Shown here: positions 1 to 64,000 of the stretch, piece by piece | Numbering within the stretch: position 1 is the stretch's first letter | How the letters are laid out: every line of letters starts with the position of its first letter | DNA from: Mobula hypostoma | Taxonomy: Eukaryota | Assembly (NCBI RefSeq): GCF_963921235.1 | Contig: NC_086119.1 | Location: forward strand, 24,242,001-24,306,000 | DNA: 64,000 nt | Direction of reading: 5' to 3' | Position numbers and translations under genes: made by a program | The notes under the pieces: generated by a model | What the model was told of the DNA's origin: nothing | The model's input: the letters and a program-made list of their open reading frames with translations, nothing else | Databases searched by the model: none

Positions 1-440
1 AAATCTTTAACATTTCAAATATATCTAATTATCTAGCCTTTACTACTCCCTCCCGATAGAATTTTTATACACCTCAGTTTTAGCAACATCCTCTTGTTCG
101 TACCTGTCACAGCGTTCATGAAAATATCTCAATATTATACCTTATCAGGTCCCTTAGCATTTTATATGTTTGAATAAGGTCACTCCCCCCCCCCACAAAC
201 TCGAATGAATACAGGCTCAAAATCTGGCCTCTTGATATTTTGTCTCAAAATACAGGCATCTCCAAAAATGCAGCACTATTAAGGCCTCGTCATAAGCTGT
301 CAAAAGTAATTTCTGTATTGAATCCTTGATATGACAGCCTGAACCCAGAGAAAAGGGCACCCTAAAATAATGAAAAGTGGTGTGTTATGCACATGACTTG
401 GTTAAATGCTGAACATCTGAAATCTAATTTGTAACTAAAA

Positions 441-2275
441 GATAGCACAGTAGCACAGCAGTTAGCATAACGCTGTTACAGCGCCAGATATCCGGGTTCA
501 ATTCCGCAGCTGCAAGGTGTTTGCACGTTCCCCCTGTGACTGCACGGGTTTCATCCGGATGCTCCGGTTTCTCTGGAGTGCACCCTCGTGTTCTGGAGGA
601 AGTAGCTGTGGAGATTGCGGAGGCATTAGCGATGATCTTTCAAAAGTCGATAGATTCTGGCATGGTTCCGGAAGACAGGAAGATTGCAAATGTCACTCCG
701 CTATTTAAGAAGGGGGCAAGGAAGCAAAAAGGAAATTATAGACCTGTTAGTTTGACGTCGGTGGTTGGGAAGTTGTTGGAGTCGATTGTCAAGGATGAGG
801 TTACAGAGTACCTGGAGGCATATGACAAGATAGGCAGAACTCAGCATGGATTCCCTAAAGGAAAATCCTGCCTGACAAACCTATTACAATTTTTTGAGGA
901 AATTACCAGTAGGCTAGACAAGGGAGATGCAGTGGATGTTGTATATTTGGATTTTCAGAAGGCCTTTGACAAGGTGCCACACATGAGGCTTCTTAACTAG
1001 ATAAGAGCCCATGGAATTACGGGAAAGTTACATACGTGGATAGAGTGTTGGCTGATTGGCAGGAAACAGGGAGTGGGAATAAAGGGATCCTATTCTGGTT
1101 GGCTGCTAGTTACCAGTGGTGTTCCACAGGGATCAGTGTTGGGGCCGCTTCTTTTTACATTGTACATCCACGATTTGGATTATGGAATAGATGGCTTTGT
1201 GGCTAAGTTTGCTGACGATACGAAGATAGGTGGAGGGGCCGGTAGTGCTGAGGAAACGGAGAGTCTGCAGAGAGACTTGGATAGACTGGAAGAATGGGCA
1301 GAGAAGTGGCAAATGAAGTACAATGTTGGAAAGTGTATGGTTATGCACATTGGCAGAAAAAATAAACCGGCAGACTATTATTTAAATGGGGAAAGAATTC
1401 AAAGTTCTGAGATGCAACGGGACTTGGGAGTCCTCGTACAGGATTCCCTTAAAGTTAACCTCCAGGTTGAGTCAGTAGTGAAGAAGGCGAATGCAATGTT
1501 GGCATTCATTTCTAGAGGAAAAGAGTATAGGAGCAGGGATGTGATGTTGAGGTTCTATAAGGCACTGGTGAGACCTCACTTGGAGTACTGTGGGCAGTTT
1601 TGGTCTCCTTATTTAAGAAAGGATGTGCTGACGTTGGAGAGGGTACAGAGAAGATTCACTAGAATGATTCCGGGAATGAGAGCGTTAACATATGAGGAAC
1701 GTTTGTCCACTCTTGGACTGTATTCCTTGGAGTTTAGAAGAATGAGGGGAGACCTCATAGAAACATTTCGAATGTTAAAAGGCATGGACAGAGTGTTTCC
1801 CATGATGGGGGAGTCTAGTACAAGAGGGCATGACTTCAGGATTGAAGGGCGCCCTTTCAGAACAGAAATGCAAAGAAATTTTTTTAGTCAGAGGGTGGTG
1901 AATCCATGGAATTTGTTGCCACGGGCAGCAGTGGAGGCCAAGTCATTGGGTGTATTTAAGGCAGAGATTGATAGGTATCTGAGTAGCCAGGGCATCAAAG
2001 GTTATGGTGAGAAGGCGGGGCAGTGGAACTAAATAGGATAAAATGGATCAGCTCATGACAAAATGGCAGAGCAGACTCGATGGGCCGAATGGCCTACTTC
2101 TGCTCCTTTGTCTTATGGTCTCCTCCCACATTTCAAAACCATATAGTTAGGGTTAGTGAGTTGTAGGCATGCTCTGTTAGTAGGGGGCTGACCAACACAA
2201 TCCTCACTGATTTGATGCAAATGACACATTTCACTCTATGTTTTGAGGTACATGTGACAAATAAAGCTGGTCTTT
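441..2275 (+). mobile_element. tRNA-derived V-SINE (HE1-like) split by the CR1 insertion (441-570 and 2122-2275)
   Basis: B-box GGTTCAATTCC at ~495; the V-core ...GCTCCGGTTT|CCTCCCACA... is rejoined across the LINE. Confidence 0.75.
574..2121 (+). mobile_element. 5'-truncated CR1-clade LINE (ORF2 reverse transcriptase to 3' tail), young copy
   Basis: ORFs 521..1000 and 1073..2032 are in one frame, split by a single TAG. Motifs NYRPVSLTS, YLDFQKAFDKV, GVPQGSVLGP and KFADDTK are present; ends in a TCTTATGGTC tail. Confidence 0.95.
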
Positions 2276-2384
2276 AAAAAAATCTTTAAATCTGTATGGT
2301 TAGTAGCTAATACAATTAAGTTTTAGTTATACTAAAGAGAATGAATATACCAGTCAAAAGAATAAAAATAAATAAATATGTGAA

Positions 2385-2795
2385 ATTCTGTAAATGCTGG
2401 AAATCCAAAGCAACGCACACAACATGCTGGAGGAACTCAGCAGCTCAGGCAGCATTTATCGAAGTGAATAACCAGTTGATGTTTCACGCCAAGACTTCTC
2501 AGGTCTCAAAAAAAAATTATTTATATAGAACTTTAAAATTGCCCCGAGTTAAAATCTGTGTACGAGTTTGGTTGAATGGCATTAAGATCTTGAAAAACAT
2601 GTAAAGGACTGCCACAAAGCAGAACACTAAAAATGCTGGAAATATGAAATGAAAAAAGAAGATTCTAAAAATATTCAGTAAATCAGCTGGCATCAAAGAA
2701 ACAGTTAGCATTTGAGGACCAAAAATATTAACTCTATCTCTTTGTCTACTTATGCTGCCAGACTTGCTGAGTATTGTTAACTTTTTTTATTTTGT
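2385..2795. mobile_element. Decayed Penelope-like terminal fragments / inverted-repeat remnants
   Basis: TGCTGGAGGAACTCAGCAG...GGCAGCAT motif and its reverse complement, shared with the younger copies at 42244, 61388 and 62004. Confidence 0.55.
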
Positions 2796-3303
2796 TACAA
2801 AGTCAAATGATACAGTTAAAAACAATTTTAAAGATCATTTCATTAAGATAATGATGGAACCAAACTGTTTATGTAGATGCTTTCTTTTAACAAGGTAAGC
2901 TTGGGAGTACCAAGAGTTAATCTCAAGTTGTGAAGAGCCCAGACTAGTTTTAATCAAGTAGGACAGGGAGTAATTTTTCCTGATTCATGTGCTAAATTAA
3001 CTGTTTCCTCTTTTTCAATATGACAAGTAATGAATGTTACAGAATAGTGCACAATTATATTGATAAAAAGTACTCCAATCAGCCTTTCTAGCCCCTCTCT
3101 AAACATAAGTAGAAATACCAAATTTTAAGCATATCAGAGCAAGTAAAGAGATAAAGCCGTGATGAATTTTATCTTTGCACCAATAATAGATTAGTGCTAT
3201 ATATTTAAGGATCAACTTGACTCCAGAGCAAGTAAAATGAGCTTTCCTGAAAAACAATCATTACACTTTGGTTTACACTGCAAAAATAATTCAGACAGAT
3301 CAG

Positions 3304-3483
3304 TGTAGCAGGCAGTGCTGATGTCTGACAGCCTCAGTAAACCAGGTTCAATTCTGATCACCTGCAGTGCCTGTGTGCAGTTCATATGCTCTCCCTGTGA
3401 TCTCATGGGTTTCTCCCAGAGTGCTTCAGATTCCTCCAACATACCAAAAATGTGCTGGTGTCTTAAGTGGCTATTGTAAATTA
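3304..3483 (+). mobile_element. V-SINE interrupted by the element at 3484
   Basis: B-box GGTTCAATTC and V-core CTCTCCCTGTGATCTCATGGGTTTCTCCC...TTCCTCC. Confidence 0.6.
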
Positions 3484-3855
3484 TTGGGTGGACGGGTGGA
3501 GATATGTCTCTACCAAAGGAGTAAGGCGCTCCTTCCCTCCACTAGCCTGCAGGTCATACTTGGGTAAGGTGTAGCACCTGCTTAGCCCCACAACCAGGGT
3601 CACATGAAGCCACGGGGGTAGGTGGTAAATGGTCGAATGAGCAGCTGGTGGATACTATGTCCTGGTTATGTGATCGGTGACATCAGGCATACAATTTCTG
3701 AAGAGTATTGATAGTGCCTGGGGCCGCCCACCTTGTAGAGACACTTCCCAGAAGAAGGCAATGGCAAACCATTTCTGTAGAAAAATTTTCCAAGGACAAT
3801 CATGGTCAAAGGCCATCATCACCCATATCATACATCACGGCACATAATGATGATG
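3484..3855 (+). mobile_element. ~370-bp non-autonomous retroposon with RTE-type tail, copy 1
   Basis: TSD ATTGTAAATTA (3473-3483 / 3856-3866); GAAGGCAATGGCAAACC RTE/Bov-type motif; (TGA)n tail; second copy at 60360. Confidence 0.8.
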
Positions 3856-4304
3856 ATTGTAAATTACATCTAACATAGGGAGGTGATCCACCCACAGAAA
3901 ATCAGATTAATGGGCAAGCAAGAGCGAAGATTCTAGAAAAATACGGTTGATGGAATGGGATTTTTCTGAGAGCTGGTATAGACTCAATGGACTGAATGGC
4001 CTCAGATCACAAGGAAAGATGAAACACAAGGTATGTAGTATGAAGCAATGCCAAGGTTCAGATCATAATGGACAAGCACCAAAAATATGTCAGAAGAAAG
4101 TCAGAAAGATGACCAGCTTTTATATTCACTGAAGCTCAATTTAAAAGTGAGTTTCCTTGCCATCTGGATCAGAACTGTTGACCCATCCAAAAATTGTTAA
4201 TTACTTAGTATCCACTTTGATAATGCACCCATGAAATATGATGAGATTTGGCTAAACCTGTTAAAAATCTAACGAATCGCGTATTGAAATGAAACATGGA
4301 GGGG

Positions 4305-4992
4305 CAGCCACAAGAGACTGCAAACGCTGGAATCTGGAGCAACAATGTGCTGGAGGAACTCTCAGGTTGAGCAGCATCTGTGGGAGGAAATGATGATGTT
4401 TCAGCTGCATCATGATTACCCTGCATCAAGACCCAACAGATGTTTGTTGCCACAGGGAGAGTGGGCAATCCTTTATGGATAAATTAGGTGAATGATTGTT
4501 AATCCAAAATATTAACCACTTCCATCTCCTTAAACGTACGTGACCTGTTAAATGTTTCTGACTTTCCCTCAACAAGTTTCTAACAATTGCTGTATTTTGT
4601 ATATTTAAAACAGCATCTACTTTTTTTTTAACTGTTAAACATGCTCACATTTGGACCTGGTTCTCTCAATAGGTGGGATTATTCCATAGTTCTAACCTGG
4701 CAATATAAATGCTGGGTAGGAGCTGGCAGAAACACTATAGAACAACACACAAAAAGCTGGAGGAATTCAGCTGGTCAGGCAGAATATACGTTGGGAAATG
4801 GATAGTCAACATCTCAAGTCTGGACACTTTGACCCTTTATCTGGACTACCTGAAGCAGAAATATCCTGTTCCTTCAGCATTTTGTGCGTTGCTCCAGACT
4901 GCAGCATCTGCTGCCTCTTGCTTCTCTGAGAGTCCAAAAATGCTCGCTGCCCTGCTGACTTCCTCCAAGGTTTTGCGTGTTGCTCCAGATTC
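4305..4992. mobile_element. Cluster of decayed Penelope-like terminal fragments
   Basis: GCTGGAGGAACTC/GAATTCAG...GGCAG arms and reverse-complement arms (TTTTGTGCGTTGCTCCAGA). Confidence 0.55.
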
Positions 4993-5379
4993 AATCACTG
5001 GCAGTCACTTGCGTCAGGAACATTATGAATGTACCCAAAGCAATGCGGGCACTAAATTATGCAAAAAAGTTTGGGGAACAGTTCGGAACGAGAAAACTCA
5101 CCTTTAAATGGAGCTGAACCGGATATAAAAGTTAATCAGCTTTCTGAATTCTTGTGACATAACAGTACAAAGCCTTAAGCCTATTTGAATTACCTATTCA
5201 AATCTTCCTTTCGTACTTTTCAATTAAGAACTGAATTTTGACATCTCTTCATGTATGAGTTTTCCTTCTGATGAAAGGGAGGCTGTTCAAAATTCTGTGC
5301 ACGGGACTGAGACAATAAGCAACCTGCATTATAATATCTTGCAACCAGAAGGGAACGCAATGTAACTCAGAGCCTGAAA

Positions 5380-5720
5380 CCTCGCACAAACGGGCTCCAG
5401 TCGCCGGCCGCCCGGACACGCCGCCGGGAACCCGAGCGACGTCCCAACCTCAATAGGCCCTCACGCACAGTCTGCCCTCCAGCCAACAGATAAGCGCGCC
5501 TGAATCGCAGCCCCCGGTACCTTCATCCTCTTCGTCCTCCGGATCTTTAAAAGTCGGCAAAGGGTTTAACAACTCCTCCAACTGCTGTGTGATGGAGGCG
5601 GCCATCTTCCTCTTGCCTCTCAGCCCGAATGGAGCCTATTCAGGATGACGTATTTCCGATTGCAAAGACGACTTCCGGCTCGGGCTGACACATACAGCTC
5701 ACATTGCTGTTACGACGCCC
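5380..5720 (-). promoter_or_regulatory. AATF: AATF CpG island / housekeeping-type promoter
   Basis: CpG-rich; ETS/GABP-type ACTTCCGG (5671-5678), CRE-like TGACGTA (5646-5652), YY1-type GCCATCTT overlapping the start codon. Confidence 0.7.
5521..5605 (-). CDS. AATF: AATF (apoptosis antagonizing transcription factor / Che-1) first coding exon; further exons not identified in the window
   Basis: MAASITQQLEELLNPLPTFKDPEDEEDE then a GT donor at 5520; AAGATGG Kozak context. Resembles the AATF N-terminus (QLEQLLNPRP..DPE), and position and orientation match LHX1-AATF synteny. Confidence 0.85.
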
Positions 5721-7632
5721 AGCTTGTTAAGATACTACTTACCGCAGTAATCTTTTGGGGGATATCCTTCCCTATAATTTTATAAATAAAAACTATAAAA
5801 ATATAATAATTTTAACAATATTATAAATCAAAGTAGCGTAGCCTTAGAAAGGAGAATAATATTTATTTCTCTAATAAAGCAAGCGAAATCGCTTTAGAAT
5901 TCTTATAAAATTGTTCTGCAAGTATTTCGTCTTTATTTCTCTAATCGCTTGGGCCTCATAATGCTTTAGCTTTCCAAAGTTTTGAGGGTTTTAGCATATT
6001 TACAGTAAAATAGAATGTATTAATATTCAGTTGCTGCCTAGCTGCAAGAGTTATGACCAATGAAAATATTAGCCACTATTATTTCAATTTATCCACGTGA
6101 TAAATGTATTGAGAGCGAAAAATATAATATTGTACCAGTGACTCTCATTATTATCCACCAAAGCATCTTATATGTGAGTCCTCTGATAACACTATATTAT
6201 CATAATTGATGAATAACTGGATTGAAAATTTATTGCTGCATCTTTCAATGTTATAGCTTATTATTTTAAAGCAGTTTTTAAAATACTGTAATATACCCAT
6301 TTGGATTAAATAGGTGTTAAAGTATGAAATGCTATTTATGTTGTTTAGTAATTGTCTTGGAAATATGAAATTAGCTTTATGATAGGAAAGGTTTGCATAT
6401 TATATTGGAATTCCAGTATTATGTAGAGAATAATAACATCAACATCAAGGCAAATGTGATGTATGTTGTTTGTCCAATCAGCCTGAAATCTTGCAAGAAG
6501 CAAGGAACTTGTTTGTGTTCAGATAGTATTCAAGAGAATGGAATGACAATTTGCATCTTATGTATAGGAACAGAGTACAATAAAGTACAGAAATCTCCCA
6601 TCCAGAGAAGTGAAATTAACCAGAGCCTTATACATTTACCAGTGAAATTTTTTCCTTATTATGACCTTAACTTATATTGCCATCAATTATTGTTTATATC
6701 TCTAAAATCATTAATTTTGCACTAAAATTAATTTCTCATATTTTGTGGGTTTGGATGCTATATTTTAAGGAAATATTCAGAGTATATGTATATTTCTTTA
6801 ATCTCAGTTTCTTACTCATTTAGACGCCTATGTAATAAATTGTTCTACAGAAGCTCTGGAAAGGAGAACATCAAATTGAATTAAAAATCAACAAAGAACT
6901 TGAAAGACAATTATTCATTCTGGAGGAAAGATTAGACGTTACACTGAGTTTGTATCTTTGTGCATAAAAAAACCCACTCACATGAGCATAACACCTCTTG
7001 CATATTGCAATTATCCATTTACCAAAGATTCTTGTGTTCAAGGATTTTAAAAACTGCATTGACCAATGAGTCCCAATTCCTGCTTCCTAATCCTAGATTT
7101 CCCACTCCTTCATTTAAAATGGTGTAACTTTTTAAACTATTTACATGGAATGTTCCATATTCATATCACTAATAGTGGAGCCAGAAAATTATTTTATGCA
7201 AGTGTTAGTTCATAACATTAGAAACAAGGCTGGAGTTCATTATCAGGTAATAAACTCAGATAACTTAACAGCTAACAAATTTTCTTTAAAATTTAAAATT
7301 TTACAATTAGTCATTTAACCTATTCAATGTGATCTTTTAACTCAGTGGAACTGAAACAGTGAAGTTTTGCTGTAATTATTTTATCTGAAATTTTATCTCA
7401 TTTTAATAAAGTACATTCCATTGACATGCCATTAGAAATTGTAGGAGTCAATTTTAATACAAAGAAGTAGAGATAATGTAGGTGTAAAGTTGACCGATGA
7501 CAGTTTTGGAGGTAGTTAGTTCAGTAACGGACTGATACCTAAAAACAACCAAGATGCTTCCAGTTCATTCTGCAAAATCACCTTGTTCATAAACAGAGCA
7601 CTGACATTTAAGGACACTAAAACATCAATTTT

Positions 7633-7657
7633 TTTATTAAAAAGTCACAAATTTATT
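7633..7657 (-). promoter_or_regulatory. Candidate LHX1 polyadenylation signals (two AATAAA hexamers)
   Basis: Plus-strand TTTATT at 7633-7638 and 7652-7657, about 1 kb after the stop codon. Confidence 0.55.
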
Positions 7658-8056
7658 CAACATGTTTTTTTTCATTTATACAGTGAATGGTCTAATATGC
7701 AACAGAGGTCACAGAAGCTTAGGCCTATCATTATGACAAAAATTGATATCATGAGGAATTCTATACTGTATAAAGAAAAAGGTAGCAGCTATAGACTGCA
7801 TATTTGACCATGTAGTAAAATTGTTTAAATATTTGACCTTTCGTTTCTGTAAGACACAAAAATAAAATCCTGTATGAATCTATATGAGCATTATTAACAA
7901 TATGAATGCTTCCTATGAGAGAGCTAAAAATGAGCAGAAAGTTTATTTTTAACACTCTCTTTCTGAACACTTTCTCCAGTGGATGGTGCAATGCACCTAC
8001 AGTAATTGTGCTATGACTTATCTATTTGGCACCTTTCTAGTTTGTTTCTCCACTTT

Positions 8057-8249
8057 TGTAAACATACGCAAAAAAAATCACTTTGTACAAGTTGGAGCCA
8101 TTAACCATAACTCCAGTAATTTTTGTACATCTTTTGGAAACAAATAAAAAGGTTTGGTTACATGATGCCCGTTTGTTCAACTCGGATCAAGAGGTTCTAA
8201 AATGTTTTCTAAAACATTAAACTCCTGAATTAAATATAATACGTAAACA
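8057..8249 (-). promoter_or_regulatory. Two miR-30 seed sites in the LHX1 3' UTR
   Basis: mRNA-sense TGTTTACA (8mer, 8057-8064) and TGTTTAC (7mer-m8, 8243-8249). Confidence 0.65.
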
Positions 8250-8625
8250 GTAGACTCTTTCAGTTCATTTATGAGCTTTTTGTTGTTCAGCTTTGTGTAG
8301 GTAGAGTAGTTTGCGTTGAAGTCTTGGGGGCTCCCGAACGCCTTTGTCTTTTCTGAAATGTGTACTTTTTGGATTCTAAAAACTCCGCTCAGAATGCCGT
8401 CCCGTTCAAAACTTGTTGCTCCACTAACTCGTTGCAACTTCCTTTTCGTTTGATGCTTTCACTTTTTAAAAAGTGTTATTTTAGTTTGTTTTGTGACGAG
8501 TTTCGTTGATGATCTTGGCTTCGTTCTTGCTGACCGGGCAGCGAACGAAACTGTCTTTGGGGTGGGATAGAGCGCAGAGCGAGACACATTGTCAATTTCA
8601 GGAATTTCCGCCAAGTCGGAAGTCG

Positions 8626-9020
8626 TTACCAAACGGCTGCTTCATTCATTTCCGGAGGCGGATGTGACAAATGGTTGGCGTATCCCCCATTCGTGAGAGA
8701 GAAGGACGGGCTAGGACCTGGGCCGAATACATCCGCCGCCATCGTGTGCATTGACGGTCCTGTTAACCCCGGCTCTGGGCTGGGAGAGTCCCCGTGAGAG
8801 TGAGAGATCATGTCAGTAAACCTCTGGCCGTCGCCTGGCCCCGGAAGATTGGTCGGGTGGTGGCCGGGCAGTGGATGCTCGAGTCCGCCGAGTGGGGTCG
8901 CCCCAGGCCCGGAGGAGGGCACAAAACCCAGATCCACCGGAGTCTGAGCTTGAGACGAGGGGGGACCTTGAGGAAAGAAATCGTAATTGCTTCCAGGGCC
9001 ATAATATTCAGTCTGATAAT
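8626..9020 (-). CDS. LHX1: LHX1 exon 5 coding part (C-terminal region)
   Basis: [28 protein letters not shown]...[15 protein letters not shown]; CCACAG acceptor; 395 nt. Total CDS is 1233 nt (410 aa). Residues HVK, KCNLTE, RRARS and PEMNEAAVW plus the adjacent AATF favour LHX1 over LHX5. Confidence 0.96.
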
Positions 9021-12000
9021 CTGTGGAAGCAAAAACAAGATCCAGTAAAGATAAATATACAACAATAGGCAATCTTAACACTTTACAATTTCAGGACGTC
9101 AAATACAAATAAACCAAGAATAAATGCAGTAAACAGATAAATTAGACATTCTTGATAAGTATTAACAAAGGATTGATCAAAAACAAAACCCGGGAATAAG
9201 CAAAATCATCATGATACAAAATTTCTTAAAACGTAACATGACAAACTATGAAATTTATAACTTGGCTTTGCGTTGAGATTACATTGGATATTAAATCGCT
9301 GATTTTGATTTAACTCCTCTCCACGTTCGCTTAGTGTTGATTAGAAGCAGCTCCTAATATAATTGACCCTTGAATATACTAAATCCCAACCTAGTTAATC
9401 CGCTTCCAAGACACAGATAGGTTTACAAGTTGGATTGTAGATTAAACCACCAATAGAAAGTCTTGCACATGTACGGTATAGCCAAATTATTTCATTTCAT
9501 TGTTATTCTTTGTAAGCCATTCAAATTGATCTACGGTCAACATGAAATCTGTGGCCAGGAACTCAATCTTCATCTATCTCTGGGAGCCGCAGATTCCAGT
9601 ATTAAGTTCTGTGGCAAATTAAAATAAATCAGGATCAACATACAAAGGTTGCTAACTATATTAGAAATTCATTCCTATTCAATAATACCAATTATATGGG
9701 AGGTCCTTAAACAAAACATTTGCAAAATTATAGATCTTAATATTTATTGGCTTAATAATATATTCAATTATTTCCCAGTTGCGGAACGGACATCAAGATC
9801 AGTTTATTTTTTGGGTGGGGTACATTTAATTATTTTTCCTTTTTGCTGGTGCCCCTTACTTTTTATTAACCCGAAAGCGGTTGATCAGAATCCATCTGAA
9901 TTCACGGCAGAATGAGCAGAGTACAGGGGGAACAAAAAGCATGTTTTTGCTCTAATTTATGCCCTATTTGTAAATCAGATTGTCGCCTTTTTTCTCTTGC
10001 TCTCTAAAGATTTCATTTCTGTAAGTGAAATTGAAGCAGATGTGATTGCAAACAAACGCTTGGGAAACTATTCTCTGTTATTAATCCTTATCACACAGAA
10101 GGTCTGGCGCAGCAGGGTCCCACTTTTTGAATAATGCTCACTCATTTTACACAATCGCAACCGCTCTCACAAAAACACCACTCAACTAGTCATTTTAGAG
10201 CATTTCGGCAAATAACAACCTGCCACGCTAAGAATAGTAGCTTGAAAAATATTGTAAAATAGTTTATTATTCTGGACCGAATTTTAAATCTGCAAATAAA
10301 ATCGTTAGTTGCACAATTCAGTGAAAGTGTTTTGAAAGTAGTCTTCTATCTAAATGCTCCACAGGTATTAATGTCATTTCGCATAATTTTCAAATCCTGG
10401 TATTAAAAACAATGCTTCACTTACTAACGTCAATAATACTTCCTAAATCTAAATAAGATCCATTTATAGAAAGTTAGGACGGAGTTCGCTTAGTCCTTCA
10501 GAAAAGTGTCTTGAAATTCATCTGGATCTGCTTATCGCTTGTAAATTGTATTTTTGTTTATTTTTCAGCTACAACACTTTACATCCGACTAATTCCTTTC
10601 TCCAGTTCAGCCTGAATGCAAGCTAATTTACATAAGTAAATGAAATGCTGAATATGCGTACAAATACTGGCCGCCTCCACTAAGTTAAAAGATAGATGAA
10701 AATATTGATGGACTTTAAAATCGGCCAGCAGAATTATTGAAAACTTAAGTGCGCTCATGCCCAAAGTCATTTTAATTTCAAATGTGTAGTTTCAGTGTGA
10801 GATCGAGCATAGGGTGATCCTAGTCAGTGGGTCCGATTATCGCTGTGTTTAGAGTAGCTTTTTTAAAATGTTCTCTTTTTTTCAGATACTTGAGAGACAA
10901 ACGTACCACCAATTAACAGCGCAGGACAATCCAATGTAAATGAAATGTATTCATCTTGCCAATAATGCATCTTTAAAGAATACATTTTTAAATGCATGCT
11001 GTTGTTTTAAAAAAAACGAATAGATACATTATTCTTAACATTCAAAACGCAAATTTACGATTTCAATATAAATGCTTTTATTTGAGTGGGTTGAAGAAAT
11101 GTAGTTGAAATATTTAATGCTTCGTGCTACGGTCTTGTTCCGAGCCTCCTACTTATGCTGTACATTCACGCCATATTAATTAACCCCATCCCCTCCCGCG
11201 TGCTTATTGTCGCTCCATGTTCTTGCCATCAAATAACAGCGAGTATGCTGTTTACAGTCTACTGGAAGCCCCACCAGCATGACGCGGAACACAGACATGG
11301 AAACTTTCTAAGCAGCAAAGTTGACAAATGTCCCAGCTGAGGAATATGGATGGATGTTTTTCAACGTCTCTAAATATACAGTATAAATTAATAAAATTTA
11401 TAACATGTTCACTCTTTGTACACTTAAAAAATTGCATAATTAATTCAGATACAAATCAGTTTCAGGCCTTATTCTAACGATGCATTGCTCTGAATAGATA
11501 TGTGCTATTATAACTCAAACAGGAGCAATTATACCATGTAAGCATTCTACTAATTCTTAAAATTAGAAAGTAAGCACATTATGTAACTTTGTGCACGGTA
11601 CAAAATATGAAGAAACGGTTACGTAAGTCAAAGTAGAGAAAGGTGCAAAATATAGTATATGGCAATATAACAAGTGATGTATCTCCATTTTTTCTAAAAT
11701 AATTCTTTCATTAAAAAGCGAAGTTCTCTGACTCCATGACCTTCCCTATCACGCATGCTCTCCAAACTCTCTAATGGAAGACAAAACATACAATTAAACC
11801 CAATTTAATACTACCTAGTTTTAATAGGAATACTGGAAACCTTTAAACATTTTAGAACTAGAACGTCATTAGTAAACCAAATCCTATGGGAATATATCAT
11901 TCTCCCGCACTCTGTATTTTTAAGCATATACGAACATATGCTGTGACTATTTCAGATCTTTTTTGTATATTCCCGTGGTTATCCTAAGCAGACTATTTAT

Positions 12001-12332
12001 TGCAGACACTACTTTTGGGGCGTTCCCTTTTTCGCGGTGTAATCTTTTGCTGCCCAGCTGTTTCCGTACATGAAACTGATCTGACATTGACAAGTAGGTG
12101 GTTGAGAGAAAAGATATACTTTAGCCTTAACATAGCACGGACAGTCTCTTCCTATAATCAGTGATTGAATAAGTCAATAATAAGTCAATAAATGGCTAAC
12201 TTCATACAGTATTTCAATTGTCCGTCAATATATGACTGTAAAACTGAATTTGCAGCCTCTTTCTCGTTAAATAAGTAATCAGTTTTTAAGCACATCCTGG
12301 GGAGTGTTTAACAGAAATGAATTGGGACTTAC

Positions 12333-12498
12333 CCCCGTAGTAATTGAAAGGGCCGTTTCCCATCATGTCAGCCCCGTCGAGGCGATCTCCCAGGGGTCTC
12401 ATCCGTCTGGGGCTGCGGAAAAACGCGTGTCTACGAGCCCCTAAAGCACTCAGCTGCTTCATCCGCCTCTCCTTGGACCTCCTGTTTTGGAACCAGAC
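12333..12498 (-). CDS. LHX1: LHX1 exon 4 (homeodomain helix 3 and downstream region)
   Basis: [42 protein letters not shown]...; CCCCAG acceptor, GTAAGT donor; 166 nt. Confidence 0.97.
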
Positions 12499-12813
12499 CT
12501 GGGGCACAAAGCAGCCACGAGAATCCTTTTATTCCGAAAATCCTGAGTTAATATTAAACCATACTTACAATGTAAACACGAAACTTCCAATCCCACAGTT
12601 TAGAGTTAAGGAAAACCTGAAGTACATAAAAACTTTACTTGGCAACATTAATCTCAAACCAGTCTTGAAACGCAGGCTACTAATATTTACATCGTGATGT
12701 TCAAAAGGCGAAGGAATGTCAGGAGCCTCTCCCAGAATAAAACACTGAATCGCTTTAACAACAGTTTTGCCAAATCTTTCGATAATATCGTCTCAATTCC
12801 TGACTTTTCAAAG

Positions 12814-12965
12814 TTCAGAGTTAAAATAATCTCAGGATGGGACATGTCACCTGAGATTCATTTTCCTGGGGGCATTCACAGTAAATACAAAGAAACACAA
12901 TAGAGTCCATGTAAAATTCCACTCAAATAAAACAACCAATGGGCAAAAGGCGGCAAATCCTGTGC
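12814..12965 (-). mobile_element. LINE 3'-end fragment in LHX1 intron 3 (same family as 30707 and 41833)
   Basis: Shared CCTGAGATTCATTTTC...GGCATTCACAGT motif. Confidence 0.55.
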
Positions 12966-14437
12966 GAGTAAAAATACTTTTAGAATGCCACACAGCGTTT
13001 GGTATATATTTTGAAGTTGAATTATAACTGGGCTTCCTTCTTACAACATAAATTCATCTACAGAATCGGGAGATGTAGTGGAATAATGGCTGAGCTGTCA
13101 TATCTTGGGAAAAAAATTTCAGAAAGAAAGCAATTCTTAAAATAGAAAAAATGTAAACGTTTTTCGCCGCTTCACGTTGTAAATTTGTAAATAGTAGGCA
13201 CCTATTGTTCGAATTTTAAGTTCCACAACATCATAATAAGCAAACATTTAATAATCCCAACATTACATTGAAAATAAAATAAATGATTAACAGTTTGTAT
13301 AAAAAATCATATAAAATTGAAAAAAATACACAAATGAAGTAAGACAAGTGAAGTGTTGTGAAACTAATTCCCGTTACTACTACCATAAGTAGTTATTGTC
13401 CCTGGCCTGAGGCCGGTGGGCTCTTTATTTACCTCAGGTCACCAAAGTGAAGGCCTTATACTTTGGACAGCCTACTTCACAACTCTTTATTTATTCCATA
13501 GTTAGAACAAGTGACGACAAAGTGTCAATTTTGCACTCCCCGACTGCTGTTTTACCCCGATTGCAGTAGAAACGCGTTTCTCTCTTTCCTTTCTCTGATT
13601 TAGGGCCTGTTCCCTCTACCCAGTCGAGAGCTGGAGCTGTCGAGTACATGAAACGCTTCGCGAGTTCTTTTAAAATACAGCCCATATATTTTTTTTTGGG
13701 GGGGGGGGTCCTCATTCTCGCTCTTAGACTCTGGTTTGTCAGCTGCCATAAAACTTAACCCGGGTATTCCCGTCCACTTTCCCTACCATTTTATATCTCG
13801 ATTCGTTCCCTAAACAGCGTCCTGCTACACATTGTTGGTGATAACCTACTGGATTATTTCTCTTGTTTCCAGTTTGACAATAGTTCGCACTGTCCTGACC
13901 ACATCATTACACAACCGCACCATTTATTTGTATTTGTGTGGACCCGGCTTGACCTCTTGGGTGCAGTCTTCTGAGATCTCTCGGCTTCCCGTGTTCACTC
14001 CTAGCACATTTTACACAAATAAAGGAGTTTGTTTACCTAGCTTTCCTTATTTAGCTTCGGGTTTTTTTTCGCGTTATATACGTTTCCCTACTGCGACGTA
14101 TCCTACTGTGGCAATCCATCTTTTTTTACTAGAAACTGTTCGGAGAATTTATCCAGAACCTCGAGATGCACCCGCTGGTTGGCCGTTGATAGCACGATCT
14201 CTACCCACTTTTCACGTTTGGATGACTTCCCCCGATCGGAGCGTTCTTTATTCAATTTCTCACTTTCAAAATATCTTTAGCTCCATCTCCTGCAGCACAT
14301 TTCTGTTTAAACACTCAAACTGCAAGTTTTATATTGACTCTGACAATTGTACCCCCTCACGCCCTCCACATAACCCCGACCGCTAATCTGCGGTTATGTA
14401 GAAATTCGCAGCCTCGGGTTCTGGATGTCTCTCTTAC

Positions 14438-14715
14438 CTGTATGACCCTCATGTTTAGCCCGGTTTCCTGAGCTAGCTGCTCTCGGATGTGTCTTGTGGG
14501 TTTGGGGGTGGCTGCGAATGCCGCTTTCAGAGTTTCCAGCTGTTTCGCTTTGATGGTTGTGCGGGGTCCCCGGCGCTTGGCTCCCAGGTTCTGTTCCTCG
14601 TTCTCGTTATTGGTAGTCTCTTTATCTGAAATATTGGCGATTTCTGAGTCCTTTGTGTCATCTTGTAAATGGTCTTGACAATCCGGAGATAAACTCTGAT
14701 CACTACATGCCGTTA
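14438..14715 (-). CDS. LHX1: LHX1 exon 3 (linker and homeodomain helices 1-2, start of helix 3)
   Basis: ...[49 protein letters not shown]; TACAG acceptor, GTAAGA donor; 278 nt. Confidence 0.97.
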
Positions 14716-15433
14716 CTGTACAACACACAAAATGACGCGGGATGAAGAATGTGCTCACATCACGTAAATAGCCGATTTAACGATGATAATCACCGAGATT
14801 TTATTAATAATTGATATATAGCCGCTTTGGAGCGCTTTTTATTGCATTTTAACATATTAAAATGAAATATTTACCAACGCCTATATTTAAGTGATAGAAT
14901 TATAAATTAACCAGCAGTCCAAAATTAATCTTCCCCAAACGCATCGTTCGTTAGTTGCGGTTACATTAAAATGAAAATTGCAAAACAAAATAGCACGGGA
15001 ATAAAAATTTAGGTATCTAATCCAGAACATTGGACACACAGAGTAGTGTCATTTAAAAACTACCCACACAAAAATGTACATTTTGCGACTCGCAAATGCA
15101 TCAAATAACAAATGGTGTTTAAATTACCAGCAATTAACACGAGTAGGCATTGTGGGTGAAATGGATTTTAAAACCATATCGCTATGCCCGTTAACCGTTG
15201 CAATTAAAAAATACATACAATCCGAATGCCCAACCATTATGTAATACCGATTATCACCGTTCCATAAAATATTCGATTTGATAAAACACTCGAGACCAGA
15301 TAGCAGTAAAGCTGTGCGTTATTGATCAACATATTAGACTAAACAGTACAGGGCCGCACTATCGCCCAGTTTCCTAATAAGCATAAATAAACATACACAC
15401 ACAGATATAAATACAACGAGGATTTGGCCTTAC

Positions 15434-15657
15434 GTGACAGCGGGCCGTTTTCTTTCGAATTATTGCTGTTTAAAAAATCGTCTTTGCAAACAAATTTGTT
15501 TTCGTCGATGATGTAAAGCTCTTCTCCGGTGGAAAGTTGTTTGTTGCATATCATACAAGTAAAACAGTTCAGATGAAAGACTTTGCTCCTCGCTCTCCTC
15601 ACCAGATCGCTCGGGGAGATACCCTGATAGCAGCCGGCACACTTCGTACCAAAACGA
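15434..15657 (-). CDS. LHX1: LHX1 exon 2 (LIM domain 2)
   Basis: [61 protein letters not shown]...; TTTACAG acceptor, GTAAGG donor; 224 nt; phase fits exons 1 and 3. Confidence 0.97.
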
Positions 15658-17796
15658 CTGTAAAGCACCACAGTAGCGGGAAAATGGTCAAAGGAATTCT
15701 TAATTCTGTTTAGTACATTGGTAGTTAACTACATCATACTAATCGGGTAGAACGGAGTTAATGGTGGATAGATTATTGTTAATACTGCAGTTGTCCTGCT
15801 CCAAAGTGTGTCCAGGGGCGTACAAACGGAAGAAACGTTGCCTATATTTGTATAGATCTGCGTTATCAAGCAACCGAGACCAGGCTAAATCGGGACCGAC
15901 ACATCGGCGCGTGACAGATTGATCAGTGAAGTATTACATTTAGAAAATCGACTGAAAATGAGCACGGACTATTTATGAGAAGTTCCCGTCAGCAAACTGA
16001 CCAAAAGTGACAGAATGCTATCTGGGGTGGGGGGGGGGGGGGGAGCTTCACAATAAACCAGGTTGACACTATCATGTAACTCCCAGCTTCCATTTCACAA
16101 TGCGGCTAATTTTCCTTCCTATTCGCATAAACTATAGCGATATAATATGCGTCGTCTCCACCCCAATTCAATATACACAACCCTTATTAAAAGCTTTTGA
16201 GGCAATTTATCTAAAATACGTTGTTCATTATGGATAAAATTCAATCGAGTCGTGGTCACAATAATTAGAGTACAGCGAAAATTAATGCACATATACGGGC
16301 AGCTAAAATATAACTTAGTCTATGTCCATTTCGACGTATATATAAAATAATTTGCCTGTTAGAATTGTGGGTATTTTCTGTTTTCCTCTTAAAATATTTC
16401 GGTGCAATGTTTTAATTTTTGTTTACTTCTTGACCAAGATACTGTTTGACGAAATTGTATAACAGGTGACTATAAACTATTCAAGTCTGTGCAAGTTTAC
16501 TGACACATTTTTTAAAGCAAGGATACGACAAATTTGTTTTATTTGAGAAAGAGCAGCAAGTGAGAAATGTGTTTTTCTTTTGCTAATACTGCAGTTGTCT
16601 TGCTTCAAGGTGCGAAGCATGCCGTGTATAAACTTAAAAAATGGTATTCTACTGAAAACGACGTTTTTAAAGTATCTCATTTTCATGCTGGGTGTAAAAT
16701 CCATTGGATTAATAAATGTTACGTCATTTACAGGTGACGGCAGATTGAAATGATGATGGCGTATGATCCCGGAGGAGGAAGGAGATTTCAGGAGTGCCTG
16801 ATTAGAAAGGTCTTCAAACTTGACATTAAACCATTCATTAATAATAACTGAGGGGGTGGTTGGTTCAATAAATGATTCCGGTATATAAGCGATAGGTAAA
16901 GAATATTTTGCTGTCACATTAGATTGTGCAACTTGAATCAGGCTAATACTTTCAAAGGACTAGTGCTGTAATAACTTAATTAAAGGAAGTGAAATATATT
17001 ATTCCAAGATAAGAGTTATTCAGCACATGCATGCCGCTTGGCTGTAAATGAAAGTCATACTGTACAAAGTTTGATAGAAATAATTGATTCAATAATAAAG
17101 ATTCAAATAACTCAGCATGTAAACTATCATTAAATTTACTATCAAACTTGAATTGTACGTTTGGTTCATGAGTTTGGGAATTACAATTGTGCAGCTATTT
17201 GTTCAGTCTACTTAGGTTACAAAGATTTGCTCATATGTGCTTTGTCTATGGTTTCCTCTTCACACACTTATTATTCAAAAACACTTATCACATCGTTACC
17301 AAAAAAAAAGATAAAACACCAAGGATGTAGACAGAGCCGAATGATTTCCTCTAGGATTCGTTCTTATTGATCTCTGCTTTAATTTGCCTCAGCAAAAGAA
17401 AAGTGCGAGTTCTATGCTGAATACACATTTGCCGCATTACAAGATCAGCAAAGTTACAGATCGTGGTTTGAATGGATGTGTGTAAAATTTCAGCTGTCCT
17501 ACCGTGCCGTGAAACAGTAAATAGTTCTGTACAGGATTTATGATGAATATTTAAAGTTACTCTTTCTTTTCCTCGGGTAACCGAACAAAACATACTTATA
17601 AATGTGAAAGTTATCTAACAGTACTAATTAAACTATCTATAAGACATGCATTATTTGTTTTCACCAAGCACTGTTCTAGTATCTTGTCAAACAGATAAAA
17701 CAACAGCATTTCAGTCCTGGCATAATGTAAAACAAACTTGAAGCTAACGCTATACGAACACAACGTGATCCCTCAAAACCACACTATTACACTTAC

Positions 17797-17966
17797 CGAA
17801 AAAAGTCGTTCTTGCAGTAGAGCTTTCCTTCTCGCGAAAAACATTTTTCTGTTAAATTGCATTTGCATTCGCAGCACTGCACACACTTCACGTGCCAAGC
17901 TCGGTCCAGGACGTTTAATAGGAACCTATCAAGAATAGGCCTTTCGCACCCCGCACAGTGCACCAT
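17797..17966 (-). CDS. LHX1: LHX1 exon 1 coding part (LIM domain 1)
   Basis: Minus-strand translation [56 protein letters not shown](R); ATG at 17966; GTAAGT donor at 17796-17791; 170 nt. Not in the ORF track. Confidence 0.97.
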
Positions 17967-18499
17967 TGTCTTTGGATTGTTCCCAGATAATGAGATAGCT
18001 GACGGTTAGATATTTGGCTGGTAATAATGAGGTCCTCGATCGTCCAGGAGGCTGATCCTTTAGAATGGCTGTTATTAAAGGGCGATGCTTCCAACGGATT
18101 TAAATGGCCAGCGTTCTTTCTTTTGAGGTAGCTGATATCAGTCAAAGGAAATCGAAGCAGGTGTACTCCTAAAGAAACAATCGCCCTCTTAAAGAAATTA
18201 CTATAAAATAATGAAAAGCTACTCTAATCAACAAGCAACAGTGCTGTCACTCTGGAGTATTGAAGTAAATGATTTACTCCAACATGATGCAAAAGGTACA
18301 AGTGTTTAATTCAGCCGCTTGTCTCATAAGTATCTCTTAAGTTTGCTCGTATTAGCAAAATTGTAATACATATATTAAATACTCCAGAAAGCAAAGATGG
18401 GTGACAGGCCTGTGGCAAGCATTGCTTTTGATTTCATGGTTCAACTTTCCTGATCTGGAAGAGAAATATCTCCAGTCGTGTTTACTGTACAGCTATAGT

Positions 18500-18790
18500 A
18501 GTCGTGTGGATAAACATGCCAATCACCGCTGCTCCTGCTCTGCCCGCCGCACGCGCTCACTCGACTGCATGTTTCTTGGAGCTCGCGCACACCTTATTCA
18601 TATCGCCGTCACGCGCCCCGCCGCGTCACCGACGCCCCCGTCCAATCAGCCATCCGGGAGCCATGGTAACCATTAATTTATGACAGTTTTTTTTTGGTGT
18701 CTTTTTTTCCCCCCTGCCTTTGAAAGACTCGCAACATCTCGCCTAGAGAATAGCGGAAGCCGCGGCCGCTTCTGAGGTTTAGGTATAGTT
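18500..18790 (-). promoter_or_regulatory. LHX1: LHX1 CpG-rich proximal promoter
   Basis: Dense CpG/GC block 550-800 nt upstream of the ATG, with CCAAT boxes (~18519, ~18642) and an RFX-like CCATGGTAAC (~18661). Confidence 0.7.
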
Positions 18791-21700
18791 GCAATTTTTT
18801 TCCGCCTTTCTTCTGTCATATCCTTCTGTTTTTTTTGGTGTATTTGGAAGGTTCATTTTGCAATTTTCATCGCGGTCGAACGGTTGACTGAAACAAAACC
18901 ACAAAACTCAAGAAAGTATGTTGACATGTTCAGGCCCTCTTGCCCCTTTCGGAGTTTTCATTTTGCCGCTGGTTGGTCATACTCTTGATTGTATGTGGAT
19001 GAAAGAGCGGGAGAGAGTGAGGCAGCTAAATTCAAAGTCTGCCTCTTATCCCACGTTTTCTTGGCTTATGTTCCGATCATTCTGCAATTATAAATTGCAG
19101 CAGATTGATTGCCCTGTTTATAATCATGCGGTAAGCCAAAACTGCTTGGCAGAAGTTACGATACCTTCGTAGGGACCAATCAACGTGAAATAATAAGGAT
19201 ATAATTTCAGGGTGCCGGGTGGGGGCGGGGTTCGGGTGTTGTGTGGGTGCCCATCATCAGGTGAAAATGCAAGAGGAATATTTGGCGTTTGATGAAATCA
19301 CAGTGGTGGGGTGAGTCAGTAAAATAGTTTCAATATGCATGAGCGTTTTGCCCGCCTGCATTTTAACCTTTGAAGTCGTATCCGCTGAAAGCGCGAGAGA
19401 CTATATGAAAGACCTAACAAGTCATTTTATCACCTCTTCACTTGTTGATGAATGCCCTGTTCTACGGGAAATGCTTACTCTGTCATCTATAATGGACGTC
19501 TCTCCCCCCCCCCCCGATTTGTCTCAAACTCGACACCAAATAGTGCTAAACATATTTGCATACTAACGTTAGATTTGAACTTTTTTGATGTTTGTGTGTA
19601 TTGCATCTCGCGTCAGCGCGAATGGTAACAAGAAAGGCTCAACCCTATAATCCACTTCTCTATCAGTTGATAGATCACACTGGCCAAACCTGGGGCAAGG
19701 TGAAAGTTAAATATTTGCATTTAGTTTAGACTTTCACCATACTTTTCAAAACAAAACATCTGCCTATTGTCCGCTTGAGATCAATTTTCTCTTGCGGCAG
19801 CTACAATGGGAATGGGCACGCATTTTATGACTTGTCTGATTAAGGGAGCAGAATTGCAAGGGACAAAAGTGGAGGCGCAGAGAACATAATAAGGACATAA
19901 CTCTCCACCCAAGCAACAGTTTCACAGTTTCCAGTTTACTTGGGTAGGCGCTGACAGACGGGAGTTGAGATGGACCAGGATGCAGTTTGTCTGGAAACAC
20001 AAGGTCCTGTTTGCAAACATTTACTTGGCTATGGTACTAAAACACTGTAAGCTGCAGTGTTAGTACACATCAGTTAGCAATCGCCTGACAACATTTGTAG
20101 TTATAACATCACCGTGTTCCAGTCCGCACCTTTAGGTGCTCTTTATTTTGGCATAGCATGCTATTATTTCTTCTCGGGTTCCTCCAACGCTTTATCACAT
20201 TTTTTTTAGATTCCATGTGATGAACCAGCGTACCGCCACTCTAATTCGACACTTTTGGACAAAGTCTATCCCCCGACAATGGGGTAATTATTTGATAAAG
20301 CGCGCCGACTGTATCAATTTATTTAACACGTTTGTGATCTCGCTCCCTTCAGCGAGAAGCAACATTTTTACACCATTGCGGGTTATCTCTCACGGTAACC
20401 GCCAATGATAGTCAAATTAATGGATAAATTGGTGAAAAGACGATAAATAAATGATCCATGATACCAAAATGATGGGGGAAAAGCCCTCGTGCTCTCTGCA
20501 TATGGTTGGCCATCATGGTCAAAATTTCCCTGTTCCCAGTAAAGTCGCAATATTTAGCGAGCACCTACTTTCCTGTCTGCTGTGCGCACACCGTCTTTGT
20601 TATTCAGCTGTTTCTTGAGCGAATGTCGCCGACCTGCCACTCACAGCGCAGATTTCCTTCCAACCGACACTTCACAATTCCTAACCTACGCACAATCTTT
20701 GCAAAAAAAAATCAATAAACTCTTTCTGCATATGGGCTTCTTCTCATGCAAAAGGGAGAAGAGCGACTGGTCTGGACTTGGCCCTGCAGACTACACAGTG
20801 ACAGCTGTAGTCTTCTATCTGGGGACTTCTTTCCTTTGACACTCTCCCAGATGACATGTGTTGGTCAGGAATGAATAGAGATAAGAGATGAGCAACATCT
20901 TTGTGACCATCGTGTCTATTTCTACTTCAATATTTTATTCAGCAGCAAAGCATCTGGTTATATGATAGCAACACGGGCTTTTTCTCAAATATCAAAGAGT
21001 TTACAGTTAGGTGTCGAAAGTGATTCAGTCGAACACCTCACACAGCCTAAAACATGATGTAGTTAGGAAACGTGCGCTGTGTTTGAGAATTCAGCGTACA
21101 GTTTTTGCATTTACAGCAGTTATGTTATGCAATTAAACAGTCTTGGAAGTTCAACATTCTGAAACCCTGGCGCCGTTCTACGGAAGTGAAATTGACTTGA
21201 TATTAACAGGCAGGACAGGTGAAACGAAACGTCGCCAGGTTTAACAGGATTTAATCCGCAGGGGCGTAAGAACGCCGGAGAGAGGGAAAACGTTTCTTTA
21301 GTATTTTGTCCCATGCAATATTATGGAAATGTTACGAGGTCTAATCACTCAGGTGAAAGGCTTGTTCAAATCACGTGATTGGATGTAACACTAATATTTG
21401 CGTACAATGATTTGAAGTGAAGGTATTTATTTAAAGCGTAGAAAAAAAACTACTGCAAGAATTATGTGTGTTTGCGACGGGGAGGAGGAATTAACGTGTG
21501 GAGCCAGTTTTCGGTTTTACATGAAGTACACTCAATCAGTGTCGACAGGAGCCACGATCAGAGGCAACCTTCCGTCACCCTTTCTTCAAATTACTGAAGT
21601 GAAATGTAATCAACTGATTACATCGGGACTACGAGTAGAGTGCACTTTTTGACCCGGCTTTGTAAACGAACTTTCCAATTTTAACCATCTATTTTCAGCT

Positions 21701-23104
21701 CGCAAGCATAATTGCTTAAAAAGTGATTATTGGACACCACGCAGAGCTGATATAGATTCAAATAGCTCACAGAATAGAAAATATATGTTGACCAAATAAT
21801 CTGCTCTAATTTAGTTAGGAATATTTTCTTATGGTGACACGGTACATTGTTCATTTTAAGTCGACTGGCTGTTTCGAGAGGCAGGCAGCATCACCGGGAT
21901 TCAATATCCAGGGATGGAGAGTTTGCACATTGATGCAGTCATTCTTGACGCCTAAACTTAAAAACCCGCCGCGTGAATTCACTCTTAACCCCTTCCCTTT
22001 AGAAAATTCCACAGGGCGCGATTTTACAGTACCTCATCTAAGAAATGACCATGACTGGGAGGAGAAGATTTATCAGCAAAGGCTCAAAGGCTGGCGGTAT
22101 TAACAGGTCTAGAATCTCCTTAGCTTCATCAAAACAGCCAGTCACAGGCAGTGGCTGTCAGCGCAGAATGGAAGGAGGTATCGATTGAAAGTGAGCGCCC
22201 AGTCATTGTGTATGAATGTTAACGGGTCCAAACACGATTCACAAACTCAGCCTTTTCCTTTACACAGCACAGGAGACAGCAGCTTCACGTCTTTGTCCAC
22301 GCAGAATAGGTGCCACCACTCTCCATTTTCCTTGTTCTCCAACGCACTTTATTTGCATTGTATACTAATGTTACACACCGAACGTTACTTGTTGGTGATC
22401 GTGAATAGTGCTTTCAACAATGAACACGTTATGCGTTTACACGAAATGTTCGTAGATAATGGTACACCAGGCCTAATATCACCTGTTGCCACATTGAGTA
22501 GATTGGAATTATTCATACATTTTGTTAAGAATATTACAGATATATTATTTTGTAATCCTGGAAATAACGCACTTCCCTTATAATTTCAGACATAGTGGGT
22601 ATACCTTTGGAGATTTAAATCTGTTTTTAAAAGTTGTGATATAGGGTACATCACTCACTAGAAAGGTTTTAATAAAATAGCAACTTGGAAGACAATTTGC
22701 GCAGGACTCGAATTGCAAGTTTCAATCAGTGATTTATCCTCTTTCCAATAATCGGTACAAAATACACACAGTGAACACTTAGGGAGAACACCACCAAGTT
22801 ATAATTGTAATTTGATGTTCTATGATTATACTTACTAACACTTACCATTAAAGGGATAACATATTGAAAGATCGCCTGCTACTTCTATTTACAAAAAAAA
22901 TCAAAATTCAAGATGATCGTCATTCAACAAAATGAAATGACCTTTGGCCTAGTATCAAAAGCAACCACTTTGCTGCTTTGAAAGCGATGAAATTACCCTT
23001 CATGTCAAAACCAATCTTACTATACGTGTTCCATTGATATACCCCAACTCCTCTCTAGTTTCCAACCCCGCCCCATCCCCTTCAACCCGACCCCCGTACC
23101 GCCT

Positions 23105-23129
23105 ACACACACACACACACACACACACA
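23105..23129. repeat. (AC)12 microsatellite
   Basis: Read directly from the sequence. Confidence 0.95.
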
Positions 23130-24411
23130 AATGTTAGATTTTGGGCATCAATAATTAGAAATGGCATTCAATAAGTGACTAGAAAGCCTAATTATGGAAA
23201 CAGAGACTTGCTTTATAATACCAGTTAGAGATTACCGTATAGCACAGAAGCTACAAGTACTGTACACCTGTAGCACTGAAATTAAGTCAAGGGCAGTTGT
23301 CAAGTTCAGGTTTAAAAGGGAAATCCGCATTGTTCATGTTTTTAATCATCAGCTCCTTTGCCCTTCCCCACAGCACATGTGACTCTAGCGGTAGAGATCA
23401 GACTGGTCGCGTCGCTCGCAAAGATCCGTTGATTTCCCCACCCTCCTCTTGACCTCTCTGTCAGAAGATGTGGGTGACACTCGTGATAAACTGAGAAATA
23501 TACAGCGAGGCTGTGATCGGCCAAGTGCAACTGGATTGCAAACAACTGTGAGATCTCCCGTGACATGAGTGGTATAGCAACAGCTCCGCGTCAAATGGAC
23601 CACGAGTTGATCCATTCTGTGATGCTGTAAATTTCGACTTGACAGACAATATCCAAAGGTTGTAGCATGCTCTCATAACCTTCCCCTTTGAACTATGTAG
23701 ACCGCACACTTTCAACAATACATTAATATCCATTCAGTCACAACACTGCTCTCCTGGCATGGAAAGTTTAAATTTATGTTTAATAGTAGATTAAGTAACT
23801 TAATTCAATGATTTAAGAAATGGGATTGAAATATAGTATATGATGGTACCTTACTAGTATAATTTATTTGCCATTATACTTCGATCAAAGCGGCTGAGAA
23901 ATCAAGTTCAAACATTAGCCCAGCCATCAAAACCATGGGAACTGAGATCGCAGCAAACCGCCAGCTAGGTATTTAGTTTTGGCTTTTGACCAACAGGTTC
24001 TGTTGAAACCATTCTGATTGTTTTACTTTTGTTTTCTTTTAGTACCTCGATTCGATAAAGCGCGAACACGTTCACTAGGAAGTCCAGATATCGAAGATAA
24101 ACGTGCGCGATTAACATTAAAGAACCAAAGTACAGAGCACACAATTATTAGATAAGATGCTAGATTCTGGAAGTGCGATGTTGTAGATGTAAACCTTAGG
24201 AACACAGACGCTCAGATTTATATTTCGATTTGATTAAGCGACGTGTGCAAATGCAATAGCAATCGGAAAGTATGAAACTACAGCGGAACAGCGGAACTTG
24301 GTGTAACAACTTTGCATTAGTTAGATTACAACTGATCTGAGTTGATTGCAATTAATTGAAAATAAGATGCAAACTGGATCTATGAAACAAAATGAAGCCA
24401 CGTAATGTTAT

Positions 24412-24454
24412 ACTGCTTGGCCTGCTGCGTTCACCAGCAACTTTGATGTGTGTT
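24412..24454 (+). mobile_element. 43-bp Penelope-like terminal fragment with 14-bp TSD
   Basis: TSD CCACGTAATGTTAT (24398-24411 / 24455-24468); insert matches the GCCTGCTGCGTTCACCAGCAACTTTGATGTGTGTT terminus. Confidence 0.85.
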
Positions 24455-24789
24455 CCACGTAATGTTATCATCACTTTTCGCGTATGGACTTGGCAACATT
24501 TTGATATGCTTTTATTTGTCTTAGTAAGAGCAGAATTCATTAGGTGGCACCCCTAATAATGCATTTTTGTACCTAAGAACTGATATTGAAAAATTCAGCA
24601 CACAGGTCCTGATCGTTATGTCCCCCTCTGCCACTTAACAAACAAATACTATATAAAATAAAACAGCACGAGAACTGCAATTAATGTTTGTTGTGCTGAA
24701 GCTCCTTTAAATTATAGATTTAAATAGAATTATGGTTCTTATATATATGTTAAGAAAATGAACAAGTTAAGCCAATCAATTATTCCACC

Positions 24790-25275
24790 TAATAAAAGAC
24801 ATTGTAGCGTTGGAAGCAGTCCAAAGGAGATTCATTAGTCTAATACATAGGATGAGAGGATTCTTCTGTCAAGAGCGGCGTGATAGTTTGGGTCTGTATT
24901 CTTTGGGGGTACAGAAGAATAAGGGATAACTGTCTTCAAACATACAGGATCCTAGCAAGGCTTGACAGAATAGATGTACAGAAGTTTCCATAATGGGACA
25001 GTCACGGACAGGAGAGGACAGTTAGGGCCTGTCTTTTTTAATTGAGATGCGTACACAATTCCTCTCTTAGAGGGTAATGGGTCTCTAGAACTCTCTGTCC
25101 CCGAGGGTGGCGAATATTTAGATACATTTCAGGTGGAGATAGATATATACTTGGACGTCTGTTGAATTGAGGTTTATGGGGAACGAGTTCCAAGTGGAGT
25201 TGAAGTCAGTATAGATAGCAGGATAGACTTGAGGGGCCCGGTGGCCAACTTCTGCTCCTGTTTTCTTCCGTTCCC
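24790..25275 (+). mobile_element. Degenerate CR1 3' end
   Basis: LEAVQRRF-like coding remnant and ACTTCTGCTCCT tail, homologous to 1630-2110. Confidence 0.75.
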
Positions 25276-25628
25276 CTGAAGAGAAACTCTCAATGCAACA
25301 AGACTCCAGTTACAGCAGAGCATGACAGGCTGCTTGGAAAGATTTGACTCTCGTTTACCTCAATGCATCAATGATAAATGATACATATCCTCTCGGGAAG
25401 TCTCGCCAAGTAAACAGATTGGAGGGGTGGAAATTAGTCGAACATTTGGTTGATCAGAAACTGTTTTTTTGCCAGGGTTGGGCGTCCAGTAATAAAAGTT
25501 AACGGACCGAATCAATTGGTAAGCAGGAACAAGATAAGACTCTAGATAAATCATGCTTTCCATTGATCTCCCAACTTTGAAGGAATCTTTAGTTAAGTAT
25601 CCCCGGTGAAATTTTAGGTTCATATGTG

Positions 25629-26125
25629 CAATCAATGTCCACTTTATTAGGTACAGGAGTGGAACCCGGTGTGGTCTTCTGAATGCCCATCCACTTCAAG
25701 GTGCGATGTGTTCTGCGTTCAGCACACAACACGTGGTTATTTGAGTTACTGTCAGCTAGAACCAATCTGGCCATTCTCCTCAGACCTCTCTCATTAACAA
25801 GCCGTTTTGGCCCACAGAACTGCCGCTCACTTTATGATTTTCGCACCATTCTCTGTTAACTCTAGATACCGTTGCGCGTGAAAACCCCAGGAGATCGGCA
25901 GTCTCTGAGATACGCAAACCACCCCGCCTGGCACCAACAATCAATCCACGGTCAAAGTCACTTACATCACATTCCCTCCCCATTCTGATATTTGGTCTGA
26001 ACAGCAACTTAGCCTCTTGACCATGTTCGCATTATGCATTGATTTGCTGCCACATGATTGGCTGATTAGATATTTGCATTGACAAGCAGGTGTACAGGTG
26101 TAGCTAATAAAGTGGCCACTGAGTG
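25629..26125 (-). mobile_element. Non-autonomous Tc1/mariner derivative, copy 1
   Basis: TIR CACTCAGTGGCCACTTTATTAG; transposase N-terminal HTH remnant SDFDRGLIVGARRGGLRISETADLLGFSRATVSRV. Confidence 0.85.
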
Positions 26126-27129
26126 CATGCCCAGCTTTTGGAAGCAGAACTATTGTGTTTCCATTTTATGGTGTGGGTAAAAGATTATCTCAAGGGATTA
26201 CTACAGTATTCGTAACATTGCATGTTCCTTTTCACTATTATTGCTGCTATACCTTGTAGCAAATTCGGAGATGGTGGTGCCCCTATTAGTTATGCCACAC
26301 GCTATTGTTTCACCTGCATTTGGACAAGGGGTTGTGAGTACGTGAACTTTCCCCACCACTCCATCCTTTCAGCGGAGGCCCGCAACTCGCCTTCGAGCGG
26401 GAATTGTGGAACTCAAAACATCTGCCAGTCGCGTCGAGATATTGACCAAAACAACACAATATTTTCCCCGATTAAAAAACTCACTGGCAGCCTGGATTAG
26501 AAATTCGATGAAGGCTATAGATCTTCCTGGAGTCTTGTCACTAGGACAGCTGTTATTTTCGCTCCAAAGCCAGTAATCTAAAGGCACAACAGTATCACTC
26601 CTTTTTTTTTATTTCCCTCATTGACTCCACATCAAGCTCCAAAACTTCAGTGAACAAACTTTTAAATCAGTTATGACATCGATCAACTTCATTTTACCCC
26701 CGAGGAACCTTGCGCTACTTCTGTGACGGTTAGCAAGTGTTCAAAGTAATCATCTCCGCCAAAAGATATAATTGAATAGCTTAAAATGTTTTATGAAAAG
26801 ATACAGGGAAAGAGGCAAATTGCCCACCCAACGTTGAGTTTCCCAGGGTGATTCCGTTTGAGCAGGCGATACTATCAGTGTGATGTTAAAGGAAAAAGAA
26901 CACATGCTACAAACTGATGCGAGAGGCTGATAAATTGCAATCGGCCTCAGCGCTACACAGCAGGCTTGGGAATAACGGCGGCCTGAGAAATATAAATGGT
27001 TTATCAATGGCGTTACGCGGGGAGAGAAATTGCATGGGAAAGAAAGAGAGAAAGAGTCCGAGAAGCAAAATGGAACACCACTCCCAAGAATGTGATCCCA
27101 ATCCCATTTTACCCATATTCATTGTGTCC

Positions 27130-27130
<1 letters not shown>

Positions 27131-27168
<38 letters not shown>
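27131..27168. repeat. (TG)19 microsatellite
   Basis: Read directly from the sequence. Confidence 0.95.
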
Positions 27169-27170
<2 letters not shown>

Positions 27171-28900
27171 CAAAAGCACTATCGAATCCACGGTTTATAT
27201 TTTATTTCCGCTAGATCAGAAGGGAGATATAGCTTTTTTTTCGCGCTGGGAACGGGTGCTGGGGGAGAGATATTTTATTTATATTTTACGGTTTTATGTT
27301 AGCGACGTGTCAAGGAGACAAAATAAATTGCTAATGCATAAGCAAAACCCGACTGCTTTGGCTTGCTGCGTGTCAGAACTGTGTGGAAGGAGTGGTGATA
27401 TGGGATTTAGAACGGATGGGAGGCTCTGAGGGATTTAAGCTGAAAATTACTCTCTCGTCTTGTACAAAATCAGTGACTGATGATGGGCTTTCTGAGTGAA
27501 TTTGAAAGCGCCAGTCCTAGGGCAAAAGACTGGCTCTGGCTTACTTACAAAAAAAAAGCATTGGGTAAGAAAGAGCAGTTTGACAAAGAATAGGTGCGTA
27601 CACAAAACGAAGGTATCGCTTTCATCTCGCCTGGGTGTTTGATTGAGAAGTATCATTTCCCAAAGTCCATTAAAATAAAGACAATAACCATTTATAAAAT
27701 GTTAAACCGTATCTACAAGTTCAAGACTTGACCTAACATTACACTATTTTTTTGCTTAATCATTTGCACTTTAGAGGTCGCATGCCTATCAACTCTCAGC
27801 ATAGAGCTGTCAGAAATTGCAAAGAATAAATTCACATTGGACAATGCGATAAATTAATATTAGCAAAAAAAAAAGTCAGTTTGCAGAAGATTGACCACGA
27901 CAATGCATTCATTCCAACAGACCAATGAATTAAAAATGGCGGCCGTTTTGACTGGGGACCTTAAATCCAGATGTGCATACTTGATAGCGAAAGCCAAACC
28001 AACTTTAGTGTTTTCATTTGCCCTATTAATTCCGCTATTTATTTAACGGAGATTCTACTTTCAACGTCCACGCGCAAATGCCGGAGTTGGGAAGGTTCTT
28101 TTGCAACTTTCAGCAGCGGTAATATATTATGGTTATGGGGTCATTCGTGTCCTGAATGTTACAGGAATATAAATAGCCCCGAAACTGTAAAGGTTTCTTT
28201 TTCATATTTCATATGTGTAAAAAAGGGAGGAATTTGTAAGGGTAATTTGAATTTACTACACACCTGAATGATCGCATACAAATAGGTATGGCATTTGCTG
28301 TAAGTGCCCTGAAAGACTGAATTAAGCCTCTTGGAATTTAATCACCAGACACTTAAAATAACACATCCATCTAGCAACGTTTTTATACAGTTATATAAAA
28401 TTTTGATATGATTTCTGACATTATAATAAACTATGAATCTGATAGAGGAAGGATAAAGGACAATAGTCTCAAGTATCCAACTTCACATATTGCTAAAGGC
28501 AAAGCCGATTGAAATACAATTAATCCGCCATGAATCATATCACCGATCCTAAAATATTTTAAAGAGACATCATTTGGAACAAAGTGCTGAAGGTGGGGTG
28601 TGAATTTAGGATGCTAAATGCACCATTTCTTTCCATGCTAAATTGAAACTTCATTTCCCTCCTTTTAATTGCATAAGTAATTACAACGACCACATTGGCG
28701 CTATTAAAAGTGGTAACTATTTCTCATCGTCCAGCAATAAACTATGTTGTTTGTTGTGACTCGTTTTGCAGACACCTTTTCGGTGCCGGTTGTAAATAAA
28801 GGCTTTTCAGCAGACCCTGGGTATTAGTTCTCACCCTGATTACAAAGCCTGCTCCATATGCTGGATGATGAGGTTATTGAGGAACTGGAGGTCACGGAAG

Positions 28901-28964
28901 AACTTGACACTCCTCCTAGGCTGACCAAGTGGCCACTTAGTCAGGCTTGGAGAAGTGTCAAGTT
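28901..28964. repeat. 64-bp loop-less palindrome (28/32 positions paired)
   Basis: AACTTGACACTCCTCCTAGGCTGACCAAGTGG|CCACTTAGTCAGGCTTGGAGAAGTGTCAAGTT. Confidence 0.9.
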
Positions 28965-30706
28965 GAGCATGGGTGTAGAGGTGGAACAGCGACATTCGAA
29001 ACTTTGGTTTGTGGGGTCGGGCGTCAAGTTAACCTTTTTGTGCCCTTTGCCTCGAATCCGGCCTTGGCAACAATGTCTTTGATGTGCTGAGCAATTTATG
29101 AGAAGCAATGTTGACATAGAGAGAGACATTCAGATCTCTCCTTTAAGAAGACGTTCTTAATTTATTCACATCGCGGTTCCTGGTTTTAACAGACAAATAA
29201 CTCACAAACCGACAGAAAGAAATCAAAGTTGCTTAGGGGAAGGGTTAAAGAAGCGACAATGTTAATAAATTATATACACATTCTGGATAAGGTATACAGA
29301 ACGACAGAAGAAGGAAAGAGAATTAAAAATATATGAATAGTACCAATATTAAGTCAATACATAAATACAGTATACACAATTTTAAACAATAATGCACAAG
29401 CGGTTAAACAAGAATCTTTAAATGTCGAAGAGTTCAAAATATATATTCGGAAAAATAAAAGTAGCTGATTTCGTACTTTCCTGACTTATTATTGATAAAA
29501 CGTATATTTTGAAAATGTATTTACATTTTCTATAACTAAGGCCGCTTTAGCTCAGATATTATTGCAATTATTTAGTTCCTCTGTTTAGCCATCAACTTTT
29601 GGGATGTCCCCGGCATCACCAGTAGTCAAGCCCAGATGAGTCCTTGAGGTTGTAACTACGCCTAACCCCCAAAGGGTAATTGGTAGTCCAGTGCGAGTCC
29701 AGTACACGGGGCTGGATATCTGTTCAGAAATATATTTATATTTGCCTTTTAAAAAACACGAACTGGCTTACGACGCTTCTTGAAACTGGGTTTTACCGGC
29801 ATCAAGACATAGTCGAATTTCATGATAATTAAAGTCGCTGTTAAGTACAATCGAGAGTTAATTGTTATTTCTGAAGTGATGACTGGGGATAAAACGTGCA
29901 GGCGAATAAGCCATTTCTACTCCTGGTCGTATATGTGCTCTGTAGGCTTCACAGAGCACAGATAATTCCTGGTGACAGTGCTTTGAGCCTGCCGAGTTAA
30001 AAACCAAAGGTTTAATTACTCCGTGCGCACCGAATACCAGGCACGGGGTGTTCTCATCGCTGCTCGCACAAGCGGCACAGAAACAAGGCCTAATCCCAAT
30101 GCTTGCCCTGGGGTCAGTCCGTGCCTTCAAGGGTTTAGACGACGCAAACGCCAGGATTCACTCGCTGCTTCGGTTATGTACCGCGGGGCAGCCCCGCGGA
30201 GTCAGTAACCGTGGAATTAAATCGTATCTCAGATGGATCTTTGCAAAACTAAAATCACTCAATAGCTGCAAGGGTAAACAGCATCATAGGGCGACTTTCG
30301 CAAACCATACAGTTCTGCACGAGCCAGAGAGATACTCTGTACCCCGGAGACCCAGTTCATCATAAATCGTAATACCGTATTGGGAACCTCCACTTTAACC
30401 TTCAGTAGAAACATTGCAACTACTTTTACCACACAAATCTTATTTCTGGCATATAGTATGTTGACAATGCAGTTCTTTTACCTAATGAGTAATTTCGTTA
30501 TTGCGAAGATCGCTTTTTGTTATTCCCCTTTAGAAAAAATTTCACTTTTCCAGCTTTTCATATTTTACCCTTCCAGTTTTTTACCCTAATCACGCCTACC
30601 CCCGCACTCGCGAAAAATAGCTATTTCTTTCGAAAATCAAACCATGCCTGATATAACACACACACACAACCAGATTAGAAGATGTTCATTGAACACACTC
30701 CTTCAT

Positions 30707-31010
30707 GTTAAAGTAAATCAAAGTACCTGTATGCAGTATCACTGTACTGTATACTACCCTGAGATTCATTTTCTTGTGGGCATTCAAAGAAACACAAGAG
30801 TATCAATGAAAAACTGCACACAAACACTGACAAAAACAATGTGCAAAAGAAGACGAACAGTGTAAATATAAATAATAAATAAACAAATAAATAACTACAC
30901 AATATTGAGAACAAAAATTGTGGAGACTTTGAAAGTGAGCCTATAGGTTGTGGAATCAGTTCAGTGATGACGTAAGTGTCTATGCTAACTTCATTTAGGG
31001 CTTAACTCAC
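30707..31010 (-). mobile_element. LINE (Rex1/L2-like) 3'-end fragment
   Basis: Near-duplicate of 41833-42135 (TACTACCCTGAGATTCATTTTCTT...TTGAAAGTGAG...GGAATCAGTTCAGT). Confidence 0.7.
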
Positions 31011-34000
31011 TCCATGCTGCTATATGTTGGACTTTGATATATAATCTCTTCTCTATATCTCACATCTTTTACCTGGACAGCTGCTCCCTGCCTTCACAAG
31101 CTTCAACACTGCTGGAGATAGCCTTATACATGCAATTCCTGCAGTGCTGTTATTTCTAGGTGTCGTTCTGATCCCCCAGTCTCTTGGATAAAAAAAGTAG
31201 AAAAAAGTGTGCAAACGCTCAGCAGGCCAGACAGCATCTGTGGAAAGGGAAGCAAGTAAAAGATCCTTCATCAGAGGTTAATCTCTTGTTCTCTTGACTG
31301 GCAGCATTTGATTGTCCTCTTTCTCAGAAAGAATTGGGGTTGAGATCTGGAATAAACAAAATTAAGAAGTAGGAGAGAAAAGTAACGAAGGACAGAGTGT
31401 ACAGGGAGTGTGTGAAAATAGGTGTGATGAAGAGATTTTTTTTGCAGTTAATCCCTTGCTAGAGGAATGTGAGAAACCATGGGATTTCTAGTACTGTCCG
31501 TTCAATAATTAAAATAGTGAAACCCAACTCAAAAATAGATCTATAGCAATTCCATTGTGCATAAATGCAAGATGAAATAGAATGAAGTTATTTTCAAATA
31601 GCAATTGGGAAGAGAGATGAGAGGTGTTCTAAAATTAAGTAAAGTGCATGCTTGTGCGTGTATAAATCACTGTTTCAATTTAGTTGCACAAATTCAGCTC
31701 AGAGTCTGAGAGGGAGGAAGAAATCCAATGATCAACATATAAGGATATGTTGCAAAAGATGGCAGAATTGGGGTGCAGCAAAATTAGAGTGTAGGGGAGA
31801 TGTGACAGACAAGGATCAGTGAAGGGAATGAATGCAAGTGCAAGTAAGAGAAAAAGTCAGAAAACATCACAAAAAGTACTGAAAGTTGTAGTGGGTGGAT
31901 GGATTTGTATACAGAGGAAGAATATTAATGGACACTTAAAGAATGCAGAGTTATGAAAATCAGACTGTGAAAGGAAAAATAAGAAATAATCAAAAATATA
32001 TTGTAGGATTTGCAGGACAGTGGGTCTATGAACTATGAGAGAAAAAATACATGAACTATGACAGAAAAAATACTATAAACAGAATAAGAAGTAATTTAAA
32101 AAGTAATTTTAAATCATTTTAAATCAAGTAATTTTAAGAAATTGAAAAATGCAACTATTAAAATGAGGAAATACAGACTGAATGCAGGTACCAGAGGGGA
32201 AAGGTGTATTTAGCTTTGATTACCAAATATGCCTCTGTTGTTGACGGGTTGAGAGGCGGAGACATAAATTAGTCCTCAGGATGGGAACAGGAAATCCACA
32301 GTAGCAGAACACCAACGGAAGAGCAGAAATGGGGAGGAAAATCTTTTCTTAACCAAACAAGGGAGCATAACTGGATCTGCTAAATGAGAGATAAAGAGTT
32401 TTATTCTCAGTACTTAAAGTAAAACTGAGATCATAGACAAAATTGTGGACAATCCAAAACATTCTCAGATTTATATAGTGTAATATCAAGTCTTTCAAGA
32501 GGATCACAATTCATGTCCAATAAATTACATGGAAAGTGTTAATAAGCTAAAGGATATGTAAACACAAGAGATTCTGAAGATGCTGGAAACTCAGAGTAAT
32601 ACACACTGATTAGATTAGAGAGCACCTATGCTGAGGAGTAAAGTGCCAGTGTTTCAGCTAAGACCCTTCATCAGTTATTGCAATATCATAATGAAACCAA
32701 AGATTTTGAACACCCATATGCATTCCCCCTCAGTGCATTCAAACGTAAAGAACCAAGCTTTGTTCACACCTTCTTGATGGTACTCTATGACAAATATTGT
32801 TTGATAGTGTTCCTGCGAAGTGCAGTACCTTGCCATGATTTGATATGTACATATCTAGGCACTATATAAAATTTTTATTTTATGTATACGAAAAGACTCA
32901 GTATTCAACAAATGCAAACAGAATTCTTGTCTGCTCCATTTTGAACCAGTTCAACCAGCATTTTAATGAAAAGAATTAAAGTGAAACAATACAGTCAAGA
33001 AATGATGATTGAAGTTGCACACTATCTTTATGGCTTATTGATATCTTTTTCTTTTTTGGTAGTTACAGTAAACAAATCTTTACTGATTAGTATAGCACAT
33101 TATAATTCATATTAACCCAGTCTGTTATGATGGATCTGAAGATGAATGTAAAATGAAGGAATTTGTTAGAGCCTTTATATGATCCATAAACTAAAGGCTG
33201 TAGCTATATTTACACAGTTACATAGCCGATATGTATGACCAGCCAATATTTATAGGGAAAGCATGGGATTCCATATCTGAAGCAATGATATTATGTACAC
33301 TACTTTCAGATTGCCGTGTGTAGAGCTGGACTGCACTTGGGAAGTTGAAATTTGAAACACACCAAAAAAGATAATGCTGAAACATGTAGCAAATTTCACA
33401 CAGCCAAGTTTTATGCTTTTTTAAAAAAATTCTGTTCCAGGTTACCCTCTCCTTCATGCCATTTTGTGTTCCAGCTGGGACAGGAAGAACAGGCAACCTG
33501 TTCTGAGGCCCTTGCTAATAGATCCTCTGTAAATGGAGATGCAAAGCACAGTCTGGGATGACTCATCCCTTGATTTTTCATTCTCATTGGGAAACCTCTC
33601 TCTCCTATTTGGCACCTCTCCCTGATTTCCTGGTGTGGAGGATCATGGGCGTAAAACCTGCACCTACTGTTCCTTGGCACAATGTTCTGGCATTCAACCA
33701 GATTAGAATATACACTGCTACATGTTAAGACTGAAGAATTGTCATTGATCTAACATGTATTATAAACTTCAATATGGAATATATTTAAATGTTAATGTTT
33801 CCCAAATTATCAGATTGTGCCCACTGGATTCTGTTTGGTTTTATCATCAATTCTATGTCATATGATAGAACATTCAATGAAGCAGTAACTATATATTGAA
33901 TATTGTGCAAATTATACCATGCACTTTTATGCATAATATATAAACATAGTTATCTGAGTGTGAATTGTCAGTCAATCTTTGCAACTACTGGTAAATAGTG

Positions 34001-34584
34001 TAGATTTTGGTGATTACTATTGGTTGATCTGACAGTTATAAATATCTGGAATAAAATACACTAACTAATACACCAGTTCAGCTTGTAGATGTCTGCCTTT
34101 CACTTCCTCTCTCCACCCCTTTATTATTCTCCAGTGAGAACTTATATTAATGTCTATCTCTCAACATGATAGTCATTTTTTAACAGGCTTCATCAATAAT
34201 ACATTAATTTCAGACACACAGACTCATCCTCTTCCATCTTTAATGTGTAGTCCAACATTCTGAATAAAAGTAACACGACAGCTCTCCTGGTGGAACTGAG
34301 CCGCAAAAGCTACAAAAGCTCCAGCTCCTGTTCCTGGTTTTTGGTGTAGCTAAGGCCAAAAAGAAAATGATTTTAATCCAGACTGCACACAGGAGCAGCG
34401 CTCTATCTAATGGCCTGTGCCCAGCAAAATCAAGATAGTACTACAAAAAAGTCTTACCTGTGGTGAGTCCAAAACCTTTATTTAATATGCGTTACTGACC
34501 ATTCTCTCAACTGAACCTGAAAAAATATCATGGCATTATTTTGAAGAAGGGAGGCCAGAGATAGGAAGATCATACTGTTTAGCA

Positions 34585-37500
34585 CGTGGCGAAGGAGATG
34601 CTGATGGAGGGATCTTTGGATCATTGGGCTCTCTTGTACAGAGGGTCGGTTTGCACCTGAACTGGAAGGGGATTAATAAACTAGTGGGAAGGTTAGCTAG
34701 TGCTACACGGAGGTGGGGGGGGGGGGTGGTTTAAACTAGAATCCCGGGGGGGGGAGGGTTGGGAACTAGAGTGCCAGAACTGATAGTGGAGTTGTTGTGG
34801 AGAGAGATGTTAAGTCTACGTACAAAGTCTGGAATCAAAATGTTGAGCATGGTGAGACTAACATCCTGATCTATGTACATTTCAAAACATGGAGTATTGT
34901 AGCAAAAGGCATATGAGCTTAGGGCATGGATCAGCATGTGGAATTACGACATTGTAGCCATTAGTGAGACTTGGTTGCAGGAGGGGCAGGACAGGCAGCT
35001 CAATATTCTAGGGTTCCATTGTTTTAGGCATGGAAGAGCAGGAAGGATTAGAGGAGGAGGGGATGCATTACTAGTCAGGGAAGTGCTCAGACAGGACAGA
35101 CTGGAGGGCTCATTTAGTGATGCTTTATGGGTTGAATTAAAGAATAAGAAAAGTATGACCACGTTAATGAGATTATATTATAGACATCCAGCAATCTGCA
35201 GGATGTAGAGGAGCAAATTTGTAGAGAGATAGCAGACTGTGGCAAGAAACATAAGGTTGTGATAGGAGGTGATTTTAACTTTGCACACATTGACTGGGAC
35301 TCCCATACTGTAAAAGGGTTGGATGAGAAAGGGTTTGTCAAATGTGCTTAGGATAGTTTCCTTAATCAGAAAAGTAGAAATTCCAGTTAGAAAGAATGTG
35401 ATACTGGATCTCCTATTAGGGAATGAGACAGGGCAGGTGACAGAATTTTATGGAGGGGAACATTTTGCATCTTGTGATCATAAGTTTTAAGGTAATTATG
35501 GAAAAGGATAGGTGTAGTCCTCAGGTTGAGATTCTAAAGTGGAAAAAGGCCAGTTGTGATGGTATCAGAAAAGAATTGACAAGTGTGGAATGGGACAGGT
35601 GGTTTCTGGAAAAGGTGTACTTGGTAAGTGGGTGGCCTTAAAAAATGAAATTTTGAGAGTACATGCTATGTTGTTGTCTGAATATAAGGCAAGGATCACA
35701 GGTTTATGGAACCTTGGTTTTTGAAAGATATTGAGGCATAGCAGGTATAAGTATGTAGGAAAAAATGAGGCACTCGAAGACTATAAGAAGTGCTAGAGAA
35801 CACTTAAGGAAATCAGGAGGACTAAAAGAAAGCATGTGGTTGCTCTAGCAGTCAAGGTGAAGGAGAATCAGAAAGGCTTCTACAGATATATTAAGAGCAA
35901 AAGGACGACAAGGGACAAAATTGGATCCTCTAGAAGATCAGAGTGATAATCTATGCTGGGAGTTGCGAGAGATGCAGGAGATCTTAAATGGATTTTTTTG
36001 CACCTGTGTTTAGTTGGGAGATGGACTCTGAACCTTTGGAAGTGAGGCAAAGCAGCAGTGAGGTCATGGACCATATACAGATTACAGATGAAGAGGTGTT
36101 TGCTGTCCTGAGGCAATTTAGGGTGGGTATATCCCCAGGGCCTGATGAGGTGTTCCCTCAGACCCTGTGGGAGGCTGTGGGAAACTGCAGAGATATTTTA
36201 AACATCTGGAGGATTGGAGGAAAGCTAATGTTCTATTTTTTAAGAAAGGCTTTGAGAGTAAGCCAGAAAATTATTGGCTGGTGAGCCTAACATCAATAGT
36301 GGGAAAGTTACTGGAAGGTGTTCTAAGAGAATGGATACATAAGTATTTGGATAAACTGGGACTGATTAGGGATAGTCAGCATTGCTTTATGCGAGGTAGA
36401 TCATATCTAATTAATCTTAGAAGGCAAGACAGTGGGTGTTGTCTACACGAGGAATTCTTCAGATGCTCGAAATTCAAGCAATAAACATCAAATTTGCTGG
36501 TGAACGCAGCAGACCAGGCAGCATCTCTAGGAAGAAGTATGGTTGACGTTCAGGCCGAGACCCTTCGTCAGGACTAACTGAAGGAAGAGCTAGTAAGAGA
36601 TTTGAAAGTGGGAGGGGGAGGGGGAGATCCAAAATGATAGGAGAAGACAGGAGGGGGAGGGATGGAACCAAGAGCTGGACAGGTGATTGGCAAAAGGGAT
36701 ATGAGAGGATCATGGACAGGAGGCCCAGGGAGAAGGAAAGGGGGGAGGGGGAAAAACCCAGAGGATGGGCAAGGGGTATAGTCAAAGGGAGAAAAAGGAG
36801 AGAGAGAGAGAAAGAATGTGTGTATATAAATAAATAATGGATGGGGTATGAGGGGGAGGTGGGGCATTAGCGGAAGTTAGAGAAGTCAATGTTCATGCCA
36901 TCAGGTTGGAGGTTACCCAGACGGAATATAAGGTGTTGTTCCTCCAACCTGAGTGTGGCTTCATCTTTACTGTAGAGGAGGCTGTGGATAGACATATCAG
37001 AATGGGAATGGGATGTAGAATTAAAATGTGTGGCCACTGGGAGATCCTGCTTTCTCTGGCGGACAGAGCTACATGGACCTTAGCAAGACCTTTTACAAGT
37101 TCCCGCATGGGAAGTTGGTCAAGAAGGTACAGTCACTTGGCATTGAAGAAGAGGTAGTAAGTTGGATTAAACATCGGGTTTGTGGGAGAAACCAGTGAGT
37201 GGTAGCTGATGGTTGCCTCTCTGACTGGAGGTCTGTGACTAGTAGTTTGCAGCAGGGATTGGTTCTGGGTCTTTTATAGTTCACCATCTATATCAGTGAT
37301 CTAGACAATAATGCGGGAAAATGGATCTGCAAATAATGACTCCAAGATTGGGGTTGTAGTGGACAGTGAGAAAACTATCTAAGGGCCAGCTGGAAAAATG
37401 GGCTGAGAAATGCCAGATGGAATTTGGGTAGGTCTTACATAGTGAGTGGTAGGGCACCGAGGAGTACGGTAGAACAGAAGGATCTCGGAATACAGATCCA

Positions 37501-37830
37501 TAATTCCTTGAAAGTAGGGTCACATGTAGATAGGGTTGTACAAGAAAGTTTTTGGCACATTGGCTTTCATAAATCAATGCATTGAGTACAGGAGTTGGGA
37601 TGCTACGTTGAAATTGTATAAGGCGAGGCCTACTTTGGAGTATGGTATATAGTGTAGTCACCAACCAACAAGATAAGATTGAAAGAGTGCAGAGAAAATT
37701 TACAATGATATTGCCGGGGTGGAATGGGTATGGAGGGCTATCATCCAGGTCCAGGTTAGGCAGATTAATGGTTCGGCACAGATTGGATAGACTGAAGGGA
37801 CTGTTTCTGTGCTGTAATGTGTAAGACTCT
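34585..37830 (+). mobile_element. Degenerate long CR1 LINE (ORF1 esterase-like remnant, ORF2 endonuclease and RT fragments, 3' tail)
   Basis: GLHLN-like ORF1 remnant at ~34650; YDIVAISETWL and GDFN endonuclease motifs; ENY..VSLTSIVGKLLE; IERVQRKFT; many frameshifts and deletions. Confidence 0.9.
36448..37068 (-). mobile_element. Penelope-like element 3' end (GIY-YIG endonuclease C-terminus and terminal repeat) nested in the CR1
   Basis: Open frame 37067..36867 reads SVRQRKQDLPVATHFNSTSHSHSDMSIHSLLYSKDEATLRLEEQHLIFRLGNLQPDGMNIDFSNFR*, matching the PLE HFN..H..E..I..L..P.G.N signature. CTACA occurs at both junctions. Confidence 0.88.
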
Positions 37831-37834
37831 ATAA

Positions 37835-37960
37835 GAGTGTGTGGAGTTTGCATGTTCTCCCTGTACGTGTACCCCTGGGTGGTCCCAGTTTCTTCCTATA
37901 TCCCAAAGGACATATGTGTTGGCGGTTAATCTGTTGCTGTAAATTTACTGCTAGTGTATG
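37835..37960 (+). mobile_element. V-SINE core fragment
   Basis: GTGTGGAGTTTGCATGTTCTCCC...CAGTTTCTTCC. Confidence 0.65.
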
Positions 37961-38336
37961 CGTGAGGGGGCTGAATGTAGAGAGTCAAGGAGAATGTGGG
38001 AAAAATAAAATGGGATGTATAAATGGTTGGCATGAACTCAGTTGGAAAGAGCCTACACTATTTCCATACTGCATGATTCTACAAGAGCTGAGTCCTGATC
38101 AGTATTTACACTTTAGCCAACTAGGTCAGATACTGACCACCTTCACATAACTGCACTTTGGAGCATACATTTTACAGAATGACTGGATTGTTCCTCATAT
38201 TATAACATCAATTACATTTCAAAATACGTGATTGGCTGCAAAGCACTTTCGGATGTCCTGGGAGGGACGTGAAAGGTGTAATGTGAATGTAAGTTCTTCT
38301 TTTATCCATGTTTCATTTACAATTGTTGCAGACGTA

Positions 38337-38875
38337 CAATCAGTGGACACTTCATTAGGTACCTCCTTTGCCTAATAAAGTAGCCACTGAGTGTAGGTTT
38401 GTGTTCTACTACTGCTAGTGGATCTTCAAGGTTCGATGTATTATCCATTCAGAGATGCTCTTCTGCACACTACTGTTGTAACGCCTGATTATTTGAGTTA
38501 CTGTTGCCTTCCTGTAAGCTTGAACCAATCCGGCCACTCTCCTCAGAACTCTCTCATTAACAAGGCATTTTCACCCACTGAACTGCCACTCACTGGATTT
38601 TCTTTTCGTTTTTCACACCATTCTCCAGAGACTGTTGCGAGTGTAAATCTGAGGAGATCAGCCATTTCTGAGCTACTCAGATCACCGATACAACCATTCC
38701 ACGGTCAAAGTCACTTAGATCACATTTCTTTCCCATTCTGATGTTTGATCTGAAAAACAACTGAACCTCTTGACTATGTCTGCATGCTTTTAGGCATTGG
38801 ATTGCTGACTTATGATAGGCTGATTAGATATTTGCATTAATGGGCAGGTGTATCTGATAACAAGACCATGGAATG
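38337..38875 (-). mobile_element. Non-autonomous Tc1/mariner derivative, copy 2
   Basis: TA at both flanks; homologous to 25629-26125; double-TIR mini-cassette at 38337-38393. Confidence 0.8.
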
Positions 38876-39749
38876 TAAGTACCTTATTTCTTTGAGTACA
38901 GCTACTTTTTTGCTGATTAATATTCAGAAATGTTTTTTTTTCGCAGCAGAAGCAATGGTTCTAGGTATGTAGCACCACACTAAAGCATTTTCCCTCATTT
39001 AAATTTCTGCCTGCTGTTCTTAATACCCGGTGTCGGTGAAGCTGGCAGCAGGAAATGAAAGAAAAATGGATACACATTTCTATTATGAATAGCTGTATTC
39101 AATATGAAACTATTCATTATATGGTTTGTTTGTATATGATCAAGTTTCAGTAAATAGCTGAAGTTGGACAGTCTATATTCTCAGAAAGCAAGACCATTAT
39201 CATCTGTTGTCCAAGTTAGCGCGATTCTATTATAACTTGGGGTATTCGGAGTTTGGAGTTCAATTCCGGCTGTTGGTTCCCCGTTTATTTTCTGATCCTT
39301 AGGGTTCTGCTGGGAGTCAGGAATAGCGAACAGTCTTAACTCCAAGATTTCAGTTTCTTTTAGCATACAAACAAGCATACAAATACTAAGCAAACTAAAG
39401 AAAGAGCTGAGAGATTCGACGCTAAGAGGTGGAAGGATGCGATGACAAAGATAGAAAAGAAGCCAAGATAGAGTCTCTGAAAAATCTATCATTTTTATAA
39501 TAACATAAGGAAAATTCCTTAGATAAGAATGAAGAAGTTAATAGGCTACATATTTCAAACAATTACATCACGTGGTAGGTAATGCACTAATACTTAGCCA
39601 ATGAAAACTGAGAAAGGTGATAAACTGTTAGTTTAGCAGCTGTACCGCTTTCTGCCAGTGAGTGTGAAAAATACGTGAGTTTGCTAAAAAGTACAAATCT
39701 TAGAGAAAGCATTAAAAAAAACAGTGGTTTTCAAAATGGTGCTATTTTT

Positions 39750-39948
39750 AAGGAGTTTGTGTGTTCTTCCAGACAGCATTGGCTTCCTCTGGGTGATTCG
39801 CTTTCCTCTCACAGACCAAAGACAATGGTTAATTCATCATTGTAAATTGTCCTGAGATTTGGCTAGTGTTAAATAAGTGGGTTGCTGCACAGTGTGGCTC
39901 ATTAGGCTGGAAGGGCCTGATCTGCACTGATCTTTAAATAAAATAAAA
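39750..39948 (+). mobile_element. V-SINE fragment with AAATAAATAAA tail
   Basis: AAGGAGTTTGTGTGTTCTTCC...TTTCCTCTCACAGACCAAAGAC core. Confidence 0.6.
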
Positions 39949-42243
39949 TGATTATTGCCATTACTGGATCAGTAGAACTCAAATGGTGCCATAATTGTTT
40001 AGACAACCTCAAAGAATAATGTTTTATAGGAAGTGCTACATATTTTCATAACCATTAATGAGTTGCCATCATCATCTTTGACCCATGCTTCCTTCAGATA
40101 TAAGTTTATATCAACATTTTCATTTGTCTCTGCTAATTGCAGACCCTGTTTCTATGAACATCATTATTTACTAATACTTCAGCATGCTATTTTTCAAATT
40201 TCAGTTTGTCTGTCCTGTTATCAATTGAACTAAGTTTGCTGAGGGATTTTGTTGTTGGAATGCTGTCAGCCAGAAAAGACATGAGCTACTTAGACAACAA
40301 TGAGCACAGTTGCCCCTCTGTGATTCCTGACATGACCTATGTGCAGAATGCTTGCACGTTACTTAAGCAGTATTTGAATACCCTGTGTCTGTTTTGGGCA
40401 AATTTCTGGATATTAACTGCCCGACACGGAGAGATACCTCAACAAGCAAGGAAAGATCTAATAGGACAGTAGGTTGATTATCATTTTCGTGCCAATAATT
40501 GAAAAGTAAATTGGCACAACAGAAGTCATGCTGTAAAACTTTAGTGTTACTATTGAACTATATTGACACATTACTGAGAAAGGATGTAGTTTACAGCTTA
40601 GTGAATATAAATAATGTTAGGTTATGTAGAGTATCTGTTGAGTGAATTTAATCTCAATCCTTGACGTATTTAAATTGATTGGTACTCTTTTGGCTAAAAT
40701 TATGTTTGGATTATACCACTGATCTTGATTCAAAATTCTTATATGAGTAACATCTCACATTTTGGTTGAATTTTGCATGCTTGCTGTAACATTCTTCCTG
40801 ACTTTTGGGCCAATATCAGGGAAGCTGGAATTAAGTAAAGTTAAATTGTTAGCCATGTGCTTCCCATTAAATGATAGCAGTGCTTGGCCAGTATTGGAAA
40901 TAGATGAACTCAAGGGATAGGATATTGTGGATAATAAACAACAACAAAGAAAAAGAGCACATGGCAAATTGGGGTTAGCGGAGATAAGGAAAGCCTGATA
41001 ATTTATTACTTGGGTTGAAGTCTAAACTACCGCTAGGTTAAGTATTCAAATTAATGTCTAACCCATCATTACATGTGACATCTTTCTTCATATAAGAGGG
41101 CAGGACTAAAGAAAGTAATGTAGTTCCATATTTTAGCACTTAAATGTGCATGTATACACTTGCATCAGCATAACATCTTTTGAAATATGTTAATCCTGTT
41201 GATAATTAGTCTACTAATATTATAGCATGGCAGCATTTTAATTGTCCACAGGACAAATTCGAAAAATATGGCTGGCCATCAGATACATTTGATGTATTAA
41301 GACAGCTTTCAAAACTAGCTCAAGAATTGACCTATGCTGGTGGCATTAGCCTTGCCCAACTAAGGCAACAGAAAATATTTGATCAACACTGCATTGCTTA
41401 GTCCATAGTAGAAGTGTTTCCTACCCTGTCAGTATTTTATATGTTCAGCTTTGATCTTCAAAGACAGTGGTCCAATTTTACAAAGCATGCAAGTAAAGAT
41501 ATGCCTTAAGTAAGAGTTTTGGTGGTGGATAACCTCCAAATGTTGATTAGGTGTACTGAGATGTATTTAATGAAAAGCAATCTAACATTTAAGCTAAACA
41601 TATAAGGTTACATTTAAGCTAAACATATCATCATTATAGAAGTCTTTCATTCCCTCATATGTTACAGCCACAATATAATGGTCCAATATTTTGAAAAGGA
41701 ATGACGACAAAAAGATCACTATTCATCGTCCACTGTATATTCCATTATAGGACAGATTTACTTACGTGTAGCACCCGATGCTAACATTGAGTACAAAATA
41801 ATATGTAAGATATCACAAATATGTATAATTTTCAAAGTTCAAGGTATATTTATTATCAAAGTATGTATATATCACCATACACTACCCTGAGATTCATTTT
41901 CTTCCAGGCATTCACAGTCAAATAAAGAAAGCAACAGAAAAGCTACACACAAACAGGACCGACAATCAATGTGCAAAAGAAGACAAACTGTGCAAATACA
42001 AAAAAAAACAAACAAATAAAGAAATAATACTGAGAAAATGAGTTGTAGAGTCCTTGAAAGTGAGTCCATAGGTTGTGGAATCAGTTCAGTATTGTGGTGA
42101 GTGTCTACACTAACTTCATTTAGGGCTTAACTCTAAGTTATCAATGCTGGTTGAAGGGTAATAACTGTTCCTGAACCTGGTGATGTGGGATCTAAGGCTC
42201 CTGTTACCTTCTTCCTGATGGCAGCAGTGAGAAAAGAGCATGG

Positions 42244-42460
42244 AACACACATCAAAGTTGCTGGTGAATGCAACAGGCCAGGCAGCATCTCTAGGAAGAG
42301 GTACAGTCGACGTTTCGGGCCGATAGTCCTGACGAAGGGTCTCAGCCCGAAACGTCGACTGTACCTCTTCCTAGAGATGCTGCCTGGCCTGCTGTGTTCA
42401 CCAGCAACTTTGATGTGTGTTGCTTGAATTTCAAGCATCTGCAGAATTCCTTGTGTTTAC
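42244..42460 (+). mobile_element. 217-bp Penelope-like terminal hairpin with 15-bp TSD
   Basis: TSD GAGAAAAGAGCATGG (42229-42243 / 42461-42475); ~80-bp inverted arms at 42244-42323 and 42342-42421. Confidence 0.9.
42325..42360 (+). ncRNA. Minimal type-I hammerhead ribozyme motif
   Basis: AGTC-CTGACGA-AGGGTCTCAGCCC-GAAAC-GTC-GACT: stem I, CUGANGA, stem II, GAAA, palindromic ACGU stem III and a GUC cleavage triplet. Confidence 0.75.
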
Positions 42461-43084
42461 GAGAAAAGAGCATGGCCTGGACGGTGGGGGCTTCAAGACA
42501 ATTGTTACATGCAGTACAACTAAGCTACAATTCCTTTATACCGTGCCAATATTTCATCATTATCACTAACTCCTCTGCATTTTAGCATTGAATACATTTC
42601 ATTTTGGGATATCCTGAGATTACAAAAATTGCTTTATAATTTCTCCTTTGAAATACGATATGTGATTTGCTTTACACAGGTTAATAAAACAGATTTAATG
42701 AATGGGTCCACATTATTACAATAGGTGTGTTTCTATATATCTCTTGTATCCACTTTGATGCATTTAAACTATCATGAATTGCATTGAGGTAAGATGTAAC
42801 GAGAGAATCATACTTGTTTAAAAAATTAAATTAAAGCACTATTCACACGCACTTAGCACACAAAACGAATTCATAGCTGGATGGTATAAAAGGTTGGGCA
42901 GCGTGCATGATTTCTGAATGTGAAAACACGATAAGATTTCATCGTGCTATATTTATGGTCAAAAAGGTGCTGCTTGCAGATCAGAGATTCAGCCTCTCAC
43001 TATGTCCACCTGTTTACTTACTCAATAATTTACATAACACAATGCTGTTCTAATCTTGCTGTTGTACTGTGTGGTGGAATAAAT

Positions 43085-43545
43085 TGTACTGTCATTTGCT
43101 CCTGTCTTCAAGAAAGGAGACAAGTTTGACTGCAGTAATTACAAAGAAGTCTTCCTGCTGTCTGCTATATGGAACATCATCACAACCATCCTTTTCAACC
43201 TCCTCCTCCTAGTGACTGTGGCACTCCTCTCAGGGAAGCAATGAGAATAACGTCAATCAGAGGATATAGTGTACATGATTTCCACTGTACATGAACAGCC
43301 AGAAAATTTGCACAGAGCACTACCAGACCTTGCAAAAGCCGCCGACTCCAATCATTGAGATAAATTATGAAGACTTCTTCTCAAATTTGGCTGCCCTCAG
43401 AAACATGTTACCATTCTACAGTATGTACTACATGTTATGCAAGCTGTGACATTAACCAGGGGGTCCACAGACCCAGTGTGCCGACTGGGGTCAAGCAAGG
43501 TGGCTTCATTATACCAAACCGCTTCTCAATCATTCCTGTTGTTAT
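43085..43545 (+). mobile_element. Degenerate RTE (BovB-like) LINE RT fragment
   Basis: FKKGDKFDCSNY..LLS, LKFGCPQK and TGVKQG remnants. Confidence 0.75.
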
Positions 43546-45363
43546 CTGCACACTGTGATTTGTAAGCTTAGCATTATTACAAGTTTATCATGCAGTGTAT
43601 TCAGCTTGAATTAACTGTATCTCTTGTTGAAGAAAAGATCTTATTAGCAATTCTGTGACTGATATATACATGCAGGTGACATAACATCATCAGAGAGAGT
43701 GCAAACTAATATTTGCTTTATGTTCTATTTATCTATCTGATTAAACTTTACTTGTGATGGTTTAAATTAATTGTACCTACTTTTACAGTGTTATTTTCAT
43801 GTTTATTACAAAGGCTAACCTAATCACGAATTGGTACAAAAATTGTAAAGATTTTGACGATGGATATTTTGTTTGTTCACAGAATCAACTAAATTAAAAT
43901 ACAAGTAAAATAAATTTATTATATACCATGTGCATTTTTTATGTATCCCAAAACTTTAATCTTAGGAACTACACCATAGACATAGAAAATATGAATTGCA
44001 AATTAATATTTATAGCCAGTAAACCAGTAACAATTCTCATATATACTAGCTTGCTTGTTGTGGCTGTGTTGCCAACTAACAGTATCAGAAATTGTTTCTT
44101 GGAATTACAGCTGGAATATCCAGTTACACAGTAATAGATTTTATTTCTGCCATAGTTCCAGAAATGAATGACTTCTGTAAAAATCCATGCACTGACAGCA
44201 ATTTGCATTAATTAAAGGGCTTCAACTGCCTCTTCCCTTCTACAAACATAAACAATAAGTCAAACTGCATGTGAATACAGTAAGCAACACTGTGTTTATT
44301 TTAGGTTCAACAGTATCTCATTTACACGTGTTAATTAGAGCTAATTGGGACTAATTAAATGAACAGGAACCCCTCTGGGGATGTTCATACCTATAATTTT
44401 GGTAAATAGTCTTAATTAACATATGCAAGTTAGGGCTAATTAGCATTGATTAAGGGATTTTAGCTAAATTTTAAAGCGCTGCTCTTCAAATACTATAAGC
44501 AGTACAGAATGTGGTATGAACATTAAGCATTAAACAGATAAAATGCTTTTGTTCCATTTAACATCAAGCTTATTTACACTGTTTTAATTAAGATATTACT
44601 TAATATCACTTGTTTGTGTGCCAATGATTATAAAGTCTTAACTTGGAGAAAAGAAATTTATCCCTTTTATTGCAGATAATAATTTTAAATCTGGATTGAA
44701 AATTGCACAATATGTTTGCCTGAAGACTAACTTTTAACTTCAAATCTTGTTTAGTGAAAATGTCAGAACTATTATTTTTCCCTTCATTAGTTTTTTATGT
44801 ACAATTGCTTACTTATAAAGAAAAAGACCAATAAAAAAGCTCAAGAGATTGATCAATAATGTAGCCCAAAATAATTTCATGGAGTAATTTTCTTAGTCAA
44901 ATGTACATCAGCTAACAATTCTTGGTGGTGTCAATAAAAGCATGAATGTTGGACAATGCATTCTTCTGTGTGCAGACAAAGAAGAAAATAAACCCAGTAA
45001 AATATAATTATTTATTTTCCACTGTTACTTTTGCTAATTTGAATTTTCTTCATAACTTGAGGGTATTGTGAGAGTAGGGGAAAAGAGACCATAATCTGCA
45101 ACAATATATATATAACACCTTCAATATTTCATGGAAATATAACTAATCAAAATGAATCACACATGGAGATTGTTTAAAAAGGTAAGTTTTGCAGAGGTGT
45201 TATGGAATTGTATGGTTGGGGGTTAGGGACACAGGGCAGAATGTTTGACAAAGGAACTCTCGTGTTTTGGGCTTTGGCAGCTGAAGGCATGGTTTTCAAA
45301 AGTGATGTGATTAAAATCACCATTGGTCAGGAAATGGAGAAATGCTGCTATCTCAAAGAATTA

Positions 45364-45921
45364 CACTCAGTGGCCACTTTATTAGGTATACCTATACACC
45401 TGCTCGTTAATTCAAATATCTAATTAGCCAATCATGCGGCAGCAACTCAATGCATAAAAGCATGCACACATGCTCAAGAGGTTTATTTGTTATTCACACT
45501 AAACTCACAATGGAGAAGAAATGTGAACTGAGTGGTTTTGACAGTGTATTAATAGTTGGTGCCAGATGGGGTGGTTTGAGTATTCCAGAAACTGCTGATC
45601 TCCTGGGATTTTCACGCACAACAGTCTCTAGAGTTTACAGGGTATGGCACAATAAATAAAAAAAAATCCAGTTGGCAGCAGTTCTGTGGGTGAAAATGCT
45701 TTGTTAATGATAGAGCTCACAGGAGAAGGGCCAGACTGGTTCAAACTGACAGTAACTCAAATAACCACATGTTACAACAGTGGTATGCAGAAGGGCATCC
45801 CTGAATGCACAACACATTGATCCTTGAAGTGGTTGGGATACAGAAGCAGAAAACTATGAACATACACTGAGTAGCCACTTTATAGGTTACAGGAGGTACC
45901 TAATAAAGTGGCCACTGAGAG
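45364..45921 (+). mobile_element. Non-autonomous Tc1/mariner derivative, copy 3
   Basis: TA then CACTCAGTGGCCACTTTATTAGGTA left TIR; TACCTAATAAAGTGGCCACTGAG right TIR; HTH remnant LIVGARWGGLSIPETADLLGFSRTTVSRVYR. Confidence 0.88.
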
Positions 45922-46744
45922 ATTGCAGAGAACCGGAAGGATGCCCTGGAAGAATTTACCAACAAGGATGAAAATTGAAAATGAGTAGTTGTTTAATTGT
46001 GAACCAACGTGGGGTTTTCTAGTGCAGGGTGGTGGATGAACAAAATTTGGTGTGAATTGGACTCAGTGGTCAACCTTAGTGACTTTTTATGTGGAATAGA
46101 AAGAAGGAAGCTCTTTCTGGTTTGGTCAGAAAAGTTAGTCCAAACAGTTACAAGATATGGACAAAAACTCTGCAGCAGATAAACTGAAGTGGAATGGCAC
46201 CATGTGACGTTAGGGAGTGGGATAATAGTCATCAGTGTGATAGAACTGCTATATGGTTCAAAGCTCATTTCAAGGTTAAATATGTTGTTAAAAGCATGAA
46301 AAGTTTGGTTCAGCCTCAGATAGTGGACAAGGAAAAAGATGAAGAATTGGTTAGGGAACAGTGAAAGTTGGGACCGATGAAAAGAATTTGACTTTATAAT
46401 ACATAATTATTTGAAAGCGTTGTCTCATCTAGTACAGTAAGTCAGATAAGCAGTCTGACAATTTAGATTTAGTGGAAGCAATTGTTGAGGTAGAACATGC
46501 CGTTAGTTTACATGTGGAAATGAATGTTGAACATTTGGAAGATGAAAGGACAGATTGTAGATGAGAAGCAGAATGGAGCCAAGAAATAGATCTTTGGGGA
46601 AAGTCAGAAAGAGATTTGGCAAAGAAGCTATTTCAACTGATTTTTCTGTGTGTATTTAACTGGATGGATGAGAATGAAGCCAGTCAAGTTTATGTTGATC
46701 AGTTGTTGACAGTTGACAGGTCTGGAAGAACATGGTGTGAACCA

Positions 46745-47062
46745 TCATGGGCACTAGGATCCCCAGCATCCAGGACCTCTTTAAGGAGCGAAGCCTCAAT
46801 AAGATGGCGTCTATAATTTAAGACCAACATCACCCAGGACATGCCCTCATCTCATTGTTACCATTAGGGAGGAGGTACAGGAGCCTGAAGGTATACACTC
46901 AACAATTCAGGAACAGCTTCTTCTCCTCTACCATTGATTTCTGAATGGATATTGAACGGTAACTTATAGTACTTTATTGTTATATTTTGCAATGTACTGC
47001 TGCCACATAACTACACGACGTGTGCCAATGATATTAAACCTGATTCCAATTCTGATTCTGAA
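46745..47062 (+). mobile_element. Rex1/L2-like LINE 3' end
   Basis: HPGHAL..LLP.GRRYRSL...T..FRNSFF remnant; ATTCTG-type tail. Confidence 0.7.
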
Positions 47063-47756
47063 CTATAGCTGCAGACAGGCTGAGAAAGGCAAGGAGGGAC
47101 TAGCTGACTCTTGTCAAAGTCATATGGGATTTTACTTGAAATTTTGTTACAGAACTTTTCTTTTTATGGCCCAGGTGGAAAACTGATTGAAGAGATTCAA
47201 GTATAGCATTCTGAGATAGTTTGGGAGATATCAGCATTGAAAAACCGGAGAGAAAGGGAAGCTATAGACAACTCACTGGCCTCTAAAGCATAATGGTTAA
47301 GAGATAATATTTTGACGATGTAAGATTTGATGATGGAAGAGCAATACGTGAAGATATAGAACCTTTAACATTATTGTGGATGTGAGGAAGAAAGACAATG
47401 AATGGTTATAAATTTATCCAATATTTGAACTGTGGGTTAGAGTTGGGCACGGTTATTCGATTGTGCTGTGAAAAGGAAGGAACTGACTTAGACCATAAAT
47501 CCCTATGGTCTCAGTATTTGAAACAAGTAGGCCCACTTACTCGATGGATCAAATAGCCTAATTCTGCTCCTATATCTTATGGTCTTATGCGAGGTATGAG
47601 ATCAAAAAAGCTGGGTTTGAGAAGACAGCAACAGAGAAAACAAGTTACCTTTGCATTCCAAGCCCATCCTTCTGAGTATTTCCCTTGCAAAAAAAAGAAT
47701 TTGATGAAGTCAAAGCCAGGAAAATGATTAAGGTATTGGTTTTAATAGACATCAAA

Positions 47757-48029
47757 AACTCTGCCATGGATGGTCCCAAGCCCACCTGCAAGAAAGGGAG
47801 AGTTGAGTATGGAGCTAGCAACCCCATCCTGCAAAAAACCATGAGCTACATAAATGCCAACTGAAACTCCAAAAACTTCATTCCTGGGAGAGGCAGGATC
47901 TTTATATGGAAGATGTATGAAGTTGTGTGGTGAAAATGGATGCTCAATATCCGGCCCAAGACAGAAGGCTCTGGAGAGCTGCTATCAGCAGCCTATGCCC
48001 TAGTAGGGATGATGGCTTAGCAAGAAGTA
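47757..48029 (+). mobile_element. ~275-bp non-autonomous RTE-derived retroposon with a twister-like 5' end
   Basis: 13-bp TSD AGACATCAAAAAC / AGATGTCAAAAAC (47747-47759 / 48030-48042). 5' end AACTCTGCC..GGTCCCAAGCCC; 3' end is an RTE-like TGGAGAGCTGCT..GCCTATGCCC...AAGAAGTA tail. Confidence 0.75.
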
Positions 48030-48164
48030 AGATGTCAAAAACAATTCTGAGTGTGTAGTTGAGCAGTATAATAGCTGCTGATATGTTTTGGTGGATGGAG
48101 GATCAAATACTGTACATTTAGTGTTTTGAAAGTACAATTGAAAGTGAATCCACCCTAACACCAT

Positions 48165-48323
48165 TCAGCAGGCCAGGCAGCATCTCTAGGAAGAGGTACA
48201 GTCGACGTCTCGGCCCGAAACGTCGACTATACCTCTTCCTAGAGATGCTGCCTGGCCTGCTGAGTTCACCAGCAACTTTTATGTGTGTTGCCTGAAATCC
48301 CAGCATCTGCAGATTTCCTCGTG
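48165..48323 (+). mobile_element. Penelope-like terminal hairpin (hammerhead CUGANGA missing)
   Basis: ~43-bp inverted arms around CTCGGCCCGAA; same family as 42244. Confidence 0.85.
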
Positions 48324-49417
48324 CCACTGTCTTTAACTTGGAATTCATATATCGCACAGTGCAAGTCAGAAGCACGTTGGAGATCAGAAGTAATGATTTT
48401 CCATTGCACCTTACACCTTGGCTGGAATGCAATTAGTGTCCTTCTTTGAATGGAACCAATGATCTTCACTAAAGGTAAACATAAAGGTAAGATTAAATTG
48501 TTTTTATTTTTGGTTTGTTTTCCTCATTTATGTTTGAAATAATTAACATGAATGAGATTTTAAATAACTATAATTTTACTGTCTTAAATTAATTTTGGTA
48601 AACTTCCTTATTTTAATCTTGATCAACAGTTTGTAAGTGTTTATGAATATCAGAGACATTTACAAAGGTCAAAATGGCTTTGGAACTGTCACAGGCTCTC
48701 AGGTAATCCAGTCGTGGGGAGTTTAGATTCTGCTGCCTGATGCCAAAGCATTGCTCATGGTCTGCCATGCCTCACAGAACTAGAGAACTCTAGCATTGCT
48801 CATCCATGGTATCACAGCAGGTAAGTGCAGCACTGGGAAGAAGGCACGGGGCGAATGTTGCTGGTGATTCAGACTGAGCACAAGACAGACTATTATAGCT
48901 GCAATCTCGCATTTATGTGGATTAAGAAAATGCTAGTTCCACACAAAAAAAATCACGGGAACTACTAATTAAACTAGACGATTAATTTATTCAATTTGGC
49001 CCATAGTTTCTGATTATGCTAATACTGAGACTCTCAGCTTTTGCCTTTTTTTCCCTCTGAAATGCAGAAACAGTTTCTGGCACATGTATATTCTACTCCT
49101 ACAGAGGATGCCTCCACTCATGCAACTGAAGTAAGATGGATTTGTGTAGCACCTCTTCCAGCTACCAATATGTTTTGCAGCCAATTTTGATGTGTTAGAA
49201 GTCAGTCACATTAATTTACCTATCTGAATAATCCCTACATTTGGCTATTTTATTTCAAACTTTTGGAACCTATGTTATTTTGCTCAAAGGGTCACTATTT
49301 AAATATAACTCATTGTTGATCCCTGGTCTACACTGAATTGGTGAAACCAAGTGAGAAAGCTAAGAGATGTCATAATTGCCCCAAATTTGACGTTTGGAAA
49401 AAGTTAATGTAGGACAC

Positions 49418-50207
49418 TCAAGTCAAATCAAGTCACTTTTATTGTCATTTCGACCATAACTGCTGGTACTGTACACAGTAAAAACGAGACAACATTTTTC
49501 AGACCATGGTGCTACATGAAACAATACAAAAACTACACTGGACTACGTAAAACAACAGAAAAACTACACTAGACTACAGACCTACCCAGGACTGCATAAA
49601 GTGTACAAAACAATGCAGGCATTACAATAACTAATAAACAAGACAATAGGCACAGTAGAGGGCAGTAGGTTGGTGTCAGTCCAGGCTCTGGGTATTAAGG
49701 AGTCTGATGGTTTGAGGGAAGAAATTATTACATAGTCTGGATGTGAGAGCCTGAATGCTTCGGTGCCTTTTGCCAGATGGCAGGAGGGAGAAGAGTTTGT
49801 ATGAGGGGTGCGTGGGTCCTTCATAATGCTGTTTGCTTTACGAATGCAGCGTGTGGTGTAAATATCTGTAATGGCGAGAAGAGAGACCCCAATGACCTCA
49901 GCTGACCTCACTATCCGCTGCAGGGTCTTGTGATCCGAGATGGTGCAATTTGCAGACCAGGCAATGATGCAGCTGCTCAGGATGCTCTCAATACAACCTC
50001 TGTAGAATGTGGTGAGGATGGGGGGTGGGAGATGGACTTTTCTCAACCTTCGCAGAAAGTAGAGACGCTGCTGGGCTTTCTTTGCTATGGCGCTGGTGTT
50101 GAGGGACCAGGTGAGATTCTCCGCCAGGTGAAGACCAAGAAATTTGGTGCTCTTAACGATCTCTATGGAGGAGTTGTTGATGTTCAGTAGAGAGTGGTTG
50201 CTCCGTG
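49418..50207 (-). mobile_element. Rex1/Babar-like LINE 3' portion
   Basis: ORF 49582..50046 LPPPILTTFYRGCIESILSSCIIAW...LQRIVRSAE; minus-strand AATAAA and GACTT-type repeat tail. Confidence 0.85.
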
Positions 50208-50523
50208 TTCAGTAACAGTGAAACTGCACCCAGGCAATATTTCAATAGCTTTTGAGAAGGAGGGCGGATAAAGAGATTATAGACCCAGCCAATGCACCAT
50301 AAAAAAATTAAGTATAGATTTTTTTGTAATGAAATAATTTATCACTCGAACTGTCTTGGAAGTGATCCTCCTGTCTGTCTTATTAAATTGTCTGTAGAAG
50401 GAAGGAGTGGTCTCCTGAAATGCACCAGCTAGTGCTGCTCTTGAGGAATCACTTAGGGTAGTGGAAGGAAATGAACTGGATGATTTGCTCTCCAACCTTC
50501 TTTATTCCAAAAGGTCTTTTGAC

Positions 50524-50777
50524 CCGGCTGGTGGCGTAGTGGTATCAGTGCCAGACCTCGGGACAAAAGGTCCCGAGTTCGAATCCAGCCGGCTCCCCTG
50601 CACGCTTTCCATCTGTCCTGGGTTACGAAGTTCTTTGGAAACTCACCTGGCAGAAGGCAATGGCAAACTACTGCTGTAACTTGCCTCGTACGCGCTTCCC
50701 CACTACCTCAGAGAGGCGTGGAGGGAAATTGTCTGCTAACTGGAGTAACTCCAGATGCGACGTACCTTTCCTTACCT
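50524..50777 (+). mobile_element. tRNA-headed SINE with RTE-type tail
   Basis: A-box TGGCGTAGTGG (50532-50542), B-box GAGTTCGAATCC (50575-50586), GAAGGCAATGGCAAAC motif, ACCTTTCCTTACCT tail. Confidence 0.75.
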
Positions 50778-50999
50778 CACCAAGCAGTACCATTGATAAT
50801 CAGGAACTCATTTTGCAGAGAAACACAGGTACAAATCTGCTAGTAATTGTGGAAGCTCGGTGGTTTCTATTACAACAGCTGCTGCAACAGCAGTTCTTCT
50901 TTGTGGATCAGGAATCTAATACATTGTGTAAAATATCAAAACACAAACAATGTCAAAATATATTTTAAAGTATGCTGTTGACTGCCAATCAGGCATAGG

Positions 51000-51318
51000 A
51001 TGAGATAAGATTAGTTTTATTTGTCAGGTGCGCATTGAAGCATACAGTGAAATGCATTGTTTGCATCAAATTAAATCAGCGAGGATTGTGCTGGGCAGCC
51101 TGCAAGTGTCACTGCAGTTCTGTCAATGGCATAGCATGCCCACTACTCATAAACCCTAACTGTATGTCTTTGGAACGTAGGAGGAAACCGGAACGCTTGG
51201 AGGAAACTCATACGGTCACGGACAGAATGTACCTTACAGGTAGCATCAGGAATTGAACCCCATTTGGTGTTCAGTATGGCTTTAAAGTGATGGACCAACT
51301 GCTACGTTACCATGCCAC
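51000..51318 (-). mobile_element. V-SINE
   Basis: Reverse complement of the V-core (GGAGGAAACCGGAACGCTTGGAGGAAACTCA) and B-box (GGAATTGAACC). Confidence 0.7.
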
Positions 51319-52659
51319 CATAATAGTCCATGGTGTGCCCTACTGTGGATAATTGTAAAGAAAATATATTTATTTGCCACATATCAAACTGAGACCAGTT
51401 TGTCAACATGGAGTTATTCTTCCATACTGAGTCCTATTTGCACAGAAAGGACTTTGTTTTGATAGTTCACATATACAGTACATACATTCTATCTTCAGGG
51501 TATGTGTAAATGAAAGCTAGAAAGGATAATTTACGTGGCGATTAATGCAAACATAAAATGGAAGCCAAAACAGTCTTGCGTTGTATCACATCTTTTTTTG
51601 GCCTCAAGACAAGAGCTTTACAGCCATTGAAATACTTCCTTTTAAAGTTTGATCATGTCTGCACTGTCACAAATATATTAGCCAAAAACATATTGCCACA
51701 AACAGCAGTGTGCTAAATATCCAAATGATCTTCTTAGTATGATTATATATTCAGGAACAAATATTTCCCAGATCACTGGAGAGAAATGTCCAAACTTCTT
51801 TGAATCAATGCCATGAGAACCTTTTATTTCCATCTTAGTTGGTAGGTCGGACCTTGATCTGACATCTTACCTGAAAGGTGACTTCCCCTGACAATGCTGA
51901 GCTCTGTCAGTGCTGCATCCTAAGAGACAGGAGGTTTGAAGTCTGATTACAGAATAAAAACTAAAATCCCAGGAAATTAAGTAGAGTGGTAGATCTTGAC
52001 AAGGATGTCCTTTTTAAAGTCTGGTAATTCCTTTAGTTGCTTGCTAAAATTCATGTTCGAAAATTGCTTCGAGGTTGACTTTTTTCCCTCTATTCCAGAA
52101 GCTTACCCCACAGTCTATAGTTCCTCCTCAGGTGAGTGGCAAATCATAAAATAGCATAATGGTGCAACTGGTTTGTGGAGAACCCAGCAAAGACTGTTTT
52201 AGGTTTTCGTGACTTCCATGGTCTGCAGAAGGCACAAACCTCTTGCAGATCTCTGGCCACAACTAGAAGAAATGAGTCAATACATAACTGGAAGATCCAG
52301 TTAACCAGCATTACTGAGGTGTCCTTCCTATTGCCCCTCCCCCCCATTTAATTGATGTTTAATCACTTGTGATTAACAAAGGGTTTTAGAAATAATGGTG
52401 AGCTCTAACTGAAGCTGTAATCTGCCCATTCTGCATAATTCTGACACATGTAAAAGGGCCTGAGGCATGTAATAAGAATTGGCGGGAGCAGATTGGGAAG
52501 GGAAAACTAAAAGTGGGTCTGTAGAAAAAGATGTTCTCTGCCAATAACTGGGACGAATATGATTATCAGGTACAATGTGCTCTTAGAGATGCTGTAATTG
52601 GTGTAGGATTGGCCTGTTCTCACTCCTCTGCCATGGTAACACCTACAACATCTGGTTTA

Positions 52660-53460
52660 TCTGGGGATCCAAGATGAAGCATGTCCAACAGACTGCAATG
52701 CACAAGTATCTAGAGATTGGGAGCAGAAGTGTACCTAACATTGCCCTCATACCGATGACCACCTTTGTGCATGGCTGCATCAGGGACAGTATGGATCTAA
52801 ATATGGGGGTGGGGCGTCATGAAAGATATGCCTGGTCCCATTCAGCTGGATACTGCAGCACTAGCTGTCCTTTGTGAAAGTTTCAAGTAATCTCCTTTGA
52901 CCACAAGTCCATTAGGTAGTGGTCAACATGGAATGACCTATAGAAACTGTGGGACAGAGGCACTATCAATATGGTGGGATGGCTCCCGTTGCTAGATCTC
53001 ATCAACAAGCACTATAACCTCACTTGGCTGGTGATGTAATGGGCCCTCTGTGTCAGATCCTTCCTGTCCAGAGGACATAGTATCATTGCCAGCAAACAGA
53101 ACCCTCAGGAAAGCTGTGGTAGTGAAGAGACAGTCACTCACCTTTTGCAGGCTATGGATTTGCAAAGTGTGTGGAGACAAATGCAAGGGCCCATGGTCCA
53201 GTTCATTCCTGGCAGCTGCGTAACAGAGAACTTACTGATCAATGGGCTCTTTCAAAGAACACAGGTTGAGACAGACATCAAATGCTACTGGAAGGTCATC
53301 AAGTTGGTGAAGGCCTTTGGTCAGGGAAAACTTGTTGGTTTTTCTGCATGGTGGGATGTCTACAAAGGAATGTTGTAGCTTAAGGTGCAGGAGTACAAGC
53401 TAAGTGATACACTGAAGCTTGATGCAGCCAATGCTCAGTGCAGTGTACACTGTGTGGAAG
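52660..53460 (+). mobile_element. Degenerate L1/Tx1-like LINE C-terminal region
   Basis: CCHC-finger-like remnant (CGSEETVTHL...FA..VW) at ~53115-53175; frames disrupted. Confidence 0.5.
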
Positions 53461-54819
53461 GGCCACAGACGAGGCTCCTATGACTATGGCATATGGAGGG
53501 AAAGAGTTGGGTGGGAATGTCCCTCAAACAATGAGAAAGGTGTACTACTCTGTCGTCTCAAAAGTGGCATGGTGTTTGTTTGTCCTTCACAAAAATATTA
53601 ATTTAACACTACTGAGTGCATCAACCATAAAAGTGTAAGTTCTTTGCCCTGCTTCTTCCTTTGTATAGTCTTATTATGGATAAATTCTATTTATTAGATA
53701 AAAATAATTCTGTCACATGTGCTCAAAAGCCCTCACCATCATGGCACTGGACTTGACTTGCCCCACAAGTGCATTTGTGCGTGAGACATCTGCCACTTTA
53801 CTGACAAAGTGACACCCACATCATCTGAAAAGCAGGTGCTATAGCATTAAATTTTGCACTGACCACGTTTCTAGGTTTATTTTGCAGATAAGATGTCAGA
53901 CCAAGGTTCTGACTGCTTACTAAAGTGGTAGTAAAAATTTTCCTTGGATTTGTTTAAAAGAAGAACTGGAGATTATGCATTTGGTCCTAAATCAATATTG
54001 CAAGATTTGGTTATTTAGTATTTATGGTTAACTGTGGCCTGGCCACTTATGCCCAGCAGTTGAAAGAAGGAAAGGAATTTTGAGGGGACAGGATCCGCTC
54101 TTGCTGACCTTCTTGTAGAGGATGATCTCTGTTGTAACTTTACATCTCCCAAACATGACCCCCTCTGAAAGACATCTCTACCCATCTCCCTTACCTCTCC
54201 AGTACCATAGGGCTGTGCATTTGAATCCTATCCTGAGGATTGGGTGCCTGAGACTTCTGTTAAGTGATAATACCAAGTCCTCCCTCCCCACACACCCCAC
54301 CTCCACCCAGTGATGGGATTCAGAGTCATCTCTGGAACTATTTCTTTCTCCCACACCGCCCCAGAGGTTGTTGTTTGGATCGACCTGGACCTATATCCTG
54401 CTCTTGAGTCCATCCCCGCTGGATTTCTGAGCAAAGAATACGCCAAGGTCCTGAGTAAAATACGTAACCAAGTGCAGGGTTACCATGGATTCCCATCTGA
54501 AATTATTGGTTCCACCTTCTTACTTAACAGTCTCTGCCTGGTTTGTTCACATTACAAAATAAAATGGAAAATATACTGAATAACAGATCAGGTTTTTAGC
54601 AGATCAGGCTTTGCATTTAATCTTTACATGTCTCACATCTGTGCTTTATTAACTCCCTCCTATTTATGATACCAACATTAACATACAGACCAGGGAACCT
54701 AGAGATGGGCTGTCATCTTTGACTTGAGAAATAGCTTTGGAGCTCTACTTTTTGGATTTGCACTGCCCCTCCCCCCCCCCATTTCACTATTAATGTAGGT
54801 AGAAGGAGCACACAATATT

Positions 54820-55118
54820 GGGGCACCACTGAGATGCGGTGGTTAGCACAACGCTCTACAGTACCAGTGACTCAGGTTCAATTCCCACCACTGCCTGTAA
54901 GGAGTTTGTACGTTCTCGTGTGACATGTGTATCCTCTGGGTGCTCCGGTTTCCTCCCTTCATCCAAAGATTTACCAGTTGGTTGGTTAATTGCTCATTGT
55001 AAACTGTCCCGCGATTAGGCTAGGGTTAAATTGGGGGTTGATGCGTGGTGCTGCTTGGAAGGTCGGGAGGGCTTGTTGTGAGCTGTATTTCAATCAGTCA
55101 ATCAATAAATAGATAAAA
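54820..55118 (+). mobile_element. Full-length V-SINE
   Basis: B-box GGTTCAATTCCC, V-core GGGTGCTCCGGTTTCCTCCC, A-rich tail. Confidence 0.75.
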
Positions 55119-58100
55119 AATAGAGAAAGGAAAACGGGGCAGGAAGGAGGTGGACAGGAAGTGGGGGGGGGGACAGGAAGAAAGGAAGAGTATATCTGAT
55201 ACCTAAATATAAAATGCTTTATTGGTTTCTGGTTGAAGCACTGCATGCAAAATTCTGCTAGGGAATGTGAGGCTACCTTAACATAGGACTATCTTTTACA
55301 ATCTCACTGATAAAGAAAATGTTACTGTTAAAAGCTGCAGCCATCACAATTGGAGAACAGTAGAGTGACATTCAGTTACAAAACAAGAAGAGAGAAAAAA
55401 TAAGAATAAATAGTAGATTGGAGTAAGTTTTTCTTTCTCCTATTTTTGCAATTGTTCTCGCTTTCAACAGAAATAATCACGCTGTTTGACAGAATCCCAC
55501 AAGCCAATCAGTGTATAAGGAGCTTGGGGAGAAGGAGACACTATAAACAATGAATGAAATCAGTCAGCTTGAAAGTAACTGCTTTATCACAGAGCACCAG
55601 ACCAGCCTATTAAGTGAACCAGATGATTAAACAAGGCTTCTGGATTAATAAGGTATGGCATACCCAGAAAATAACAAAATGTATGCTAAAAAAAATAATG
55701 TCACATTGTCAAGGATGGTGGATTATGGAAGGTCAAAACAACGTTAGTGTAGTGGGTATCAAACCTAGTGTTAGATGTCTGTTCGTCACAGCAGTACGAC
55801 CTGACCATTTCATGGTTTATCTCGCTATTTCTCATCAGATGCTGCTCCAAATCTTGGACAGTTCCTTCTAGTCTTCTCCTGGCCAATGGGTTTTGAAAGC
55901 AGGTCACTCTAGTCCTTAACTCAACCCGAACTGCATTTGTAAACAAAGAGTGACGGCTTTATTTGTAATTATGCTGTCTTTAAAGGGACAAGATGGGCTT
56001 AATGAGTTAATAAAGTGGCTGTCAGTCAAAGCGGTCGATTTGCATATTAGAACTCAGAACACTCAGACATGCAGATGATTCGGCAGAGTTTCAGCTCATG
56101 AATATTCCTAACTTGTCGTGGGGTAAAGCATGCTTGCCATAGCAACCGTTCTGCAGGTAGCATTGGTCCAGCTGCCCCTGGGGTCCCAGAAGGCTTGTAA
56201 GAAGTGAAGACTTGTGAGAGCAAGCATTTTGTCTCGGTACACTTGACAAAACAAAGACAACTCACTCTTTGGTTTCATGCCACATTTTTTATTCATAAAC
56301 AAGCTGTTGGCTGTAAAGACATGATAAAGCACAGACTGGGGCGAGACGTGCAAAGATTAAACGTAAAGCCTCATCTGCTAAAAATCCGATCTATTATTCA
56401 GTATATTTTCCACTTTTTCCCCTAATGTGTCTAAACTAGGCAGAGCCTGACAAGTGGTCTGTTGGAGTAGGAGGCTGATTGATGCAAAAAAAACGCCGTT
56501 AACCTAGAGAAAGAAATGAATGAAGTGTAGGAGAAAACAGACTGACTGAAGTTGTCACTTCCGTTTTGCTCAGATAAGATTCTGTAGTCACGTCAGTGTA
56601 ATGTGTATTGAGAAGAATGTTTCAGTAAATATCGTACCTGCAGCGACATGAAAATAAATTGCAAGGTAAAGCTGCCCTGTTCAAAATTTATGCTAGCTCC
56701 CAGTTCCTAGGACTGGCTTTGCTCTTGAGTTACACTTTGCTGATTTGGCTGAAGCCATCATCTGTAGCTCTGCCAATATTTTACCCCGGGAGAGAGATGG
56801 AATAGTTCCAAATCCCCACGCCATCTCCTATTCTCCCGCTGTCTATTTTGGCTAAGTACAGCTTTCTGGCTTTGTGATTCAATCAATGCAAGTCCAAATG
56901 TGTACAAGGAGAGCATAATTTTAATCTGTATTGACTGTTCACCTCTTTGTATGCCAATTTACATCGCAGACCATCTTCAACAAAATAGGCAATAATGCAT
57001 TTCAGTTAAGTTCTCTCGCATTAATCTATATATCATTAGGGTTCTTTTAAAGCGACCTACAGTGGATCTATATTGTGTATTAAAGGAATAATGTTCATTT
57101 TTGTTATAATTGAATTGAATTAATTTAACTATTTCCTTATGTCTAAGGTACAAAATATTCAACATTTTCTCTTTAAATTTGATCACAAAACCTAAATTAT
57201 ATGTAAAGAGATCAAAATAACACAAGAAAACTGTACATCATGAAGGACAGAAAATCCAGGCTTATGTTAGCAATGATTGTAAGAAATATTATTTATATTA
57301 AATATTATGTTAAACTGGAAAAGCTGCTGCACTGCGCAGTTCCAATCTCTTGACCTCAGAAGACCGGATCCAGTTGTACAAAAAAGCATCACAAACTAGG
57401 GTCTTCCTGACAACGCACAGCAGACGCAATGGCCATCCACTGTACTGAACGGAGACCCCAATCTGTAATGCTTGTTCCTACCACTAGACTTGGACCTCCG
57501 AGGTTGAGAGAGTGGAACTGCCCTCTGCAATGGCTTTTCCACTTTAAAGACTCTCCCGCACAGGCTTCCTGTCATCTTTGGACATGATGGGCAACCACCA
57601 TTATTTACAAGAAGTCATAAATGCCATTAGATATTTTAATAGAAAATCAAATTTAAGCTCTGTAAAAATTAAGGAGGCTGCTCAACTGCAATATTTTAAT
57701 GATTGGCTGAGGAAACTTTCATTTAACAGATTAAAAATGCTGGGATTTTCAGTGTATCAGCTAAATTTGGGATCAAAATGTTGATCAGTTGAGCAAAAAC
57801 GTGGAAGTGGAAGCATCTGGCTGCAAGATATTTCTACTATTGTAAAGCAATAAAACATGGAAATATAGAAGCTTTTGGTGGCCATCTTTCCAAATGGTAA
57901 TGTGCTGTACATATGCAGAATATGTAAAACTGTACAGCATGAACCATTTCCTTTAAGGGATAGTGGTTCCTAACACAAAAAGTTGAACTATTTCATGCTA
58001 GCAAAGTAAATCCAAAAATATCTGTTTTACACTGACTTAGAGATGGAAAATATGTTATGGGGTCACTGCTGACAGTTGAGGTTCTGGACATGTTCCATGT

Positions 58101-58224
58101 GGAACTAAAGACCATTGAAGGCAATCTTATACTTGGCTGAGCCATGGAGTGGTATTAGCAATGAAGGTTGTTATAACAGTGCTGTACTCCATTTTAAGTG
58201 AGAAGCCAACTGAGTTGGTATGAA

Positions 58225-58373
58225 CAAACAACAGGAATTCTGCAGATGCTGGAAATTCAAGCAATACACATAAAAGTTGCCGGTGAACGCAGCAGGGTCT
58301 TGGCCTGAAACGTCGACTGCACCTCTTCCTAGAGATGCTGCCTGGCCTGCTGCGTTCACCAGCAGCTTTTATG
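58225..58373 (+). mobile_element. Penelope-like terminal inverted fragment with 14-bp TSD
   Basis: TSD TGAGTTGGTATGAA (58211-58224 / 58374-58387); partial hammerhead (GGGTCTTGGCCTGAAACGTCGAC, no CUGANGA). Confidence 0.85.
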
Positions 58374-59676
58374 TGAGTTGGTATGAAGTAATGGAAAGAG
58401 ATGGGGCAAAAGACGAAAGAAACTTAAGTTGAATGAAACAAGTACTCCAAGAAGATTTGGCATTGTTGTTTTAATTTAGACTCACCATTTGTCTTTCAAA
58501 CAAAAGCACTGCTTATCTGCACTTGGCAGAGAAAAATTAGTTGATGTGTATAAATTTGCTGACAAAAAATATTTAAAGCAGTTGAACTCCCATTGGAGAG
58601 TAAGGTAACCATTTACACTGTATAAAACAAAGAATAGCAGTATTTTCCACAATGGTTATCTTAGAAATAGATAAATGACACAACAAGAAGACAGGGCATT
58701 CAGCCCAACCAATCAATGTCTGAGTTTAATAATGAAAGAAAATAGTTCTAATCACATTTATACATGTTGCCTCTTTGTTCCTTTTATATTTTTTTCTTTG
58801 AAAATTATAAACAACTGTGAACAGTGGAGATCTGAAATAAAAACAGAACATTCTGAAAACACTTAGCAGGTTAAGCAGCCTAAATTGAAAGAGAAACAGA
58901 GTTTATGCTTCAGGTTGAAATCCTTTTGCAGTTCTTGTTCCATGGAGGTATTGTCCAGCACTATATTGGTAAGGTAAATAATTACCTTACTCTCCAATGG
59001 GAATACTTTATATACATCAACTAATTTTTCTTTGCCAAGTGTAGATAATCCCGTAACAAGTGATTTCCATCTTTAAATTAATCTGAAACAAATATGATTG
59101 GATTTAATCTGACTATGTGGCATTTGACCGCAGTATTTTGTTTGTCTTTCCAAAGGTGCTGCCTGACCCGTTGAGTGTTTCCATTATTTTCACTTCATTT
59201 ATCTATTCAATTTGATCTCAAAGGTTATCTGTATCTGCCTCACCTACTAACAGAGGAAATTAGTTTCTCAGCCTCACAACAGAAGCAGAATCAGATTTAT
59301 TAGCACTGATTTACCTGATGTGAAATTTGTTGTTGTATGGCAACAGTACAATACAAAGATTTAAATTACAATAACTTAGAAAAATAGACAAATAGTGTAA
59401 AACAAAGGAATAATTAGCTACTTTTCATGAACCAGTCAGTAATTTGGTAGCGGAGGAGAAGTTGCTTCAGAATCATTGAGTGTAGATTTTTAGGTTCCTT
59501 TGCCTCCTCTCCGGTGTAAAGATGGTTTCTATACTCTTTATTATAAATTTCTAATGATGAATCCTTTTGACATGATGGCCTATTCCAAAACAGCCAAGGT
59601 TGTTGCTTTTCATTCTTTTCCTTCATTCTATATTTCTGCTGGCCTTTATCTATTGTTTTGTGATCTGTGTTCTAAT

Positions 59677-59847
59677 GGTTCCTAAGGTTGTCATAGCCGG
59701 GGGTGGTAGTGGGAATAAGCTCCCACTACCTATAAGGTGCTCCAAATGGCGTGTGTCACTAACAGCCTCTGACAACCAAGTCCAACTCTTGGCCTTCACA
59801 TGAGGCTTAGCTACTAGGCCCGGCGGAACTGTTTCTACTGACAAGAG
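59677..59847 (+). ncRNA. Candidate HDV-like ribozyme
   Basis: P1 GGTTCC/GGAACT, P2 CTCTTG/CAAGAG, P3 GCC/GGC, L3 TTCACAT plus an inserted hairpin, J4/2 CTGA. Manual fold only. Confidence 0.55.
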
Positions 59848-60283
59848 AAGGGGCAAAGGCGGACCACTGGCACCTCAAAACCAGTTGCTTCGGGCAGGTG
59901 GAGATTGTCAGCCTTGGACGGCAGCCCACTTAGGAGAAGGAAAACTCTGATTTTAAACCTCTGCTGCCTTGCAGCCATACCCACCTATGGGAAAGGCTTC
60001 AGGAATAAACCCCGAGGAAGAAATCCAGAGCAAAGGTCCCTAAGGCAATTCAATGTTGTTTACAACTTCACTTTGGCAACCTTTGCAACGACACTGGTGC
60101 CAAGCTGTATTAGTGCTTGCCCTTCCCTTGGACTCCATCAGTCATGTGGAGTGGGGGAAACCTGCTGCATGGGCAACAGCTGGTTCTTCAAATCTTCCAG
60201 CCCAAGCTTGCACCCTGGAGAGGACACAGTTCACTAGAAGTGCAAACCCTTTATCCCCTGGGATTGATGGCTGCCTACAATTC
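59677..60283 (+). mobile_element. ~600-bp non-autonomous RTE-like retroposon with a structured 5' end
   Basis: Imperfect TSD TGTTCTA(A/T)TGG (59668-59678 / 60284-60294); GGAGAAGGAAAACTCTGATTT motif of the kind seen in RTE 5' UTRs. Confidence 0.65.
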
Positions 60284-60359
60284 TGTTCTATTGGAATAAC
60301 TCACAATTATTCTTTATTTTATGTTTAGAGTTCTTCATAGAAGACATCACTCATGGAAA

Positions 60360-60740
60360 TTGGGTGGCGGGGTGGAGATACATCTCTACCAAAGGAGGTG
60401 TAAGGCGCTCCTTCCCTCTGCTAGTCTGCAGGTCACCCTTGGGCAAGGTGTAGCAACTGCTTAGCTCCCCCACTTCCTGATCAGGGTCATGTGAAGCCAT
60501 GGGAGCAGGTGATGGTTGGTCATACGAGCAGTTGTTGCATATCACAAGTCCTGGTTATGCGACCACTGATTCCAGGCGGACAATCTCTGAATGGTATTGA
60601 TAATGGCTGGGGTCACCCATCTTGTAAAGACAGTGCCCAGAAGAAGGTAATGACAATCCACTTCTGCATAAATATTTGCCAAGAACATTCATGGTCACGG
60701 ACAATGATCGCCCATGTCATAAGACACAGCACATAATAGC
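60360..60740 (+). mobile_element. ~380-bp RTE-tailed retroposon, copy 2 of the 3484 family
   Basis: Colinear with 3484-3855 and starts at the same TTGGGTGG; degenerate TSD ACTCATGGAAA / ACCCATGTAAA. Confidence 0.8.
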
Positions 60741-61387
60741 AGTGACCCATGTAAACGTGCATTACACGCTTCTAAAGTTCTGCTCCTTTTCTCAAAAACT
60801 GTGAAAGCTAACATGAAAAAAATTAAATGCGCATAATTTCTTCTTGCTTCAAAACTTAGAACTCAATTTCACTAACAAACCTGAAATGCCTCGGTGTTCC
60901 AAGAACCTGCAACCTCACCCTTTCTGCTGTTCAGTCTGAGTATGATTTTATTCTAAGTAGGATATGTCATCTAATAGTTAGTAACAGCTTGGTCGTTTTT
61001 GTGTTGATTGGTTGGGGATGTGTTAGATAATGAGGAGGATGTAGTATACTGCTCAGTGATGGGGGAGAAGTGTACATGTCCTTGATTATACTATCATCAG
61101 TGGGTACACGTGGGGCAGCATTCACCCTCATTTTCCTAACAATGATTGGAGATGCTCAGCAGAAGACAGAAATCTTTAATCTGCAAAATTTATGCTTTCT
61201 GAAAATAAGTTATTGATGTCTTTACCAGAGCACTCAAAATGAAGTCTTGCATTTATATAGCATCTTTCAACATACCCTTTTCAAAATGCCACAAAGTGCC
61301 TTGCAGTCTATAAAATAGTTTTGACGTGTAGTAATTGCTGTAGTTGTGCAGACCAAGCTCCTGCAGACAGATATGATGATGACCAGA

Positions 61388-61615
61388 GCCACCGACAAAA
61401 TGCTGGAAGAACTCAGTACAGGGAGTATCTATGGAGGAGAATAAAGAGTCGACGTTTCAGGCCTCGATCTTTCATCATGAATTCTGATGCAGGGTCGTGG
61501 CCAGAAAGACCGACTGTTTATTCTCCTCCATAGCTGCGGCCTGACCTGCTGAGTTCCTCCAGCATTTTGTGTGTGTTGCTCTGGATTTCTAGCATAAGCG
61601 GAATCTCTCGTGTTT
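61388..61615. mobile_element. Older Penelope-like palindromic terminal element with two decayed hammerhead cores in opposite orientation
   Basis: Arms CAAAATGCTGGAAGAACTCAG / CTGAGTTCCTCCAGCATTTTG; centre GTCGACGTTTCAGGCC..TCATCA and CTGATGCAGGGTCGTGGCCAGAAAG. Confidence 0.7.
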
Positions 61616-62003
61616 TTATGTTAATGATCAGCTGCCTAGTTTTGGGTAGAAGTTTTGATGGACGAATATTGGCCAGAATTCTGGGTTTTGCACCCCTTCT
61701 GGTCGTCACTGCAAAGAGAGCCTCAGGTTAACATTTCATTTGAAAAATGGGACCTTATGATAGTCTGCACTGTGATGGCAACCTGTGGCAGTACTGTGAT
61801 CGCAGGTTTTGCTGTCCAGTGGAATAGAGGGACAACATTATTTTACAGAAGATGATTTTGGCTTCTAGTGCTCAGTGATTTTGGATGATCTAGGTTGGGA
61901 ACCAGTCATACTATCGACAGAATTGTTTTCTGATAGAAGCACTGGGGAGAACTGTGAACATCACAGAAGTAGTAATGCTTTGGAGAGGGATTGCCCTTTT
62001 GTT

Positions 62004-62310
62004 AACACAAAAACCCTCATGGTTCCACCTCCTTCTACTCCCCATTGTGTTTTCCCCTATTCCTTCTTCACCTTTCCTGCCTATCACCTCCCTGCTTCCC
62101 CTCCCCCACCCCTTTATCTTTCCCCTTACTGGTTTTTCACCTGGAACCTGCCAGCCTTCTCCTTCCCACCCTCCCCCCACCTTCTTTATAGGGCCTCTGC
62201 CCCTTCCCCCTACAGTCCTGACGAAGGGTTCTGGCCCGAAACGTCGACTGATCGTTTCCACGGATGCTGCCTGACCTGCTGAGTTCCTCCAGCGTGTTGT
62301 GAGTGTTGCT
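62004..62310 (+). mobile_element. Penelope-like 3' terminal fragment with 13-bp TSD
   Basis: TSD TTGCCCTTTTGTT (61991-62003 / 62311-62323); pyrimidine-rich tract followed by the terminal repeat. Confidence 0.88.
62213..62250 (+). ncRNA. Minimal type-I hammerhead ribozyme motif
   Basis: CAGTC-CTGACGA-AGGGTTCTGGCCC-GAAAC-GTC-GACTG; 5-bp stem I and intact core. Confidence 0.78.
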
Positions 62311-64000
62311 TTGCCCTTTTGTTCAAAGCTCAATTAAATTCCATAGCAAGGTAACATTTTGATCCTTATTTTGCAGGAGAGGGAATGGTAGTTTTGTTGA
62401 TTAGTGAGAGTATGTGGGAAATTGCTGCTTAATTCACATGTTGCTACCCTACTTGTCTCATCGGCTTCCCTGTGCAGCTCTACTAGTTTTACTGTTCATT
62501 AGTAAGGTTGGAATATCAGCTTGCTATAATCTATGTTGTATTGTGTATACACATGAAATTGCCAGTATATGGCACTTTATTTATTAGTGAAGGGAAAAGA
62601 GCATGAATATTTTTTTTCTTTTGCTTAATTGACACTGATACGCTTCTTTAGAAAATATTCCATTTTGACACCATTGTAATAAAACTCTATCATGAAAAAA
62701 AAAACTTTCTCTCTGGCTTCGGGGAAAAGAAGGAAGATTTTCACGACTTGAATAGTTAAAAGAGAGCCTTGTGTGGATACCAGGCCCAAAAGAGGATTCA
62801 AAGTCCACAAAAAGGCACAGCTTTAAGCCATCATGTCTGCACCTGGCTGCACTGTCAACGTGCAGGCTTCTGTCCCAATATGCAAAGCAGGGTCCAGAAC
62901 TGTCCCCGGCTTTTGCCTGGTAAACTTGATTTATTGTCAGTCTTTGGGGTGGGTGTCAAATGCTGTTCAACAGATGGGCCTTCTGGTGCCTGGGTGACAT
63001 ACTCATCTGCTGATTTGTGTGGCCACTAATTTTTTCAAATTTATTTTCCTTTTCCCCTATCCTGACTCATTTCTTCTGTTTATATCTTCATTCCACCCCC
63101 AGCCTTCGTCTGCAAACCAGGAGCAGCAGATCAAGCCCTGTTTTTGCATTCAACGAGGGATCAGATAAATGCGAGCCAGCTTGCTCTGATAAGGCCTTGC
63201 TCTGGGCATTGCCTCTTTCTGAAAGACGTTTACTATGCATAGAGTCAGGCTATCTGAGTTGCTGCACCTTGACATGAATTTATCTGCACCAGAGACGAGA
63301 GAATCCTGCAGAAATTATTGAAGTGGGATTTGATCTTGGGAGGCAACCGTGTCAATTTTCCACCATTTTTTTTCTAAAGGCTTCGGGGACTGCATTTATT
63401 TTGCACATTTTATATTAAAATTATTTGTGTGGGTTTATTCTGTAATCAGAATTTAAAAATAAAACTCTGAAATGACATACAAAGGTATAACCATAATTAA
63501 ACTGATTGCTTTAAGAGCAGAATGTCTAAGTATTTATCTTCTGAAAATCATACGACTTTAAAGCAATTTTTAACCCTTTTGCTCTCCAGGAACGATTATA
63601 AGGAAACTCAGTCAAGGCGCAAAGCTGTTTTGTGATTCTCTTTGCACTCTGTTCTCATTGAGGAAAGATAGACAATTTCTTTTTTTTAAGATTTTGTTAG
63701 AATTTTATAAGTGACATTTCTTGATGGTGTTCCTGTCTCATGTGCGCTTCTCACAATTTGAACATCTAATCTCAGTCAAGCTATTTGGAAACTGCAGATG
63801 AGATGCTTTGCGTAAGTCGGTGATGTGATGGGAACAACTACCTGTTTCTCCCTGCATCTGTGGTTGAGTCATACGGTTCGTAATTCCCATAATCAGATAC
63901 CGCAGCTGTATGGGGTGTAGGAAATGGGTTGTGGTTCCTAATGTACAGCCTCTTTAAAAAAAATCTGTTCATGGGATGTGGATATTACCAAAAAGACCAA

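Follow-up and report, generated by a model that had tools for sequence, protein, structure and literature searches.

A probable relic of an internally deleted, twister-headed RTE retroposon in the genome of Mobula hypostoma

Why should a short, repeat-flanked insert in the genome of a ray begin at the very letters before which a twister ribozyme would cut its RNA? We analysed a window of 64,000 nucleotides from Mobula hypostoma (the whole stretch of DNA under study, to which all positions refer), in which a first-pass annotation had proposed a mini RTE retroposon whose 5′ end maps to a twister cleavage site. The best explanation, which we consider highly probable together with the mechanism set out below, is that 47757-48029 represents an old copy, no longer active, of a non-coding element that derives by internal deletion from a Perere-3/Rex3-like RTE LINE, the parent RNA of which would have carried a P3-less twister at its extreme 5′ end.

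The retroposon copy occupies 273 bases of the window (47757-48029, + strand) between two copies of a 13-bp target-site duplication (TSD), both of which were located (Table 1) and which, as first described, differ only by CA versus TG (11 of 13 positions match), a difference that could be explained by two decays of one ancestral CpG. Every sequence that the first-pass annotation had given for the insert start, the hairpin, the GAGAG and the 3′ tail is present. From 47757 the opening letters are AACTCTGCCATGGATGGTCCCAAGCCC; read from the end of the TSD the insert begins (AAC)TCTGCCATGGATGGTCCCAAGCCC, and since the final AAC of the 5′ TSD copy can equally be read as the first three bases of the element, the overlap noted earlier is real and leaves the position of the 5′ junction uncertain by 0-3 nt. 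The 3′ end of the element reads ...GCAAGAAGTA and adjoins the second TSD copy. Repeats with 11 of 13 matches at the spacing of the TSD are not rare by themselves, 38 pairs being found in about 1.3 million comparisons (16 kb), and we estimate the chance of a TSD-like repeat at the few placements permitted by fixed element ends at about 1e-3. The duplication carries weight because it is placed at the ends of a multi-copy stretch and at the start of a covariance-model match, both of which are described below.

Table 1 Features of the retroposon copy and of LINE remnants in the window
Feature	Position	Strand	Letters or basis
5′ TSD copy	47748-47760	+	AGACATCAAAAAC
3′ TSD copy	48030-48042	+	AGATGTCAAAAAC
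Decayed P3-less twister core	47757-47806	+	twister-P1 25.2 bits; R1 68.6 bits; family majority letters
Predicted twister cleavage site	between 47756 and 47757	+	twister-P1 alignment
Twister P2	47759-47762 with 47794-47797	+	
Twister L2 loop GCC	47763-47765	+	
Twister P4	47770-47772 with 47783-47785	+	
Twister L4 loop	47773-47782	+	motif GGUCCCAAGCCC (47772-47783) intact
Twister L1, GAGAG (consensus GAGGG)	47798-47802	+	
Twister P1 3′ strand, UUGA	47803-47806	+	
Hairpin immediately 3′ of twister, 7-nt CUAGCAA loop	47805-47830	+	conserved and covarying in relatives
Hairpin letters	47809-47827	+	ATGGAGCTAGCAACCCCAT
Remaining RTE 5′UTR	47831-47916	+	GCAAAAAACC...GCTAC...; collinear with full-length relatives
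ORF-start remnant (first 9 codons), MKLCGENGC	47917-47943	+	N-termini of relatives MTLCGESRK, MKPGGESRK, MTLCSENQG
Internal deletion junction	~47944-47953	+	directly behind ORF-start remnant
Remnant of last 26 codons of RTE ORF	47954-48031	+	AQDRRLWRAAISSLCPSRDDGLARSK; aligns to RTE C-termini
3′ tail, single GTAA unit	48024-48031	+	GAAGTAAG; last two bases overlap TSD
RVT_1 ORFs of LINE remnant (521-2032)	521-997 and 1073-2029	+	22-27 % identity to twister-RTE proteins
LINE remnant, weak RT match	43110-43531	+	
LINE remnant ORF, ALKBH8_N-like match	49585-50046	-	

The element retains about 160 nt of 5′UTR, the first 9 and last 26 codons of an RTE ORF and one GTAA unit, and runs collinear with full-length relatives over their first ~190 nt. 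Its 3′ end, originally called RTE-like, corresponds to the C-terminus of the same RTE lineage, the translated remnant aligning to the last ~20 residues in 98 of 120 RTE proteins at identities of up to 67-73 %. About 2.9 kb of the ORF is gone and the start and end remnants are out of frame, so that the element is non-coding; the ORF for the APE endonuclease and reverse transcriptase is absent save for the 9 N-terminal and 26 C-terminal codons, which makes this copy a derivative rather than an autonomous RTE member. Protein searches with the ORF tail (a word search with 44 aa, and 37 aa against 1.84 billion representatives) returned no match, the queries probably being too short to be informative on absence. 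Neither blastn nor covariance model R1 found a second copy in the 64-kb window, which also holds no autonomous partner. The reverse transcriptase of the window itself (563-1723) was considered for that role and rejected, its 22-27 % identity to twister-RTE proteins placing it in another LINE clade.

Two further repeats lie close to the insert. A palindromic repeat at 48169-48325 is extremely abundant, its contig depths adding up to millions. Two related species (organisms A and B) have it at this site and the orthologous contig of a third (organism C) lacks it, so that it is a younger insertion; with CGAAAC...GTC near its apex it resembles a Penelope-like hairpin at 42244-42460. Upstream, 47505-47627 is a fragment of another extremely abundant repeat, and thousands of contig ends at 47587-47589 mark the 3′ end of that family.

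The twister identity of the head was examined by covariance models. At Rfam gathering thresholds there was no match in the whole window and none over 14 relatives. A permissive search of 47600-48150 (551 nt) with 4227 families nevertheless placed twister-P1 (RF03160) first, with 25.2 bits and an E-value of 0.0044, under the gathering cut-off of 67.2 bits. The alignment spans model positions 1-68 with P3 deleted and with a 4-bp P1 whose 5′ strand lies in the flank, where UCAA (47752-47755, inside the 5′ TSD copy) is able to pair with UUGA (47803-47806). Intact P3-less relatives scored 37.5-44 bits and P3-bearing ones 62.6-68.1 (L004 reaching 68.1); as the intact P3-less relatives are also below threshold, the Rfam cut-off misses the whole architecture in which P3 is lacking and P1 is supplied by the flank. 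The window copy lies 12-19 bits under these relatives, as expected of a decayed copy. Of its conserved twister letters AA, GCC and the 12-nt L4 motif are unaltered, and GAGGG is replaced by GAGAG.

A metagenome search with the pattern AACTCYGCC-N(0-30)-GGTCCCAAGCCC yielded 120 loci (L001-L120), many of which share an identical 6- or 7-nt linker instead of P3 and the same sequence downstream of the ribozyme. Sixteen of these relatives, with the window copy excluded, were aligned (A1), and the structure tested comprised P2, P4 and the 3′ hairpin. Cells of the alignment were paired in 97.3 % of cases against 44-56 % with slid partners, and double-sided changes were counted for 9 pairs, where the slid controls had 0-2, the covariation being carried by P4 (double-sided change in 3 of 4 pairs) and the hairpin, with P2 almost invariant among relatives. 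Model R1, built from A1, gave a sole match over the 64-kb window at 47757-47840 on the + strand (68.6 bits, E-value 2.4e-16), gap-free over model positions 1-84. On the metagenome loci it scored 90-112 bits for training members and 73-80 bits for whole-module relatives outside the training set (L098, L087, L026, L060).

That the twister likeness arose by chance, the insert being an ordinary 5′-truncated RTE tail, is a reading that could draw on the lack of any window match at the Rfam gathering score and on the 12-mer GGTCCCAAGCCC, which with at most one mismatch turns up one or more times in 20 of 100 shuffled versions of the window. The E-value to a twister-plus-hairpin model made from the elements of other organisms refutes it, as does the collinearity with nt 1-190 of full-length elements, by which the insert is not 5′-truncated, and the majority letters of the family shift toward the twister consensus; we give this reading practically no credence. 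On the sequence comparisons the twister resemblance is beyond chance, and the homology of the head, from AAC onward, to the twister-plus-hairpin module of its relatives, as judged by R1, is not in doubt. The head thus has the twister identity first assigned to it, being homologous to the twister heads of full-length RTE elements.

In 155 same-lineage pairs of metagenome relatives from different loci, identity is ~1.0 from position +1 on and 0.21-0.40 at -1 to -10, where the search pattern itself fixes the first 9 positions and the upstream drop is independent of it. Flanks are otherwise unrelated, with T preceding the cleavage-site AA (position -1) in 45 of 78 non-redundant twister heads; this could reflect a target preference of the endonuclease or a better survival of canonical U^AA copies.

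The hairpin that follows the twister (A1 columns 52-77; loop CYAGCAA) has double-sided change in 6 of 9 pairs and is common to P3-less and P3-bearing twister-RTE heads (L026, L060, L087); we found no discussion of a hairpin behind the twister P1 3′ strand in the available part of the paper on Perere-3 (PMC8501958). Other P3-less twister heads (L019, L028, L080, L099, L009, L027 and more) make up a second large group with a different downstream sequence, GGGTTAATGGATGACTAGGGCCCTGTGGAGGCAC.... Since an RTE-type ORF end follows 3.2-3.6 kb behind the head in L028 and L095, this is another twister-headed RTE lineage.

Full-length relatives place the same head at nucleotide 1 of RTE elements of 3.2 kb. 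In L048 and L073 it precedes ORFs of 1031 and 1029 aa respectively, both with Exo_endo_phos, RVT_1 and DUF6451 domains. The head of L048 is the first base of its contig and its ORF end, ...AEDRGAWRTLVGGLCPSGGNRRK, runs into a long (GTAA)n; the tail of L073 is (GAGT)n, against the one GTAA unit which makes up the 3′ repeat of the window copy. Several further loci have an RTE-type ORF end (D-R-x-x-W-R/K) 3.1-3.6 kb downstream of the twister. In another metagenome sample, L042 is a collinear mini element with its junction 32 nt off that of the window.

Compared with annotated Schistosoma proteins rather than with the Perere-3 reference, the L048 protein shows 67-70 % identity. Over the wider set of hosts, which comprises Schistosoma, gastropods (Littorina, Batillaria), amphioxus, bichir, lungfish, loaches and a goby, identities span 60-74 %. 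This unusually high identity across phyla suggests a horizontal spread of the L048 RTE lineage. Two matches labelled as bacterial MAGs probably reflect host contamination.

To establish whether the insert belongs to a family, contigs from sequencing runs of three related species were placed on 47300-48500 at 80 % likeness. In the flanks, which are single-copy in the contigs of all three species, contig depth was 5-15. It climbed to ~300-2000 in bins 47751-48037 alone, where each listed position had ~50-90 distinct contigs per species. The unit is thus multi-copy in the contigs of three species, in keeping with the twister-bearing non-autonomous RTE family proposed at first. All three organisms have the insertion itself at the orthologous position, and it is therefore older than their split. 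Five 5′ ends of paralogs are visible, four at 47757 (three pieces and one joint, in which the end of another repeat is linked directly to 47757) and one at 47755. Four of these five ends thus lie, like the start of the R1 match, at the AAC that was taken to open the predicted 3′ cleavage product.

Run X18 (organism A, RNA by guess) showed family contigs at a depth of 100-1000 over 47751-48037 with zero in the flanks, and shorter joined forms (47784>47969, 47837>47977); this signal may stem from family transcripts or from DNA carry-over.

Within the element there is a dip in depth at 47915-47955, to ~300, and contigs with other internal joints occur, which indicates that the family contains several deletion forms and that the junction is not uniform. 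Such heterogeneity would also be expected if the window held a one-off, internally deleted copy of an autonomous RTE, the deletion having arisen during or after insertion, rather than a member of a self-amplifying mini family: the depth of the junction bin (47915-47955) is about a quarter of head depth, several paralog pieces end at 47935-47940, internal joints are found at 47784>47969, 47788>47909 and 47837>47977, and the L042 junction differs by 32 nt from that of the window. All element bins, the junction bin included, nevertheless lie at 20-300 times flank depth in the three species, so that the arrangement itself is repeated, and L042 provides a collinear mini element from another source. 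A one-off deletion is on these grounds unlikely, and a repeatedly copied mini element is the reading we prefer.

The letters of the family also indicate how far this copy has decayed. The family is described here by majority letters at single positions and not by a consensus; these differ from the window copy at a minimum of 19 listed positions over 273 nt (at least 7 % divergence). At 47801 the majority has G in place of A, turning GAGAG into GAGGG, so that the family possesses all core letters and the window copy does not, and the GAGAG is confirmed as a decayed GAGGG. G in place of A at 47806 turns UUGA into UUGG and adds one hairpin pair, the same change at 47813 adds another, and at 47795 it is found in about half of the depth and adds one P2 pair. 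Four pairs are broken in the window copy, one in P2, one in P4 (47770 with 47785) and two in the hairpin (A at 47806 and A at 47813); three of these four are intact in the family majority, with 47770-47785 falling outside the listed letters. Since GAGGG and three of the pairs lost here reappear in the majority letters, the window copy is dead.

A ribozyme at this locus that is still active, or one co-opted by the host, is very improbable. The flank does supply a 4-bp P1, UCAA with UUGA, and the insertion has been retained in three species, which is the expectation for a neutral old insertion too. Set against these are the G to A change in the core GAGGG, the loss of one P2, one P4 and two hairpin pairs, and no fewer than 19 positions off the family majority over 273 nt. 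To judge from its letters, then, the window copy is a dead repeat and not a working ribozyme or host device.

How the family may have spread can be considered by comparison with known systems. Liu et al. (2021) described a T-variant twister at the 5′ end of Perere-3, an RTE-clade element of Schistosoma mansoni, as the first-pass annotation had stated, and this variant cleaves in vitro and in reporters; TSDs adjoin the AA, the TSD gives the P1 5′ strand, and GTAA repeats are found at the element end (PMC8501958). The authors mention unnamed vertebrate hits. The window element shares with Perere-3 a twister at the extreme 5′ end, a TSD beside the cleavage-site AA, a P1 5′ strand supplied by the flank and the core AACUCYGCC...GGUCCCAAGCCC...GGAGGAGGGUUGG; its full-length relative L048 likewise ends in GTAA repeats, with an RTE protein 67-70 % identical to Schistosoma proteins. 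Unlike Perere-3, the window element resides in a vertebrate, has P3 replaced by a 6-nt linker and a longer P4, and amounts to 273 bp of non-coding sequence left by deletion, with neither APE nor RT; this copy is dead.

Two further systems are discussed or cited in the same paper (PMC8501958). HDV-like ribozymes head R2, RTE and other LINEs, where self-cleavage of the RNA likewise determines at which base a read-through LINE transcript begins; they differ from the window twister in having the double-pseudoknot HDV fold, which cuts at its own first base. The eel SINE/LINE pair (Kajikawa and Okada 2002) comprises a non-autonomous retroposon that borrows the 3′ end of its partner. Like the eel SINE, the window element is short and non-coding and keeps the 3′ end of a partner LINE, so that mobilisation in trans may be expected by analogy; in contrast to it, the head is the LINE's own ribozyme-bearing 5′UTR in place of a pol III promoter of tRNA, 5S or 7SL type.

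By analogy with these systems, and with cleavage and trans mobilisation both inferred, we propose the following for the mini element. A read-through transcript would be predicted to cleave itself 5′ of the AA, after the mechanism published for Perere-3 (PMC8501958), such that the RNA entering reverse transcription would begin AACUC.... RTE proteins supplied in trans would recognise the retained 3′ end and prime on the nicked target, copying the processed RNA by target-primed reverse transcription. The new copy would then start at the cleavage site, gain a flanking TSD and take the 5′ strand of P1 from the flank, and the 3-nt AAC common to element and target would fit microhomology at the 5′ junction.

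The partnership of twister and RTE element, and its mechanism, is already published for blood flukes; our literature search on twister ribozymes in sharks or vertebrate RTE elements found no description in cartilaginous fishes or as a mini element. For the locus itself the practical meaning is modest, as it is a dead repeat. More broadly, a mechanism experimentally shown only in Schistosoma is here extended both to the genome of a vertebrate and to a short derivative that no longer codes for protein, and a curated Rfam cut-off is seen to overlook a whole class of P3-less twisters. We tentatively suggest, as a possibility that is on balance doubtful, that the P3-less twister and its covarying hairpin belong together as one conserved module at the 5′ end of a particular RTE lineage, in which protein identities of 60-74 % between flukes, snails, amphioxus and fishes would point to horizontal spread. 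Joined to the LINE tail, this module alone may in rays have given rise to a non-autonomous family that is processed by its ribozyme, has no pol III promoter and could in some species be active to this day. The hairpin would in that case be required in cis, for instance in cap-independent translation or in capturing the P1 3′ strand once cleavage has occurred.
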